A DNA stretch of 64,000 nucleotides, taken from an uncultured Bdellovibrio sp. Its GTDB lineage: Bacteria > Bdellovibrionota > Bdellovibrionia > Bdellovibrionales > Bdellovibrionaceae. How positions within the stretch are numbered: position 1 is the stretch's first letter; every line of letters starts with the position of its first letter. This document shows, in pieces, positions 1 through 64,000 of the stretch. Both the position numbers and the translations under genes were made by a program. The notes beneath the pieces were generated by a model. That model had not been told where the DNA came from and made no database searches. It worked only from the letters and a program-made list of their open reading frames with translations. The stretch covers positions 23,628 through 87,627 of the forward strand of contig CAWVRN010000018.1 of the NCBI GenBank assembly GCA_963932905.1, written 5' to 3'.

Positions 1-551
1 CCGGGCATTTTATCAATTTTCGCACGGTTTGATTTGGCAGCAATTTCTTCATCGCACGACCATTCGCCCACTTTGCTAACCCAGCCAATGATTTCCGTTT
101 TAGGAGCAATTTTCTTTAAAGCTTGTTCACATAAGGCGCCCGCGATCACTCGCGAAAGTGTTTCACGACCAGAAGACCTACCACCACCGCGATGATCGAT
201 ATATCCAAATTTATTCTTCCAGACTGTTTCCGCATGACCGTGGCGAGGCTCTTCTTTAATTTTTTCGTAATCTTCACTACGAGCATTCTGATTGTGTACA
301 AGCCCGCAGATCGGGGTACCCAAAGTTTTGCCTTCAAAGATACCGCTGACAATTTCAAGTTTATCGGTTTCTTTACGCGCGGAAACCCATGCGGACGTTC
401 CCGGCTTTCTTCGATCTAAATAATTTTGAAGCTCGGCCACATCCACTGTCAAGCCAGCAGGAAATCCATCGATAAGGGTACCCATCGCACGACCGTGGCT
501 TTCACCAAAGGTATGCATCTTTATGCGATTTCCAAAACTATTTGCGCTCAT
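1..551 (-). CDS. aroC: Chorismate synthase, 5' part (runs off the window edge)
   Basis: Manual translation from ATG at 551: MSANSFGNRIKMHTFGESHG...RRKPG...VSGIFEGKTLGTPI...PRHGHAE...DHRGGGRSSGRET, all hallmark AroC motifs. Missing from the ORF track because it is truncated. Confidence 0.97.
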   Translation of the reverse strand, partial: MSANSFGNRIKMHTFGESHGRAMGTLIDGFPAGLTVDVAELQNYLDRRKPGTSAWVSARKETDKLEIVSGIFEGKTLGTPICGLVHNQNARSEDYEKIKEEPRHGHAETVWKNKFGYIDHRGGGRSSGRETLSRVIAGALCEQALKKIAPKTEIIGWVSKVGEWSCDEEIAAKSNRAKIDKMP

Positions 552-2391
552 CAAACTGACTCCAAAATAATTGCTGACCGCGGCCTTGCTCTTTGAACAT
601 TTCTAATCCCGAAAAATACGGAATGTTATGTTGCTTAGCTAGCTCAAGTCCCATCGAATTACCACCATAGCTTAAATCGAAAATGGATCTAATAGTACAG
701 TTTTTTGGAACTTGAGTCAGAAGACTGCGCGGAGCCGCCCAGATTAATATATCGATGTCTTTCATTCCTTTTGGCAACTTGCCATCACGCGAAGCAACTA
801 AATGAACATGAGGCACTTCGCTCTTAATGGCGGGAACGACGCCGCCGCCTCCCCACAATACGACGTTCAATTTCGGCAGGCCCTTTTTAAAAATTTCGCT
901 CGAAATTTGAGTCAAAGTTTTTAATAAGCCCATAGTATCTGTGTTCGCAATGTGAGCCTTTCCAATATTTTCAAGGTACAGAGTGTTTACCGATTTAATT
1001 TTAATTTCTGAACTCGATCGCGGTTGATAGCGACGATAAGCCGCTTCCTTAAACGGTGCCGTAATAGACGCTGCCTTTAGACCAATTTCTTCTAAGAAAC
1101 CCAAAGCATCGTCAAATTCCTTTTCTTCGATTTTTATTCGATAGTACGGCATATTCCTTTTCTTCATATATTCATAATGCAGAACAGGAGAATAGCTGTG
1201 ATGAATAGGATTACCAATAACCGCCGCGAAATGAGTAAAGCTATCGTTGTGTAAAAATGTATCTAGTAAAGTCGGTTGATCAGGCACCGTCGAAAAACCA
1301 TCATTTACAAAATTTAAAACTTGCTTTGATAACATGAAATGGCGAAACCATTGCCAGTCGCTGTTCTTGCTAGATTCATCACTGCGAGGAAAAATCAACC
1401 GGCCCGAAGGATTCATCATGTGCCAATCGTAAAGTCTTTTCAGCTCAACAAAAGACCGAATAACGGGGGAACATTTCACAATGGCTTTTGATTTGACCTT
1501 AACCAAGCCTTCTAATGTTTTTATGTTCTCGTCCACGTCGCGACGATGGCAGGAAATGATTAATTTTTTTCGAATCGCTGTCGAAGTCTTTGCGTTCATC
1601 TGATCCAACACAGAGACCAACTCAGAATCAACATCGATCGCATAAAACGACGGTAAAATATCTAGTAGTTCATCCAGATCATGAACGTTATCTTTCCTAA
1701 AGGAGAGAATCATTTTCGATTTCTTACCAAAAATTTCCACCAGACGAATAATATCTTTCGCCGAGAAAAAGTCGGTACGAAGCTCAACCGTTTCAAATGA
1801 TATTCGTGTGTTCACGTTATACGGATTCAAAGTCAAAATACCTTTTCTTTTTTTCGCAGTTTGGAACAAAAATTCTTTAAAAAGGCTTTTTTCTTGAATC
1901 AATATACCCTTTTTAGGCAAAGTTTTAGTATCTAAAAGAGAAATCCCTTCCGGCATATCATAAATGAAATCTGCTTTTTCAAAATATTTACGATTTCTTT
2001 TTTCAAATCGGGATAGATAGTCATCTAGGGGGCTTAGTTTAGGATCTAGTGCCGGGCGGTTCAAAAAAATACGCCCATCTGCATCTGTCGGTCGACGTAC
2101 CCAAACGCAAATCACGTCCTCTGGTAGATTTTCTAAATTAAATCCAGCGCCTAAGGATACGACGACATCTTTCTTATTTAGGATCAGGCGAGCCTGTTCA
2201 ACCTCTTTGGAACGAAAATACTCCTCACCAAATGTTTCAAAAATTTTGTAGACAGGGTTGGCTAATTTTTCCGCAATAACCGAATCTAAATCAAAATACT
2301 GAAACTGTGGAAAGTACGATTTCAATCGTTCAAGCAACTCCGATTTGCCTACACCACGGTGGCCAATCAGAACTATTTTAATCCCCGTCAT
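538..2391 (-). CDS. aroK-aroD-aroE: Trifunctional shikimate kinase / type I 3-dehydroquinate dehydratase / shikimate dehydrogenase fusion
   Basis: N-terminal P-loop GHRGVGKS, FDLD, GEEYFRSKE (AroK); central ELRTDF, IDVD, IISCH, IVKC (AroD type I); C-terminal VIGNPIHHSYSP, SITAPFK, SVNT, NTD, GGGG (AroE). Lies in the aro operon. Confidence 0.88.
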   Translation of the reverse strand: MTGIKIVLIGHRGVGKSELLERLKSYFPQFQYFDLDSVIAEKLANPVYKIFETFGEEYFRSKEVEQARLILNKKDVVVSLGAGFNLENLPEDVICVWVRRPTDADGRIFLNRPALDPKLSPLDDYLSRFEKRNRKYFEKADFIYDMPEGISLLDTKTLPKKGILIQEKSLFKEFLFQTAKKRKGILTLNPYNVNTRISFETVELRTDFFSAKDIIRLVEIFGKKSKMILSFRKDNVHDLDELLDILPSFYAIDVDSELVSVLDQMNAKTSTAIRKKLIISCHRRDVDENIKTLEGLVKVKSKAIVKCSPVIRSFVELKRLYDWHMMNPSGRLIFPRSDESSKNSDWQWFRHFMLSKQVLNFVNDGFSTVPDQPTLLDTFLHNDSFTHFAAVIGNPIHHSYSPVLHYEYMKKRNMPYYRIKIEEKEFDDALGFLEEIGLKAASITAPFKEAAYRRYQPRSSSEIKIKSVNTLYLENIGKAHIANTDTMGLLKTLTQISSEIFKKGLPKLNVVLWGGGGVVPAIKSEVPHVHLVASRDGKLPKGMKDIDILIWAAPRSLLTQVPKNCTIRSIFDLSYGGNSMGLELAKQHNIPYFSGLEMFKEQGRGQQLFWSQFDERK

Positions 2392-3598
2392 TTTCTAATC
2401 CTAAAATATTCCAAAATTGCGGGAAACTTTTATTAACCACGTGGCGATGAGCCAAGTCGACTTCAAATCCAGCAAAACCAAATAAAGCAGCAGCGAAAGC
2501 CATGCGATGATCATTGTCTGGGTCAAACGCAAATTTCTTTGGCTCAATTCGCTCGTTGCCTTCGATAATCATTCCATCAGCTAATGGACTGGCTTGGACA
2601 CCAGCTAATGTAAGAAGCTCATAAGTTTTCGCAATACGATTTGATTCTTTGTTAACTAAATGAGGTGCGCCATATAGTTTATGCATCCCAGGACAAAAGC
2701 TTAGAAAAGCCGCCAGAACAGGAAACAAATCAGGACAATTCTTCAAATTCACTTCTGCAAATTTTGGTAGGTCCTGCTTTGAAATGCTAAAACCCTTGGA
2801 ATCCAATTTATAGTTGATACCCCAATCCTTGAAAAAATTCAAAAATTGAAAATCAGGCTGACCAAATTTATTTGTACATGGTTTTACCTTCAATTCGCCA
2901 AACAGCAAAGCAAAACAGGTTAACGTAAATAATGAACTGGCGTCTACTTCTGCATCTAGCTTCTTCACTTTCACGCGCTGATGGGCCGGTATCTTTAACT
3001 GGGTGCCTTGTGTATTGATCTTCATGCCCAATCGTTGGCAAACATTCTGAGTTAAATCTAAAAATGATTTAGAAGCGACTTCTTTGCCCAAATCAATTGT
3101 AAAATCGTGATCTAAATTCCAACAATTGGCTAAAATTGCAGAAGCAAACTGACTACTTAAATCGGACTTCACATTAACTAAAGAAATATTCTTCCAACCT
3201 AACGAAGTCACACTCAATCCATTCGGAATCGAAGTCACTAGTGTTCCTATATGCTCAAGCGCGCGATACAAATCTCTTTGCGGGCGCTCTAATAGTTTTG
3301 CATGAGCCCGTACGATATAGCGACCCGGTTGACGACTTAAACGTGCAAGAAAAAATCTGAACGTGGTTCCGCCAGAACCAAGATCAAATTCGTACAAACC
3401 TTGCTCTAAGTCCCTTAAGGCTTGCTGAAGATACAGGACATCTTCGGCTTGTGATGCAAAATTTAGTTTCAAATTTTTATAGTGAGATTGAACAATAAGT
3501 AAACGATTGACGATCGATTTTGAGTCATCAATCTCGCCTTGATATTTAAACTGATCGGACCTAAACCGCAATATGCTGGCGCTCACGGCGTGATCCAA
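2378..3598 (-). CDS. aroA: 3-phosphoshikimate 1-carboxyvinyltransferase (EPSP synthase)
   Basis: SKS, GSGGTTFRF, SSQF, KESNR, DHRMA and KSFPQFW motifs. Start uncertain (TTG 3598 or GTG 3586). Confidence 0.95.
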   Translation of the reverse strand: MDHAVSASILRFRSDQFKYQGEIDDSKSIVNRLLIVQSHYKNLKLNFASQAEDVLYLQQALRDLEQGLYEFDLGSGGTTFRFFLARLSRQPGRYIVRAHAKLLERPQRDLYRALEHIGTLVTSIPNGLSVTSLGWKNISLVNVKSDLSSQFASAILANCWNLDHDFTIDLGKEVASKSFLDLTQNVCQRLGMKINTQGTQLKIPAHQRVKVKKLDAEVDASSLFTLTCFALLFGELKVKPCTNKFGQPDFQFLNFFKDWGINYKLDSKGFSISKQDLPKFAEVNLKNCPDLFPVLAAFLSFCPGMHKLYGAPHLVNKESNRIAKTYELLTLAGVQASPLADGMIIEGNERIEPKKFAFDPDNDHRMAFAAALFGFAGFEVDLAHRHVVNKSFPQFWNILGLENDGD

Positions 3599-4655
3599 TC
3601 ATTTTCTTTTGTCGTTGATATTCTTTTACGATTTGATCGACAGTCACCGATTCAATTTTTAGTTTTCCGACCCTATCTGGAAATACGTAACGAACGAATT
3701 GATTTTCTTTCTTTTTGTCCGCAGCCAAAGTTTTAGTCACCACATTCACAGATAGCGAAAACAATTCCTCTGTATAAAACAATCCCAAAACACCGCGGAC
3801 GACCTCGGAACTAAAAAATACTTCAAGATCTCTATCTACTTTGTAACCTCGAACTGAAGCCCAAAGAAAATCAAAATATATTCCCAACAGCACCGCAATA
3901 CCATGGTGAATATTTAATTTGGCTTCCCAAACATGGGCTATCGTGTGTCCAAAATTTAAAAGGTAGCGGATACCCTTAGTTTCAAACGGATCTTTTTTAA
4001 CGATGCTGTACTTGGCATCGATAGCCGCTGGCAGGTATGAAAAAAGATCTAAACTTGATAAGCGTTCCTTTGCTACTTGATGAAAAAATTTTGGTGAATG
4101 AATATAAGCAATTTTAATTAGTTCACCAAAACCTTCTACAGTTCTATCTATTGGCTGCTGGTTTAATAACGCCTTCACCAAAATTACCTTTTGGGGTGAA
4201 TAAATTGTGCCTAATTGATTCTTAATATCTTTGAAATTGATTCCATTCTTGCCGCCATGGGAACTATCCATCGCGGACAACCATGTCGAAGGGACTAAAA
4301 TCAATGGCAGACCGCGCTTCAATATATGTGATAAAAATCCGCCGAAATCACCAAGTGTGCCGCCGCCAATAACAACAATCTTGGTTCTCTTGTTTAGGTC
4401 GACTTTCTTATTTTTAAATACCAAGTCTAAAACATTTGATAATGTCGACATCGATTTAGTGGATTCGGCACCATCCAAAAACACGACGAGTGATTTAGAG
4501 GCTTTAAAACCAGCAACTGATTTTTTCAATTTCTTATCAACAAGAATTATATTACTTTCAGCAAACAACGACCCTAGCGACTGGATAGAGTCTTCGAATA
4601 TAACTTCAGTGCGCTGCTCAATATAACTAGAATAAGATTTATTTTTTTTCGTCAC
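3561..4655 (-). CDS. aroB: 3-dehydroquinate synthase
   Basis: GGGTLGDFGGF, RG, PST, DSSHGGKNG, KNQLG, LNFGHT and HG motifs. Confidence 0.95.
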   Translation of the reverse strand: MTKKNKSYSSYIEQRTEVIFEDSIQSLGSLFAESNIILVDKKLKKSVAGFKASKSLVVFLDGAESTKSMSTLSNVLDLVFKNKKVDLNKRTKIVVIGGGTLGDFGGFLSHILKRGLPLILVPSTWLSAMDSSHGGKNGINFKDIKNQLGTIYSPQKVILVKALLNQQPIDRTVEGFGELIKIAYIHSPKFFHQVAKERLSSLDLFSYLPAAIDAKYSIVKKDPFETKGIRYLLNFGHTIAHVWEAKLNIHHGIAVLLGIYFDFLWASVRGYKVDRDLEVFFSSEVVRGVLGLFYTEELFSLSVNVVTKTLAADKKKENQFVRYVFPDRVGKLKIESVTVDQIVKEYQRQKKMIGSRRERQHIAV

Positions 4656-5076
4656 TTTTGAATTCTTGTTTAGCTTTCTGGAAAGATTCTTTTAATGTCG
4701 TCATGCTATTTTGGAATCCCAGTTTAACTTGATCCCAAGCTTTGCCAGTTGAATTTTGAAGATTCTTAAAATCGGCTTTTAATTCTGAACGTCGTTTTTC
4801 CAAAAATTCGATTTGATCATTGATCTGTTTTTTAGATTCATCACTGGCAGTTTCTTTGGCTTTTTTTGCTTTAGCCTGGATGTCTTTAATTTCTTGATCG
4901 ATCGCCGCTAATTGTTCTTTAAATTCTTTTTGAATTTTTTCTTTTTGTTCTTTTGAAAAATCAGAAACATCATCAACTGTTTTATCGACCTTCTTGCCAA
5001 TTTTTTCACCAGTACCTTGGTTGGCGAAAACAAAAAATGAACCGAATGCTAGGGCTAAAAAAATTAGGGATTTCAT
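4639..5076 (-). CDS. Secreted Lys/Glu-rich coiled-coil hypothetical protein
   Basis: Signal peptide, charged helical body, AAGGAG RBS; 3' end overlaps the aroB start. Confidence 0.75.
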   Translation of the reverse strand: MKSLIFLALAFGSFFVFANQGTGEKIGKKVDKTVDDVSDFSKEQKEKIQKEFKEQLAAIDQEIKDIQAKAKKAKETASDESKKQINDQIEFLEKRRSELKADFKNLQNSTGKAWDQVKLGFQNSMTTLKESFQKAKQEFKSDEKK

Positions 5077-5108
5077 ATGATTACTCCTTAATAGAAGTAA
5101 TCATATGA
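5073..5108. promoter_or_regulatory. Perfect 13-bp inverted repeat covering the RBS and start codon of the first gene of the aro operon
   Basis: TCATATGATTACT (5073-5085) and AGTAATCATATGA (5096-5108). Confidence 0.7.
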
Positions 5109-5128
5109 CAGTTTATAGTGGGCGTCTA

Positions 5129-6634
5129 TTATTGCTTCGAGCGGCGCAAACCGCCAAATTCCTTTTCTATCGCAGAAAAGTCGGTTTTTGTGCCACTAAA
5201 CAACTCCCACGTAATGAACGATTGGGCTTTGTCTTCGTCCACGGTGGTCGAGGTAATTTTCGCGTTTAACTGCTTAACAAAATCAGTTGTGATAGCCTTG
5301 CTTGAAAAAGCGTCGCTAAAAAGCTGTTTATGCAGTTTAGAGATTTCTTTGTCTTTAGCATTAGCTTTAGTTAGGCCCGGATTGTGACCACCCTTTTTCG
5401 ATAATAAGAAATATGATTTTTTCTGTGGCACTGATTTCCAATGGCTAAGGGCACCCTCAGCAATAGTGGCGCCGTCATGTGAACCCTGGAAATAATAGAC
5501 CGTAGCATTGGTAGGATATTTACGTTCGTCATAGGTATTTTCCATTTCTAGCGTAATTCCTTGAGCCGCACATTCGTCTGCCCAGGTCGTTTTATCCATT
5601 GCAAGTTCTTCTACAAATCCGCGTGTACGGTTGTAATTCATAGTGAATTTGTCTTTTGAAAACCCGCCCAGTTCCTTGCAATAAAATCGAGTCAGGACAT
5701 TTTCATCCGTAGCACCAGGATGCTGAGCCGTATTGTATGGGTTCTGTTCTTTCATAATATTGCCATAAGCGCGATCAAATTCGCTGGCATTTATACCGCC
5801 AGATTCTGGAAGCAATTTTTTAAAATAATTATCTTTAACGATCCTATATCCGCCATCTCGGAATCCTGCTGTTCCCAGTAAATACATCAAAACATATTTC
5901 TGTTTATTATTGTTACCGTAAACGACATCATCAAACGCATCTCTTTGTTTTTCGGAAAGGCTATTCAAGATTAAATTGTACTTCTCTACTCGATGCGAAT
6001 AGCGCGATAAATTTTCAACTTTTCCCAAAACGCCTTCGATGACGATTGATTTTACGTTAGCTTCAAATTTATTAGCATAGATAGTTACAGGAACTGTTCC
6101 ATAACTAACTCCATATAAAGATACTGTTTTTAGACCGTAGGCTTTGCGTACTTCATCGATATCATTGGCGGTTTTGATCGATGAATATAATTCTTGATCG
6201 ATGTATTCTTCCCATGTGTCGGGTGCAGAACAGCCCACACCACGTTGATCAAAATGAATTTCATTGTAACCAGAACCTAAAATATCGGGATACGTGTGCG
6301 TATTTTGCCCAGGTCCACCATCTACAAAAATATAAGATGGCAAATTAGGGTCAAATTCCCGTTTTAAGAAAGTATAGATTTTAATCGTGCGTGACGGATT
6401 TGCATAATCAAATGGAACATCAATCCACTTGCCAATTTCTTTAGTATCCGCATCGCCTGTGTTTGTGTATTTGTCACAAAATTTGCGACCATTCATATAG
6501 GTTTCCTTAGTTACTTTCTGCAGTATCGGAACGCCAACTGTGGCGGATTCGTCGATCGATTCGAATCCCTTTCCACACGAAGTCAGCAACGCAGTACTTA
6601 TTGATAATGCAATCAACCCCTTAATGTAACCCAC
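5129..6634 (-). CDS. Lipoprotein alpha/beta hydrolase (S33 / prolyl aminopeptidase-like)
   Basis: Lipobox LLTSC, DGGPG, DQRGVGCS, nucleophile GVSYG, GSHD and GGH; GTG start with GGAGG RBS. Confidence 0.85.
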   Translation of the reverse strand: MGYIKGLIALSISTALLTSCGKGFESIDESATVGVPILQKVTKETYMNGRKFCDKYTNTGDADTKEIGKWIDVPFDYANPSRTIKIYTFLKREFDPNLPSYIFVDGGPGQNTHTYPDILGSGYNEIHFDQRGVGCSAPDTWEEYIDQELYSSIKTANDIDEVRKAYGLKTVSLYGVSYGTVPVTIYANKFEANVKSIVIEGVLGKVENLSRYSHRVEKYNLILNSLSEKQRDAFDDVVYGNNNKQKYVLMYLLGTAGFRDGGYRIVKDNYFKKLLPESGGINASEFDRAYGNIMKEQNPYNTAQHPGATDENVLTRFYCKELGGFSKDKFTMNYNRTRGFVEELAMDKTTWADECAAQGITLEMENTYDERKYPTNATVYYFQGSHDGATIAEGALSHWKSVPQKKSYFLLSKKGGHNPGLTKANAKDKEISKLHKQLFSDAFSSKAITTDFVKQLNAKITSTTVDEDKAQSFITWELFSGTKTDFSAIEKEFGGLRRSKQ

Positions 6635-6723
6635 GAAACCTCCCCAGGCCCAAGTTCGCGTAAATTAATCGAAGGTGACAAAACTCGCATTAAAATAAAA
6701 GTTTCTAGTAATAATTCAAAGAC

Positions 6724-6740
6724 TGTCGCCATTTTTGACA
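6724..6740. promoter_or_regulatory. TGTC-N9-GACA palindromic site
   Basis: TGTCGCCATTTTTGACA upstream of the hydrolase gene; the motif recurs in other intergenic regions. Confidence 0.5.
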
Positions 6741-6799
6741 CCGCAAAAACAGCTAAATGCTATGTAGATTGATTTTAAAGGAAGGACAAAAAGTGAAGT

Positions 6800-7717
6800 C
6801 TATAAAATTGGCTGAGGTTTTAACAGTCCCACATTGCCCAGCTTAGATGGAAGTTCTTTGCCCATTTGGGCTTGTAGCCAAGGTGCAATTGACAAAATTT
6901 TCTTTAAATCGATACCTGTTTTTACACCCATATTTTGAAACATATATAGAACATCTTCGGTAGCTACGTTACCCGTTGCCGCCGGTGCGTAGGGACAACC
7001 ACCAAGGCCACCGATGCTAGAATCGAAAACAGAAATGCCTTCGTTGTAAGCCGCAAGAATGTTGGCCAGAGCCTGTCCGCGCGTATCGTGAAAATGTCCC
7101 GCAATCGCTTTCGCCGGGATTTTCTTTTTCATTTTTCTGAACATAGATTGAACTTGTCCGACATGTGCTACGCCAATGGTATCACCTACCGAGATTTCAA
7201 ACGCGCCCATTTTATAAAGTCTATGAGCCATATCGATAACTGTTTTTTCTGGAACATCGCCTTCGAACGGACAACCAAAACATACACTTAAATACCCACG
7301 CACTTTGATTTTGTGTTTCTTCGCCATCGCGAATACAGGTTTGAATCGTTCGAAACTTTCTTCGATCGTGCAGTTGATATTTCGTTTTGAAAATGATTCG
7401 CTACAACCGGCAAACACAGCAACTTCGGCAGGTTTTAATTTCAACGCTTCTTCCATCCCACGTTCATTCGGCACCAATACCGAATAATGAGGTTTCTTGT
7501 TCCATTTATATAAATTATCCAGAACTTGATCTGTGCCTTGCATTTGTGGAATTTTATCAAAACGTACAAACGCACCGGCTTCGATACGATGAACACCAGC
7601 TTGTATGAGGCGTTTACCCAGTTCTACTTTTTGATCGACGCTGAGGATGACTTTTTCGTTTTGTAATCCATCACGTAATCCCACTTCGACAATTTTAATA
7701 TTTTTAGGTAATGCCAT
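6800..7717 (-). CDS. liuE: Hydroxymethylglutaryl-CoA lyase
   Basis: EVGLRDGLQNE, HFHDTRGQA, GGLGGCPYAP and GNVATED; liu cluster context. Confidence 0.95.
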   Translation of the reverse strand: MALPKNIKIVEVGLRDGLQNEKVILSVDQKVELGKRLIQAGVHRIEAGAFVRFDKIPQMQGTDQVLDNLYKWNKKPHYSVLVPNERGMEEALKLKPAEVAVFAGCSESFSKRNINCTIEESFERFKPVFAMAKKHKIKVRGYLSVCFGCPFEGDVPEKTVIDMAHRLYKMGAFEISVGDTIGVAHVGQVQSMFRKMKKKIPAKAIAGHFHDTRGQALANILAAYNEGISVFDSSIGGLGGCPYAPAATGNVATEDVLYMFQNMGVKTGIDLKKILSIAPWLQAQMGKELPSKLGNVGLLKPQPIL

Positions 7718-7726
7718 ATTGAACTC

Positions 7727-8113
7727 TTATGTTTCCTTAGTCGGTTCGATTTCCACGATCAACGCACCTAGCGCCACTTGATCTAGTTCTTTGAACGCCA
7801 CTTTCTTGATTGTTCCGGCCATGTTTGATTTTAATGTGTATTCCATTTTCATGGCTTCCATCACCAGGACGCTTTCGCCAACAGCTACAGGATCACCCAA
7901 CTTTTTGAACAGCTTAGTGATCTTACCTGGCATCGGTGCTAAAATTGTATTTGATTTAGCGTCTTTACCAGCCACTTTGCCGCGACGACGGCCAGAAGTT
8001 TCCGCATCGAATACTAAAGTTTCGCCATTAAGGTGGATCCAGACTTTGTCGCCGACTTTTTCGGCCATGGCTTTGTAGACTTGACTGCCGATTTTCTTTT
8101 CAAATTTTTGCAT
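7727..8113 (-). CDS. Biotin carboxyl carrier subunit (C-terminal part of a split methylcrotonyl-CoA carboxylase alpha subunit)
   Basis: APMPG and EAMKM biotinylation motif. ATG at 8113 overlaps the upstream stop (TAATG) and has a GGAGG RBS. Confidence 0.9.
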   Translation of the reverse strand: MQKFEKKIGSQVYKAMAEKVGDKVWIHLNGETLVFDAETSGRRRGKVAGKDAKSNTILAPMPGKITKLFKKLGDPVAVGESVLVMEAMKMEYTLKSNMAGTIKKVAFKELDQVALGALIVEIEPTKET

Positions 8114-9627
8114 TACCACATCCTCCACTGCTCAGACCATGGATTTTGGTACCCGCCATTTGTCGCCGTTGATTTAACCGCCCACGCCGATTTACCCATT
8201 TGCTTTTTGATTTCATCCACAAAGGCATCGACTTCGGGTTCGCGACTTGGTGGCTTTAGCGGTTCAGAGAAATATTTACTAATAAACTGAGTTGTCATCG
8301 TCCCCGCGATAAATTCAGGATGCGACAAGATCGCTTTTAAATAAGGAATATTTGTGTGCACACCAAAAATGACGGATTGATTTAAAACTTCGATCATTTT
8401 TTGAATCGCACGTGGACGTGATTCATCCCACACAATCACTTTAGCAATCATTGGATCGTAGAATGACGTGATGACATCATCTTCTTCAAACCCATACTCA
8501 AAGCGGCGCCCAGGCCCTTCTGGAAAATGAACATGTCCTAATCTTCCTGTACTTGGCATTCCGCCTTCGTATGAATTTTCAGCATACACACGGCATTCGA
8601 TACTGTGGCCTTGGAAAGATTTGTACTGATCTTCTGAAAATACGAAACTCTGACAGGCATTTAGGATTTGGGCTTTGACCAGATCAATTCCTAAAACCAT
8701 TTCTGTTACCGGATGCTCGACTTGCAAACGTGTGTTCACTTCCAGCAAGAAAAATTCACCATCTTGAAATAAAAATTCAACTGTACCCGCACTACGATAG
8801 CCGGCTGTTTGCGCAATCAAAGTAGCGGCTTCGCCCATTTTTCGGCGTAGTTCAGGGGTCAATGACGGCGAGGTTGCTTCTTCGATAATTTTTTGATGGC
8901 GACGTTGAACAGAACATTCGCGTTCAAACAAATGTCTAACTTTTCCAATGGAATCACCGAACACTTGAAATTCAATATGTTTAGCACGATCCAGATACTT
9001 CTCTAAAAACACTTTGGAAGAACCAAACGCGGACAAGGATTCACGTTGCGCTGATTCGATACGTTCACGGGCTTCTGACGCTTGAGTGATTAGCTTCATT
9101 CCTCGACCGCCGCCGCCTGCTGCGGCTTTTACGATACAAGGATAACCAATACGAGCCGCTTCTTTAGATAACGTTTCTACCGTTTGATCATCGCCTTCGT
9201 AACCAGGAACTAACGGAATGCCGCATTTTTTTGCTAATTCTTTGCAATGAACTTTGTCGCCCAAACTGCGAATGGCATTTTCAGAAGGGCCTACGAAGAT
9301 CATTCCTGCATCGACGCAGGCTTTAGCGAAATCAGCATTTTCACTTAAGAAACCAAAACCAGGATGGATCGCATCCGCGTTCTTAGCTTTAGCGCCTTGA
9401 ATATTAGATTTAATATTTAAATAACTCTCTGCCGGAGTCGAACCACCAATACAGACTTTGTGATCAGCCATACGGTAAGCTCTAGAATTTATATCGGCAT
9501 CCGAGTGCAATAATACTGTTTCGATACCAAGCTCTTCACACGCTTTGATAATTCGAACGGCCACTTCGCCGCGATTTGCGATCGCCAGGCGTTTAATAGC
9601 TAAATTGGATAGATCTGTCTTCTTCAA
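8113..9627 (-). CDS. liuD: Biotin carboxylase subunit of methylcrotonyl-CoA carboxylase
   Basis: IANRGE, HPGFGFLSEN, GGGGRGM, RECSVQRRHQK, EVNTRLQVEH and YDPMIAK; no BCCP domain. Confidence 0.9.
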   Translation of the reverse strand: MKKTDLSNLAIKRLAIANRGEVAVRIIKACEELGIETVLLHSDADINSRAYRMADHKVCIGGSTPAESYLNIKSNIQGAKAKNADAIHPGFGFLSENADFAKACVDAGMIFVGPSENAIRSLGDKVHCKELAKKCGIPLVPGYEGDDQTVETLSKEAARIGYPCIVKAAAGGGGRGMKLITQASEARERIESAQRESLSAFGSSKVFLEKYLDRAKHIEFQVFGDSIGKVRHLFERECSVQRRHQKIIEEATSPSLTPELRRKMGEAATLIAQTAGYRSAGTVEFLFQDGEFFLLEVNTRLQVEHPVTEMVLGIDLVKAQILNACQSFVFSEDQYKSFQGHSIECRVYAENSYEGGMPSTGRLGHVHFPEGPGRRFEYGFEEDDVITSFYDPMIAKVIVWDESRPRAIQKMIEVLNQSVIFGVHTNIPYLKAILSHPEFIAGTMTTQFISKYFSEPLKPPSREPEVDAFVDEIKKQMGKSAWAVKSTATNGGYQNPWSEQWRMW

Positions 9628-9639
9628 AATCTGTCTCCC

Positions 9640-10413
9640 TTAGGCTTTCCAACTTGGTTTTCTATTTTCAAGAAAACCTTTGATACCCTCTTGCCCTTCG
9701 TTTGATACGCGAAGTTCAGAGATAAGTTTAGTCGTTACATCTTTATGTTGATTTGGATTTAGGTTGGCTAGTTCACGAAGTAGTTTTTTTGTGCGACGAA
9801 CGGCCACGGGTCCGTTATCTTTGTACAAATGAAGGACACGTTGAAATTCTTTGGTGCCTTCCTCTTTGCTGGCAGCTAGATTTACTAAACCTAGTTGTTG
9901 CGCGTGAACGTCGGTGAACACTTCTGCTGATGTCATATAGTATTTAATGGCCGGGGTACATTTATCTAATACAAAGCTAGAAATAACCGCTGGCGCGATT
10001 CCTAGCTTCACTTCGCTGAAACAAAACTTAGTTCCCGTTTCCGCAACGACGTAATCACAACAGGCTACTAAACCTAACGCGCCACCAAACACAGCACCAT
10101 GAACATGAGCCACAATTGGTAAGTCCAAGTTCTTCATCGCCGCGAACATTTCGTATAATTTTTCAGAATCTTTCTTGTTTTCATCCAAAGAAAAATTCAC
10201 CATCGATTTCATCCAGTTTAGATCGGCACCGGCGCAGAATGCTTTGCCTTCACCCGTTAAGCCCACTGCTTTCAAATCAGTACGTACTTGCAGTGCTAAA
10301 AATGTCTGCGTTAGTTCTTCGATCATTTCGCTATTGAACGCGTTTCTAACGTCAGGGCGATTTAATTTAATAAATGCAATCTGATCTATTTCTGTGAATA
10401 CAAGTGTCTTCAT
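9640..10413 (-). CDS. liuC: Methylglutaconyl-CoA hydratase (crotonase family)
   Basis: LNRPDVRNAF, FCAGADL, GGALGL and FSEVKLG; sits between the MCC subunits. Confidence 0.9.
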   Translation of the reverse strand: MKTLVFTEIDQIAFIKLNRPDVRNAFNSEMIEELTQTFLALQVRTDLKAVGLTGEGKAFCAGADLNWMKSMVNFSLDENKKDSEKLYEMFAAMKNLDLPIVAHVHGAVFGGALGLVACCDYVVAETGTKFCFSEVKLGIAPAVISSFVLDKCTPAIKYYMTSAEVFTDVHAQQLGLVNLAASKEEGTKEFQRVLHLYKDNGPVAVRRTKKLLRELANLNPNQHKDVTTKLISELRVSNEGQEGIKGFLENRKPSWKA

Positions 10414-10419
10414 TTCATC

Positions 10420-12027
10420 CTACATTCTGAAAACGCCCTGCTTACGCTCGGGCCATTTCTTATTTAAACTTGCAGCAATACCTAAAGCCAACACACGACG
10501 TGTATCTTTAGGATCGATGATACCGTCATCCCAGATTCTAGACGTTGAAAAATACGCCGAACTTTCCGCTGCGTATTTATCTAGGATTGGTTTTTTGAAA
10601 TCCGCTTGTTCTTGTTCCGACATCGTTACTTTTTTAAGAGCTAATTGATCTTTCTTCACTGTCAGCAACACATTCGCAGCTTGTTCGCCGCCCATAACGG
10701 AAATGCGTGCGTTTGGCCACATCCACAATTGTCGTGGTTGATACGCGCGTCCGCACATCCCGTAATTACCCGCACCATATGACCCGCCAATTACGACGGT
10801 GAATTTTGGAACGCTGGCATTACTTACTGCCATAACCATTTTCGCACCATGCTTGGCAATACCTTCATTTTCGTATTTTCTGCCAACCATAAAGCCAGTG
10901 ATATTTTGCAAAAAGATCAGCGGAACTTGGCGCTGTTCACAGAGCTCGATAAAATGCGCTGCCTTCAACGCGCTTTCGCTGAACAACACGCCATTATTAG
11001 CGATAATACCGACGGGAAAACCCCAGATGTGTGCAAAACCAGTGACTAATGTTTTTCCATACAAAGGTTTAAATTCGTGAAAATCAGATCCATCAACTAA
11101 ACGCGCGATCACTTCACGAACATCGAAAGGGCGTTTTGAATCTTCAGGAATCAAACCATACAGTTCTTCCACTGGGTATTTTGGTTCTTGATAGGGCTGC
11201 TGATTAATTGGCATTTCACGACGTTTGTTTAAATGCTTAACGATTTCTTTTGTGATTTCCAAAGCGTCTTCATCATTTTCTGCAAAATGATCTGTTACAC
11301 CGCTAACTTCGCAGTGCACTTGTGCGCCGCCCAGATCCTGCGCGGAAACTTCTTCACCTGTGGCTGCTTTTACTAACGGAGGTCCACCCAAGAAGATAGT
11401 TCCATTTTCTTTCACAATTACGTTTTCATCGCTCATGGAAGGCACGTAAGCGCCGCCGGCCGTGCACGAACCCATAACCACTGAAATTTGCGAAATGTTT
11501 TCGGCAGACATCTGAGCTTGATTATAAAAAATACGACCAAAATGATCGCGATCAGGGAATACTTCAGACTGCAATGGCAAGAAAGCGCCGCCGCTATCCA
11601 CTAGGTAAATACATGGTAGACCATTTTCACGCGCAACTTCTTGCGCGCGAAGATGTTTTTTCACCGACAAAGGGAAATAGGTTCCACCTTTTACCGTCGC
11701 ATCGTTCGCTACGATCATAACTTCCACACCAGAAACAACACCGATACCTGTCACAACACCGGCACCAGGTGCTTCGTTATCATAAACATCCCACGCTGCT
11801 AATGTTGAGAATTCTAGAAAACTGGTTCCTGGGTCGACCAAAAATTCAATACGTTCACGGGCTGATAATTTGCCGCGACTTTTGTGCTTCTTCAGTGCGT
11901 CCGCACCACCGCCCATTTTTACGGTATTAATACGGTTTTGCAGTTCTTCTACAAGACCCATCATAAATTTTTTGTTGGCCGCAAAATCACTGCCGGAAGA
12001 ATCAATCTCTGTTTCAATAATAGCCAT
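10420..12027 (-). CDS. liuB: Methylcrotonyl-CoA carboxylase beta (carboxyltransferase) subunit
   Basis: [47 protein letters not shown] and C-terminal GVFRM. Confidence 0.95.
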
Positions 12028-12039
12028 AAAAAATCTCTT

Positions 12040-12723
12040 TTAGTTTTTCTCTTTCAATTGAAGTGCTGATTTTAATTTTGCCACGATCTTAACTTCAGAA
12101 ACGATGGCGTCCTTATCATCAAAAATAAATAAATTCGTATCTACATTGGTTGTCGAGTTACTGCGCAATTCAGTCAGTGCTGATTCACGTGATTCCGCAG
12201 ACAACTCAAACCGTACACGAAGAGATGCCGTTTCTTCTGTTTTACGTTTTTCATAAACGACTTTATCGATTTGAAAACTGAATTCCCCAATGGGGGCGTG
12301 TCGCAGCCACAAAATTTTAAAACTTTCAACGCTGGCTGTGATGATAGCTGAATCTAACCACTGACCTTCCTCGTCTAGGTTTCTAGGGCGCTTAGGAATT
12401 ACAACTTCGATTTGAGTGTCATTTAATTTGGAAACCCGAAGCCCCATACCCAAGGTAGCTGGCCTGAAGAAGTCTAGGAAATAACTCAATGCTTCTCTAG
12501 AAGCTTGTGGGGTCCACTTTTCCACATAAGACATGAAATCCACGATGTGAGGACGGATGCCTTTAACTTCGAAAAATACTTTCAGATTCTGCCAAAGCTT
12601 GTCTTCAGCCATACCATCGACCGCTCCACCAATCAGTTCCTGTGCCTGATTCCAGTTTTCCAGCACCTTTTTTTCAAATTGCGCCCGCTTATTCAACAGT
12701 GAATTCATCCAGTCCATTTGCAT
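12040..12723 (-). CDS. Hypothetical protein, possible hot-dog fold (DUF4442/YiiD-like)
   Basis: P-x-x-x-GMGLRV...IP..RN pattern resembles hot-dog thioesterase-like proteins. ATG 12723 preferred to TTG 12774. Confidence 0.5.
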   Translation of the reverse strand: MQMDWMNSLLNKRAQFEKKVLENWNQAQELIGGAVDGMAEDKLWQNLKVFFEVKGIRPHIVDFMSYVEKWTPQASREALSYFLDFFRPATLGMGLRVSKLNDTQIEVVIPKRPRNLDEEGQWLDSAIITASVESFKILWLRHAPIGEFSFQIDKVVYEKRKTEETASLRVRFELSAESRESALTELRSNSTTNVDTNLFIFDDKDAIVSEVKIVAKLKSALQLKEKN

Positions 12724-12858
12724 AACACCCTTTCGAATTTTCTTTCTGTAACGGTTATCGAATTCGTTTATCAAAAATATTGAAAAACTTTGAGTTTCAT
12801 TTTGCCATTAATGACTTATCTGGCTATAGTGTCTAACATAAAATAGAGGTAATATTCT

Positions 12859-13428
12859 ATGATGAAAATTCTAAGTCTGATAGTTTTTGTGATCCTTTTG
12901 TCATGGACATGGCATGTTGTACACAGCAGTGCACCTATTGGTTTCGAGACGCACTCGGACATTCAGGCAAAAATGAAAGAGTTGATCGAAACCACTATCA
13001 AATCTCGCAAGCCAGACACAAAAAGCGTAGAAATCGTGAAAATTTGGACACGTGATATCGGCGATCGCAAAATTCAAGCGGATTTTACTTACCGTTTCAT
13101 CGAAACGACAGCTCAAAATGAATCTACTGAGCGCGTGATTGATGGCGAAGCGGTTCTTTTCCGCGATATTTCCGATAATCCAAGCTTAGATCAATGGACG
13201 GTTCAATCGTTAGTAACCAAAGGCGATTCGATTTCGTTCAATGAAGGCTCAACTGTAAGTCCAAATAATCAGACGGCAGATGAAAATCCATCGACCACGC
13301 AATCTCAAAATCCACCCTCAGAAAACCCGATGACTCCACCGCTTCCTACTGATGGGGGCAAAGCTCCTCAGCACGCGCCAGGAGCAGCGCCAGAGCCTAA
13401 AAAAGAAGCGCCTAAAGCGGCGCACTAG
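12859..13428 (+). CDS. Membrane-anchored hypothetical protein with Pro-rich C-terminal tail
   Basis: N-terminal TM/signal segment, GAGG RBS, low-complexity tail. Confidence 0.7.
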   Translation: MMKILSLIVFVILLSWTWHVVHSSAPIGFETHSDIQAKMKELIETTIKSRKPDTKSVEIVKIWTRDIGDRKIQADFTYRFIETTAQNESTERVIDGEAVLFRDISDNPSLDQWTVQSLVTKGDSISFNEGSTVSPNNQTADENPSTTQSQNPPSENPMTPPLPTDGGKAPQHAPGAAPEPKKEAPKAAH

Positions 13429-13456
13429 TTTAGTTAACGTTAATTTTGCACTTAAA

Positions 13457-14590
13457 ATGAACAATTCAAATATGTCCGACCGTTTCGCAGTAGTCGATGA
13501 AAACGGTTGGATTTTTTTCGATAATCGACAAATCGAGGATTCCGCGGCCGCCAAAGATTTCTTTGCGCAGCTCCACTTTTTACCGAACCGATCGTTTGGC
13601 TCACAGCTGTTGGGCGAAGCAGTCATTGTCGAAGCGTTCGACGCCCCCCTGGTTGTTCAAACTTTTGAATTCGATCCTATCGCCCGACAGGTGAGGCTTC
13701 TTTTTAACTACGGATACAAATTGGAAATCGAAACTGACATTTTCACATCGCAAGTTTTACCTGGATTCTTTTTGGATTCCTGGGACCGTGTTTATGGTGA
13801 AACGAAACAAGGTATTCCCTTTAGTTTTACAAAAAAAGCCTTGGGAGAATTTTTCGACAGCCTTGATGAATTTGACGATGAATCTGTCGTTTTTAATGGC
13901 AAGCACGTAGAAATCAAACCCTTGTGGCAAGACGAACCCGAAATCCAGGGCGTCGACTGGTGGAATAAGGCCTACACTGGCGAAGTCGAAACCGTCACTA
14001 GCCCCGAATTTCAGAAATCATCAAAGTCTTTCGCCGTCAATCCCGGTTGGAATATGGAAGCCCCAGCGACGACTTTGAAAGATATGCTGCCAAGAATGAA
14101 GCTGCCCAAATCCCGTGTCCTAGTTTTAGGTTGCGGAGACAGTCACGATGCCGCTTTCTTTGCACAAAGTGGTCACATGGTTACGGCGGTGGATTTTTCA
14201 GAGCATGCGATCGAGCGTTCAAAAAAATTGTACGGACACATGACAAACATCACTTGGCTACAAGCCGACGTTTTCAAATTGCCTGACAGTTTCAACAACG
14301 CTTTTGATTTAGTTTATGAATACACCTGCTTCTGTGCGATCAATCCTGTTCAGCGCGCGCAATTAATTCAAGTATGGTCACGCTGCCTACATGACCAAGG
14401 GCAATTGATGGCCACCCTATTCTGCATGCATAAACGCAGTGGGCCTCCGTTCGGTGGCACTGAATGGGAATACCGCGAGCTTTTGAAAAAACGATTTCAA
14501 ACATTGATTTGGTCACGCTGGAGAAAATCAGATCCACGCCGCCAAGGTCGCGAACTCTATATCTTAGCTCAAAAGCGGAAACTTCTATGA
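13457..14590 (+). CDS. Class I SAM-dependent methyltransferase (TPMT / thiol-halide methyltransferase-like) with an extra N-terminal domain
   Basis: LVLGCGDSHD, VDFS, FDLVYEYTCFCA and GPPF. ATG 13457 chosen to avoid overlap with the upstream gene. Confidence 0.8.
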   Translation: MNNSNMSDRFAVVDENGWIFFDNRQIEDSAAAKDFFAQLHFLPNRSFGSQLLGEAVIVEAFDAPLVVQTFEFDPIARQVRLLFNYGYKLEIETDIFTSQVLPGFFLDSWDRVYGETKQGIPFSFTKKALGEFFDSLDEFDDESVVFNGKHVEIKPLWQDEPEIQGVDWWNKAYTGEVETVTSPEFQKSSKSFAVNPGWNMEAPATTLKDMLPRMKLPKSRVLVLGCGDSHDAAFFAQSGHMVTAVDFSEHAIERSKKLYGHMTNITWLQADVFKLPDSFNNAFDLVYEYTCFCAINPVQRAQLIQVWSRCLHDQGQLMATLFCMHKRSGPPFGGTEWEYRELLKKRFQTLIWSRWRKSDPRRQGRELYILAQKRKLL

Positions 14591-15114
14591 ACCTAAAATT
14601 TTCATTCGCTCAGACATCGGAATCCAAAACGATAGCTGATCTAGTGAATTCAGCTTATCGAGGTGATTCATCTAAAGCCGGATGGACCACCGAGGCTCAC
14701 TTATTAGATGGCCAAAGAACCGATGCCAATGAAATCAAAGAAAAAATCGAAGAAAAGAACACCTTCATCTTAACCGCACGCGAGAACGGCGAGATCATAG
14801 GCAGTTGCGAACTAGTTTCTGATCCAGCAGCCAGTGAGTTGTATTTTGGAATGTTTACGATCAAACCGACGTCGCAAAACAAGGGACTGGGAAAAGAATT
14901 TTTGAAACACGTTGAACAATTGGCGGAAGAATGGAAACTGAAAACGATTAAAATGACTGTGATCACACTGCGCAGGGAATTGATTGAATATTATGTGCGC
15001 CGCGGATTTCGCGTCACAAACGAATTCATTCCATTTCCAACGGAAGAGCGTTTTGGTTTGCCCAAGGTTGAAAATTTAGAGATGGTTTATCTCGTAAAGG
15101 ATATCCATGAGTAA
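14587..15114 (+). CDS. GNAT family N-acetyltransferase
   Basis: VNSAYRG, GWTTE, QNKGLG acetyl-CoA motif and YYVRRGF; ATGA overlap with the methyltransferase stop. Confidence 0.9.
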   Translation: MNLKFSFAQTSESKTIADLVNSAYRGDSSKAGWTTEAHLLDGQRTDANEIKEKIEEKNTFILTARENGEIIGSCELVSDPAASELYFGMFTIKPTSQNKGLGKEFLKHVEQLAEEWKLKTIKMTVITLRRELIEYYVRRGFRVTNEFIPFPTEERFGLPKVENLEMVYLVKDIHE

Positions 15115-16084
15115 TGCTATTGAAGTTAAAAACCTAAATCGAGTTTATTATTCTTATGAAAAGTCAGTCGGATTATTGTCGTCGATTCAAGGGTTGTGGA
15201 ATCGTAGACACACTGAAAAATCGGCGTTGTCGGATATCAATCTGACGATTCCGGCAGGACAGGTCATTGGTTTGGTTGGATCTAACGGTGCTGGCAAAAC
15301 GACATTGATTAAAACATTGTCCGGCTTGATTCCCGCTACCAGTGGCGATGTCAAGGTACTTGGCTTCAATCCGTTTGAACGGAAGAATGAATTCTTGCGT
15401 GATATTTCAGTTTTGCTGGGGCAAAAAAATCAACTTTGGTGGGATATTGCGCCAGTGGATAGCTACCAATTGCTGATGAACATTTATGATCTAGATGTAA
15501 ATAAAACGCAGAAAAAAGTAAAAGAACTGGCCGACATTCTAAATTGTACGCATGTTCTAGAAACACAGCTTCGCCGATTAAGCTTAGGCGAACGCATGAA
15601 AATGGAAATCATCGGGTCACTTTTACATGATCCAAAAATTTTATTTTTGGACGAACCTACGATTGGTCTTGATATTGTGGCGCAGACTTCCATTCGTAAT
15701 TTTTTATCGAATTATGTGAAGGAAAAAAAACCGACAATCATCCTGACCAGCCACTATATGGATGATATTTCTAAATTAGCCGATCGACTGGTAATTATCA
15801 GTAAAGGTAAAATTTTTTACGATGGCTCAATCGAAAAATTTACTCAGAAATCAGTTCAAAAAAAACGATTAAAAATTATATTTGAAACGCCAGTAAAAGA
15901 AAATATACAGATTGCTGTGGATATTAATTTGATCGCCGGTGCAAAAGCCTTGGACCTCGAAGTTGAACCGGCTAAAATCGCGGACACGATCACCCGCATT
16001 TCGCAAAAAGAATCGATACAGGACATTTATACAGAAGAAATTGATTTCGAAGAAACTATTCGCGAGTTTTTGAAAAAGGAATAA
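15107..16084 (+). CDS. ABC transporter ATP-binding protein
   Basis: Walker A GSNGAGKTT, signature LSLGERMK, LFLDEPTIGLD and TSH. Confidence 0.95.
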   Translation: MSNAIEVKNLNRVYYSYEKSVGLLSSIQGLWNRRHTEKSALSDINLTIPAGQVIGLVGSNGAGKTTLIKTLSGLIPATSGDVKVLGFNPFERKNEFLRDISVLLGQKNQLWWDIAPVDSYQLLMNIYDLDVNKTQKKVKELADILNCTHVLETQLRRLSLGERMKMEIIGSLLHDPKILFLDEPTIGLDIVAQTSIRNFLSNYVKEKKPTIILTSHYMDDISKLADRLVIISKGKIFYDGSIEKFTQKSVQKKRLKIIFETPVKENIQIAVDINLIAGAKALDLEVEPAKIADTITRISQKESIQDIYTEEIDFEETIREFLKKE

Positions 16085-16890
16085 TGAGACAGTTCTTCAA
16101 GAGAAACTTAGCTTTTGCCAAACTGGGTATCCAAACAAACTTGGAATACCGATTCAACTTCTTAATCGATGCGGTTGTCCAACCAGCGATGACGGGATCT
16201 ATAGAAATATTTCTATGGTTGGCACTGTTCGCTGCTGTTAAAACTGATACATTGAATGGTTTTTCAAAAGAAAGCTATCTAGCGTATGTGATTTGGTCGT
16301 CCTTCATTGGACGTGTAGCGATCAGCTGGATGTATGAACACCTAATGATGGAAGAAATTGAAACCGGCAGTATAAATGCCATCATTTTGCGACCAATGAC
16401 ATTCTTTGAATACTATTTAAGCCAGCTATTAGGCTACAAATTTATAATTTATTTCTGTTCGATGCTTGTTCCCTTATGTGTGACGCTCTATTTTAATTTG
16501 CCTACGGACTTGAGTCGATTTCCACTTATTACACTCTTGGTTTTTTATTATTTGATTTTCGTTCACGCGATGAGTTTTTTAACTGCCTGCTTTGCTTTTT
16601 TTCTAAACCGCGTACGATCCTTTACAATTGTAAAAAACTTTACGATTTACATTATGTCGGGGGAATTGTTTCCGCTAGATTTGCTGCCTGAGTTTTGGAA
16701 AAACCTATTTTTAAAACTGCCATTTTCATCAGGCGTTTATATTCCGGTCGGTTACGTCACCGGACGGTTAGGCACCGACATGGTTATGCAAGGATTCATC
16801 AATACGACTATTGGTTTAGTTGTTGTACTGTCCATTTCGTATTTTGTTTGGAGAAAAGGGTTAGGGAGCTACAGTGGCACAGGTGCTTAG
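16084..16890 (+). CDS. ABC-2 family permease (DUF990-like)
   Basis: About 6 TM segments, EYR and SGELFPL; translationally coupled to the ATPase. Confidence 0.85.
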   Translation: MRQFFKRNLAFAKLGIQTNLEYRFNFLIDAVVQPAMTGSIEIFLWLALFAAVKTDTLNGFSKESYLAYVIWSSFIGRVAISWMYEHLMMEEIETGSINAIILRPMTFFEYYLSQLLGYKFIIYFCSMLVPLCVTLYFNLPTDLSRFPLITLLVFYYLIFVHAMSFLTACFAFFLNRVRSFTIVKNFTIYIMSGELFPLDLLPEFWKNLFLKLPFSSGVYIPVGYVTGRLGTDMVMQGFINTTIGLVVVLSISYFVWRKGLGSYSGTGA

Positions 16891-17671
16891 AAAGTACTTC
16901 CGATTGTTTTCGATTTTGTTGAAAACAAGTTTCATAGCCGATCTTGAATTCCGTGTGAATTTCACGCTGCGTATTTTCACGGACATCATGTGGTACATGA
17001 TGCAGGCCTTGTCGTTTGAGGTGTTATTTAACTACACACCTCACATTGGTGACTGGGATAGACTGCAAATGCGGGTGTTCCTGGGAGTTCTATTTGTTGT
17101 GGATTCACTGTATATGATCTTTGTTCAAGATAATGCTGATCGATTTGCCGACAAGGTCCGCAAAGGTGAACTTGATTTCATATTAGCTAAACCCGTTTCT
17201 TCGCAGTTCTTAGTTAGTTTCCAAAAGGTTGCAACAGCCAGTTTTGGAAATTTACTGATTGCCGTCGGATTTCTTGTGTATGCTTTAATGTCTATCGAAG
17301 ATTTCAATTGGTACCGTCTGTTTTGGTTCTTCCTAATACTGCCTTCAAGTTTCATCGTCGTCTACACCTCACGCTTTTTCTTTACGTGCTTGAATTTGAT
17401 CTTTGTAAAATCAGAATCGGTGCAGTTCTTATGGTACAACTGCTACAAATTAGGAATGCGTCCTGATTCTATTTATTTCCCATTTATGAAGTTAATTCTA
17501 TTGACGGTGTTCCCAATGGCTTTTGTTGCCAGCGTCCCCGCGCGAATGCTGCTAGAACCACCGAATGCGCTTTTGATTGTATGGAGCTTAGTTATTGGAC
17601 CACTATTTCTGTATATATCGAATAAGTTTTGGAACTATTGTCTGCGATATTATGCGAGTGCGAGTAGCTAG
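16874..17671 (+). CDS. ABC-2 family permease (DUF990-like), second subunit
   Basis: About 6 TM segments, GELDFILAKP and C-terminal YASASS. Confidence 0.85.
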   Translation: MAQVLRKYFRLFSILLKTSFIADLEFRVNFTLRIFTDIMWYMMQALSFEVLFNYTPHIGDWDRLQMRVFLGVLFVVDSLYMIFVQDNADRFADKVRKGELDFILAKPVSSQFLVSFQKVATASFGNLLIAVGFLVYALMSIEDFNWYRLFWFFLILPSSFIVVYTSRFFFTCLNLIFVKSESVQFLWYNCYKLGMRPDSIYFPFMKLILLTVFPMAFVASVPARMLLEPPNALLIVWSLVIGPLFLYISNKFWNYCLRYYASASS

Positions 17672-17691
17672 ATTTCTCTAATAAAATTCAC

Positions 17692-17722
17692 AAAAAAAGC
17701 CGCATTTTCATGCGGCCTTTTT
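17692..17722. terminator. Bidirectional rho-independent terminator
   Basis: A7-GCCGCAT-TTTC-ATGCGGC-CTTTTT between convergent genes. Confidence 0.8.
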
Positions 17723-17750
17723 CGTTGATTTGTAGTTGTCACCTATAGGA

Positions 17751-18449
17751 CTAGTAACGTTCCAATTCAAACACGATGTTGTAGATGTAGGCTGCACCCG
17801 ATACGCTGATACGTAAATCAGATGAATTATAACCTACATAGTAACCGTATGAACCTGGATACAAGTAAACATCAGATCCTGATGTGTATTTTGCATCTAA
17901 CAACTGACCGTTAGCAATCAATGTCACTGTTGCTGCTGAATCACCAGATACATCCACGCGGATATTTTTCAAACGGTAACCAGAGTATCTATAACCTAGT
18001 AAACTATTTACGTAGAAGTTCTCGTTGTATACCCAACGATTTACGTACGAAGTTTTGTATTGGGTGTAATTTGGATAGCCTGGAGTTGGATAACTTGGGT
18101 AACCCGGACTTGGATACACTGGGCCTGGATAAGGAACAGGAATTGGGATTGGTATCGGACGAGGTGTTGGACGCGGAGTCGGTCTTGGAATTGGGCGTGG
18201 ATCTGGTTGCGGTCGCGGAGACGGAACTGGAGTTGGTGTCGGTCGCGGGATCGGTCGCGGAGTTGGCGTTGGAGTCGGTCTAACGGGCTGTGGATTCCCC
18301 GGACGTGGCACAACGGCCGTTGCTTTGTTTGAGTCACCGCCTGGCACCACATAACCATAGGCAGTTTGGACATTTAGTAATGATACTGTCATGATAGCGA
18401 CAGTCGATACTAATGTCAGTTTAGTTGTTACCGTTTTAGTGTTGAACAT
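17751..18449 (-). CDS. Secreted protein with Pro/Arg/Thr-rich repeat linker and Tyr-rich C-terminal beta domain
   Basis: Signal peptide, (PRPTP/PRPIP)n tract, GGGG RBS. Confidence 0.8.
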   Translation of the reverse strand: MFNTKTVTTKLTLVSTVAIMTVSLLNVQTAYGYVVPGGDSNKATAVVPRPGNPQPVRPTPTPTPRPIPRPTPTPVPSPRPQPDPRPIPRPTPRPTPRPIPIPIPVPYPGPVYPSPGYPSYPTPGYPNYTQYKTSYVNRWVYNENFYVNSLLGYRYSGYRLKNIRVDVSGDSAATVTLIANGQLLDAKYTSGSDVYLYPGSYGYYVGYNSSDLRISVSGAAYIYNIVFELERY

Positions 18450-18516
18450 GATTCCCCCATTTTTGGTTCGTTTTTACTAAAAAATTTGTACTAAGAGCCA
18501 TTCACAATACTTCAAA

Positions 18517-18532
18517 AGCAAACATCATACCG
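18517..18532 (-). promoter_or_regulatory. Sigma54-type -24/-12 promoter for the Pro-rich gene
   Basis: Minus strand CGGTATGATGTTTGCT = GG-N10-GC with TTTGCT. Confidence 0.55.
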
Positions 18533-18644
18533 CATACTTAGAGTCATTTTGCCACCCAAAAACTGCGTGGCGAAAAACACAATTGGCCAAACTTTTTCCT
18601 AAAAAAACTGTGTCCAATTTCAAAAGAATTGTCACCTAATTACC

Positions 18645-18661
18645 TGTCAAAATGAGTGACA
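18645..18661. promoter_or_regulatory. TGTC-N9-GACA palindromic site
   Basis: TGTCAAAATGAGTGACA, about 115 bp upstream of the sigma54-like promoter. Confidence 0.5.
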
Positions 18662-18699
18662 TAGGCTTTTTCTAAAAAACCAATTAGTCTGCCGGGCTT

Positions 18700-20112
18700 A
18701 TGAAAAGATCTGCGTTGTTTTTGTTTTCGATTGTCATTTCTAGATCTTGGTCAATACTTGCTGAACCAACAATCACCTGCCCAACAGATAAAAGTGGCAA
18801 ATCATTAACCGATTGGCGTACCGCTGCAATTCAAAAGTTAGTAACTAGCAATGCTTCGTTTACTCCGTTCACTGAAGTTCAAAGTGATTTGAAAGAATGC
18901 TTTGGCGAAAAAGTTCCCAGTTGTATGAGCGATTTGAAATACTATGCTCATTATAAACCAAATCCAATTTCGTCGTATAACGTGGATGAAATCTATAATA
19001 AATCAATGGAACTGCAGTCCGAAAATTTCCTTCCAAAAGAACTCACCGTTTCAAATGTTGTTGGTGAAGTCATAAAGGGGTACGTAAAAATCCCAGCAAA
19101 TTTTCATGAACTTGCCAAAGAAAAAAACTGGCTAACAACATCCTACAAAACTCGCGAGCTAGGCGGCTTTGATAGTTCGAACAATTTATTTATTATGGTT
19201 TTTCCATCTGAAAAACGCGACACCGTTTTACAATTAAGTGTGGCTAAAGATGCGAACCCGTTTGCTTCAGCTTTTGATCCAGTGATTCGTCCACATAACG
19301 GGAATATGACTCAAGGATTTGATATTTTAACGATGATCACGGTGGATAAAACAAAAAACCCTCCGGTCGCGCAACTTAGAATTCTTCAAAAAGATCCCAC
19401 TCAAGAAAACACATATTTTTGGAATCCTGCAACTACGAACACGTCAGGTGCCCGAGCGTGCATTAGCTGTCATGCCTCTCCATTCCGCGCGATCAGCCCA
19501 GTGGGCTATAAATTTACGAATCATATCAAAACAGATTTTTTCAATGGCGAAGAAAAACCGATGGATGCCGAACAAAAGGCTATGACTGATAAAATTAACG
19601 AAATTATGAATCGCCCCGGAGTTTCTTGGGGGTCCACTGAAAAAGATGGACGTGAAATTCGTTTCGGACAAGACATCGATAGCCAACCATGGGGTTGGGC
19701 TCCACCCGACTCACCCACACGTAAAAAAGAATTCATCGAACAGTGCGCTTCGGAACGACAAGCCATCATAGGATCATCTCGTGCTGGCGGTCACTATCGC
19801 GTGGAACTAAATCCAGATATTAATGCACCGATCAGCTGGGAAAAAATATCCAAAGCCATGAACTGCGTGTCCTGCCACAACGGCAAAAATCGTGGTGTGA
19901 TCCATAATGAATTCTCGCCGAGTACAGTGGCATTCAAGATCGCCATCACTCGGGAAATGCCAGAATCTGACGACCCAGAAAATCCACTTCCACCTGACTT
20001 AAATGCGGATGAACGAATGGCCCTTGTTTGGTGCTTGAAAAAAGAGCGCACCCAAGTCGCCCAAGCCTGGAAAGAAAGCGGCTGGTGGATGCAACGTAGC
20101 AAATGTAAGTAA
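18700..20112 (+). CDS. Secreted protein with two CxxCH motifs (putative diheme cytochrome c)
   Basis: Signal peptide; CISCH and CVSCH; a C-terminal MP that could supply an axial Met. Confidence 0.7.
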   Translation: MKRSALFLFSIVISRSWSILAEPTITCPTDKSGKSLTDWRTAAIQKLVTSNASFTPFTEVQSDLKECFGEKVPSCMSDLKYYAHYKPNPISSYNVDEIYNKSMELQSENFLPKELTVSNVVGEVIKGYVKIPANFHELAKEKNWLTTSYKTRELGGFDSSNNLFIMVFPSEKRDTVLQLSVAKDANPFASAFDPVIRPHNGNMTQGFDILTMITVDKTKNPPVAQLRILQKDPTQENTYFWNPATTNTSGARACISCHASPFRAISPVGYKFTNHIKTDFFNGEEKPMDAEQKAMTDKINEIMNRPGVSWGSTEKDGREIRFGQDIDSQPWGWAPPDSPTRKKEFIEQCASERQAIIGSSRAGGHYRVELNPDINAPISWEKISKAMNCVSCHNGKNRGVIHNEFSPSTVAFKIAITREMPESDDPENPLPPDLNADERMALVWCLKKERTQVAQAWKESGWWMQRSKCK

Positions 20113-20121
20113 AGGGAAGTT

Positions 20122-20475
20122 GGTTTTGCTATAAGCCGGATTCTGTCTTGGTTATAGGTCCCTTAAACCTACTTCCATGTATGACTATTTATCTGGGAGA
20201 AATGTCACCATTTCCCTCGAGCGATCTTACCCGGGAGCTCGTTAGAACCGAACTTAGCGCTCCCCTATTTGATCTTGCTTCGTGCAGAGTTTAGCTGTTT
20301 TCACTCCAGCAGCTCCCTAAAAGACTCCCGTTCCCGTCAATTAGATCAAAGCTCTGGACATTCTCTCTGTTCCACTGTTCCTCGCCTTACGACGGAAGGG
20401 CGTTACCCTTTGCACTGTTCAATGAAGTCCGGACTTTCCTCCCTGCCTCACGACAGAGCAATCATCCGCAAAACC
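20122..20475 (-). ncRNA. rnpB: RNase P RNA, bacterial type A-like
   Basis: Minus strand has P1 GGTTTTGC/GCAAAACC, GAGGAAAGTCCGG (CR-I), P8/P9 hairpins, GTGAAA...TAAACTC and ACAGAATCCGGCTTA (CR-V). Confidence 0.97.
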
Positions 20476-20557
20476 TTGTTTTATCTACCATAAACCATTG
20501 GATTTTTCAAATTCCTTATGGGATAAGAAATTATTACTATTTTTCGGGGGATTTAAC

Positions 20558-21040
20558 ATGAAATTCAATTACGTAATCGCATTCGTTATCACTGCGACTC
20601 TATCTTTCTCAACTAGCTTTGCCAACGAAAACGCTCAAGCTAAGACATCCGCTCACGAAGCCGTTGCCGCTGCACACGGTTCGGAAGAACACGCTGCGGG
20701 TAAATTGTTTCCTCAACCTAAACAAAACAAATCAAAGTCAACACCTCCAGGTAAAACTGAATTAATCGAACCAGCGTTCATGGCGCAAGTGGCCGGTTCT
20801 ACCGTGACCCTAAAATGGAATGCAGTTGATACAGCAGAAAACTATCACTTACAAGTAGCTACAGATCCAAATTTCAAATGGTTAAAAGTGAACGAAAACT
20901 TTGTTAAACGTCCAAGCTACGATCTAAGCGGTCTTGAAGCCGGTCAAAAATACTACTGGAGAGTCGCAGCAGTTAAAAACTCGAACGATCCAATGTACAT
21001 CAAAGGTCCTTTCGAAGTTTCTAGTTTTGAAACTAAGTAA
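20558..21040 (+). CDS. Secreted fibronectin type III domain protein
   Basis: Signal peptide from ATG 20558 (GGGG RBS); LKW...YHLQVA...GLEAGQKYYWRVAA is an FN3 pattern. Confidence 0.75.
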   Translation: MKFNYVIAFVITATLSFSTSFANENAQAKTSAHEAVAAAHGSEEHAAGKLFPQPKQNKSKSTPPGKTELIEPAFMAQVAGSTVTLKWNAVDTAENYHLQVATDPNFKWLKVNENFVKRPSYDLSGLEAGQKYYWRVAAVKNSNDPMYIKGPFEVSSFETK

Positions 21041-21052
21041 TAGGAGTTTCCT

Positions 21053-21697
21053 TTGAATCACGATTACGTTCTAAAACAACTCTCTTGGCGCTATGCTGTT
21101 AAAAAATTTGATTCTTCAAAAAAGATCAGCGCCAAGGATTGGGAAATTTTAGAAGAATCGTTAAGACTCTCGCCCTCTTCCTACGGTCTGCAACCATGGA
21201 AATTTATCGTCGTTCAAAACCGCGATATTCTGAAACAACTGACCTCGTTATCTTGGGGTCAGTCACAAATCGAAGATTGCTCGCACTACGTTGTTATCAC
21301 TTCCAAAATTAAATTAGATGAAGAGCTGATCACAAAACACGTAAATAAAACGGCTGAAGTTCGTGGCATGGACCCCAAACTTCTAGAGGGTTATAAGCGA
21401 GTCATGGTCGGCGATTTAATCAATGGTCCTCGTGGTGAGACGATATATCACTGGGCTCAACGTCAAGCTTACATCGCGATGGGTTTCATCATGGAAACCG
21501 CTGCTGTATTAGAAATCGATACTTGTCCATTAGAAGGCCTTGATCCTAAAGGGTATGATAAAGTACTGGGTCTTGAAAACACAGGCTATGGCACCGTTGC
21601 GGGCGTTGCTTGTGGGTATCGCCATGCAGATGATAAATACCAGCACATCAAGAAAGTACGTTTCGACAAAGCCGACGTTATTTCTTATATCAAATAA
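21053..21697 (+). CDS. NAD(P)H-dependent nitroreductase (NfsB-like)
   Basis: WRYAVKKFD, SPSSYGLQPWKF, CPLEG, GYR and KVRF; TTG start with AGGAG RBS. Confidence 0.9.
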   Translation: MNHDYVLKQLSWRYAVKKFDSSKKISAKDWEILEESLRLSPSSYGLQPWKFIVVQNRDILKQLTSLSWGQSQIEDCSHYVVITSKIKLDEELITKHVNKTAEVRGMDPKLLEGYKRVMVGDLINGPRGETIYHWAQRQAYIAMGFIMETAAVLEIDTCPLEGLDPKGYDKVLGLENTGYGTVAGVACGYRHADDKYQHIKKVRFDKADVISYIK

Positions 21698-23989
21698 CTA
21701 TTTCTGAATTTTCAATTTATAGAACGTTTCGATGATCTGATCGAAATTAAAACCTTGGATGGCTAACTGGTTCGCAGCCATTAAATCCATGCCTCGTTCG
21801 TGGCCCTCGCCTCTTCCTATGAATTGTGCCTGATCGGAACCAATGGCAGTGATTGAATCGGGGCATGACTTTAATTTGAAATAGGTTCTTAATTTTTCAC
21901 ACGGCATGGGAATTTTCATTCCCGAAATTTCAAAAGTAAATTTATCGCCGGTTTTGGTTCCTGAAAATTCCTCGGACACGGGCCTGTTCAGATAGCCGAA
22001 TAGTTTTTGAATACTGACTGGTTCAGTCCATTCATCAGTGCCACCTAAAGAAAACTCGAGCCACGTTTTTGCTCCCAAATGGGATGAACCAATTTCAAGA
22101 ATCAAATCATCGACCGACTTTTTCTGTGCCGCTGTTACCTGTTCGTAATTTAAATTAAAAGTCTGGCAGATGGTCGTATCGCAAATGGGCTGTTTTTTTG
22201 CGTTCCAAAAAGCCAAGTTGTTTTTAAAAACTAGCAACATGGCTTTTTTTAATTCTTGCCGAAAGCTACCAACTTCCGAGAAAAATACGCTTCTTAAATA
22301 ATGCCACTCACTGGTGTTTAAAACGATTTCCGATCCCAGGCGAGCGCGCGCATTTTTCTCACTAGGAGCTTCATCCAAAACCGCCATCGGTGAATTTTTT
22401 TGAAATGTTAAGTCACCGTAGAGCTTTCTCGGTACTTGATCCTTTGCATGAACATCAAATGGGGCACCGGCGCAAGCTAGGCGAGTCTTCATGCCGGGCA
22501 TTTTTTGAAAATCCAAATTTTCGATATTTGAAATAGGAATCCCATTTCTTAAAACGAGTGTGGGACAAGTCACCCTAATGGCGTTCATCGGGAATCGCGA
22601 TAACACTTGGACTCTAGCACGCGAATCTGGGTGAATTACATATTTTTCGATTTTACTTTTTAATTCTGCGAGTAAATCCGACGGACGATGTCCGGCACGA
22701 TACAAAATCGCTATCTTCGCCGCCAATTCGGTATTAAACACAGCAGCCAAAAAACCCTTTTCAATCGATAAATCCAACTGAGTGGTTGTTCCCGATTTCA
22801 AAGAAACTCCATGCTGCACAAACCAGGATGCGTCTTTAGATTCTGACACCGTTCCCGCCACTGGAGTTTGCTTTAACACCGCAATCGTACTTGGTTTAGT
22901 TTCCAGAATGTAATCGAAAATTTTTGCTAGATCCAGCAAATCCAATTTAATTGTTGGCCACAAACCTATGGCATCCGCCATATTCAACCATTCGGGTTGG
23001 TAAGACGAATTCGTCAGGGTATTTAAAGTTTGAGTATAATTGAGCATTTCATCTGGCTTTACTTTGCTATCTAAGAAAAATCCATTGCAGGAAAAATTAA
23101 GCGCCCGCTTGTAGTTCCATTTTGTCCGCACTGTCTTTCCACATTCCCATTCAATCGTTTTTCTTGGGCTCTTTTCCATGGCTAAATCTTTAAAAAACGA
23201 AACGGCCAGAGGCTTTAGGGTTGATCCTACTGTTTGCTTCTTCTGCCAATTACCTTCGCCAAAGATCACTTCATTCGCTAAGCTATCAAAAACTAAAAAT
23301 CCGTAATCATTTGTATCGCTAGTATTGACCTGATTTCCCTGAATTCGATTGATAAATTCCGCCGCCAGCGTCGACTGTTTTTTTAGAAACACGGGATCTT
23401 GGCATTGTTTGAAGATATCGCTAAACCAATTTTTTAACTCAGACTCCTGATCCTTTTTTACCAGCTCGTTAACCAGACGAGCTACAGAGATAGCCTTGCT
23501 ATTATTAAATGGTGAACTCTGTTTTAGCTCGCGAAAGGCGTCAGCTTTAGCAAATAGTTGATTCTGTCCGTATAGCAATCTCAAATAGTCATCGCTACGC
23601 CAATAAGCAAATAGTTCCTGAACAAATGAGTCCGTTAAAGCAGGGCAATAGCGATTAAAAAATACGTGCGCAATTTCGTGCTTCAACGTTACTCCGATAT
23701 CTTTCTGAACCGTGTAGACGTTAAAATTAATTCGATTTTGGCGTGTCTGCGCTATGTGGTCAGCTGAAATCAAAGAGAAATCGATTTCTAATTCGTGGTC
23801 CGCGGGAACCATTTTCCAATACTGTTCCTCTGTAAACCAGAAATCATTTGCGGTCTTTTCTAAAGACGATTTTAAGATCGCCTTGTCCGCCGCTATATCA
23901 CTAGCAAAGCGGACTTTGAGTTCAGCGTTACTGTTTAGATTCCACAGTAAACATGTTAGAGCGAGTGTAAGAAGCCTTTGTTTCATCAT
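21698..23989 (-). CDS. YfaQ/DUF2300-like secreted protein: HExxH domain + penicillin-binding-like domain + SpoIID/LytB domain
   Basis: Signal peptide MMKQRLLTLALTCLLW from 23989; HEIAH; STLK, SCN, KSG; YLRSVFFSE, CDTTICQ, GRGEGHERGM; last gene of the A2M operon. Confidence 0.75.
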   Translation of the reverse strand: MMKQRLLTLALTCLLWNLNSNAELKVRFASDIAADKAILKSSLEKTANDFWFTEEQYWKMVPADHELEIDFSLISADHIAQTRQNRINFNVYTVQKDIGVTLKHEIAHVFFNRYCPALTDSFVQELFAYWRSDDYLRLLYGQNQLFAKADAFRELKQSSPFNNSKAISVARLVNELVKKDQESELKNWFSDIFKQCQDPVFLKKQSTLAAEFINRIQGNQVNTSDTNDYGFLVFDSLANEVIFGEGNWQKKQTVGSTLKPLAVSFFKDLAMEKSPRKTIEWECGKTVRTKWNYKRALNFSCNGFFLDSKVKPDEMLNYTQTLNTLTNSSYQPEWLNMADAIGLWPTIKLDLLDLAKIFDYILETKPSTIAVLKQTPVAGTVSESKDASWFVQHGVSLKSGTTTQLDLSIEKGFLAAVFNTELAAKIAILYRAGHRPSDLLAELKSKIEKYVIHPDSRARVQVLSRFPMNAIRVTCPTLVLRNGIPISNIENLDFQKMPGMKTRLACAGAPFDVHAKDQVPRKLYGDLTFQKNSPMAVLDEAPSEKNARARLGSEIVLNTSEWHYLRSVFFSEVGSFRQELKKAMLLVFKNNLAFWNAKKQPICDTTICQTFNLNYEQVTAAQKKSVDDLILEIGSSHLGAKTWLEFSLGGTDEWTEPVSIQKLFGYLNRPVSEEFSGTKTGDKFTFEISGMKIPMPCEKLRTYFKLKSCPDSITAIGSDQAQFIGRGEGHERGMDLMAANQLAIQGFNFDQIIETFYKLKIQK

Positions 23990-26900
23990 AAAAATCTTCA
24001 ATTTTTGCGATCCCCGCATTGAATTCACCTGGGTATTGTACGCGGTACATGATACCAACTTGAGTTCCGTTGTCCATCCACCCACGCGAGAAATCAAAGA
24101 ACCAACGTGTTTGGTGATTTAAAATCTCTCTTGTTTTTGTCGACGTCATCAGCGGTAAATTATAAGGGGATCCGCGATACACTTGGTCTTCCTGAATCGT
24201 TTCAAAACCCGCCGGTACGTCATTTGTGACTACATAGTAACGTGACTGCCAGAAATTTCTATCAGTCATGCGGTTGAATTTGATTTCACAGTACACAAGG
24301 TCGCCAACTTGCAATTTTTCGCTGGATTGGATTTCTTTCTTCTCGCCTTTTTCGTTTACTTTATAGTATTTGCGATCGATGTTCCATCCAGCTGCTTTTG
24401 ATTTCAGACTACCATTTGGGGACAATTTAGAAACTTTCGCACGCAAAATCTGATTTTCCATCACAGAATTAACAGAAATCTTGGCTTGATCGGCTAATAA
24501 TTTGTTATTTTTAAATACAACGTTGTAGCCGGTTAGATGATTGCTAACCGTCACTTCTGTGTTAGGCACCAATTTGTCATTTATAGTGACTTCTAACGTT
24601 TTAAGAATTTCTTTCTTAGAAGCTGTCGATTCCATATCTTTATTAATAATATCTACTAATGATGTCAGAGTTACACCGTTGTCGAATGTAGATCCAAAAT
24701 AAAATCCGTTGTAGTTCGCCAAGATATTTTTCTTAATCAACTTATTGATAGAATCTGTTACGTAAGTCACTTTTACAGCCGAACTGTTTTTTGATTTCGC
24801 ACGAGCCACTTCGTTAGTAAAATCAGCCGCCAGAACAAGAGAGCGGTATCCTAATGCCATAGAGGACACTGCTTTACCTGGATAGGCCGCCCAACCGTTC
24901 TGAGCCTGCGGAGCAAAGTTACCATATTGAATTGGACTGGTTGTGTCTTTCATTTGCTCAAGTGATTTTTTAACGAGCTCAACATTCGCATTCACTTCAT
25001 TCGTGAATTCCGTTTTTGCAAATGAATGATTAGCTAGTGTCATCAAAAACAGCGCTCGCTCAAACAGAGTCCCATTTTTAGCAACGTAATCATTTTGAGT
25101 TCTTAGCACGGCTTTAAGATCATTCGGTTTTCTTTCTATAATGTATTTTCTAACTAAAACAGACTCGATATAAGAAAGAACGATACCTTGCGGACTACCT
25201 GGCAAGATATTTTTCGTCGTCAGCCAATCATAAGTGACTCGGAAGTCATACAAGCTGACGTAGGTTACTCGTTCAGATAGAGCCAAATTCAACATCACAA
25301 GTAACGTCATATTTAAATCAGGCTCGCCAGAATCAGCAAACCATCCGAAACCACCCGTCTTAGACTGGAATTGTGACAATCGCCTGAATCCAATTCCCGC
25401 ATTATCTGTAGCTGCGCGAAGAATTTTACCTTGTGCTTCAGTAAGCTTGGCCCCTTTGCTTTTGTAAGACTGAAGGACATCGCTAATTACTTTATTTGAC
25501 AACGTCGTGTTTAGAGTCTGTTCTACGCAGCCATATGGATAGTGAACCATCCATTCCATGTTGCTAAATAGAATGCTCGTGAAATCGTTATATACACTAA
25601 GCTCCAATCCTTGCGCTTTTTCATCTTTTTCTAAAGCTAACTTGAAAGAACTTGTTTCTGGGAAATAGTAATCGTTAACCAAAGTCGCCTTTGGTAAAAT
25701 TCGAATTGAATCTTTAAATTCTAATTTGGCCTTATTGAATTCAAGTGTGCCGTTAAACGAAGTTACCGCTCCTCGGCCAACATCAGCCACTGAGAAATTC
25801 AGATTTTCTGAAACCTGCTGTTTAGGTTTTAAAGAAACATTTAAGTCTGTTTTTCCTGTAAAGCTGATAATTTCGTTGTTTTCAGGTTGAGCCGAATACT
25901 TGACCGCAGTTTCTTGGGTAATCTCGTTTCCAGTTATGTTAACGCGTATTCTAGATTTATCGGTGCTTCTTAAGAACGGTGGATAGCCAACTAACAGAGT
26001 CACTGGCAGTTGCGATTTAAATTGCGTGGTCGATTCACCGAATCGACCTTCTTTATCCACAACAACTGCGGTGACACGCCAAATTGTTTGATTTCCTGGC
26101 ATATTGAATTTAACTTCGACTTCGCCCGCTTCGTTAGTCACTAAGTTTGCTTTCCAATAAGCAGTGTCTTTAATATCCATCGGTTTGGATTGGTTTTTGT
26201 TAGCGGCTAATACGTGATTAGGTTTAAACAATTTTGCGATTTGTTCCCCATATCCGTAACCTTGAAAATGCGAAGAATAGAACGACATTAAATTTAAACG
26301 CGTCATCGGATAAAAGAAATCACCTAACTTCGGTCTGAATTCGGGCTGCAAATCTAACACAGCCTGATCAACAACCGCTAAAGCCACTTCGGCTTTTACC
26401 GGTTTTCCAGCGGAATTTGAAATTTTAAATTTGATCTTTTGTTCTGAACCTGGAATCACGTTATCTATTTTACTAACCCACTGAACTTTAAGTTTCTTAT
26501 CTGGGTCCATAATTTTAAATGGAGCGCGCTTTTCAATCCATCCACGCTCGGGATGAGCATAACTGACAACAAAATAGATTTGGTTCCCGTATTCGCTTAA
26601 AACTTTCTCGTTAATCCAGAATGATCTGCCATTCACAGGAATCACTTGAGTTTTAAATATTTTATTTCCCGCTAGCGTTAAAAATACTTGGCCATTGTTA
26701 GAACCCGCGGCACCCCATTTGTCTGGCATCGCTACGAAAATCTTAATTGTTTCATTTTGTCCTACTTCTGATTGATTGGTTAGTAGTCGGATCTCATCAT
26801 TGTTAACCGCACTCACTCCCGGAGTTTTTCCCACTAACACGATATCGGCCGAGGTTTTGTCAGGATTTCTCTTCTTATCCCACAAAGTAACTTCTGCGCG

Positions 26901-28769
26901 CATTTCACCGACTAAATTCGGATCATCTGGCAAGTCGACCTTAGCGATTCCTTTCGCGTTCGTTTTTATTTTTTTAGATTGGATTGTTTTATCGCCAAGG
27001 ATGTATTTCACTTCCCCATCGATATCCGGCATCGTTTTACCACTGACTGTCTTGGACATGACCGTCAACACGGCTTCTTTACCCGATTCAACGACAATTT
27101 TATTAAAACGGGCCAGTGTAGATACTTCGCTGGCTAAGTCAAAAAATGATTTGCTACCATAGATGACGTTGTCATCCGCATCTTGTGAATAAACCTCAAC
27201 TTTGTAGGAATAATTTAGATTTTTAGGGCCCGGCAAATTATCAGGAATTTTAACTTCGAAATCTGCGAATCCCTTTTCATCGAACTTGATCTCTTGATTC
27301 GCGACGATTGTTTCTGGCGCCATACTGCGGGCGCCTTTGTTGCCATCATCTCCGTATGTGACCGTCGATCCTGTTTCACCCATACCTGCATCTTCCACCC
27401 ATTGTGATGATTCGACACGATTGCGATATACATTCACATACGACATGATAATTTTCGGTGCTCCGCCTGCATAACGTTCCGCTTGCACACGAAATTTCAA
27501 TTTATCGCCTTGTTTCGCCGTTTCTTGATCATTCATTAATTTCAAGAAATAGATCGGTTTGACGTATTCTTTTACACGAATCTCGCTGGCATGTTCAATT
27601 TTGCTGAGTTTAGCTACGACTCGGTATACTCCTGGCGCATCCGGGCTGTTAATTTTCAAACTGCCATCGAACGTCCCAAAATCAGTGAACTTAACTGTCG
27701 TTGATGCCGACACTTTACTATCAGCGGTATTGTAAATTTCAACTTTGACGGCAGATTTGTCGGGACTCAAATTACTTCGGCCATTAGCTAAATTTCTTAA
27801 GATACCTTTAAAAGAAACTGTATCGCCGTCGCGATATAGCGGGCGATCTGTAAAAAGAAATACATCAGGGAATGAAACTTGAGTTGAAAAATACTCGGAA
27901 TCAATGATCGCCGTGCCTTGAGGCGAGTTAATCACGGTTAATAAATCGTTTTCTTTTACATTATCAATACGAACTTCGCCATTCGCATCCGTTTTAACTT
28001 CGTTCACCCAGCTACCTGCTAAATTGCGAACGGAAACTTGTGCATCAGCAATTGGTTTAGCCTGGCGATTAAACACGCGATAAATCAACGTATTTGCCGA
28101 CCGTTGCATATAACCAATAACATCGTTAACCGCCAAAACCACCTGACCTTCGTTATTTCCCTGAATAACTTGAATCAAGTAGAAACCTGATGGCAACTTT
28201 GGCAAATCTACGACCTTAGTATTTAATCGCGACGAATCCATGTAACTGCCCCATTCTTCAAATCCCGGGACATCGAAATCTTTTTTTGCATCTTGTTTTT
28301 CAGGATTTAAAACTACTTCCGTACGCAGTTTAAATCCTTTAGGAATTTGAATTAACTTTTCTGGTCCCGCTTTGCTGGGCGAAAGATAGGGAGAATCGTT
28401 AGCACCGCCTAGTTTTTCAACTAAGTCTTTTTTCACTCCGTAATTTAAATTAGTACGAATCCAATCAAAATTGCTACGGTCTTCGTTAAACCCCAATGTC
28501 ATAAAATGCGCGGGATTATATTCATAGCCCGGCTTTTTCCAAGCTCTACGCAAATCAATTTGAGTCGCGATAAACTGTTTCTTATCTTCCGGCTCTAATA
28601 TTTTGATATAGATTGGAGCTTCAGAAGAATAGTTCACTTCCAGTTTTGGATTTTCACTTGGCGAAAAATCGCGGCGTATGGTTAAATAAAACGGCTTTGC
28701 AACAAGCACGTCCGCGAACGAAACAAGCATCAACAGCATCAATAGAAATTTATTCATATGAACCTTCAT
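23928..28769 (-). CDS. yfaS: Bacterial alpha-2-macroglobulin, YfaS/MagD-type, with intact thioester motif
   Basis: 1613 aa; TDRPLYRDGD (MG2), EYVKP, LAVVD, DTAYW, YPYGCVEQT, GGFGWF, IDRKYY and PAG. Confidence 0.92.
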   Translation of the reverse strand: MKVHMNKFLLMLLMLVSFADVLVAKPFYLTIRRDFSPSENPKLEVNYSSEAPIYIKILEPEDKKQFIATQIDLRRAWKKPGYEYNPAHFMTLGFNEDRSNFDWIRTNLNYGVKKDLVEKLGGANDSPYLSPSKAGPEKLIQIPKGFKLRTEVVLNPEKQDAKKDFDVPGFEEWGSYMDSSRLNTKVVDLPKLPSGFYLIQVIQGNNEGQVVLAVNDVIGYMQRSANTLIYRVFNRQAKPIADAQVSVRNLAGSWVNEVKTDANGEVRIDNVKENDLLTVINSPQGTAIIDSEYFSTQVSFPDVFLFTDRPLYRDGDTVSFKGILRNLANGRSNLSPDKSAVKVEIYNTADSKVSASTTVKFTDFGTFDGSLKINSPDAPGVYRVVAKLSKIEHASEIRVKEYVKPIYFLKLMNDQETAKQGDKLKFRVQAERYAGGAPKIIMSYVNVYRNRVESSQWVEDAGMGETGSTVTYGDDGNKGARSMAPETIVANQEIKFDEKGFADFEVKIPDNLPGPKNLNYSYKVEVYSQDADDNVIYGSKSFFDLASEVSTLARFNKIVVESGKEAVLTVMSKTVSGKTMPDIDGEVKYILGDKTIQSKKIKTNAKGIAKVDLPDDPNLVGEMRAEVTLWDKKRNPDKTSADIVLVGKTPGVSAVNNDEIRLLTNQSEVGQNETIKIFVAMPDKWGAAGSNNGQVFLTLAGNKIFKTQVIPVNGRSFWINEKVLSEYGNQIYFVVSYAHPERGWIEKRAPFKIMDPDKKLKVQWVSKIDNVIPGSEQKIKFKISNSAGKPVKAEVALAVVDQAVLDLQPEFRPKLGDFFYPMTRLNLMSFYSSHFQGYGYGEQIAKLFKPNHVLAANKNQSKPMDIKDTAYWKANLVTNEAGEVEVKFNMPGNQTIWRVTAVVVDKEGRFGESTTQFKSQLPVTLLVGYPPFLRSTDKSRIRVNITGNEITQETAVKYSAQPENNEIISFTGKTDLNVSLKPKQQVSENLNFSVADVGRGAVTSFNGTLEFNKAKLEFKDSIRILPKATLVNDYYFPETSSFKLALEKDEKAQGLELSVYNDFTSILFSNMEWMVHYPYGCVEQTLNTTLSNKVISDVLQSYKSKGAKLTEAQGKILRAATDNAGIGFRRLSQFQSKTGGFGWFADSGEPDLNMTLLVMLNLALSERVTYVSLYDFRVTYDWLTTKNILPGSPQGIVLSYIESVLVRKYIIERKPNDLKAVLRTQNDYVAKNGTLFERALFLMTLANHSFAKTEFTNEVNANVELVKKSLEQMKDTTSPIQYGNFAPQAQNGWAAYPGKAVSSMALGYRSLVLAADFTNEVARAKSKNSSAVKVTYVTDSINKLIKKNILANYNGFYFGSTFDNGVTLTSLVDIINKDMESTASKKEILKTLEVTINDKLVPNTEVTVSNHLTGYNVVFKNNKLLADQAKISVNSVMENQILRAKVSKLSPNGSLKSKAAGWNIDRKYYKVNEKGEKKEIQSSEKLQVGDLVYCEIKFNRMTDRNFWQSRYYVVTNDVPAGFETIQEDQVYRGSPYNLPLMTSTKTREILNHQTRWFFDFSRGWMDNGTQVGIMYRVQYPGEFNAGIAKIEDFYDETKASYTRSNMFTVESKQ

Positions 28770-30215
28770 CTACTTTAAAATTAAATTTTGATCTTTAGCT
28801 GAACCTTTAACTAAGTACTTTGGCAGCTGGTCTAATAATTTCTGACTCTTCGTTAACTCTTCTGGCATCGTGGGAGGCAGCTTCGCTTGTTTAGCCTTCG
28901 ACAAATAGCCTTGTTCGATTTTCGATGACATCCATTTCCCAACGTCGGCAAAGAAGCTCATCGAGTTTTCTTGTAACGCTAATTCAGACGCCTTTAGTTC
29001 ACTTCGATCTAAGATCGAAGGCAATTTGCGATCACACACATTTTGGATCTTTTGCAGAACGTCTTTAGATCGACTGACAACAAGGGACTTGCCGCAAACT
29101 GGACGAGTAAAGACTTCTCCAAATTTTGTTTCAAAAACCTTTCCAATACCATCTAACTGAGCTTGGTTAATCGCGCCCGTTTCAATGATTAACGCGTTCT
29201 CGGCCTCTAATTTGTCGCCCACTTTAACCGGGATTTGCAGCAACACTGCGGCCGCTTGCTTCTGGAAATCCTTTGCACGCTTGGTGGACGTTAAAAAGTT
29301 CTTAACGCTATTGACCGTCATGGCACCATTCCAAATTTTAATATTTCCAATCACAAAGAAATGACTATCTGAAGGTAGAATTTTTAATAACTCGTTCGCC
29401 ACTTTTTTATTCACAAAAATATTATCTTTATTTAAGCCCATCGCGATAGGTGCCAGGTCAAAACGGTTTTCGCCATTATTCCATTGGAAAGGAACTTTCA
29501 TCGATTCACTCAAGCCAATTACTTTTTCTCTAACCATCATCAGGCCAGGAAATACCATCGACAAATTGACGTCGACTTCTAAATCAGAATTTATTTTAAC
29601 TGGCTTACAATCGCGTGACATTGCGAATACTACTTTTGGGTCTTTACCAATTGAAAAACACGAACCGTCTTTCTTAACGGCCCACTTCTGAGCTTTGATT
29701 TCAATAAGGCTGATTTTACCAGTCGTACCATCAGACAAATTAATATCTTTGTCGTCACCCATTTTAAATAACTTTATTAGCTGATCGATCGCCTTAGATT
29801 CCGGACCACTTAAACCACTGACCGAAATGCCCCACGGACTTGATAGTCTAGGTTGTTGATAATAGAAAACCTGAACCGGACGATTCTTTAAAGCCGATTC
29901 ATATACGTAATCAATCAAACGCCCTGACCAAGTGGAATCTTTGCTAGCAGAAAATTCGTCTGGTAGCGAAAACAGAGTTGGGTACAAGTCATATAACAAT
30001 CCATAGTATAATGGCGATTGTCTAAAATCCAAAAACCATTTGTTTTTGGATATAACATTGTATACGTGCTGCGAGTTTTTTACGGAGGCTACTAGCGAGG
30101 GTTTAAATGGCCGCTCCTTTGGCGCCGCGGTTTCTTCAGCCGCGAAACCAATGGCACCTGTTAAAAATGCGATAGTCAGTGATGCTATTAATGCTATTTT
30201 ACCCATGCGTTCCAC
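28770..30215 (-). CDS. Secreted A2M-operon protein, YfaA/DUF2138-like by position
   Basis: Signal peptide; directly abuts the A2M gene. Family assignment rests mostly on synteny. Confidence 0.55.
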   Translation of the reverse strand: MERMGKIALIASLTIAFLTGAIGFAAEETAAPKERPFKPSLVASVKNSQHVYNVISKNKWFLDFRQSPLYYGLLYDLYPTLFSLPDEFSASKDSTWSGRLIDYVYESALKNRPVQVFYYQQPRLSSPWGISVSGLSGPESKAIDQLIKLFKMGDDKDINLSDGTTGKISLIEIKAQKWAVKKDGSCFSIGKDPKVVFAMSRDCKPVKINSDLEVDVNLSMVFPGLMMVREKVIGLSESMKVPFQWNNGENRFDLAPIAMGLNKDNIFVNKKVANELLKILPSDSHFFVIGNIKIWNGAMTVNSVKNFLTSTKRAKDFQKQAAAVLLQIPVKVGDKLEAENALIIETGAINQAQLDGIGKVFETKFGEVFTRPVCGKSLVVSRSKDVLQKIQNVCDRKLPSILDRSELKASELALQENSMSFFADVGKWMSSKIEQGYLSKAKQAKLPPTMPEELTKSQKLLDQLPKYLVKGSAKDQNLILK

Positions 30216-30784
30216 CTATATACCCCTACGAAATTTTTATTATCTTGAGTTGGTTTCCAATCTGATTGTTCGGTACTCATTAAATCGCTCATCCACAGTT
30301 TTTTAACGCCACCAGTTTCATCGCGAGCCCCGTTGTGGTATGTGACTAACCACTTGCTTTGCTCCCAAGGTGATTCCATCACCATCATTAAATGCCATTG
30401 GTCTTCTTTCTTTTGGCCGTCCCGACGAAAAACTAGAATATCTCCGGTCTTCATCGAATCTCCGGGGACGGTTGAAATTTTCGAAAAATTCTTAGCAACT
30501 AAAAGTTCGGCATTGGCATATGGAATTCTCTCACCGTCATTCCAAGAATTCCAAAGAGGACCTTTGGGCTTGATAGCACTCTTATATACAAATCGCACAA
30601 ACCCTGCGCAATCACGTTGCTGTGGTTCCCAACTAGCCGACGGCTTCTCTGACTGTTCCAGAGCCACTCGAATAAGATTCATTTTATAATAAGATTGATC
30701 TTCGACTTTTTCCGCGACAATAGATTTGGTTTGGCAACCCATTACGCCGAAGAAAAGAAAACCCATTAACAGTTGTTTCGGCAT
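30194..30784 (-). CDS. yfaT: DUF1175 family lipoprotein (YfaT-like, Cys/His NlpC/P60-like)
   Basis: Lipobox VMGC; QRDCAGFVRF, GDILVF, HLM, YHNG, and W.P...N.NF.GVYR. Confidence 0.85.
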   Translation of the reverse strand: MPKQLLMGFLFFGVMGCQTKSIVAEKVEDQSYYKMNLIRVALEQSEKPSASWEPQQRDCAGFVRFVYKSAIKPKGPLWNSWNDGERIPYANAELLVAKNFSKISTVPGDSMKTGDILVFRRDGQKKEDQWHLMMVMESPWEQSKWLVTYHNGARDETGGVKKLWMSDLMSTEQSDWKPTQDNKNFVGVYRWNAWVK

Positions 30785-30788
30785 ACTG

Positions 30789-31670
30789 CTATTCAGTTCC
30801 TTTTCTAGTCAGTGGCGACTCTAGAACCCAGTCTGGCCAATCACCTTTCTTAGGTTTTATATCAACAGAGGGAACATAGACACTGACCGTGTTGCCTTTT
30901 TGAATTTTTACGTAGGCTAACGTTACCGTTTCACCCGGAGTCACCAAAGGAACTTGGACACGTTTTTTAATTTCATTCGACGTCCCACCAAATAAAGTTA
31001 GATTGAGTGTGGACAACGTGTGAGCTTTATCACCGCTGGGCCAATAATTCGCATCGACACGATAGATTCCTAGCGGTGGTGATGAATGAGTATATAGATA
31101 GGGACCGTACCCCGGCTGATCGAAACTGCCACCTTGCTCATTCAGATAAAATTTTCCACCCGACTCTGAACTTGTATCGGCCCAGTAGATATGAACTGTT
31201 GGTTTCGCCAACGGATCAGCTTCGCCCATTTTTGGTTCATAAATATGTAAGTCTGTATAAACATTATCTGTGTCACTAGTAAGAATCGCCAAGAAAGGTA
31301 GATTGGGAATTTTTGCGTAAACTGATTTTTTTTCAGTAAATGTTCCGGCTTTATTTGTCGCTGATACCTCGATGTAGTTCTTACCTTGAGTCACTGGAAA
31401 CTTTCTTTTGAATTCCCCTTTTATTGTGCGAATTAAATACTTGTCGCCATTAATATTGATAGTGATCGGATCAACTGTGTCGTCACTGACTTTTCCAGCA
31501 ATCTCTAGCATACGGTCTACCGTCCAACCGGCCCTAGGTTTGTTTAACGTAATTGAAATTGGTTTCGTTGATTTTGAAATTTGCTTCCCAGACTGTCGCT
31601 CTTCAACAGCGGCCAGAGTACAAAGTTGAAACAAAAAAATCCCCATGAAAAATGCTGACTTAGAATTCAT
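30789..31670 (-). CDS. yfaP: DUF2135 family protein (YfaP-like)
   Basis: P.AGW, INGD...GEFKRKF...GKNYIEV, DTD...DLHIYEP and GYGP. Confidence 0.85.
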   Translation of the reverse strand: MNSKSAFFMGIFLFQLCTLAAVEERQSGKQISKSTKPISITLNKPRAGWTVDRMLEIAGKVSDDTVDPITININGDKYLIRTIKGEFKRKFPVTQGKNYIEVSATNKAGTFTEKKSVYAKIPNLPFLAILTSDTDNVYTDLHIYEPKMGEADPLAKPTVHIYWADTSSESGGKFYLNEQGGSFDQPGYGPYLYTHSSPPLGIYRVDANYWPSGDKAHTLSTLNLTLFGGTSNEIKKRVQVPLVTPGETVTLAYVKIQKGNTVSVYVPSVDIKPKKGDWPDWVLESPLTRKGTE

Positions 31671-32147
31671 AAACGTCCTATTCTTGAAACTCCCTACATT
31701 TCAGAAAAAATAGTATCGAAGTGCAACGACATAAATGGTAGTCAGCCTTTGGTCGGCACGACCTAGGACCGTCAGACCTAAGTCTAAAGAAAAACGTCGA
31801 CATTTAATACAATCAGAATAATTTTAAATTTCTGCTTTTTTATCTACCTCTAACTTCTATATAATTTTGAATTCCTCAAAATCTGATCGATTTTTAATCG
31901 ATAAATTATTGACTACATTTTAACAAAATTCTACGAGTCAGAATTTCGCCTGATTTCAACTGGATACCAAGTTCTTGTCTCAGAATCATCCAGGCTGGCC
32001 ATTTGCTTAGGCATTACCTTGGATTTAAACGAATTAAATCTTTTGAGTTAAGGATAGCTCGGCAATCGCAAACTGTGAACGTACCACCTCTTCCGTAGTT
32101 TGTCTGAATCCTTCCTACACTCTCACAACCAAATATTAGGAGATCAG

Positions 32148-32918
32148 ATGACAAAAATTTTATTTTTGTTAGCTACGGTTACGTTTCTTTCAGCGTGTGG
32201 TTCGAACTCAATCTTACAGTCTATTACAGTGTCGTCAGTAGTAGATACCGAACAGAATCAGTGGGTTCATATGGATTCAAAAATTAAAATGGGATCATTG
32301 CAGTTTCCTGCCTTGACCATTCCGATATTGAATCCAAAAGATGCAACGGAACTTTTGGGAAAAGTTTCTTTAGCTCCGGGCGCCGATGGCACCAATTTGC
32401 TTTCGGTTCAAGCGAACTTGAATCAGCTGCATAACAACGCTTTGGTTCAAGACAGATTGTTACCAAACGGCGATCAAATTCCAATATCAGGAATGGATGG
32501 AGTCGTATCGGTGAAAATTTCCGATCGCTCGAAAGTTTACGTCGGTGCAAACTCAACTCAGTTCCTGGTTGGTCTTGCTCTTGTGATCCCAGCGTTTGAT
32601 TCTATCGGCAAATATTTGCCAGGCGCGGCTCTGTTTCTACCGCTTCCACAAGGTTCCAAAGTGGATGGTGCGGCCGGTGTTTTCACAGGGGCTTCAGGTC
32701 AAAATGGTATCGGGATCTTTATCCTGACTCCTAACACGATCCAATTGAATAAAAGTAATAGCTTAGCCAAAATGGCGTCAGCTAACACTAACCGCAGCGT
32801 CGCTGTCGAAACCAAGGCAACAGCCGTTATTTCCGATGAAAATTCATCGAAAAATAGCAATTTGAAACGCTCCCTGTATTTTATGAGCTTAAAATCGCAA
32901 GTTCTAAGTATTAAGTAA
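32148..32918 (+). CDS. Hypothetical lipoprotein
   Basis: AGGAG RBS, ATG 32148, lipobox FLSAC. Confidence 0.75.
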   Translation: MTKILFLLATVTFLSACGSNSILQSITVSSVVDTEQNQWVHMDSKIKMGSLQFPALTIPILNPKDATELLGKVSLAPGADGTNLLSVQANLNQLHNNALVQDRLLPNGDQIPISGMDGVVSVKISDRSKVYVGANSTQFLVGLALVIPAFDSIGKYLPGAALFLPLPQGSKVDGAAGVFTGASGQNGIGIFILTPNTIQLNKSNSLAKMASANTNRSVAVETKATAVISDENSSKNSNLKRSLYFMSLKSQVLSIK

Positions 32919-33006
32919 TTTCTTAAGCTAAATTTTGAAAAAAAATTTCCAAGCTTAATCATGAGTCTTTACCCAATCACCCAATTGCGGTAAAGACTCT
33001 GTTCTA

Positions 33007-33921
33007 ATGGACGCAATTCTAAATCGACTGATGAAAAACTATGATCGCATTTTCCCGTGGGCTAAACGTAATCACGTCGAAGCGTTTCGTATTTATGATC
33101 GCGATATCCCGGAATACCCTTTTATTTTAGACTTATACAAAGACATCGGCATCATCTACGACAAATCAAACCCGCTGATCGAACGCGACAAGGTCCACTT
33201 CGAGGATTTCCAAGAAGCCGTTACGAAACTATGGCCAGAATGGAAGCATTGCTTTATCAAGCAGCGCCGGCGCCAAGAAGGCCAAGATCAATATGAACGT
33301 ATTGGTGATAAAGAATTTAAAATCACAGTCACTGAAGGAAAAGCTCAGTTTCACGTCAATTTATCCGATTATTTGGATACAGGGCTTTTCTTAGATCACC
33401 GTAATTTGCGTTACAAAGTATTTAAAACGTCTAAAAATAAAACGCTTTTGAATCTTTTCTGCTACACGGGCGCATTTAGTGTTCAAGCCGCTTTGGGCGG
33501 AGCAAAAACGACCAGTATCGATATGTCAAAAACCTACATCGAATGGGCTCAAGAAAATTTCAAACTCAATAAAATCCCTCTAGATCAGCATATTTTTCAT
33601 GCGGCTAACGTAATGGACGTTTTACCGACTTTGAAAGAAAAATTCGACGTGATCGTTTTAGATCCTCCCACATTTTCAAATTCAAAAAAGATGGCCGAAT
33701 CGTTCGAGGTTGAACGTGACCAAGTGGGATTAGTTGATTCTTGTATGAAATTGCTAAAAGACGACGGCATTCTGTATTTCTCCTGCAATAAAAGAACGTT
33801 TAGAATCGATAAAGAACTCTTAGAGAAATATGAAGTAAAAAATATTACAAAAGATACGATTCCCATCGATTTTCACGATCAAAAAATACACCACTGTTTT
33901 GAAATTTCTCATCGAAAATAA
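33007..33921 (+). CDS. Stand-alone RlmK-like rRNA methyltransferase (C-terminal half of RlmKL)
   Basis: RIYDRDIPEY, YLDTGLFLDHR, LNLFCYTG, DMSKTY, DPPTFSNSK and DF...KIH. Confidence 0.85.
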   Translation: MDAILNRLMKNYDRIFPWAKRNHVEAFRIYDRDIPEYPFILDLYKDIGIIYDKSNPLIERDKVHFEDFQEAVTKLWPEWKHCFIKQRRRQEGQDQYERIGDKEFKITVTEGKAQFHVNLSDYLDTGLFLDHRNLRYKVFKTSKNKTLLNLFCYTGAFSVQAALGGAKTTSIDMSKTYIEWAQENFKLNKIPLDQHIFHAANVMDVLPTLKEKFDVIVLDPPTFSNSKKMAESFEVERDQVGLVDSCMKLLKDDGILYFSCNKRTFRIDKELLEKYEVKNITKDTIPIDFHDQKIHHCFEISHRK

Positions 33922-33986
33922 GTCAGCGGTTAAAAAGTCTTAATTTCTTATTTACTTAGTCTCCAAAAGGCTTTACAAGGTCCCCT

Positions 33987-35270
33987 ATGAACGCATTAGG
34001 AAGACATATTTTAGTAGAGTTTACGGGTTGTAACGCTGACGTTTTAAACGACGTTTCAGCTATTGAAAAAAGCATGATCGACGCAGCCAAAATTGCGGGC
34101 GCGACAGTCATCAGCTCCAACTTTCACCATTTTTCTCCGTGGGGAGTATCTGGAGTTGTTGTTATTCAGGAAAGTCATTTGGCTATTCATACATGGCCTG
34201 AATATCGTTACGCTTCTGTTGATTTATTCACTTGCGGTGAAACGGTAGATCCTTGGGTGTCTTTTGAGCATTTAAAACAAGCTCTAGAAGCGACGTATTC
34301 GGCGATCGAATTAAACCGCGGTGCTTTGAACATTATCAAAAAATCAGATTATAAACCTACAAACGTTCGTGATTCATCTAATCCTATCGACACAAAAAAT
34401 TTCAAAATCGCGCGTAACGTTTGGTTTACCGACAAAGACGACATGCAGGCGCTATCACTTCGTTACACTGGCGATGTGTTATTCAACGAAACAACAGATT
34501 TCCAACAAGTTCGTGTATTCGATACTTTAGCTTACGGAAAAATGCTGGCGATCAATAACATGGTAATGTGCACCGAACGTGACGAATTCCATTATCACGA
34601 AATGATCGTTCACCCGGTTTCTCAATTAAGCAAAAATTTGAAAAACGTTTTAGTTATCGGTGGTGGTGACGGCGGAACAATTCGCGAGTTATTTAAATAT
34701 AGCTCGATCGAAAAAGTAACAATGGTTGAAATAGACGAAGCTGTTGTGAACGCCTCTAAAAAGCATTTACCTACGTTAAGCACTGAATTCTCGAATCCAA
34801 AGTTAAATTTGATCATTGGTGATGGTATCGAACATGTTCGTAATGCCAAAGCAGGAACGTACGACCTAGTTATCGTCGATGGATCCGATCCAGTGGGACC
34901 GGCAGAAGGTCTATTTACTAAGGCGTTCTATACTGACTGCGCGCGCGTATTAACGGACGACGGGATGCTAGTCACTCAAGGTGAATCGCCAATGTTCCAC
35001 ACAAATACATTCGTTGAATTAAATCACTGCTTAAAAGACATTTTTGGAATACAGAAGGTTCACACGATGTTATTCCACGCTACGACGTATCCGTCTGGCA
35101 TGTGGTCATTGATGATGGCTTCTAAAAAAGCAATCAATCCTAAAACAGATATCGACGTGGCCAAGGCAGCGTCGTTCGTAAAACAAAAAAACTTAAAATA
35201 CTATAACGAAGAACTTCATGCGGCCTCTTTCTGCCTGCCAAACTTCGTTAAAAACCTACTCGAAAAGTAG
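33987..35270 (+). CDS. speD-speE: S-adenosylmethionine decarboxylase - spermidine synthase fusion
   Basis: N-terminal [16 protein letters not shown] (pyruvoyl site), HTWPE, DLFTCG; C-terminal [28 protein letters not shown]. Confidence 0.93.
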
Positions 35271-35276
35271 GCCAGA

Positions 35277-36869
35277 ATGAATCAAGCGTCGAATTCCATA
35301 TTGCTATGTGCTCTGAATTCGACGTACCAACACGCAGCTTTCGGGCTGCGCTACTTACGCGCCAATCTGAAAGAACTTAAAGATCAAACTCAAATTGTCG
35401 AATTCACTATCTCGCAAAGTCCTCTAGAGATCGTGGAAAAAATTCTATCAATGAATCCCAAAATCGTAGGCTTTGGTGTTTATATTTGGAACACGGATGA
35501 AGTTCTAAAAGTCATCCGCTACCTTAAACAACTTCAACCCGAACTAACCATTGTTCTTGGCGGTCCAGAAATCAGCTATGAAACAGAAACGCAAGATCAC
35601 GTGAATTACTGCGATTACATTATCAAGGGCGAAGCTGATTTTTCGTTCTATAACTTGTGCCATGACATTTTAAATCAGCGTCCAATGGACGCGTGGAAGA
35701 AAATTTCTCAGCAACCATTACCGGATATAAAATCGATCGTGTTGCCTTATGATCTTTATACCGATGAAGATATTCAAAATCGAGTTCTATATGTTGAAGC
35801 CTCACGAGGCTGCCCTTACAAATGTGAATATTGCCTTTCTTCTTTGGATGTATCAGTTCGTAATTTCGCCGTGGAGCCATTCCTTGAGCAAATGCAGAGA
35901 CTGATCGATCGCGGTGCTAAACAGTTTAAATTTGTCGATCGCACGTTCAATCTAAGTCCGACTATTTCTGAATCGATTTTAGTTTTCTTCCTAAAACAAA
36001 TCGATAAAGGTTTGTTTCTTCATTTTGAAATGGTCCCAGACCGTCTGCCTGACAATTTAAAAGAACTCATCAAGCAATTCCCACAAGGAACTTTGCAGTT
36101 TGAAATTGGCATTCAAACGTTGAACGAAAATGTATCGGCACTCATTAGCCGCCGACAAAATCACGTAAAAATGAAGGAGAACTTCCTCTATCTTCGTGAG
36201 CATACAAAAGTGCACACGCATGCTGATTTGATCGTTGGTCTTCCGGCAGAAACAATCGAAAGCTTTAAAAAAGGTTTTGATCAGTTAATCGAATGGGATC
36301 CAGACGAAATTCAAGTCGGTATTTTAAAACGCTTAAAGGGCACACCAATTATTCGTCATCAGAGCAAATTTGAAATGGTGTATTCAGAAAACACGCCTTA
36401 CCAAATTTTGAAAACTAAAGATCTAACGTTCCAAGAACTCCAGCAAATGAATCGTTTCTCGCGTTACTGGGATATGATCGCAAATTCTGGTCAGTTCAAT
36501 TTAACGATGACTTTTTTAAAACAAAAAACGAAAATTGAAGGCCATTCATTTTTTGATTTATTTTTCAGCTTGTCTCAATATTTGTATGAACGTCACCGGG
36601 GCACTTTTGCGATCTCGTTGATGAATTTAACGGAATCGGTTTTTAAATATCTAGCCGATATTTTGAAAGTTCCGGCGAAAGAAGCCGCAGAATTAATCTA
36701 TCGTGACTTTTGTACGCGTAAAAAACGCGATATTCCTGGTTACCTAAAGCCCTATTTGGATGCAGCCATCGTGAAATCAACACAGAATGCACACCACAAA
36801 GAATCGGTGCCGACAGATAGCTTACGCAAACGCCAAGCTAACCATGCGACTCAAGACGCCGTTGTTTGA
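35277..36869 (+). CDS. B12-binding domain radical SAM protein (DUF4080-like)
   Basis: N-terminal cobalamin-binding domain (YIWN, LGGPE, GEAD); EASRGCPYKCEYC; FVDRTFN. Confidence 0.9.
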   Translation: MNQASNSILLCALNSTYQHAAFGLRYLRANLKELKDQTQIVEFTISQSPLEIVEKILSMNPKIVGFGVYIWNTDEVLKVIRYLKQLQPELTIVLGGPEISYETETQDHVNYCDYIIKGEADFSFYNLCHDILNQRPMDAWKKISQQPLPDIKSIVLPYDLYTDEDIQNRVLYVEASRGCPYKCEYCLSSLDVSVRNFAVEPFLEQMQRLIDRGAKQFKFVDRTFNLSPTISESILVFFLKQIDKGLFLHFEMVPDRLPDNLKELIKQFPQGTLQFEIGIQTLNENVSALISRRQNHVKMKENFLYLREHTKVHTHADLIVGLPAETIESFKKGFDQLIEWDPDEIQVGILKRLKGTPIIRHQSKFEMVYSENTPYQILKTKDLTFQELQQMNRFSRYWDMIANSGQFNLTMTFLKQKTKIEGHSFFDLFFSLSQYLYERHRGTFAISLMNLTESVFKYLADILKVPAKEAAELIYRDFCTRKKRDIPGYLKPYLDAAIVKSTQNAHHKESVPTDSLRKRQANHATQDAVV

Positions 36870-37279
36870 TCTAGTAGCCGTTGAATTTCACCTAAATCTT
36901 TAATTTCGTTTTTAGTTAAATCCGACGCCATGACTTTCTTTTCGGTTCGGCTTTTTGCGATCTTGTATACAGATACCATGTAAATCGAAAGAATGATCAG
37001 GCCAAGCCAGCTTAAAAAGATCATCATCGTTCCAAAAATAAAAGCACTGCGGGTCGCCTTTTGGTAGTCGGCCTCTGATAACGATTTTGAATCAGTGCCT
37101 TCTATTTTGATCGGGGCACCTTGATCCATTGACCAATACCAACCCAATTTTCCCAAGTTTTCATTCAACGTCTTTATCTTCTGATCCGAAAATGATTTAT
37201 GAACGATATACAGATTAAAATTTGCAATGAGAAAAGTTATGAATGCCCCGACGGCGCCGATGGCAGCTATTTCTGGCAT
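36851..37279 (-). CDS. Hypothetical membrane protein
   Basis: Two hydrophobic segments; GAGG RBS. Confidence 0.65.
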   Translation of the reverse strand: MPEIAAIGAVGAFITFLIANFNLYIVHKSFSDQKIKTLNENLGKLGWYWSMDQGAPIKIEGTDSKSLSEADYQKATRSAFIFGTMMIFLSWLGLIILSIYMVSVYKIAKSRTEKKVMASDLTKNEIKDLGEIQRLLDQTTAS

Positions 37280-37289
37280 AAACCCTCAC

Positions 37290-37685
37290 TCACGTACTAC
37301 ATTCAAGTTCTAATAGATAACTGCTTTGATCGGCATGCACGAATGCATTCGTGCCTACAATATCCACTAGCAATATCGAAAACAAACCACCATCAATTAG
37401 AATTCCTAAAAACGTGGCCGGATCTACAGATCTACGCACCACCTTTTCCCCTTCTAGGCAGTTGGCTTTCTTCCCTACAAAAGTTACCCGACCGCGTTTA
37501 GGAATAGTAACCTCAAGCGGCTGCTCTGGCCCGGCTATTCCTCGATAGACGTCGTTGATATAAATTTGGGTATCCGTAACGGTAGATAAGATTTCGACTT
37601 GATCAGTAGAACCATGTAAAATCGTCGCACACGATATTAATTGAAACGATAAAACAAAAAACAGTACGATCCGACATAGGCGCAT
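37290..37685 (-). CDS. Hypothetical lipoprotein (PEGA-like domain plus C-terminal hydrophobic segment)
   Basis: Lipobox LISC-ATI, IYIND..RG, and VDIVG.NAF. Confidence 0.7.
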   Translation of the reverse strand: MRLCRIVLFFVLSFQLISCATILHGSTDQVEILSTVTDTQIYINDVYRGIAGPEQPLEVTIPKRGRVTFVGKKANCLEGEKVVRRSVDPATFLGILIDGGLFSILLVDIVGTNAFVHADQSSYLLELECST

Positions 37686-37752
37686 ATATCTTTAGCTATA
37701 CAGTGTATGAATATTGACATCAATAAAATTAATTCATCTACTTGTCTTCAGC

Positions 37753-40398
37753 ATGTTTAAAATTCTTCTAACAGTTCTGATATCGGCTCATTGCGCATTT
37801 GCTTATTTAGTTTCAAATGATGACACGTATTACGTTTATCACACGCCCCACGTGTCTTACATATTAACAGAATCTGATTTCAAATATTTGCCAAGACTAA
37901 CGGCCCAACTTCAGCGAAGCCAGCGCCTTTTCGAAAAGGAATTTGCTTGGGCCTTAGATGAGCGAACTTCGTTGATTGTAACTTCGAATAAAAATCAAGT
38001 CGCCAACGCGTTTGCAACCATATCACCAAATAACATGGTCGTATTTTTAAAAGGGGGGGTTGATTTTCTTGAATCATCGGCCACGCCTTCGTGGATTGAT
38101 ACTCTTTCCAGCCATGAGGTAGCTCACGTTTACCAGCTAAATGCTAAAAATCAATTGGGTTCGTTGCTTAAAAAAATATTCGGCAATCAAATCTACATTC
38201 CCATTCCTCTTTTGCCTTGGCCGATCTTTATCTCGCCGACCGCGATGTTGCCGACATTTATCGTCGAAGGAAACGCGGTTCTCAATGAATCACGCTTGAA
38301 TCAAGGCGGTCGTTTATTAAGTGGCGAGTCTCTGGTATTAGTGTCCGAGCTTATCCACAGTGATAAAGCCGATATGAAATACTTAATGAACGTCAATCTA
38401 GAATTTCCTTTTGGAACCGAAAAATACATTTTGGGCGGTTTTTTTCAATCTTACTTAGCCGATAGATATGACTTTGCGACTCTCAACCGATTTTTTATTC
38501 ATCACGCAGAAAACAATATCAATCCATTTGATTTAAAGTCCTCGTTCGCCGCGACGTTCTTTGCCGACTACGAAAAACTATATCAAGAATTTCTGGATTC
38601 TGTCCGAGCTAGACAAAAAAATTACAACGCGTATCGCGGAAACAGCTTAACGACGTCGCTTGCAGCTGTGGAATTCAAACGCATCGATGATACCATCTAT
38701 TTTTTAAGTATTTCAGATGGCAAAACTCCTAATACTTTAAATCAATTCCATGTTTCCTCTAGAATTCTCATTACGGAACGATCGTATTTGAAATCAGGAC
38801 GAATTTACCGCGTCGACAATAAACTATATACGGCCACGAGTTACTCGCAAAACGAAAGAAATATTTTCTTCTCGTTAGTGGATGAAGACTATAATTTTAA
38901 TCCACTTTTCAATAACAAATATGTGACCGATATCGAAGGCACGCATGTCAGCTATTTTGACATGAATCAATCGTTTGACCGCGGCGTCCTTTACCGCGAC
39001 CAGGAAAAAATCGCTGAAACGGAATCCAAAGCGCTTCTAGATAAAGAAGGCAATATATACTACTTCAAACAAGAAGACGGATTGAAGGCTCTTTATAAAA
39101 ATCACGACAAACTGACTTTCTTTGAATCCTACTACGCTTTACTTACCGACGTCATTAACAGCGACGAAATCTATTTCATATCTAATTCACAGAATGGCGC
39201 TAGCCTGTTTTGCCATTGCAATGGCCAAACGACGCGTGTTCTGCCTTACGACAACGTGATGTCAGCAATGAAAGCTAATAACGGCTTTCTAGTTTCGTTT
39301 CTAAATGGCGATAGATATCATATCGCATTTATCGAAGACGCAACAACATCAGATCAAAGACCATTCAACATCAGAGCTCAGCTATCAAGCGAATATTTCA
39401 AGTCTCATGTCCCAATCGAGGAAACGCCGATTACGGAAAAACCAAAACCTTATTTAAGTTTTTCTGAATTACGCTTTTCCGAATATTCCATGAATTTTGT
39501 TTATTCAAAATCTCATACGACGATGTTAAACACATTGAACTGGATTGATCCTCTTTTCTATTCTAGCATCTCAGCGACATTTTCGTTATCAAACAAACTG
39601 GCTTATAATCAATTGGAATTTCAGTATTCGCCTTACGCCACTAAGTTCTATTTATCTGGAACAAATGAAACTGAATTCTATTTTGACGAAACTGAAAAAA
39701 TAACTACGAATTCGTATCGATTCACGATGGAAAATACTTTGCTTGATAAACGTTACTCCACCTTAAAAGTCGGACTAGATTTCCAAGGCGACTCTAACAA
39801 GTTTTTTAGAAACGACATCAGTACAGCGTACGCTACGTATCAATACTATGAATCCTACTTTTTAAACTATCGCCCTTATACTTATTTTTCTTTCACGCCG
39901 TCTCTTGAGAAGTCTGCTGGGAGCACATCCCAAAGCTATTCAATTCATGCTGGTAAAAAACTATTCTATGATTTGTATTTAAGCCTAGGATTATCTAAAA
40001 ATAATTCCGAGTATTTTAAATTAGAAGCAGCACCCGAAACACACGGTTTCTTTAAACGCGGCTTAAAAACTCCGGTTTACTATTCAACACTATATACCAA
40101 TGACATCAGTCAGGGCGATCTAGAACTTCTTTATGAAATTCCTTACTCTAAATACTACTATCGCTTTCCGATCTCTGTACGCAGGCTTGCTCCCTTTGCT
40201 GGATATCAAAAAAGCCACTCCAAAGAGTTTTTCTACCGGACCGAAATTGATGACATTTCATTCGCGACATTGGGTCTAGAAGCCGAGCTCCTGCTATTCC
40301 ACACCAATCCGACACGCGTGCGACTACTCTCGACTGAAATCACCATCGAAGATAAAAGCGAAACACGTTTCGGCCTGGAAATCAAAACCAGCTTTTAG
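37753..40398 (+). CDS. Outer-membrane protein: N-terminal gluzincin-like HExxH domain, putative beta-propeller, C-terminal beta-barrel
   Basis: Signal peptide from ATG 37753; ANAFA, HEVAH and VEGNAV; aromatic-rich beta strands; terminal Phe (LEIKTSF). Confidence 0.7.
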   Translation: MFKILLTVLISAHCAFAYLVSNDDTYYVYHTPHVSYILTESDFKYLPRLTAQLQRSQRLFEKEFAWALDERTSLIVTSNKNQVANAFATISPNNMVVFLKGGVDFLESSATPSWIDTLSSHEVAHVYQLNAKNQLGSLLKKIFGNQIYIPIPLLPWPIFISPTAMLPTFIVEGNAVLNESRLNQGGRLLSGESLVLVSELIHSDKADMKYLMNVNLEFPFGTEKYILGGFFQSYLADRYDFATLNRFFIHHAENNINPFDLKSSFAATFFADYEKLYQEFLDSVRARQKNYNAYRGNSLTTSLAAVEFKRIDDTIYFLSISDGKTPNTLNQFHVSSRILITERSYLKSGRIYRVDNKLYTATSYSQNERNIFFSLVDEDYNFNPLFNNKYVTDIEGTHVSYFDMNQSFDRGVLYRDQEKIAETESKALLDKEGNIYYFKQEDGLKALYKNHDKLTFFESYYALLTDVINSDEIYFISNSQNGASLFCHCNGQTTRVLPYDNVMSAMKANNGFLVSFLNGDRYHIAFIEDATTSDQRPFNIRAQLSSEYFKSHVPIEETPITEKPKPYLSFSELRFSEYSMNFVYSKSHTTMLNTLNWIDPLFYSSISATFSLSNKLAYNQLEFQYSPYATKFYLSGTNETEFYFDETEKITTNSYRFTMENTLLDKRYSTLKVGLDFQGDSNKFFRNDISTAYATYQYYESYFLNYRPYTYFSFTPSLEKSAGSTSQSYSIHAGKKLFYDLYLSLGLSKNNSEYFKLEAAPETHGFFKRGLKTPVYYSTLYTNDISQGDLELLYEIPYSKYYYRFPISVRRLAPFAGYQKSHSKEFFYRTEIDDISFATLGLEAELLLFHTNPTRVRLLSTEITIEDKSETRFGLEIKTSF

Positions 40399-42095
40399 TA
40401 AAAATAGGACAAGCCGACCAAGTGCCTAGTTTCCTTGGTAGGCAAATCGTAGGTTGATGCCCACTGGATAGAATAGTCTCGCTTAAAGAATCTAAAAACA
40501 TCCAAACCCATTTCTTTAGGGCTGACATTGAGTTTAAAATTAGCAATCTGAGAAAAATAGAAAATGTCGGCTTCAGGATAAATCTCAGTCTGAAATTTAT
40601 CCGCAATGAAACGTAACTTCGGAAAATAAATCCAATCTAAACTATTAAGTAAAAATCCAGTGCTTGCTTCTAAAGAAAGCTCTCGTTTATCTCGGTAGTA
40701 TATTCCGCCTCCGTACGATAACGGAGACCGCAGAAATGAAACCGACTCACCCGCTAGAAAATTGAAAATCTCGGCATTTTCTAAAACAGGTCTTTTTTTA
40801 GAGTTAGTACGAAAATGAAAATTGAATAGGTTTATTTCTGATAAACTATGTCGATAGATCAATCTGTCGTTTAGGAAGTTCACATCCAGACCGACGCCCT
40901 CTTTGTTGCCGACGACTCCAATGGAAGATGTACGAGACCGTTCATCCACTTTTACTTCGGGAACTTGGCCCGACCGTTCCGTGTTATCGGCGCCAATCGG
41001 TAGACGACTGCGCGCAGTTAAAAGTTTTAGATACTGATTTTCATCCAATTTAGAATCGTTGATTTTTTTATCTAAAATTACATAATCTAAACTAACGGCG
41101 TCTAAGTCATTGAAGTCTTGTCTTGCGGATTGCACCTTAATTTTAATTTTTTGAGATTCGGTTAGCCTTTTTTCCATCTGCAACAATTGTGTTTTCAGTG
41201 AAGGTCGATAGAAGTAGTTTTTGTCAGTAACACCAGATGCAATATTCACAAAACTCTCTAGCGGTATCGTCCATGGCTTCAACTGCAAATCTTTGTCTAT
41301 CGGACGCCGTTGCAGATAGTAGATCAGTCTTTCTAAAATTCCCGCACAATTATTATTCATGAATGTATAATCCACGTAATTTGAGTCAAACTCATAGATA
41401 AACAAAAGAAGTCGCCGTTTAGCAATGTCATCGAACTTAAGATCTAATTCCCAAATATCACGGCCTTCTAAATCACTATAGTCCCTAATCAGCTGATGAA
41501 ATGGTAGAAACACGAACCTGCCAGGATACTGACCAAATAAGCCTTTCAAAGCATAGATAGCTCCGGTGTCGTCACCCGTCTGTGCGGAAAAATTGATTCC
41601 ATAATTTAGCAAATCTGATTTTTGGTTCTTGGAAATTAGTTTCAGAAACAAATGACCAAAACTAGAGGCCGGATTTTTAATGTATCCAGTAGCAAACGAT
41701 AATCGTACAGAATCCAAATCTAATTTCTGGCTCCATTCATCAAATGCTCTACATTGATGGGATGCCTTTCTATATTCGGGAAAGACAGAAAGAACTAGTT
41801 CATATCGTCCCACATAATGGCAATACTCTTCTTGCGGAATAGCTTCAGCGGCAGAAAGACGCCTGATCGTTTCTTTTAATTCGTCTTCGGGATTGTATCT
41901 ACCCGTAGGAGCAAAGAAATAGTGATTGGATTCGACTAATGACGTATAACCTGATCGGTCACCATCATAAAAAAAATGCCCAAGCCATTCCGGGCTATGG
42001 GCAAATTCAGTGATCTTGTTGCCATGATCACTTGCTGCATGCACTGCAACTGAACTAAGACATATGGCAATCAGCCAAACGCGCAGAATTTTCAT
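40395..42095 (-). CDS. DUF4105 / Lnb-like periplasmic-domain protein with C-terminal beta-rich domain
   Basis: NPASSFGHLFL, YALKGLFG.YPG.F, Y..LEGRDIWE.DL and YTFMNNNCA; ends YFY. Confidence 0.8.
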   Translation of the reverse strand: MKILRVWLIAICLSSVAVHAASDHGNKITEFAHSPEWLGHFFYDGDRSGYTSLVESNHYFFAPTGRYNPEDELKETIRRLSAAEAIPQEEYCHYVGRYELVLSVFPEYRKASHQCRAFDEWSQKLDLDSVRLSFATGYIKNPASSFGHLFLKLISKNQKSDLLNYGINFSAQTGDDTGAIYALKGLFGQYPGRFVFLPFHQLIRDYSDLEGRDIWELDLKFDDIAKRRLLLFIYEFDSNYVDYTFMNNNCAGILERLIYYLQRRPIDKDLQLKPWTIPLESFVNIASGVTDKNYFYRPSLKTQLLQMEKRLTESQKIKIKVQSARQDFNDLDAVSLDYVILDKKINDSKLDENQYLKLLTARSRLPIGADNTERSGQVPEVKVDERSRTSSIGVVGNKEGVGLDVNFLNDRLIYRHSLSEINLFNFHFRTNSKKRPVLENAEIFNFLAGESVSFLRSPLSYGGGIYYRDKRELSLEASTGFLLNSLDWIYFPKLRFIADKFQTEIYPEADIFYFSQIANFKLNVSPKEMGLDVFRFFKRDYSIQWASTYDLPTKETRHLVGLSYFY

Positions 42096-42543
42096 TGATC
42101 ACTTGATTTAAATTTTCGATAAACTCATTTGGTTTAACATTGCTGTGCGGCTGAATTTTTCCAAACTCAGTTCTAGACACTTCGATGAACGTTTTCTTTG
42201 ATGTATCTGTGTTGCAACCATATAATGACGCTAACGTTTCTACTTTATCGCCTTGGCCCATAGACATTTGGCGAGTTATTTCGTTTTGATTAACCTCAAC
42301 ATAATATTGAATTTCCTTATCTTTCATCACAAGGCCACTTGAAGAACATCCTGATGTGCCTGATGTGATACCCAATGGCTGAGTGAAAAAGAAACTATTC
42401 GTTGTCATCGCAAGAAGTTGTAACCCCTTAGAATTTTTACTGATTATCACAGAGCCTAGACCGCAACCGGCATCCCCAGCCGCCCATGATGAAAACGAAA
42501 TGAAAGTAATAACTAAACTTACAAGCGTTAATGTTCTTTTCAT
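42055..42543 (-). CDS. DUF3015 family secreted protein
   Basis: AGCGLGS, TTN, GITSGTSGC and MSMGQGD..ETLA.LYGC. Confidence 0.85.
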   Translation of the reverse strand: MKRTLTLVSLVITFISFSSWAAGDAGCGLGSVIISKNSKGLQLLAMTTNSFFFTQPLGITSGTSGCSSSGLVMKDKEIQYYVEVNQNEITRQMSMGQGDKVETLASLYGCNTDTSKKTFIEVSRTEFGKIQPHSNVKPNEFIENLNQVINENSARLADCHMS

Positions 42544-42676
42544 AAGAAACTCCTTTTTCCTTGTAGAACTATCATCGTCTACATTGCCCCCACGAGGAAG
42601 AAAAAAAAGAAATTGCTTCTACAATTAATGCTTATATCCTGAGTATCCAAATGTTAACGCTAAACAAGGAGTTTTT

Positions 42677-43342
42677 ATGTTAAGAAATCTATTGGTCCTA
42701 ACAACAGCAATTTTCATGTCGACAGCATTTGCAGCTGATAAAAAAGAAAAAAAAGCAGCCGCTAAAGATGCAAAAGCAGAAACACTAGCAATCGATACAG
42801 CTGCAAGCTCAATTGGCTGGACTGGTTCAAAAAAAGTGGGCGAAAGCAAGCACAGTGGTCACGTCAAAATCAAAGAAGGTAAAGTTGAATTGAAAGATGG
42901 TAAATTAACTGGTGGCGATTTTGTTATCGACATGACATCAATCACTAACGACGATTTAAAAGACAAACCTGATTACCAAACTAAACTAGTAACTCATTTA
43001 AAATCAGATGATTTCTTCAAAGTGGATAAAAACCCAACTTCTGAATTCAAAATCACGGCAGTTAAAGAAAAAGATGGCAAACCATGGGTTGTCGGCAAAT
43101 TAACTCTTCTTGGAAAAACTGAAACTGTAGAATTCCCAGCAACTGTTGAAACTAAAGACGGCGTTACAACTGGTAAAGCTAAATTTGAAATCGACCGCAC
43201 TAAATGGGGTGTCGTTTACGGCGCTGGAAATATCATGAAAGAATTGACAGCTGACAAAGTTATCAATAACAACATGGAATTAGATTTAAACATCGTTGCT
43301 AAAGGCACGGCAGCAGCTCCAGCTCCTTCAGTTAAAAAATAG
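42677..43342 (+). CDS. YceI family periplasmic protein
   Basis: IDTAASSIGWTG, HSG, IDMTSI, HLKSDDFF and IDRTKWG. Confidence 0.92.
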   Translation: MLRNLLVLTTAIFMSTAFAADKKEKKAAAKDAKAETLAIDTAASSIGWTGSKKVGESKHSGHVKIKEGKVELKDGKLTGGDFVIDMTSITNDDLKDKPDYQTKLVTHLKSDDFFKVDKNPTSEFKITAVKEKDGKPWVVGKLTLLGKTETVEFPATVETKDGVTTGKAKFEIDRTKWGVVYGAGNIMKELTADKVINNNMELDLNIVAKGTAAAPAPSVKK

Positions 43343-43367
43343 TTAGCAGACTTAAAATTAACACGGC

Positions 43368-43393
43368 AAAGGGCTCCTCAAGAGCCCTTTTTT
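43368..43393 (+). terminator. Rho-independent terminator after the YceI gene
   Basis: AAAGGGCTC-CTCAA-GAGCCCTTTTTT. Confidence 0.85.
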
Positions 43394-43444
43394 ATTGGTG
43401 TCCACCTAAACTCAGACTATAGTCCTTGAAAGAAGAGGGACTTT

Positions 43445-43852
43445 ATGAATACGAAAAATCGGTATTTAATTTACATTCTTTACTTTCTACTTACGATTCC
43501 CGCCGTGATATTTATTTTTAAATCAATCGAACCTAAACAACTCGCTTCGTTATTCGCTGCTGGGCTATTTATAACATGTAGCCTTCTCCCCATCTGGGGC
43601 GAAATAAAAAACAAAACAAAAACCAGTTTTGTTTTTTATGCTGCTATTGGATTTTTAGTTTTGTTTTCGCTGCCGATGATTACCGTTCGAATTCTTAACT
43701 ACGGTACCGACTTTTCACAGCTTTATGTTGGCCCGCTTACAGGACCTGAATTTCATAAATATTCAAACTATGGATTTATTATTCTGCTATGCTCCAGCAT
43801 AGTCGACTTCATTCAATCGAAATGGATCCATCAGAAAAGTTCAAAGATCTAA
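43445..43852 (+). CDS. Hypothetical 4-TM membrane protein
   Basis: GAGGG RBS, four hydrophobic segments. Confidence 0.7.
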   Translation: MNTKNRYLIYILYFLLTIPAVIFIFKSIEPKQLASLFAAGLFITCSLLPIWGEIKNKTKTSFVFYAAIGFLVLFSLPMITVRILNYGTDFSQLYVGPLTGPEFHKYSNYGFIILLCSSIVDFIQSKWIHQKSSKI

Positions 43853-44223
43853 AGACAAAAATCGTCTGTTAGATCCTCGCCGTTGCCACTCTTAACACGG
43901 CAATTGTAATTTTTGATCAAGTACTCCAGCACGATTCGAGCGTGCGGTTTAAATTTAGGGCCCGCATGTAAATTAAAATAGACTTCTTTGGGTGTTATCT
44001 TAACGATGAATACATTCGGCAACGGAATATTATGATTGGATTCTCTATACTTAACGGCTTCTTTCATTGAGTCTTCGTCTAAAAAAAACATAAATAGATT
44101 TTCAACATACAGGTCTCTGTAGACGAATTCGACTTTACCAATCATATCGTTGATCGATGCTATATCAAAATCACCGTTTAAAGGGCTAAACCGCACTTCT
44201 TTTTGTTCCAATATTTTTTCCAT
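43849..44223 (-). CDS. Hypothetical protein
   Basis: 124-aa ORF filling the gap between neighbouring genes; no motif recognised. Confidence 0.55.
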   Translation of the reverse strand: MEKILEQKEVRFSPLNGDFDIASINDMIGKVEFVYRDLYVENLFMFFLDEDSMKEAVKYRESNHNIPLPNVFIVKITPKEVYFNLHAGPKFKPHARIVLEYLIKNYNCRVKSGNGEDLTDDFCL

Positions 44224-44239
44224 GCAATAGCATGATTAC

Positions 44240-44482
44240 TTATTGGTTTTGAGATTGCAAAAACAATTTCTGTTTAAACCCGAATATGACGAAAAAGATA
44301 CCTAACGTTACTAGAAACATACAAACCATCCAAACGGGAAATCCGCGGATGGTCACATGTAGAGGATGGTCAGTTTCTAAACTCTCAAATGTTTGAGCAC
44401 CGCCAACGAAAACTAAAGACAAGATAAAAAGACCGACAGCAAGGCCGAAGCATAAAATGGATGTTATAAAATATCTATTCAT
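44240..44482 (-). CDS. Small 2-TM membrane protein
   Basis: Two hydrophobic helices; lies downstream of pckG. Confidence 0.55.
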   Translation of the reverse strand: MNRYFITSILCFGLAVGLFILSLVFVGGAQTFESLETDHPLHVTIRGFPVWMVCMFLVTLGIFFVIFGFKQKLFLQSQNQ

Positions 44483-44514
44483 ACCTTAGGCCTCACCTTT
44501 AGCCACCTACCCAT

Positions 44515-46335
44515 TTATACAACAGACAAATGTTCTCTTTTAAGCTTTGAAATTGCTGTTTCTTGGATACCCAAGAAAGCCATGGGAAAGTTACCTAATT
44601 TTTGGAAGAATTCCTTATGAGACAACAATTCAGATTCCCATTCCCTCGCGTCGACTTTCAACAATTCAGAAAATTTATCAGCTGATAAATCTAAACCCGA
44701 CCAGTCGATATCTTCATAACTAGGCTGTGCACCGAGAATTGTTTCTTTAGCGCCCACTTCATTGTTAGTACGCTGGAAAATCCATTTAAGAACACGCATA
44801 TTTTGGGAATAGCCCGGCCACATGAATTTGCCCTCTTGATCCTTTTTGAACCAGTTAACAATAAAGATAGGAGGCAGTTTAGCCGCACGTTTTTCCATAC
44901 GTAACCAGTGAGCAAAATAATCACCCATATGGTATCCGCAGAAAGGCAACATCGCCATTGGATCACGACGAACCACACCGACTTTACCAGTCGCCGCAGC
45001 CGTTGTTTCAGAACCGATTGTTGAGGCAAAGTACACCCCGTGGTTCCAATCTTTAGTTTGAGTGATCAACGGAATAGTGTCTGCTCGGCGACCACCGAAG
45101 ATAAAGGCACTGATTTCTACGCCTTCTGCCGATTCCCAGTTTTCATCAATCGATGGGCACTGAGACGCTGGAGATGTAAAACGAGCATTAGGATGAGCCG
45201 CAGGACGACCATTTCCTGGCGCCCAAGGCTGACCTTGCCAATCAGTTAATTTCGCTGGCGGAGTATCCGTTAAACCTTCCCACCAAACATCGCCATCTTC
45301 AGTCAATGCAACGTTTGTGAAAATAGTGTTTTTAGAGATCGTTTGAACTGCATTTGGATTTGTACGCAGACTTGTTCCCGGCGCTACACCAAAGAAACCC
45401 GCTTCTGGATTGATCGCACGTAAATTACCATTGCGATCCGCTTTGATCCAAGCGATATCATCACCGACAGTTGTGATTTTCCAGTTACCTAATTCTTTAG
45501 GTGGGATCATCATCGCAAAATTTGTTTTACCACAGGCACTTGGGAAAGCCGCTGCTACATATTTCTTTTCGCCTTCTGGCGATTCAACACCCAAGATAAG
45601 CATATGTTCAGCTAACCAACCTTCTTTACGACCCATGTTCGAAGCTAAACGCAACGAGAAACATTTTTTACCAAGTAAAGCATTACCACCGTAACCGCTG
45701 CCGAACGACCAAACTGAATTTTCTTCTGGAAAATGAACAATATATTTTTCATCTTTATTACATGGCCATGAGACATCTTGCTGGCCTTCCGCTAATGGCG
45801 CACCTACTGTATGTAAGCATTTTACAAATGGCCCATCGCCAATGACATCAAGAACTTGTTTACCCATTCTTGTCATCACGCGCATGTTGATTACAACGTA
45901 CGGAGAATCCGTGATCTCAACACCAATTTGAGACATTGGGGAACTGATCGGACCCATGCAGAATGGAATCACGTACATCGTACGACCCTTCATGCAACCT
46001 TGAAACAATCCAGCTAATTTTGCTTTCATTTCGGCAGGGTTAACCCAGTTATTGGTAGGACCAGCATCATCCGGAGACTCAGAACAAATAAAGGTACGGT
46101 CTTCAACACGAGCCACATCAGACGGATCCGACAAAGCTAGATAGCTATTCGGGCGTTTAGCTTCATTTAATTTCACTAAAGTTTTTGAAGCAACAAGTTT
46201 TGAAATCATTAATTGGTTTTCGGCTTCAGAGCCGTCACACCAATGAACACTGTCTGGTGTACAAAGATTTTTAATTTCATTTACCCAAGAAACAAGTTCT
46301 TCATTTCCAATAGCCAACTGATGTTCTGCAATCAC
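44515..46335 (-). CDS. pckG: Phosphoenolpyruvate carboxykinase (GTP)
   Basis: [56 protein letters not shown] and FGGRR. Confidence 0.97.
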
Positions 46336-46412
46336 TAGAGTCTCCTAAATTAGGCGGTTACGTATATGTCCTAGCTAGATACTTAATAACTATCCGTTAG
46401 ACAACAAACTAT

Positions 46413-48185
46413 TTAAATTTTGGAAATAGTTTTCCCTTTTTTCTGCTCTTGAATCCACTTGTTTACCCGCTTTTCGAGTACAAAAAGCGACAGCGTACCC
46501 TGGCCCAAAACCACATCATGAAACTTTTTTATATCGAATTGATTTTTCAGCTCTTTTTCCGCTTTTTTGCGTAATTCGATGATTTTTAGTTGACCAATTT
46601 TGTATCCCAAAGCCTGACCTGGCCATACAGAATAACGCTCTACTTCGGATTCAACGTCTTTGATATCTGAGGCTAAATTAGCAGCCATAAAATCGATCGA
46701 TTGCTGACGGCTCCACCCTTTAGAATGGATACCAGTATCAATGACTAAACGAACCGCTCTTAACATTTCACTAGATAGATGACCTAGATATTGTTTGTCG
46801 TCGGTAAATAAACCCATTTCGCGACCGAGGTATTCGGTGTACAGAGCCCAACCTTCAACAAACGCATTCGAGTTAAAGATTTTGCGTTGGTATTCGGTAA
46901 TCTTGTCTTTCAATTCAAAAGCCAGTGCTAGTTGAAAATGATGCCCCGGAACCGCCTCATGCAACGACAAGCTGGTCATTTCTAGAATGCTGTTACCTTT
47001 TAAGTTGATCGTATTCACAACAAAACGACCATATGTTTTTAATTCTGTTGGCTGGTTGTAACTTGCCGCCGGTGCATCACCGTTTTCAGCTTCCACTACT
47101 TTATAGTCAGCTTTAGGCATTAAGTTGAAATACAGAGGAATCACAGCATCGATTTTTTTTCTAACCGTATTGTAGCCTTCAATCGCTTCTTTCGAAGTTT
47201 TGAAATAAGAATTTGGATCATCTACGATAAATTTTAAGAAAGCTTTAAAGTCTCCTTTAAATCCTATTTTTTCTTTGATCTTGATCATTTCACCTTTGAT
47301 ACGGGCTACTTCTGCCAAACCAACTTTATGAATCTCTTCTGGTGACTTGTTTGTGTTCGTATTTAGTTTAACTAAGTAACGGTACCATTTTTTTCCGTTG
47401 GGCAAAGTGCCATAACCGAAATCTTTACGGCATTTAGGTAAATATTCCTTTTGAAAAAACGCATCGAATTTTTCAAAACTAGGGATAATATTTGTTGCAA
47501 TCATCTTTTTGAAATCCGCTTGAATTTTTTCTTTGTCTGATTTCGAAAATTCTTTCGGCATCATTGAAATGGGACGATAGAACGGATTCTTTTCAACTTC
47601 TTTCGTTAGTCCTTCTTTGTACGTGCCGGGAACTTTTTCAGCGATTGGGCAGCTTAGAACCACTTTCTTTCGCAGACCCTCTTGTAAAACCTTAATTTGG
47701 CGATCCACGTATGCGGGAAAGCCTCCTGCGCGCGAGACATAGGCTTCGTAGTTCTTCACAGTCGAAAAAGGAAAGTTGGATAGGCTTGGACTTGATGATT
47801 CTAAATAATCAGTTAAGCGAGTCCATTTGTTATCCATCGACATAGCTTCATATGGAAAATCAAAACCACCTAATGCTGTTTCTAGATCTTCCTTAAATAG
47901 GTCGTAAGTAATTTGATACGATTCATCCAATTTAGACTTGTCGACCTTTTTTAAATCTTTGATCGTTTGAACAACCAATGCTTTTTGTTTTACTTTTAAT
48001 TCAGGAGATAAATAGTCTCCAAATTTTCCCAGGTCTCCTTCGACATTAAAGTAAGGGGCAGCGAATGCGTCCAAACGCTTCACTTGTTCTGTATAGCTAG
48101 TCACTAGCTTATTTAGCTCATCGACTTGGCCATGAGCCTGAAATGTAATTGTGATAACAAAAAGATTAAAAAGAATTTTTAACAT
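46413..48185 (-). CDS. DUF885 family secreted protein (putative metallopeptidase)
   Basis: HEAVPGHHFQ, EGWALYTE, RLVIDTGIH and PGQALGYKIG. Confidence 0.92.
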   Translation of the reverse strand: MLKILFNLFVITITFQAHGQVDELNKLVTSYTEQVKRLDAFAAPYFNVEGDLGKFGDYLSPELKVKQKALVVQTIKDLKKVDKSKLDESYQITYDLFKEDLETALGGFDFPYEAMSMDNKWTRLTDYLESSSPSLSNFPFSTVKNYEAYVSRAGGFPAYVDRQIKVLQEGLRKKVVLSCPIAEKVPGTYKEGLTKEVEKNPFYRPISMMPKEFSKSDKEKIQADFKKMIATNIIPSFEKFDAFFQKEYLPKCRKDFGYGTLPNGKKWYRYLVKLNTNTNKSPEEIHKVGLAEVARIKGEMIKIKEKIGFKGDFKAFLKFIVDDPNSYFKTSKEAIEGYNTVRKKIDAVIPLYFNLMPKADYKVVEAENGDAPAASYNQPTELKTYGRFVVNTINLKGNSILEMTSLSLHEAVPGHHFQLALAFELKDKITEYQRKIFNSNAFVEGWALYTEYLGREMGLFTDDKQYLGHLSSEMLRAVRLVIDTGIHSKGWSRQQSIDFMAANLASDIKDVESEVERYSVWPGQALGYKIGQLKIIELRKKAEKELKNQFDIKKFHDVVLGQGTLSLFVLEKRVNKWIQEQKKGKTISKI

Positions 48186-48343
48186 AGGATTTCCCCCCTA
48201 GGAATCAATGTTGATGGGCAGAAATATATTAAAATTACTTTACTAGGTCATCTGATAACCTTCTTGAAACTGAGATTTTTTTCTTAATCTTGAGATACAG
48301 AAACTCTCAAATCCTTTTATATTAGATTTGGCGCCTGATACCT

Positions 48344-48360
48344 TTGGCCACCCCTTTGCT
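48344..48360 (+). promoter_or_regulatory. Sigma54-type -24/-12 promoter
   Basis: TTGGCCACCCCTTTGCT (GG-N10-GC), 30 bp before ATG 48390. Confidence 0.6.
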
Positions 48361-48389
48361 TTTATCCAAAATAAAAAAGGGGACCAAAG

Positions 48390-49220
48390 ATGAAAGCAGC
48401 AACTAGCGCCTACTCGTGGGCACAACCAAAATCAAAACTACCCGCCCTAGCAGCCTATAAACTCGCTAGCATTAAAGTAAAAGACTATAGTCTGATTGGC
48501 TTTAGAGACCATGAAGCCGAAACAGAAATTTTAGCGAACCTAGATTTTCGTATTCCCCGGCTTTACACACTTGTTTCACAAAATAGAAAAATTTCTATCA
48601 ACGAAACCCTATGTGACTCATCTCGCTTTTTTCTAAATTTTGAATCATTTAAATGGAGCGAACTATTTTACGGATTTTTCCGCCAGATCATTTCACCAAA
48701 AACAGAACACTTTATTTTTCAACAGCTGCTTTATTCACTGGATATTTACGTTTGCCAGTTTCAACTTTTAGTCAATGCCGTGAAAAACTCACCAACTGGG
48801 TTAAATGGCGCGCTTCACAGGCACCACAGTCAACTTGAATTAATAACTCTACTTCAAAAGCATCAGCATGGAGAAAAACTGTGTCTACTATTTATTTTCG
48901 AATTACTTCTTATCTCTTTGGGAAAAGACCGCTTCGCTTCATGCGCGACATTCGTGAACAAAATGGAATCTCAAGTACTCCTCCGCTACTTCAGTTCACA
49001 GGACCTTATCATCGCGGAACTAGATAAATTGTTCTACTCTTCGGGAAAACTGCGCCAATCGCTGAAAAAATACTTCGAATTTCGCGGACAAATTTTATTC
49101 ACTGAAAATTCTAAAAATATTTTCAGCGAGAAAATGTTTTTCCAACTTGGAAAAATTTTCGAACAAAATGAAACCGTACTCGAACACAAAACATTTGAGA
49201 CGTGTTTCACTCACATTTAG
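48390..49220 (+). CDS. Hypothetical protein
   Basis: 276-aa ORF with AAGGGG RBS and an upstream sigma54-like promoter. Confidence 0.6.
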   Translation: MKAATSAYSWAQPKSKLPALAAYKLASIKVKDYSLIGFRDHEAETEILANLDFRIPRLYTLVSQNRKISINETLCDSSRFFLNFESFKWSELFYGFFRQIISPKTEHFIFQQLLYSLDIYVCQFQLLVNAVKNSPTGLNGALHRHHSQLELITLLQKHQHGEKLCLLFIFELLLISLGKDRFASCATFVNKMESQVLLRYFSSQDLIIAELDKLFYSSGKLRQSLKKYFEFRGQILFTENSKNIFSEKMFFQLGKIFEQNETVLEHKTFETCFTHI

Positions 49221-49349
49221 TACAAAAATATTTTTGAATTCCATAACGATTTTTTATTTTTTAAGTCAGTCGAGCGAATTAAGAGCATTTGCTCGACTTG
49301 ACAAAGACACCTAAAGAATAAATGTTGGAAAATAGACTAGGAGGTTCTT

Positions 49350-49670
49350 ATGGGAAATTTAGAAAATGTAAAAATAGTATGTACTGGGTTTGAGGTTACT
49401 GCTGAGGCCAAGGAAAATATACTTATCGTTTTCAAAAAGTTACTTGATGAAGCTCCCTACGGCGCTTTTCTTGAAGTTCACTTAGAAAAAGTAGCCGACG
49501 GTATTTCGGGACGTATTCACATCAGTTCTTTGGGCGGCGAATTTAAGGCTTCGGCTTTAGAAATGACCCCGCAAGACGCTGTTGATGCACTTTTTTTGAC
49601 AATCCGAAATCAAATCGTTGAGTGGAAAACTACTCGATTTGCTGACACGTCAGCCGCTGTCCTAGCCTAA
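49350..49670 (+). CDS. Hypothetical protein, HPF/RaiA-like fold
   Basis: AGGAGG RBS; length and pattern (GFEVT...AVDALF..IR.QI) resemble ribosome-hibernation-factor-like proteins. Confidence 0.5.
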   Translation: MGNLENVKIVCTGFEVTAEAKENILIVFKKLLDEAPYGAFLEVHLEKVADGISGRIHISSLGGEFKASALEMTPQDAVDALFLTIRNQIVEWKTTRFADTSAAVLA

Positions 49671-49810
49671 ATCGCGAATATTTTACAAGATAGTTAGTTG
49701 GCATACCCCCAAAAAACAGGGTCCTCCTTTTTTTGGGGCATTTTGGTACACTGAAAGCCAAATTTTTTCGACTTTAAGACAATTTAAAAAACCTATGTTA
49801 CCTGTTGAGA

Positions 49811-50054
49811 ATGTTATCTAAAAATATTGCTCGGATTCGTCTATATTTGATTGCAATCGCGATTTTAGTTATTCTAAGTCTTAACTCATGGTTTTTGTAT
49901 TCCAGCTTTAAAGGTGTAAGTGAAAATGAAACTTGGGTTATCCACACATATGAAGTCGATTTGATCTTTTCGTCCGTCAAAGACGCCGAAACCGGCCCAT
50001 CTTCCAAAGATCCCACAGGTTTTAGCAAAACTATCTAGAGGTGAGGCTCTATGA
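49811..50054 (+). pseudogene. Deletion remnant: N-terminus of a CHASE3 sensor gene joined to the tail of another (probably CheB-like) gene
   Basis: A TM helix, then WVIHTYEV...SSVKDAETG, breaks at about 49997. The +1 frame continues HLPKIPQVLAKLSRGEAL* with TGA overlapping the next ATG. Confidence 0.65.
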
Positions 50055-51640
50055 ATAAAACCAAAATTTTGATTGTAGACGACTATTTAGAAAATATTCG
50101 AGCATTGTCTGAACTAATAACGGTTCCTGAAATCGAAATTTTTTCCGCAACCAACGCCGATCAAGCTTTAGAGCACATTGCAAATCACGAATTTGGATTG
50201 GTACTTCTTGATGTTCAGATGCCTGGGACATCGGGACTTGAGCTTGCGAAAATAATTAGAAGCGTGAAAAAATATGTCAGCCTTCCGATTATTTTTGTAA
50301 CAGCTCATCATCGTGATAGCGATGTCATTTTTCAGAGTTACCAAACCGGTGCAGTCGATTTACTATTTAAACCACTTGATGCCTACATGGTGCGGGCCAA
50401 AGTTCAAATGTTCGTAGAACTTGCGCGACAAAAAGAACTGCTCCAGACTCATGTGGCGGAACTCGAGCGCCTACGTATCGAAGCCGACGCCGCTAATGTA
50501 ATCAAAAGTCAGTTTCTGGCTAACATGTCACACGAGATTCGTACACCACTAGCCGCGGTTCTTGGTTTTTCAGAATTAATCTCTAAAAACACTCCCGACA
50601 ATAAAGAAAATAAAGAGCTCAGTGAGGCTATCGATCGTAATGGTAAATTACTACTACGCCTAATTGATGATATTTTGGATTTGTCACGTATAGAGGCGAA
50701 TCGACTGGAACTTGAAAACATTCGATTTGATTTAGCAGACCTTGTTCGCGACGTTGAATCAGCTCTTTCATTCCGAGCCAGCGAAAAAGGTTTAACATTA
50801 CAATTCAATGCACCAAAGTCTTTCCCTCATCAATACATTTCGGATTCAACACGAATTAAGCAAATCATGCTTAATATTGTTGGAAATGCCATAAAGTTTA
50901 CGTCTCACGGAAGTGTGACCGTCGATATCTCAATCGAGTCAAATTCAGACAATTCTTCTTCAGATATTTTTTTAATTAAAGTTAACGACCAAGGCATTGG
51001 TTTATCCGAGGAACAGCAACAGCGTTTATTCCAACCTTTTGGACAAGCGGATCCATCGACACGTCGTCAATTTGGTGGTTCTGGTTTAGGTTTAGTTATT
51101 TCTCAACAACTCGCTAAAGCCTTGGGCGGTGAAATTAAACTTCTGAGTTCAACTTTAGGAGTTGGTTCCACATTCTTGATTAGTTTACCCCTGATGCGCG
51201 CTCAAAAAGCGACTATTAAAAAAGAAACACCCAAAAAATTGACCGAAGGATTGATACAACTAGAAAATCTGCAGTTAACGAATAAACGTATTCTTGCTGT
51301 CGATGATTCACCCGATAATCTGACATTAATTTCATTTTACTTAAAAAACTCTGGAGCCATCATTCATTTTGCTGAAAATGGAATCGATGCCATTGATGAA
51401 GTTAAGAAAAATGATTTTGATTTGATTCTTATTGACGTGCAAATGCCGGGAATGGATGGTCATGAAGCCACAGACAAAATTCGAAAAATGGGTTTTACAA
51501 AACCAATCTTAGCGCTCACGGCTCATGCGATTCGAACCGAATACGATGAGGAATATGATAAGGTCGGTTACAACAAAGTTCTAACTAAACCTATTTCAAG
51601 AACAACACTGCTTAAAGAACTTTACGGCTATCTTGGTTAG
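50051..51640 (+). CDS. Hybrid histidine kinase REC-HisKA-HATPase-REC
   Basis: ILIVDD, LLDVQMP, FLANMSHEIRTPL, NAIKFT, DQGIG, GGSGLGL, and a second REC with IDVQMP; no TM segment. Confidence 0.95.
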   Translation: MNKTKILIVDDYLENIRALSELITVPEIEIFSATNADQALEHIANHEFGLVLLDVQMPGTSGLELAKIIRSVKKYVSLPIIFVTAHHRDSDVIFQSYQTGAVDLLFKPLDAYMVRAKVQMFVELARQKELLQTHVAELERLRIEADAANVIKSQFLANMSHEIRTPLAAVLGFSELISKNTPDNKENKELSEAIDRNGKLLLRLIDDILDLSRIEANRLELENIRFDLADLVRDVESALSFRASEKGLTLQFNAPKSFPHQYISDSTRIKQIMLNIVGNAIKFTSHGSVTVDISIESNSDNSSSDIFLIKVNDQGIGLSEEQQQRLFQPFGQADPSTRRQFGGSGLGLVISQQLAKALGGEIKLLSSTLGVGSTFLISLPLMRAQKATIKKETPKKLTEGLIQLENLQLTNKRILAVDDSPDNLTLISFYLKNSGAIIHFAENGIDAIDEVKKNDFDLILIDVQMPGMDGHEATDKIRKMGFTKPILALTAHAIRTEYDEEYDKVGYNKVLTKPISRTTLLKELYGYLG

Positions 51641-52794
51641 CGAAAATGGGTGCCGGGCATACTAATACGGTATGTTCCCGTCGTGTTCTTTATGACGTCT
51701 TCTGGTGTGTACCATGCAAAACCGCCATTGCCGAACGTATTGCCCCAACTGTTCATAACTTTAAAACGGACAATTGTGTTGGTGACTTCATCAAATTCGT
51801 AACCCACAACCAACATAGAATGCCCATCGTTATGCCATTTCAAATCTATAATGACTGGCAATTTTTGATCAATATAATCACGAATTGTTGTAATCATACT
51901 TTCACCCACGCCATCATACACTCGGTAGCGACCACCTTGCTGAGTGAATGCTTGTCGAAGCACCATACTATGGTTTTCGGGCACCGCATATTCACCAGAG
52001 TTATGTATGTAGAATGAAACCAATCGTGGAATGCCATATTGACGTTCAAAAGATTCTGGTGTGTAGTTCTGACCTTTAAATACAAAACCTTGAGGCAACG
52101 GTCCGGTGAATTCTAAAATCACTGCCTGTAGTTCCGCGAAAGCTTTTGCCTGTGCCTCTTTCACTTCTTGCGATTCCCAAGATCCGGTTTTCTCTGCCAG
52201 TTTAGTCAGTATCTGGTGTTGCTCCGGAACTTTGTGTCTAAGAGCTCGATAAATCTTGTTCGTGTCCCAGTGCTCAAATGGAACTTTTGGTGTCCATGCT
52301 TCTTTTGGAACTAAACCCACTTTACGAGTTAAATGAAATGCTTCGTATGGAAATCCGCCTTCAAGATCATGAATCAATTCTGGACTATCAGGTCCCAATC
52401 GAAGAGTTTCTTTGATGTGTTCTAGAAACTTGTGTGCGACTAAAAATGGTTCCGATACTACGGGTGCTTTCCCGCCCACTTGATTTTTATTAAACACGTT
52501 AATGAAGTTAATGACTGAGAAAAGATAACATTCCGTTGTCTGACACTGATTGCTGACCTCTGGTTCTTTTAATTCAACGACTTTTCCCTTAGGGACATAT
52601 TTAGGCTCAAAACCATCACCGATTGCTTCGGGTTGATGTAGATACCAAACACGACGACCATTCGGTAGAACCTTACTGGGTTGGTAGACACTGATACAAG
52701 ACGAGCGGCTATCTATGATATTTGCACTGACTTCAGAAAACGGCGCTGACAGAAACACAACTGCCACCACACCGAAGTTCAATAGAAATTTCAT
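51637..52794 (-). CDS. Secreted C1 (papain / aminopeptidase C-like) cysteine peptidase
   Basis: NQCQTTECYLFS (oxyanion Gln, catalytic Cys), GHSM and NSWG; signal peptide. Confidence 0.85.
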   Translation of the reverse strand: MKFLLNFGVVAVVFLSAPFSEVSANIIDSRSSCISVYQPSKVLPNGRRVWYLHQPEAIGDGFEPKYVPKGKVVELKEPEVSNQCQTTECYLFSVINFINVFNKNQVGGKAPVVSEPFLVAHKFLEHIKETLRLGPDSPELIHDLEGGFPYEAFHLTRKVGLVPKEAWTPKVPFEHWDTNKIYRALRHKVPEQHQILTKLAEKTGSWESQEVKEAQAKAFAELQAVILEFTGPLPQGFVFKGQNYTPESFERQYGIPRLVSFYIHNSGEYAVPENHSMVLRQAFTQQGGRYRVYDGVGESMITTIRDYIDQKLPVIIDLKWHNDGHSMLVVGYEFDEVTNTIVRFKVMNSWGNTFGNGGFAWYTPEDVIKNTTGTYRISMPGTHFR

Positions 52795-52860
52795 GTCACC
52801 TCCGAGAACCCCAGCGCGGCAGTATACATGACTTACTCTAATTTTTAAAATGTAAAAGGA

Positions 52861-52877
52861 TGTCTATAGTTTTGACA
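52861..52877. promoter_or_regulatory. TGTC-N9-GACA palindromic site
   Basis: TGTCTATAGTTTTGACA upstream of the C1 peptidase gene. Confidence 0.5.
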
Positions 52878-52878
52878 G

Positions 52879-53085
52879 TTAAAATGACAAAAACAATTTA
52901 AAAAAACCGCCAACTATCATAATTGGCCCACCTATTTTGAAAATCGGACCCACGTTTACAAGCCAAGTTGCTTGGCGCTGTGAATTTCGACTGACAGGCA
53001 ATTTACCTGTACCTTGAAAATAAACAGAAAGACCTCCAATGATCATTAAAACGCCACTTAAAATACCCGATATTGCTTGATCCAT
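52879..53085 (-). CDS. Small 2-TM membrane protein
   Basis: ATG 53085 preceded by GGGGAGG; two hydrophobic segments. Confidence 0.5.
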   Translation of the reverse strand: MDQAISGILSGVLMIIGGLSVYFQGTGKLPVSRNSQRQATWLVNVGPIFKIGGPIMIVGGFFKLFLSF

Positions 53086-53259
53086 CAGTTCCCTCCCCAA
53101 GCCAGTCATAGTATTAAATCCAAGCATTGCCAATGTTTCTTCGTTGGTTGACTGGCTCGTCATGATAGATTTTTCGAACCATAAATTCATATGTTGTCTC
53201 AGTACCATTTTTAGAAAATATCTTACTAGACTAAATATCGAGTTCCGTTTCTCACGGTT

Positions 53260-53706
53260 CTACCCTCGGGGTTTACTTTGCGCCTTCTTTTTTCCTCTTG
53301 CAGATTTGAATTGCACTTTGGCCGCCACCTTTACAAGACGTTGAAACTTGGGACAATCCAGTTGATTTGGCATCGGACAGTGGGCGACATGTTTTAGGCC
53401 GTCTCTCATAGCTGAAAGTCGTTTTATGGATACCGCTATCTCGCGGGCTTTAATAAGGAGTTTTTCACGATTGATTGTTACCCTACCGTTTGCAGGAAAC
53501 ATTGTGGCCGTCTCAGCAAGAGAAAAGCCCGCATATCTCGCAAGAGCAATAAGAGATAACTGATAAAGTACGTTTTCTCGAAAAAGCCTATTTAAACCAC
53601 GCCGTCCGACAGAAGCAATAAGGCCCTTTTCTTCATAGTATCTAAGGGCCGACACACGAACCCCTGATCTTTTCGCAACTTCGCCAATATCCAATATATC
53701 TCGCAC
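53260..53706 (-). CDS. MerR family transcriptional regulator
   Basis: LDIGEVAKRSGV..SALRYYEEKGLI, GFSL.E, and C-terminal HCPMPNQLDCPKF. Confidence 0.93.
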   Translation of the reverse strand: MRDILDIGEVAKRSGVRVSALRYYEEKGLIASVGRRGLNRLFRENVLYQLSLIALARYAGFSLAETATMFPANGRVTINREKLLIKAREIAVSIKRLSAMRDGLKHVAHCPMPNQLDCPKFQRLVKVAAKVQFKSARGKKKAQSKPRG

Positions 53707-53718
53707 AAAAAACTCCTC

Positions 53719-53749
53719 TTGACCTCAAGTAGACTTGAGGTTGGATCAT
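53719..53749 (+). promoter_or_regulatory. MerR-type promoter/operator for the MFS gene
   Basis: -35 TTGACC, 19-bp spacer, -10 GATCAT; dyad ACCTCAAGT-AG-ACTTGAGGT (53722-53741). Confidence 0.85.
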
Positions 53750-53756
53750 AGATTAA

Positions 53757-54989
53757 ATGGGATTTCGAGGCAATTCTTTAGCAATGTTTAGCCTTTGCCT
53801 AGCGATGTTTTTGTCGTCGCTTGGAACGAGCATGGCGAATGTCGCGCTTCCGACTTTGTCGGCGGCGTTTGGAGTTACGCTGCAGCAAAGTCAGCTAGTC
53901 ATTACAACATATTTACTATCATTAACGATTCTGGTTGTGCCCGCCGGTAGAATTGGTGATTCAGTTAACCGGCGCCTGCTTATCTTGGTCGGCGTCTGCG
54001 TTTTCTTAGCCGCATCGTTGGGGTGTGCATGGGCGCCAAGTTTTTGGGTTTTGATTGTTGGGCGAGGATTTCAAGGACTGGGGGCTTCGATTGTAATGTC
54101 TCAGTCAATGGCTTTAGTTGGAAAAATTACCCATGATAGCCATTTGGGCCGTGCCATGGGTCTTTTGGGAACCACCTCTGCAATCGGAACGGCGTTGGGC
54201 CCTTCGCTGGGCGGACTCTTTATTGATACTTTAGGTTGGTCTTCCATCTTTATCTTCAAAGCCACGCTGGCTGCCATTACCTTTTGGACCCTTTATAAAT
54301 CGCTATCCAAAGATCGTTTAGAAAAAAAACTCTCCGGCAAAACAACAGTGCAGATTAGCGAGCCATCAAGGAATCAAGAAATAGGTTTGCTTGGCAGAGG
54401 TCTTTTCGGAAGCCTCTTTTTAAACGTGCTTGTGTCCAGCGTTGCCATGGTCTCGCTTGTTGTCGGCCCTTTTTACCTAGCCATCGATCTTGGCTTATCC
54501 TCCTACCAAACAGGCCTTACCATGTCTGTTGGTCCAACGCTGTCTGCGATTCTTGGGGTCATTGCAGGGCGTTTGATTGATCGCTTAGGCTGTCGGAGGA
54601 TCATTCAGATGGCCTTAATAGTTCTTTTACTTGGTTGTATTTTCCTCGCGCTTCTTTCAAATGCTTGGGGTGTAACGGGTTACTTGGCAGGAATTCTGTT
54701 GATCACGACTGGCTATGCGAGTTTCACGTCAGCGAATAATACTTCAATAATGAAGAAATCCGCAGAAGGCCGCAGAGGAACTATTTCTGGCCTGCTTAAT
54801 TTATCAAGAAATGTCGGACTTCTTATAGGGGCGTCGGTTATGGGGGCAATTTTTTCTCGTGTCTCCGGAATCGGCGAAATTGCATCGGCGGCTACGTCTA
54901 GCGCGATCTTGGGATTGCATGCAACCTATACCTGCGCAGCATTTCTTATTATTGTATCGCTTGCGATTCATTTTAAGTCCGATTCTTAA
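53757..54989 (+). CDS. MFS efflux transporter
   Basis: About 12 TM segments; ANVALPTL, GRIGD..NRR, GRGFQGLG, GPSLGG and GRLIDRLG. Confidence 0.92.
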   Translation: MGFRGNSLAMFSLCLAMFLSSLGTSMANVALPTLSAAFGVTLQQSQLVITTYLLSLTILVVPAGRIGDSVNRRLLILVGVCVFLAASLGCAWAPSFWVLIVGRGFQGLGASIVMSQSMALVGKITHDSHLGRAMGLLGTTSAIGTALGPSLGGLFIDTLGWSSIFIFKATLAAITFWTLYKSLSKDRLEKKLSGKTTVQISEPSRNQEIGLLGRGLFGSLFLNVLVSSVAMVSLVVGPFYLAIDLGLSSYQTGLTMSVGPTLSAILGVIAGRLIDRLGCRRIIQMALIVLLLGCIFLALLSNAWGVTGYLAGILLITTGYASFTSANNTSIMKKSAEGRRGTISGLLNLSRNVGLLIGASVMGAIFSRVSGIGEIASAATSSAILGLHATYTCAAFLIIVSLAIHFKSDS

Positions 54990-55032
54990 TGAGACAAACA
55001 GGACCGCCCTCCTAAATTACTGAAAAAATATC

Positions 55033-55063
55033 TTGAGCTCAAGTCAACTTGAAGTTGCATACT
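55033..55063 (+). promoter_or_regulatory. Second MerR-type promoter/operator
   Basis: -35 TTGAGC, 19-bp spacer containing TCAAGT-CA-ACTTGA, -10 CATACT. Confidence 0.85.
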
Positions 55064-55089
55064 AAAAAAAAGAAGAAACAGGAGAAAGC

Positions 55090-55683
55090 ATGAATAACAA
55101 TTCTTTAGATAAGTTTATTTTAGAAGTTAAGAAAGTTTGGGGACCATTGAGTACAGATGTCGTTCAAAACTCAAAACATCTATTTGGCGAGCTCGTTAAG
55201 GCTCCTTCGTCAGAACCCTGGCTTGCGGATCTTATAAACAATCCTCCCGAAGCTAAAGAGCTTTATCGAGATTCTGAACGTGGATTTCTGCTAATAGCCT
55301 ATTCCGAAAAAAAAGATACCTATCGCATTCCACATGATCACGGAAGCGGCTGGGTTATCTACGGCATTCAAAACGGTGAAATGGAGATGGGGACCTATAT
55401 TCGAAATGTGGATCAAAAAGGGAAACTTCAACTCGTCAATCGCGAGACGTATCCTATGCGAGCAGGAGATAATAAAGTGTATCTTCCTGGAGATATCCAT
55501 CACACGAGATGTCTTTCAGAATCGGTATTGGTTCTGAGATTTACGAGCTGTGATTTTAAAAAGGAAGACGAAGAAGGACGGATGATTCGCTATCAAGACT
55601 ATGAACAAAATCCTGCCTGTTCGATGCTCGGTTGTTCCCTGGCGAGACCATGTTCGTTTTGCCAAGAAAGAGGTAACCGATGA
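55090..55683 (+). CDS. Cupin / cysteine dioxygenase-like protein
   Basis: LYRD...GF.L, PHDHG.GW.IY, GEMEM and PGDIH. Confidence 0.7.
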   Translation: MNNNSLDKFILEVKKVWGPLSTDVVQNSKHLFGELVKAPSSEPWLADLINNPPEAKELYRDSERGFLLIAYSEKKDTYRIPHDHGSGWVIYGIQNGEMEMGTYIRNVDQKGKLQLVNRETYPMRAGDNKVYLPGDIHHTRCLSESVLVLRFTSCDFKKEDEEGRMIRYQDYEQNPACSMLGCSLARPCSFCQERGNR

Positions 55684-56129
55684 TTATGTCATTCCTTGTT
55701 GTGTTTTTTTGTTTTCATTCCATCGCTGAAATGCCGCCCGACTCTAGACATCCCGTCAAACTGTCACAGGAACAGGCGGCTCACCAGCTGGCTAAGATGA
55801 GAACCTATTTAGAAATTATGGCCGACATTTCAGACGCGTTAAAAGATAAAAATTTTTCGACAATAGAAAGCCGATCTGAAAAGCTTGTCACCTTGACCCA
55901 GCCGAGAAGCTCTTGCGGTAAAGAAACGGAACAAGTAAAGGCTTTTATGCAAATGGGCGCAAGTTTAAACCAAAACGCCAGGGAGCTTTTGAACAGTGCG
56001 CGAACGAAACACTTTGAAAATGTACTGGTTAGCTACAGTACTACTCTTCGAACCTGTGTTGCGTGCCACTCTTCATATAGGCAAGACATCGGCGGAGGGA
56101 AATTGAGTTGGCCAACTAAAAAAAAATGA
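55680..56129 (+). CDS. Cytochrome c'-like (class II) periplasmic protein
   Basis: Signal peptide, helical body, C-terminal CVACH.SYR; ATGA overlap with the cupin gene. Confidence 0.75.
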   Translation: MIMSFLVVFFCFHSIAEMPPDSRHPVKLSQEQAAHQLAKMRTYLEIMADISDALKDKNFSTIESRSEKLVTLTQPRSSCGKETEQVKAFMQMGASLNQNARELLNSARTKHFENVLVSYSTTLRTCVACHSSYRQDIGGGKLSWPTKKK

Positions 56130-56236
56130 GTCATTTTTGGCCGATCAAAACATCCATTCCACTAGGCAGTTTATTGGTAACAACCTTAAAACCAAGTTCT
56201 GACGTTTGTTTTTCAATCCAAAGTGGGATAATTTAC

Positions 56237-57271
56237 CTAGAATCCCAACTTCAAGCCTAGGCCCAATCCGTAACTATAGGACAGCTCCTGTGTCGTCTTC
56301 GAAGTCGTTGTCGATGAGGATTGTGTTTCTGTTGTCACTACGGAAGCTCCCAAATGCATCGACAAGTCTTTCGAAATTGTGTGTCCCACAACTGCCGATA
56401 TAGTTGACGTCCCGTAATCCGTGTTTTCGAACTTCATTGTTTGCGGCGTTATTGTATCTGTTGATGCTGCGGTTCTTTGATACGCGCCTCCAAGCAATAA
56501 CGATGTCTTTTCTGATAGAAATAGGTTTACTCCCAGTGTGCCAGTTAATTTGTTTCCCCCGGTGGATTCTATTGTCGATGTTCCAGATTTTCCCGTTCGG
56601 GTTGATAGCGTTTCGGCTCCTAGGCCAAATGTATACTCGCACTTGCCGGCGGCTCTGTATATGTGAAATCCAAATCGTGCAACTGATCCACCCCTTAAGC
56701 TGTTTGTGTCGCTGGTGTCACCCGTCTTTGGTGAGAAACCTAAGTCTAAAACCACTAGCAAATTGTCTGTGCGCTTAAGTACATAGTCTAAATATATTGA
56801 CGGCTCCTCCATCCCGCTTCTGTTGGATGTGAAATCCGCGTAGCCACTGTTTTTTGCGCTTGCGGTGTAGTTGTATTCAATTTTTTTACCTAGAGCATCG
56901 TTTAGGCTAAAACCTATATTTACATTTTCATCTATAGCGTATTTATAAGACAAATTCAGATACGAGCCTACCGCCGTCACACTGGCCAGCTTTGATGTTG
57001 TCTGCGTGGAAAACGAATACGTCTTTACCACGGCATCCGTTAGAGACGCCGTGACATAGGTAAACGTCAAAATGCCGTCGCCTTCTTTGGGGCGATAGGC
57101 TTCGCTCAATATAGAATCAAATCGATTTTTAGGTTCAGATTCAGTTTGATTGGAATCACCAGACGGCGGAGCCATATTTTGAGCGAAGGACTCAGAAAAT
57201 CCCGATACACAGAGTAGAGCGACTAACTTCACAGTAAACGAATGCAAATTTTTAATGGTTTCTTTAAACAT
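56237..57271 (-). CDS. Outer-membrane beta-barrel protein
   Basis: Signal peptide, alternating amphipathic strands, C-terminal GLGLKLGF. Confidence 0.75.
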   Translation of the reverse strand: MFKETIKNLHSFTVKLVALLCVSGFSESFAQNMAPPSGDSNQTESEPKNRFDSILSEAYRPKEGDGILTFTYVTASLTDAVVKTYSFSTQTTSKLASVTAVGSYLNLSYKYAIDENVNIGFSLNDALGKKIEYNYTASAKNSGYADFTSNRSGMEEPSIYLDYVLKRTDNLLVVLDLGFSPKTGDTSDTNSLRGGSVARFGFHIYRAAGKCEYTFGLGAETLSTRTGKSGTSTIESTGGNKLTGTLGVNLFLSEKTSLLLGGAYQRTAASTDTITPQTMKFENTDYGTSTISAVVGHTISKDLSMHLGASVVTTETQSSSTTTSKTTQELSYSYGLGLGLKLGF

Positions 57272-57298
57272 TTCATCCCCTTTTTGATAGCTGACAGA

Positions 57299-57325
57299 TT
57301 ATCGGAAATAAACTAATTAAGTTTA
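57299..57325 (-). promoter_or_regulatory. Sigma28 (FliA)-type promoter for the beta-barrel gene
   Basis: Minus strand TAAA-N15-TCCGATAA versus consensus TAAA-N15-GCCGATAA. Confidence 0.7.
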
Positions 57326-57540
57326 ATGCTTTTATACCGATTCTAGCAGTCACTCTAACGATCTGTATTAAAATAAGACAGCTGTTGAAACATTTAAAAA
57401 GCTTAGAATGTTAAGCTTGGGAACCTTTCCTTCAAACCCAGCACCAGGACAAATTGGAGCCGGAGCAACAAAGTTTGGACAGTCTGTTCCCATGTGCCAA
57501 CCTTAAAATCTAACCAAAACCATCCTAATTACTTACATTT

Positions 57541-57557
57541 TTGGCATATTTAAAGCA
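57541..57557 (+). promoter_or_regulatory. Sigma54-type promoter
   Basis: TTGGCATATTTAAAGCA (GG-N10-GC); predicted start site lies almost at ATG 57570. Confidence 0.45.
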
Positions 57558-57569
57558 TAACCACGATTT

Positions 57570-58463
57570 ATGCGATTGATTTCAATTCTGTTTTTTTTAC
57601 TCTCGTTCAACCTGACCTACGCCCAAAATCATATACCAGAAAAAATTCGCCTATTAACTCAATATCAAAGTCCTTATGATGGGCCTAATTGCTTTAACGC
57701 CTCCCTTGTCGCTAAAGGCTATATGAACACTATTCAGTATGTCGACGGGATGGAATTCCTTTTCTATTTAGATAAATTTTGCCAGCAACAAAAACAAAAT
57801 CTGCTATCTCGCGGAAATGTGTTGGTTTATTTTGGTAAAGAATCTTATTTTGAGGACGAACCCAGCAACGGGCTTCAAATTTTGCATAGTTCAATAAGCT
57901 TAGGTGAGGCGCAGATATTTGAGAAAACCTCTATTGACGGCGTCCATAGCCAAAAGCTTGATCAAGCTGATCGCCCTGGTCGATACGAAGTAAAAAAAAT
58001 AAACGATTCTCCTTTCTCTGGTGATTCTGGCCAAAACAACGGTGTCAAAATTAGACTTTCTTATGCCTGCATTTCTAGTCACATCGTTCGTACCCAAATA
58101 GAGAAACTCAACTCAAAATCGGCTATTAATCGACTTATTTTATTTCGCTCTAAGTTCAACCAGGCTATTTTAGCACCGCACGGACCAGACAAAGAAGCTA
58201 CCAAGAAAGAACTTGATGATTTTATTAAAATAGTTGAATCGGTAAAGGGAACCAGTGAAGCTGATTTATACTTGGCCGCTATATCCAAGTCAGTATTAGG
58301 CACCGTCAATTCTTTCATGGACGAAAAAGAGACTAACTATGATCAGAACTTACATGAGAGTCTCATTTTTCTGCAAGAGGCTACTTTTGATTTGCTGTCT
58401 CGCCTTCGCAAACACGCAAAAAATCCGCGTATAGTTAAGCTTCTGAATCAAGCCGATATCTAG
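57570..58463 (+). CDS. Secreted hypothetical protein, possible papain/NlpC-P60-like Cys-His enzyme
   Basis: Signal peptide; DGPNCFNA, GNVLVY and LHSSI...IFEK. Confidence 0.6.
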   Translation: MRLISILFFLLSFNLTYAQNHIPEKIRLLTQYQSPYDGPNCFNASLVAKGYMNTIQYVDGMEFLFYLDKFCQQQKQNLLSRGNVLVYFGKESYFEDEPSNGLQILHSSISLGEAQIFEKTSIDGVHSQKLDQADRPGRYEVKKINDSPFSGDSGQNNGVKIRLSYACISSHIVRTQIEKLNSKSAINRLILFRSKFNQAILAPHGPDKEATKKELDDFIKIVESVKGTSEADLYLAAISKSVLGTVNSFMDEKETNYDQNLHESLIFLQEATFDLLSRLRKHAKNPRIVKLLNQADI

Positions 58464-58636
58464 AATTACACTATTCTAGTCGGACATCGTTTTTAATCCG
58501 TAAACATAGACTTTCAACCGTCTAACTTCTGGACACTATTTTAGATTTTTCACCAAAGCGAAATCAGTCTTTCTAATTTTTTTTTCTTTGCTATTTTTCA
58601 GAGGAAACTTTGCATACAAAGAAGGATTGTCTATAT

Positions 58637-59530
58637 ATGAATTCGGTATTTTACTTGGTGACACTTTTATGTGTTTTATCTACAAGTGTCTATTCACAGG
58701 AATGCGATGTTAGAGATGCTGAATTTTCTCAGGCCGGTTATTTTTTGGGAAACTATCAGCAAAGGCTTTTACTTAAGGAATCAGTTTTACCAAGAAACAC
58801 GGTTAAAACTAAGGCAGACAAAGTTCAATCCGTTCAGAAGAGTATTGAAGCGACTTGGGGCGGAAAAAAGGTTCCCGAATTAACTTCGATCGAGTTAGCT
58901 GAACTCGTAGTGGACGTCGCCTCCAGTGTCGGAATTGATTTTCAGATTCTAGCCTCAATTTTAAAAAAGGAATCTCTTTACTGCATAAATCGTTTTAATA
59001 GACGCGGCGGTGATTCGGGTTGTATGCAATTCACGACACCAGCGATAACTGAAATGAAACACCAATTGGGCTTTTCCGGAGAAGGCAAGTACACTCCTGG
59101 AACCCCGGAACTATTGGCTCAACTCGCTTCACGCTTTTTTAAAGACGACTCTCAAGTCAAAACCGGGGCTTATTTGAAATGGTTATCCAAAAGTATCTCT
59201 GATATTAAAACCGACCTACGACGAGGATCAAATTTTCAATACGATATTCTAACGGGCGCGATTTACCTAAAATTATATTTATCTGTTTCAAATGGAAACT
59301 ATGTCGTAGCAGTTCGTAATTACAATGGATCGAAACGCAAGTTCGCTTACCAGTCTAGTGTCATGGTCAATGCAACCAAGATTTCACAGTCCGAAGATCA
59401 AAACTTCAATTGGAATTGTTACGATAACGAAAAATTTTCCGAAGATGTTCACAAGCTTGCATGCCAATTTGAAGAGGACTACGAAAGTTGTTTTACTTCG
59501 TACTTTAGAAGTCTCCCTGGATATCTATAG
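58637..59530 (+). CDS. Secreted lytic transglycosylase (SLT domain)
   Basis: ILKKES (catalytic Glu), GCMQFT, ILTGAIYL and NYNG; signal peptide from ATG 58637. Confidence 0.85.
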   Translation: MNSVFYLVTLLCVLSTSVYSQECDVRDAEFSQAGYFLGNYQQRLLLKESVLPRNTVKTKADKVQSVQKSIEATWGGKKVPELTSIELAELVVDVASSVGIDFQILASILKKESLYCINRFNRRGGDSGCMQFTTPAITEMKHQLGFSGEGKYTPGTPELLAQLASRFFKDDSQVKTGAYLKWLSKSISDIKTDLRRGSNFQYDILTGAIYLKLYLSVSNGNYVVAVRNYNGSKRKFAYQSSVMVNATKISQSEDQNFNWNCYDNEKFSEDVHKLACQFEEDYESCFTSYFRSLPGYL

Positions 59531-59585
59531 TGACACCGAACAAAAGAAAAAGCATTAATCCATCAGTAGGTACCGCATGGCCGAA

Positions 59586-61364
59586 CTAACGGCATAACTG
59601 AGTCACATCATCAGCAAGTTTTCGAATTTCAGTATCCTTTGAAAATGTCAATCCCGTGGATAAAGCGGATTTCAGTCGGTCATCATGACAATAGGTTTTG
59701 TCGTTTTTTCTTTGCAATGCTATCTTAAAAAAAGGTAGCGCGTGGTAGTGGAAATAATGGAATGTCGCCTTTTTTCCCAGCTCAAAAGCAAGATCCGCAT
59801 TGTTGGGGTCGGCATTTGCCACCGGGAGTAACGTATTTAAACAATTTGAATCAGTAGTGGCGCAAGCGTCTAGCCATGCAAGAACTATTTTGGATTTCAA
59901 TTTTGAATAGTCGGCGTTTTCTAAAATAAATGGAAATTTTAATTCCAAAGATTTTATTTCTTCAAAAGCCGAGTTATTGTCGCCGGCAGCTTTTTTTTCC
60001 AACCAACCAATGACGGTCCGAACTACTAGTTGTCTCCATGAATCTAAACGTTGAGTTATAGGAATTTGTGCTAGCTTACCGAGAGCCTCTTCATAAAATT
60101 GTTGTTCCACCAAAAGATGCAGGTCGCTAAGTTCAATTTGATTTTCTTTTTTTACCTCATTGGTTGTACTTGTTGTTCGGTTGCCTTGGTTGTCCTTTTC
60201 AGAGCCGAAAAACTTAAAGCCAGCGATGATCAAGAATACAAGAAATACGGTAAGTCCGGGAATTTTCCATTTTAATAGGTCTAACGATTTGGGTAGAACT
60301 TTTTCTGGGCTAGGCTCCAAAGGGCTGGATGAAATTAAAATTGTTTTATCTTGTGTCTCTCGAGCCGATTTTGCAATAGAGGCGGCTGTATTTAAACCGG
60401 TCCGAAGAGAGTCTTCTTCTGATACCAATTGAGATTTAAAATTTGCAAGTATCCAATCCGACGTTTTTCTTACGATTGAGTTCTCTCGGTTAATTTCCTT
60501 TGAAACGGCCAATAACTCGGTCTGAAACTCTTCCATCGTTTTGAACCGGTTCTCTGGTCTATACTGAAGCGCTTTTTGGCAAACGGCATCTAACGTTTTT
60601 GGAACCTGTGAGTTAAAAATACTCGGAGCCTTAATTTCAGACTCGACGACGATTTTACGATATTCGGTTTGGTTATCTGCATCGAACGGAGGTTCACCCA
60701 CTAGCATTCTCCATAAAACCGCACCCAATGAATAAATATCAGCAGACGCATTGACTGTTTCGCCACGATTTTGTTCCGGGGCAATATAATGTCGCTTTCC
60801 TTTTACAACTCCAAATTCGGTTACATTTAATTGGTCCGTAAATTTTGATATTCCAAAATCCAAGATTTTTACACTGCCTTTCGCTGAAATCATTAAATTA
60901 TGGGGTGAAATATCTCTGTGAACTATTCCCAACGGTAACGATTTAGCATCGTCTCTGAGTTCATGAGCATAACTAAGACCCTTGGCCGCTTCGTGGGCTA
61001 TATAGACTGCGATTTCGATAGGAATTTTTTCTTTTTTTTCTTCAAGGGTTAGCAAAATTTGATTTAACGACAGTCCTCTGACGTATTCCATCTCAATAAA
61101 TTCGGCCTTAGAACCATAACTATAGAGATGAACAATATTGGGGTGATTTAGCAACGAAAGAACTTTGATTTCGTCTCGGAACATTTTCACGTAGGATGAA
61201 TTTGATCTTAAATGTTCAAACGTCTTTTTAACAACCACCACGCGATTGATTTCATCCATAGTGACGGCCCTAAATACCTGCCCCATGCCGCCGGCGCCAA
61301 TAGCGTCTAGCAAAATATATCGCTGATAAATTTGTGGATATTTGTTTTCCGATGTCGAAGTCAT
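59586..61364 (-). CDS. Membrane-spanning Hanks-type Ser/Thr protein kinase
   Basis: IGAGGMGQV, VVVKK, HRDISPHN, DFGISK, YIAPEQ and DIYSLG; one TM segment then a Cys-containing extracytoplasmic domain; ATG 61364 with AGAGG RBS. Confidence 0.93.
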   Translation of the reverse strand: MTSTSENKYPQIYQRYILLDAIGAGGMGQVFRAVTMDEINRVVVVKKTFEHLRSNSSYVKMFRDEIKVLSLLNHPNIVHLYSYGSKAEFIEMEYVRGLSLNQILLTLEEKKEKIPIEIAVYIAHEAAKGLSYAHELRDDAKSLPLGIVHRDISPHNLMISAKGSVKILDFGISKFTDQLNVTEFGVVKGKRHYIAPEQNRGETVNASADIYSLGAVLWRMLVGEPPFDADNQTEYRKIVVESEIKAPSIFNSQVPKTLDAVCQKALQYRPENRFKTMEEFQTELLAVSKEINRENSIVRKTSDWILANFKSQLVSEEDSLRTGLNTAASIAKSARETQDKTILISSSPLEPSPEKVLPKSLDLLKWKIPGLTVFLVFLIIAGFKFFGSEKDNQGNRTTSTTNEVKKENQIELSDLHLLVEQQFYEEALGKLAQIPITQRLDSWRQLVVRTVIGWLEKKAAGDNNSAFEEIKSLELKFPFILENADYSKLKSKIVLAWLDACATTDSNCLNTLLPVANADPNNADLAFELGKKATFHYFHYHALPFFKIALQRKNDKTYCHDDRLKSALSTGLTFSKDTEIRKLADDVTQLCR

Positions 61365-61910
61365 AAAACCTCTTTCACTTTTAAAGATACTAGTGGTGGA
61401 TTGATTTAATTTCAACCTTATATATCACTGGTTTAAAGTGGTAAGAAAGTTCTTGCCATGAATAAAAAATAATTTGTATTCATTTTTTAAAATATGGACT
61501 TCCATTTTTAAACGTTTGCTTAGATTTGCAAGTAGAAGAATTTTATGACAAGTACGGAAGGCAATCAATGGGATATATATTAAGCGTAACCTTTAAAAAT
61601 ACATTTGCTTCTTCTTTTCAACAAAAGGCATTAGGTCCGATAAAGTTCTCACATTTAGGATACGTACTCTTCAAACAAAAGTATCTCGTTTATCTTCAGA
61701 AAGTTGGCGCATCGGCTCTAAATGTTGAAGTGCCTTTGAAATCTTGATTTCAACTATTTTTGCGGTCTAATAACCAACAAGACACAATTCAGCTGACGGC
61801 AAAAAGGGAAACGTATTCTCCGTTTCATTCTGATGCACCAAATTTAGAAAAATTGAATGAAATTTGTATAGTTGTTAAAATAAGATACAGGTAGTAATCC
61901 AAGGATGTAA

Positions 61911-62576
61911 GTGATGAGAAAAAATATGGGAAATAAAGGTTTCAGTTTGATTGAACTTTTATCCGTTATTGCAATCATTGGCATTCTGGCAGTAATTGGA
62001 ATTCCACAGTATAAAAAATTTCGCGCCAAAGCTTTTCAGGCCGAAGCAAAGTCTCAACTCGCTGCCATTCACACGGCTGAGTATGCATTCCATTTGGAAC
62101 ATGGAACTTACCATGCTTCCCTTCAAGCTATTGGTTACTCTGTGATGGGAAGAGCTCGATACAATGTTGGCTTTGGCATGCATAATCCTGCAAATGCGAT
62201 ATCATCGACGTATATTGCTCCAGTCGATTACAATACCTTAAATACCAAATCGATGTGCTCAGGTTCATTTGGGCTAGGAACAGATACACGATGCGAAATG
62301 GTCATAAATACTCCCAATATCGTAAATACGGCGACGGCAACAAATACCTACTATATTGCTACCGCAGTAGCTTACGAAAGTTTGCTGACTGCTTCAAACT
62401 CAAATCCGACCGCTTTTTCAATTGCAGTTGAATATGCATTAGGAGATTCCGCCCACGCAGCCAGTGGCGATGCGGATGACCCGAATCTATCTGGTGATCC
62501 CAGTGATTACGACAGCTGGGTTATTGATCAAAACAACGTTTTAAGAAAAGCAGTGTTAGAAATTACCCCCTTATAA
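61911..62576 (+). CDS. Type IV pilin-like protein
   Basis: Class III signal KG|FSLIELLSVIAIIGILAVIGIPQY with Glu5; QAEAKSQL..I.TAE. Confidence 0.9.
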   Translation: MMRKNMGNKGFSLIELLSVIAIIGILAVIGIPQYKKFRAKAFQAEAKSQLAAIHTAEYAFHLEHGTYHASLQAIGYSVMGRARYNVGFGMHNPANAISSTYIAPVDYNTLNTKSMCSGSFGLGTDTRCEMVINTPNIVNTATATNTYYIATAVAYESLLTASNSNPTAFSIAVEYALGDSAHAASGDADDPNLSGDPSDYDSWVIDQNNVLRKAVLEITPL

Positions 62577-62798
62577 TAGTACAATATTGGTCTAGGGCAC
62601 GGATAGCACTGTGATACAGAAAAGTTGAAACTATCGATCCTAAATTCAATTTTGAAATGCAATACTTGATCTAACAAAAAAAACGAGAGCTAGGTTAGCG
62701 CCTTTTTTGTCTGATAGGTGATATTTTTTATCATAATTTTTCAAAACATTTTCGATTTCAGAAGAATCAAATTTAAATGATTTTTTTAATGTAGGGGT

Positions 62799-63362
62799 TT
62801 AAGCAGAACTTAAATTTACTAGAGCTTCATAGGGTGGATATTTTTTAATGTCGGGATATTTGTTTCGATAGTATTCGTTCCAATAACTTGCAATTCTTGA
62901 CCTTAATAGTTTTAGAAATTCGGGATTAGCCTTCAGAAAGTCACGATAAACTTCCGGACGCTGGCTTTGAACACTTTGGAGCATTATCATTCCGATTTCT
63001 ACCACATATTCACCCAAAAGCTGAAGAACAAAGGGAGCTGAATAAGCGCTAGGAATTTCTATTAACTTACGCAAGCACTTCTCGCGCACGTGTCCATTAT
63101 GATGTCGAGAATAGATACACCAGTAAATTCTACGTTGTTCATAAGTCAAATTGCCTATCTGTGAATCTGAGAGCTGTTCTGAATAGACCCTGAAAGGAAT
63201 GTTAAGTTCTTCATTCTCAATCCAAAGAGGAGTTTTACTAATGTTCCCTGCAGGCTGATGGTCAGTTCTGCACTTTGCAATTAACCCCTCAACTATGATC
63301 ACATCCTGAGACAAGAATCTTGGAAATGCATTTTTGAAATTCACGATATCCACTTTTTTCAT
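62799..63362 (-). CDS. Hypothetical protein
   Basis: 187-aa ORF with IPFRVY, SRHHNGHVREK, LLGEYVVEI and SYWNEYYR; function unknown. Confidence 0.7.
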   Translation of the reverse strand: MKKVDIVNFKNAFPRFLSQDVIIVEGLIAKCRTDHQPAGNISKTPLWIENEELNIPFRVYSEQLSDSQIGNLTYEQRRIYWCIYSRHHNGHVREKCLRKLIEIPSAYSAPFVLQLLGEYVVEIGMIMLQSVQSQRPEVYRDFLKANPEFLKLLRSRIASYWNEYYRNKYPDIKKYPPYEALVNLSSA

Positions 63363-63509
63363 TGAATTTTAATTACACTTACAAAAATGATCTTTTGTCC
63401 ATCAATCAAATGTCAATTCGTAAAACTGAATATTCGCCTTCGGCGAAAATTGTTAGAGAGACTCACCTATTAAGCGAACGCACGCAACCTGCTGTAATCA
63501 TTGAACTTC

Positions 63510-63745
63510 CTGAGTCCGAGCGACAAACAGGTACTGCGAAATCAGTCGTTAGAAGACGCCTACTTACGAACAGGGTTAAATTGCGAAGTCACATTGCAGT
63601 CTCTTTTTCCTCAAAGAAAGAAGTGATCGGCAAGAGTTACATTCGCCCGCCTTATGGTTTTTGTTACTTTCAAGGGCAGATCGTTCCAGATCAAAAAGAA
63701 TACCGGAATCTACTTCTGATTTTTAAGCTTTGGAAATCACAGGCT
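63510..63745 (+). pseudogene. Remnant of an HTH + serine-recombinase DNA-binding-domain gene
   Basis: QTGTAKSVVRRRL...VKLRS, then PPYGFCYFQGQIVPDQKE...IFKLWK, resembling the PYGY...E...IF recombinase-domain pattern. No catalytic domain or proper start; the sequence diverges after LWKSQ. Confidence 0.4.
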
Positions 63746-64000
63746 CAGCTTTTATACCAATCTAGAGCCTCTAATTGGGGACGCCCGCCTATATTTGTAG
63801 ATACTAAAAAAATAGAAATTCACTTCACCGATTTTTAAAGATTAGGTAAATCAAACTGAAACGTCATGGCGATTACGGAATAACACAAAGATATCCACAA
63901 AGCTAAATGAAATGGCGGCCAAAACGAAGGCAGATATGGTAAGGCAGCAGAAAAAAGTTTTGGGTGACGAGTTATCTTGTCTAGATTCGTATCAATCTTA

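Follow-up and report, generated by a model that had tools for sequence, protein, structure and literature searches.

The DNA analysed here, referred to below as the window, is a stretch of 64,000 nt from an uncultured Bdellovibrio sp. (assembly GCA_963932905.1, contig CAWVRN010000018.1, positions 23,628-87,627, forward). The ORF listing for positions 21698-31670 of the window contains five minus-strand genes that abut or overlap one another, in agreement with a preliminary description of this locus. They encode, in order, a secreted YfaP/MagF-like protein of 293 aa (gene 1 or P, 30789-31670), a DUF1175/MagC/YfaT-like lipoprotein of 196 aa with the NlpC/P60 fold (gene 2 or T, 30194-30784), a protein of 478-481 aa with an N-terminal hydrophobic helix that falls into no known family (gene 3 or a, 28770-30215), an alpha-2-macroglobulin (A2M) of 1613 aa with a signal peptide and no lipobox (gene 4 or S, 23928-28769), and a secreted three-module protein of 763 aa that is a distant, domain-permuted homologue of YfaQ/MagE (gene 5 or q, 21698-23989). 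Genes 1 and 2 are spaced by 4 nt, gene 3 overlaps the end of gene 2 and likely starts at the ATG at 30206, matching an Atlas record that begins at residue 4, and the start of the A2M gene abuts the stop of gene 3. The complete gene 5 ORF (21698-24097) would encode 799 aa, the most likely start being MMKQRL at 23989, which gives an overlap of ~60 nt with the A2M gene. All five products carry Sec or lipoprotein signals of the ordinary type. The operon is flanked by a nitroreductase gene on one side and by an ORF without a Pfam match, followed by a methyltransferase gene, on the other; secretion-system genes are absent from these flanks. None of the five proteins was matched by PADLOC, and the promoter and terminator scan found fewer sites than in shuffled sequence, hence it is uninformative.

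The gene 4 product belongs to the A2M/thioester-containing protein family by its macroglobulin, bait-region, A2M and thioester domains and by its CxEQ motif. Pfam matches above the cut-offs were obtained for MG2 (9.7e-16), A2M_BRD (2.2e-14), bMG10 (5.7e-13), A2M (6.8e-10) and TED_complement (7.7e-7); the bait-region domain spans approximately residues 662-807, and the TED_complement match (residues 1064-1187) covers the CVEQ motif. The translation contains HYPYGCVEQTLNT, in which C1081-V-E-Q1084 forms part of YPYGCVEQT and is encoded at 25518-25529 on the minus strand (28769 - 3*1080 = 25529), exactly where it had been placed before. Among 25 members of the clade, YPYGCVEQT is the most conserved 9-residue window of the whole protein (rank 1 of 1605), which rules out a chance match to CVEQ; the thioester itself is putative and is proposed from this conservation of the motif. 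An N-terminal lipobox is present in none of the same 25 proteins (0/25). Among solved structures, the nearest in sequence are the YfhM entries 5a42, 4ziq and 4rtd, at only 1.7e-10.

Two of the partner genes are readily assigned to the families from which they had been named. Gene 1 is related to E. coli YfaP by BLASTP (4e-12) and thus represents the YfaP/MagF partner of the A2M; its product combines an Ig-like Glucodextran_B domain (Pfam, 5.1e-8) with a DUF2135-like C-terminal part, for which the Pfam model stays below its cut-off (E 0.002, 18.6 bits versus 22). This family is the best conserved among the partners, with a mean column identity of 56% and many invariant Asp and His residues in the alignment, and in 20 of 80 related loci the P protein is fused to the DUF1175 protein. 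Gene 2, by which the A2M gene is co-operonic with a DUF1175 (YfaT/MagC) gene, matches Pfam DUF1175 at 2.7e-33, E. coli YfaT by BLASTP at 1e-16 and the PDB entry of MagC (7bk8) at 1.2e-11, and its lipobox VMGC was located by a regular expression at residues 14-17. Residues D58-C59-A60-G61, H131 and H150 are invariant in this family, E. coli YfaT included, and the match to the NlpC_P60 Pfam model (0.0021) is below the cut-off, with the Cys/His/His residues kept. Since DUF1175 is classed as an inactive, peptidoglycan-binding family in PMC10318531, conservation of these residues need not mean catalysis.

The gene 3 product, described previously as YfaA-like, did not show detectable similarity to YfaA by BLASTP (E >= 2.2) or by hhalign (2.9%), and PF09909 (DUF2138), the YfaA/MagB family, had no match anywhere in the genome. 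The protein has no Pfam or NCBIfam match, including PF11832, and none of 24 family members gave a Pfam match even at E 10. Its AlphaFold model (pLDDT 81.6, pTM 0.77) had no Foldseek match at E <= 0.001, the best VIA-align match, TP0453, scored Z 6.0, which is below the trustworthy level, and the profile search against PDB returned nothing below E 0.08. Language-model neighbours are DUF3352-like both for gene 3 and for true YfaA, and this similarity serves as a lead only. The family is found in 71 of the 80 related loci (best 80 of 572). Like YfaA/MagB, gene 3 is a neighbour of the DUF1175 and A2M genes, but on the other side of DUF1175. An anchoring role for its product is suggested solely by the N-terminal helix and by adjacency to these two genes.

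The product of gene 5 is the most informative partner in the operon. It consists of an HExxH+E zincin-like module (residues ~24-220), a module with the penicillin-binding transpeptidase/beta-lactamase fold (~222-456) and a SpoIID-like module (~540-763). The link to YfaQ proposed earlier is visible by profile-profile comparison only (hhalign 94.9%, E 4.4e-8, 312 columns) and identifies gene 5 as the YfaQ/MagE partner, though PF10062 (DUF2300) matched nothing in the genome and the pairwise BLASTP of gene 5 against YfaQ was negative. Invariant residues of the family include H104, E105, H108 and E125 in the first module and E572, G729 and H730 in the third, and the SxxK, SxN and KTG residues of the middle module (S256/K259, S300, K398/G400/T401) are invariant in 21 sequences. 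The AlphaFold model (pLDDT 87.7, pTM 0.84) was aligned by VIA-align with the PBP3 structure 7bn9_B (Z 20.8, rmsd 2.9 over 215 residues) and with 7onw_A (Z 20.4). By its ordered motifs and predicted fold the middle module is therefore of the transpeptidase/beta-lactamase type, and acylation activity is putative. The sequence-only link to penicillin-binding proteins becomes weak (E 0.004) once the canonical family member L111 is left out; no Pfam model was reached by the window protein, and PF00905 matches two of the 22 family members, this protein not among them. The C-terminal module matches SpoIID by profile against PDB (3.9e-8) and by Foldseek (5i1t_A, E 3.9e-6, TM(target) 0.57) and shares the fold, the Glu and the GHG of the SpoIID/LytB family, the NCBIfam SpoIID-type match being far below the cut-off (23.3 versus 83.3 bits). 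The His of the CDTTHCQ motif is replaced by Ile or Leu in this protein and its closest relatives, the residue in the window protein being Ile, and is retained in the other 18 of 21 aligned sequences. The suggestion that the partners of this A2M look catalytically armed thus holds in that the HExxH+E, SxxK/SxN/KTG, SpoIID Glu and DUF1175 Cys/His/His residues are all intact; it does not hold for DUF1175 as a local property, because E. coli YfaT and MagC conserve the same residues just as well.

To describe the spread of the operon, we used a DUF1175 alignment as the query, which matched 572 loci in genome contigs, and kept the best 80; these are the nearest relatives of the window DUF1175 protein and thus a biased sample with crude ORF calls. 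Within the best 80 of 572 loci, the gene order PTaSq is found in 41, PTaS in 16 and PTa in 7, and the a, q and A2M families are represented in 71, 47 and 66 loci, respectively. The same best 80 of 572 are distributed over Myxococcota (36), Pseudomonadota (15), Bdellovibrionota (12), Acidobacteriota (8) and Thermodesulfobacteriota (4), and the PTaSq-type operon occurs also in Methylomonas and Syntrophobacteraceae. CxEQ is present in 58/58 A2Ms of this set for which the site is on the contig and aligned; A2M-like ORFs without CxEQ were seen in three Myxococcales loci (L103, L107 and L110). Of the Myxococcota genomes sampled, 73 of 201 contain DUF1175, which is rare in Bdellovibrionota (7 of 401 genomes, and 0 of 26 genomes of the genus labelled g9). 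A word-based homologue search with the A2M gave CxEQ in all 120 matches listed, and was not used as a census because the motif itself supplies the search words.

Phylogenetic trees of A2Ms were built by FastTree (96 rows) and by IQ-TREE in quick mode (40 rows), both of them unrooted. In both, a branch of support 100 separates each of three groups from all other rows: the PTaSq A2Ms, the YfaS-like proteins and those linked to YfhM/pbpC. The window A2M belongs to a clade of its own, not to that of YfhM/pbpC or that of YfaS/MagD, with support 100 by either method. The expectation that it would fall outside the YfhM clade is thereby confirmed, as is the match of the neighbours to Yfa families for three of the four partners (the homologues of YfaP, YfaT and YfaQ). 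Of the 63 representative clusters in the classical YfaS/MagD clade, 50 keep CxEQ. Close relatives of E. coli YfaS, with >= 61% identity to it across their first 900 residues, have the motif in 38 of 98 cases, those of P. citronellolis, P. knackmussii and P. alcaligenes among them, and so do all three (3/3) non-E. coli classical operons that were seen with their context (L027, L108 and L215). The state of CxEQ changes at least 7 times in the 32-row classical clade, in which E. coli YfaS (EPWGGVINT at the thioester site) and the P. aeruginosa-like MagD are without the Cys; as the trees are unrooted, the reading of these changes as loss of the cysteine, not gain, follows from parsimony alone. Because two A2Ms of the YfhM group, L120 and L124, the latter adjoining pbpC, are also without the motif, CxEQ defines neither of the A2M classes. 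A metagenome scan with the YfaA alignment yielded 80 kept loci that were all E. coli-like (96-100% identical) and told nothing about classical operons, and a class-level DUF2138 search matched 2 of 400 genomes, one of them new (G425).

With the type II operons (P. aeruginosa magABCDEF and E. coli yfaA-yfaT-yfaS-yfaQ-yfaP) the locus shares a tight operon structure, a signal-peptide A2M without lipobox, DUF1175/MagC-like, YfaP/DUF2135-like and YfaQ-like partners, the latter with PBP-like, SpoIID-like and HExxH elements, and an anchored protein of 480-600 aa encoded beside the DUF1175 and A2M genes. The differences comprise the gene order (P-T-a-S-q versus A-T-S-Q-P), the separate clade of the window A2M, which is not the YfaS/MagD clade, and gene 3, which is not detectably DUF2138. 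The HExxH module is N-terminal in q but C-terminal in YfaQ; q keeps the canonical SxN and KTG motifs, whereas E. coli YfaQ has SCG and KTW; and CxEQ is kept in the window A2M, whereas the Cys is lost in E. coli YfaS and in the P. aeruginosa-like MagD. The lack of CxEQ by which the literature characterises type II applies neither to the window A2M nor to the 50 of 63 YfaS/MagD clusters. With type I, exemplified by E. coli YfhM (ECAM) and Salmonella Sa-A2M together with PbpC, the locus shares CxEQ (YPYGCLEQT in YfhM) and an A2M that is paired with a transpeptidase-fold protein. In contrast to type I, the window A2M is outside the YfhM/pbpC group and has no lipobox, no pbpC and no glycosyltransferase domain beside it, and DUF1175, YfaP-like and a partners are present. 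As for q itself, its C-terminal module is similar by profile and fold to SpoIID, the sporulation lytic transglycosylase, with E572 and GxGHG kept, and the middle module in the predicted model resembles the transpeptidase domains of PBP3, a class B PBP (Z ~20); unlike either, q fuses both modules and an HExxH module in one secreted protein.

These comparisons identify the P-T-a-S-q operon as a widespread variant, not described before, of a known system. The locus is probably a member of this conserved Mag/Yfa ('type II') A2M operon variant, in which a periplasmic covalent trap for proteases or hydrolases would be coupled to cell-wall enzymes. In the Mag system, MagD binds MagA, MagB and MagF, and its stability depends on MagB (PMC5764988). 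In the P-T-a-S-q variant all five products are exported, and the soluble periplasmic A2M would be held near the membrane and the cell wall by its partners: by a through the N-terminal helix, by T as a peptidoglycan-binding lipoprotein, and by P as a direct binder, modelled on the binding of MagD by MagF. If a protease or lytic enzyme, whether foreign or stray, cleaved the bait region, the A2M would change its shape, and the buried Cys1081-Gln1084 thioester would then join covalently to the intruder. The q protein would bring zinc-peptidase-like, transpeptidase-fold (SxxK/SxN/KTG) and SpoIID-like glycan-cleaving modules to the same site, where damaged peptidoglycan could be sensed, trimmed or repaired by it, a pairing that parallels YfhM-PbpC in the second class of bacterial A2Ms. 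Keeping the thioester would be normal for the operon family, and E. coli YfaS and the P. aeruginosa-like MagD would be derived losses.

The preliminary description had suggested instead an unusual or ancestral hybrid, a rare 'fully active' complex in which the operon of the thioester-less class carries the covalent trap of the YfhM class. This reading draws on papers that give type II A2Ms as lacking the thioester (PMC5764988; PMC3735191; PMC12663445), on the EPWGGVINT site of E. coli YfaS and on the occurrence of CVEQ in a DUF1175/YfaP/YfaQ-type operon. The underlying statement about yfa/mag A2Ms is correct for E. coli and the P. aeruginosa-like MagD but not as a generalisation, and a 2012 paper (PMC3328433) describes the second A2M class as lacking CxEQ only 'in many species'. 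The census largely refutes the hybrid and makes it very unlikely: CxEQ is present in every scorable locus of the operon type (58/58), in most classical clusters (50/63) and in all three classical operons (3/3), and is missing from L120 and L124 of the YfhM group. The locus does not stand out as a mixture of two classes, since the motif is common both in the operon type and in the classical clade, and 'ancestral' cannot be shown from unrooted trees. CxEQ-positive operons are thus widespread, which is one half of a refuting condition named in advance (widespread and already characterised); as to the other half, our literature search, for which the sources were accessible in part, found no experimental characterisation of CxEQ-positive Mag-type operons and no description of them beyond one clause in PMC3328433.

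It is doubtful, though possible, that the operon marks a third separate A2M lineage, in which a working covalent trap is wired to a single zinc-peptidase/PBP-fold/SpoIID partner as a damage-triggered 'trap, trim and re-crosslink' machine of the envelope. Another, unlikely, reading treats the operon as a cell-wall remodelling or damage-sensing module, in which q would act like the zinc protease and sensor of BlaR1/MecR1, and the A2M would be a scaffold or substrate and not a broad trap. In its favour, the HExxH module of q is immediately followed by a fold of the PBP or class D beta-lactamase type (Z 18-21), and BlaR1 (8exp_A) is among the structural matches (29-454), but with rmsd 22.7, only the sensor part being superposed. 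The likeness to BlaR1 is one of domain order only, and the protease domain of BlaR1 is membrane-embedded. The SpoIID-like domain of q, the description of DUF1175 as peptidoglycan-binding (PMC10318531) and the report that MagD gives protection from effectors aimed at peptidoglycan and not from proteases (PMC12663445) also agree with a cell-wall module; however, no stretch of the A2M is better conserved than the thioester 9-mer, and the bait-region domain is present, both of which point to a working trap. Offensive use by predators, in which the exported thioester protein would attach to prey surfaces or neutralise prey defences, seems scarcely plausible. Although Myxococcota and Bdellovibrionota together account for 48 of the 80 nearest loci and DUF1175 is frequent in the Myxococcota genomes sampled (73/201), these loci are a biased sample, the operon is also found in Methylomonas, Syntrophobacteraceae and Acidobacteriota, DUF1175 is rare in Bdellovibrionota (7/401; 0/26 in g9), and the signals are ordinary Sec or lipoprotein ones without flanking secretion-system genes.

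Taken alone, the window is a modest result, an ordinary member of a common conserved operon. Its interest lies in the family. The mag operon shields P. aeruginosa from peptidoglycan-targeting T6SS effectors, and according to the same 2025 paper (PMC12663445) the function of the Mag/Yfa family is still unclear, given the missing reactive site; the mechanism of these macroglobulins is open because the two studied examples are without that site. If the reading as a third lineage were true, the rule that type II A2Ms lack a thioester would be an artefact of two model organisms, each of which lost the cysteine independently. The YfaQ-type partner, with its three modules, links the two published contexts of bacterial A2Ms, in each of which a trap goes together with a cell-wall enzyme. 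Finally, the cysteine is kept in most relatives, some of them culturable (Pseudomonas, Methylomonas and myxobacteria), so biochemical tests can be made directly on thioester-positive orthologues.

The five genes of the operon lie on the minus strand, all in the same direction, and span positions 21698-31670 of the window; as the preliminary description had held, the ORF listing shows that neighbouring genes abut or overlap. They are gene 1 (P, YfaP-like; 30789-31670, a 293-aa ORF), gene 2 (T, DUF1175/MagC/YfaT-like; 30194-30784, 196 aa), gene 3 ('a'; 28770-30215, 481 aa, with a likely ATG at 30206, the protein in the Atlas beginning at residue 4), gene 4 (S, the A2M; 23928-28769, 1613 aa) and gene 5 (q, YfaQ-like; 21698-24097, listed at 799 aa, or 763 aa from the likely start MMKQRL at 23989). 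The GC content of the operon (0.395-0.410) is no different from that of its flanks, and the nearest homologues belong to Bdellovibrionota, the closest being from Bdellovibrionaceae and Pseudobdellovibrionaceae MAGs. The neighbouring genes have no relation to the operon: on one side lies a nitroreductase and, on the other, an ORF without a Pfam match, a methyltransferase, a single 427-aa ORF combining S-adenosylmethionine decarboxylase (2.6e-40) and spermidine synthase (8.5e-59) domains (33987-35270), and a B12-binding radical SAM protein with a C-terminal DUF4080 domain (35277-36869).

The product of gene 4 comprises the MG2, bait-region, A2M, TED and bMG10 domains of Pfam. Its thioester region reads HYPYGCVEQTLNT, and C1081-Q1084 map in translation to 25518-25529, where the CVEQ motif had been placed. 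Within the P-T-a-S-q clade no other part of the entire A2M is as conserved as the thioester 9-mer. Three papers (PMC5764988; PMC3735191; PMC12663445, 2025) describe type II (YfaS/MagD) A2Ms as having no thioester, a 2012 paper (PMC3328433) limits this absence to many species, and our literature search found no account of thioester-bearing Mag-type operons. The locus had been interpreted as a combination of a Yfa operon with the covalent trap of the YfhM type.

A DUF1175 alignment query yielded 572 confirmed loci in one-genome-per-species contigs. The analysis went on with the 80 nearest to that of the window, which represent close relatives of the query and not a random sample; their ORFs were called crudely and then grouped by iterated HMMs. 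Among these best 80 of 572 loci, 41 have the gene order P-T-a-S-q, 16 have P-T-a-S and 7 have P-T-a (several of these stop at a contig end); the other 16 show different or partial orders. Family 'a' occurs in 71 and true YfaA in one (L108). The 80 loci are distributed over Myxococcota (36), Pseudomonadota (15), Bdellovibrionota (12), Acidobacteriota (8) and Thermodesulfobacteriota (4), with five unassigned. An A2M ORF is present in 66, and in all 58 where the thioester site lies on the contig and is aligned it carries CxEQ. The exceptions are A2M-like ORFs without CxEQ in three distant Myxococcales loci (L103, L107 and L110), which may represent a separate thioester-less lineage. These ORFs adjoin long DUF1175-containing ORFs; the stretch that the TED profile aligns lies wholly downstream of the expected motif position, and the ORF calls are messy (high GC). 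Sampled genomes with DUF1175 numbered 7 of 401 in the window's phylum versus 73 of 201 in Myxococcota, and the A2M was detected in 7 of 9 other genomes of the window's genus.

To keep the motif from biasing the word index, only the first 900 residues of E. coli YfaS served as query for the classical group; the best 120 clusters were mostly at least 61% identical to YfaS over the aligned segments. GCxEQ was found in 38 of the 98 close relatives from these clusters that aligned at the site. CxEQ is retained in P. citronellolis, P. knackmussii, P. alcaligenes and Aquipseudomonas (YPYGCVEQTASR); the Cys is lost in E. coli, Serratia and Yersinia (GGVINT or GGVVNT) and in a large P. aeruginosa-like cluster (YPYGGVEQ). 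One protein, P0179 (source name Pseudomonas schmalbachii), has YPYCGVEQ, with the Cys one position off relative to GCVEQ. An exhaustive search of 50%-identity representatives with the A2M of L027, an operon of classical order, gave 66 top clusters (E <= 1.9e-68), 63 of them aligned at the site, with CxEQ in 50 and absent in 13. All three non-E. coli operons of the classical order A-T-S-Q-P (yfaA-yfaT-yfaS-yfaQ-yfaP) with visible context are CxEQ-positive (L027, L108 from Aquimonas, and L215). Thus the proposed hybrid stands as far as it describes a Yfa/Mag-related operon whose A2M keeps CxEQ, but the motif's presence in every scorable related locus and in 50 of 63 representative classical clusters contradicts its being a special combination of two classes.

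Phylogenetic trees of 96 A2Ms (FastTree) and of 40 of those (IQ-TREE quick), both unrooted, contain the same four groups, each forming one side of a branch: a YfhM-like group (19 rows, 10 of them seen beside pbpC), a YfaS/MagD-like group (32 rows) and the P-T-a-S-q A2Ms (25 rows), each with support of 100 in both trees, and a mixed third group (99 in FastTree, 95 in IQ-TREE). Since its P-T-a-S-q group splits off in both trees, the window A2M belongs to neither published clade, and its separation from the YfhM clade is borne out. When the motif columns are left out, at least nine changes of the CxEQ state are needed on the 96-row unrooted tree, seven of them within the YfaS/MagD group, where 22 of 32 rows are positive; because tree rows were hand-picked, the unbiased frequencies are the cluster counts (38/98 and 50/63). 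Two proteins of the YfhM group in the 96-row tree have no CxEQ, so type I A2Ms, too, do not all carry the thioester. They belong to the gammaproteobacterial loci L120 and L124 (genomes G525 and G454), the site reading YPYDSLEQT and WHSPDLLTI, respectively, and the L124 A2M lies directly upstream of a pbpC homologue.

Of the four partner proteins, three are homologous to YfaP, YfaT and YfaQ. The YfaP-like nature of gene 1 is upheld by its alignment to E. coli YfaP (E 4e-12); it also has an Ig-like Glucodextran_B domain (Pfam 5.1e-8) and a DUF2135 HMM match below threshold. Among the five products, that of gene 1 is the best conserved, with a mean column identity of 56%, compared to 44% for the A2M (25-row clade), 32-35% for T and q, and 26% for 'a'. 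The invariant acidic and His residues of its alignment (DTD..TDLH.YEP, H160, H195 and D214-K215-x-H217) suggest a so far undescribed metal or active site. Gene 2 is a YfaT-like lipoprotein, as proposed, with DUF1175 (Pfam 2.7e-33), similarity to E. coli YfaT (1e-16) and to the solved MagC structure 7bk8 (1.2e-11), and a VMGC lipobox. What had looked like catalytic arming of this partner is no local feature: its D-C-A-G, H131 and H150 are invariant, but E. coli YfaT shows the same invariance and MagC has them too, which makes them a family trait. DUF1175 is classed as inactive and peptidoglycan-binding in one classification paper (PMC10318531). P and T are fused in a single ORF in 20 of the 80 nearest loci, which hints, by the Rosetta-stone argument, at a joint function. 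The fusion ORFs (L050, L053, L056, L058, L060, L061, L063-L065, L069, L074, L079, L080, L084, L085, L090, L091, L093, L095 and L098) are about 500-610 aa long and come mostly from Methylomonas, Syntrophobacteraceae and unclassified proteobacterial MAGs.

Gene 3 had been called YfaA-like, a name that sequence comparison does not support: BLASTP gave E >= 2.2, hhalign 2.9%, and the DUF2138 model PF09909 had no match in the genome. No Pfam or NCBIfam model and no PDB sequence matched it. Its AlphaFold model is confident (pLDDT 81.6, pTM 0.77); Foldseek at E <= 0.001 found nothing, and the top VIA-align match, TP0453 (Z 6.0, rmsd 6.1, 153 residues), is not trustworthy. In a language-model search DUF3352-like clusters were nearest (0.95-0.96) both to gene 3 and to the genuine YfaA of L027; a distant kinship through these common neighbours is a lead, nothing more.

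The most informative partner is gene 5, whose proposed relation to YfaQ is substantiated by comparison of the q profile with that of E. coli and L027 YfaQ (94.9% probability, E 4.4e-8, 312 columns), pairing GSTLKP with GSLWKL, SCNG with SCGL and KSGT with KTWS. Invariant among the 21 aligned members are H104, E105, H108 and E125 (HExxH plus Glu), S256 and K259 (SxxK), S300 (the Ser of SxN, inside SCNG), K398, G400 and T401 (KTG), and also E572, C603, C608, G729 and H730. As the HExxH of E. coli YfaQ (HEYLH) is at its C-terminus, gene 5 is a domain-permuted homologue. Near residues 603-608 a Cys/His motif reads CDTTHCQ, CDSTHCM or similar, with the His kept, in 18 of the 21 members; in the window q (21698-23989) and the two members closest to it the motif is CDTTICQ or CDSTLCQ, another residue standing in for the His in this sublineage. 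The window protein itself reaches the threshold of no Pfam model; among 22 family members SpoIID is found in 8 and Transpeptidase in 2. The family profile matches SpoIID structures at 3.4e-15 and PBPs at about 2e-7, and without the sole canonical member, L111, SpoIID at 3.9e-8, with PBPs falling to 0.004. In the structure model, built without L111 (pLDDT 87.7, pTM 0.84), residues about 222-456 superpose on the PBP transpeptidase domain 7bn9_B (Z 20.8, rmsd 2.9, 215 residues), E. coli PBP3 7onw_A (Z 20.4) and class D beta-lactamases (Z 18-19), and Foldseek matched SpoIID 5i1t_A (E 3.9e-6, TM by target 0.57, rmsd 4.2). The predicted structure settles, at the level of a model, the question of a PBP fold in q; our literature search found no account of such a fold in YfaQ.

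According to PMC5764988, MagD binds MagA, MagB and MagF, and MagB is required for MagD stability; according to PMC12663445, the mag operon shields P. aeruginosa from the peptidoglycan-targeting T6SS effectors VgrG3 and Tae1. The window locus is one ordinary representative of the Mag/Yfa operon variant P-T-a-S-q, which is widespread, conserved and apparently undescribed and in which the thioester motif is the rule, not the exception. Most likely, the periplasmic A2M would serve as a covalent trap for intruding hydrolases, which the partner proteins would keep at the envelope and which may be coupled to a multi-domain cell-wall enzyme.
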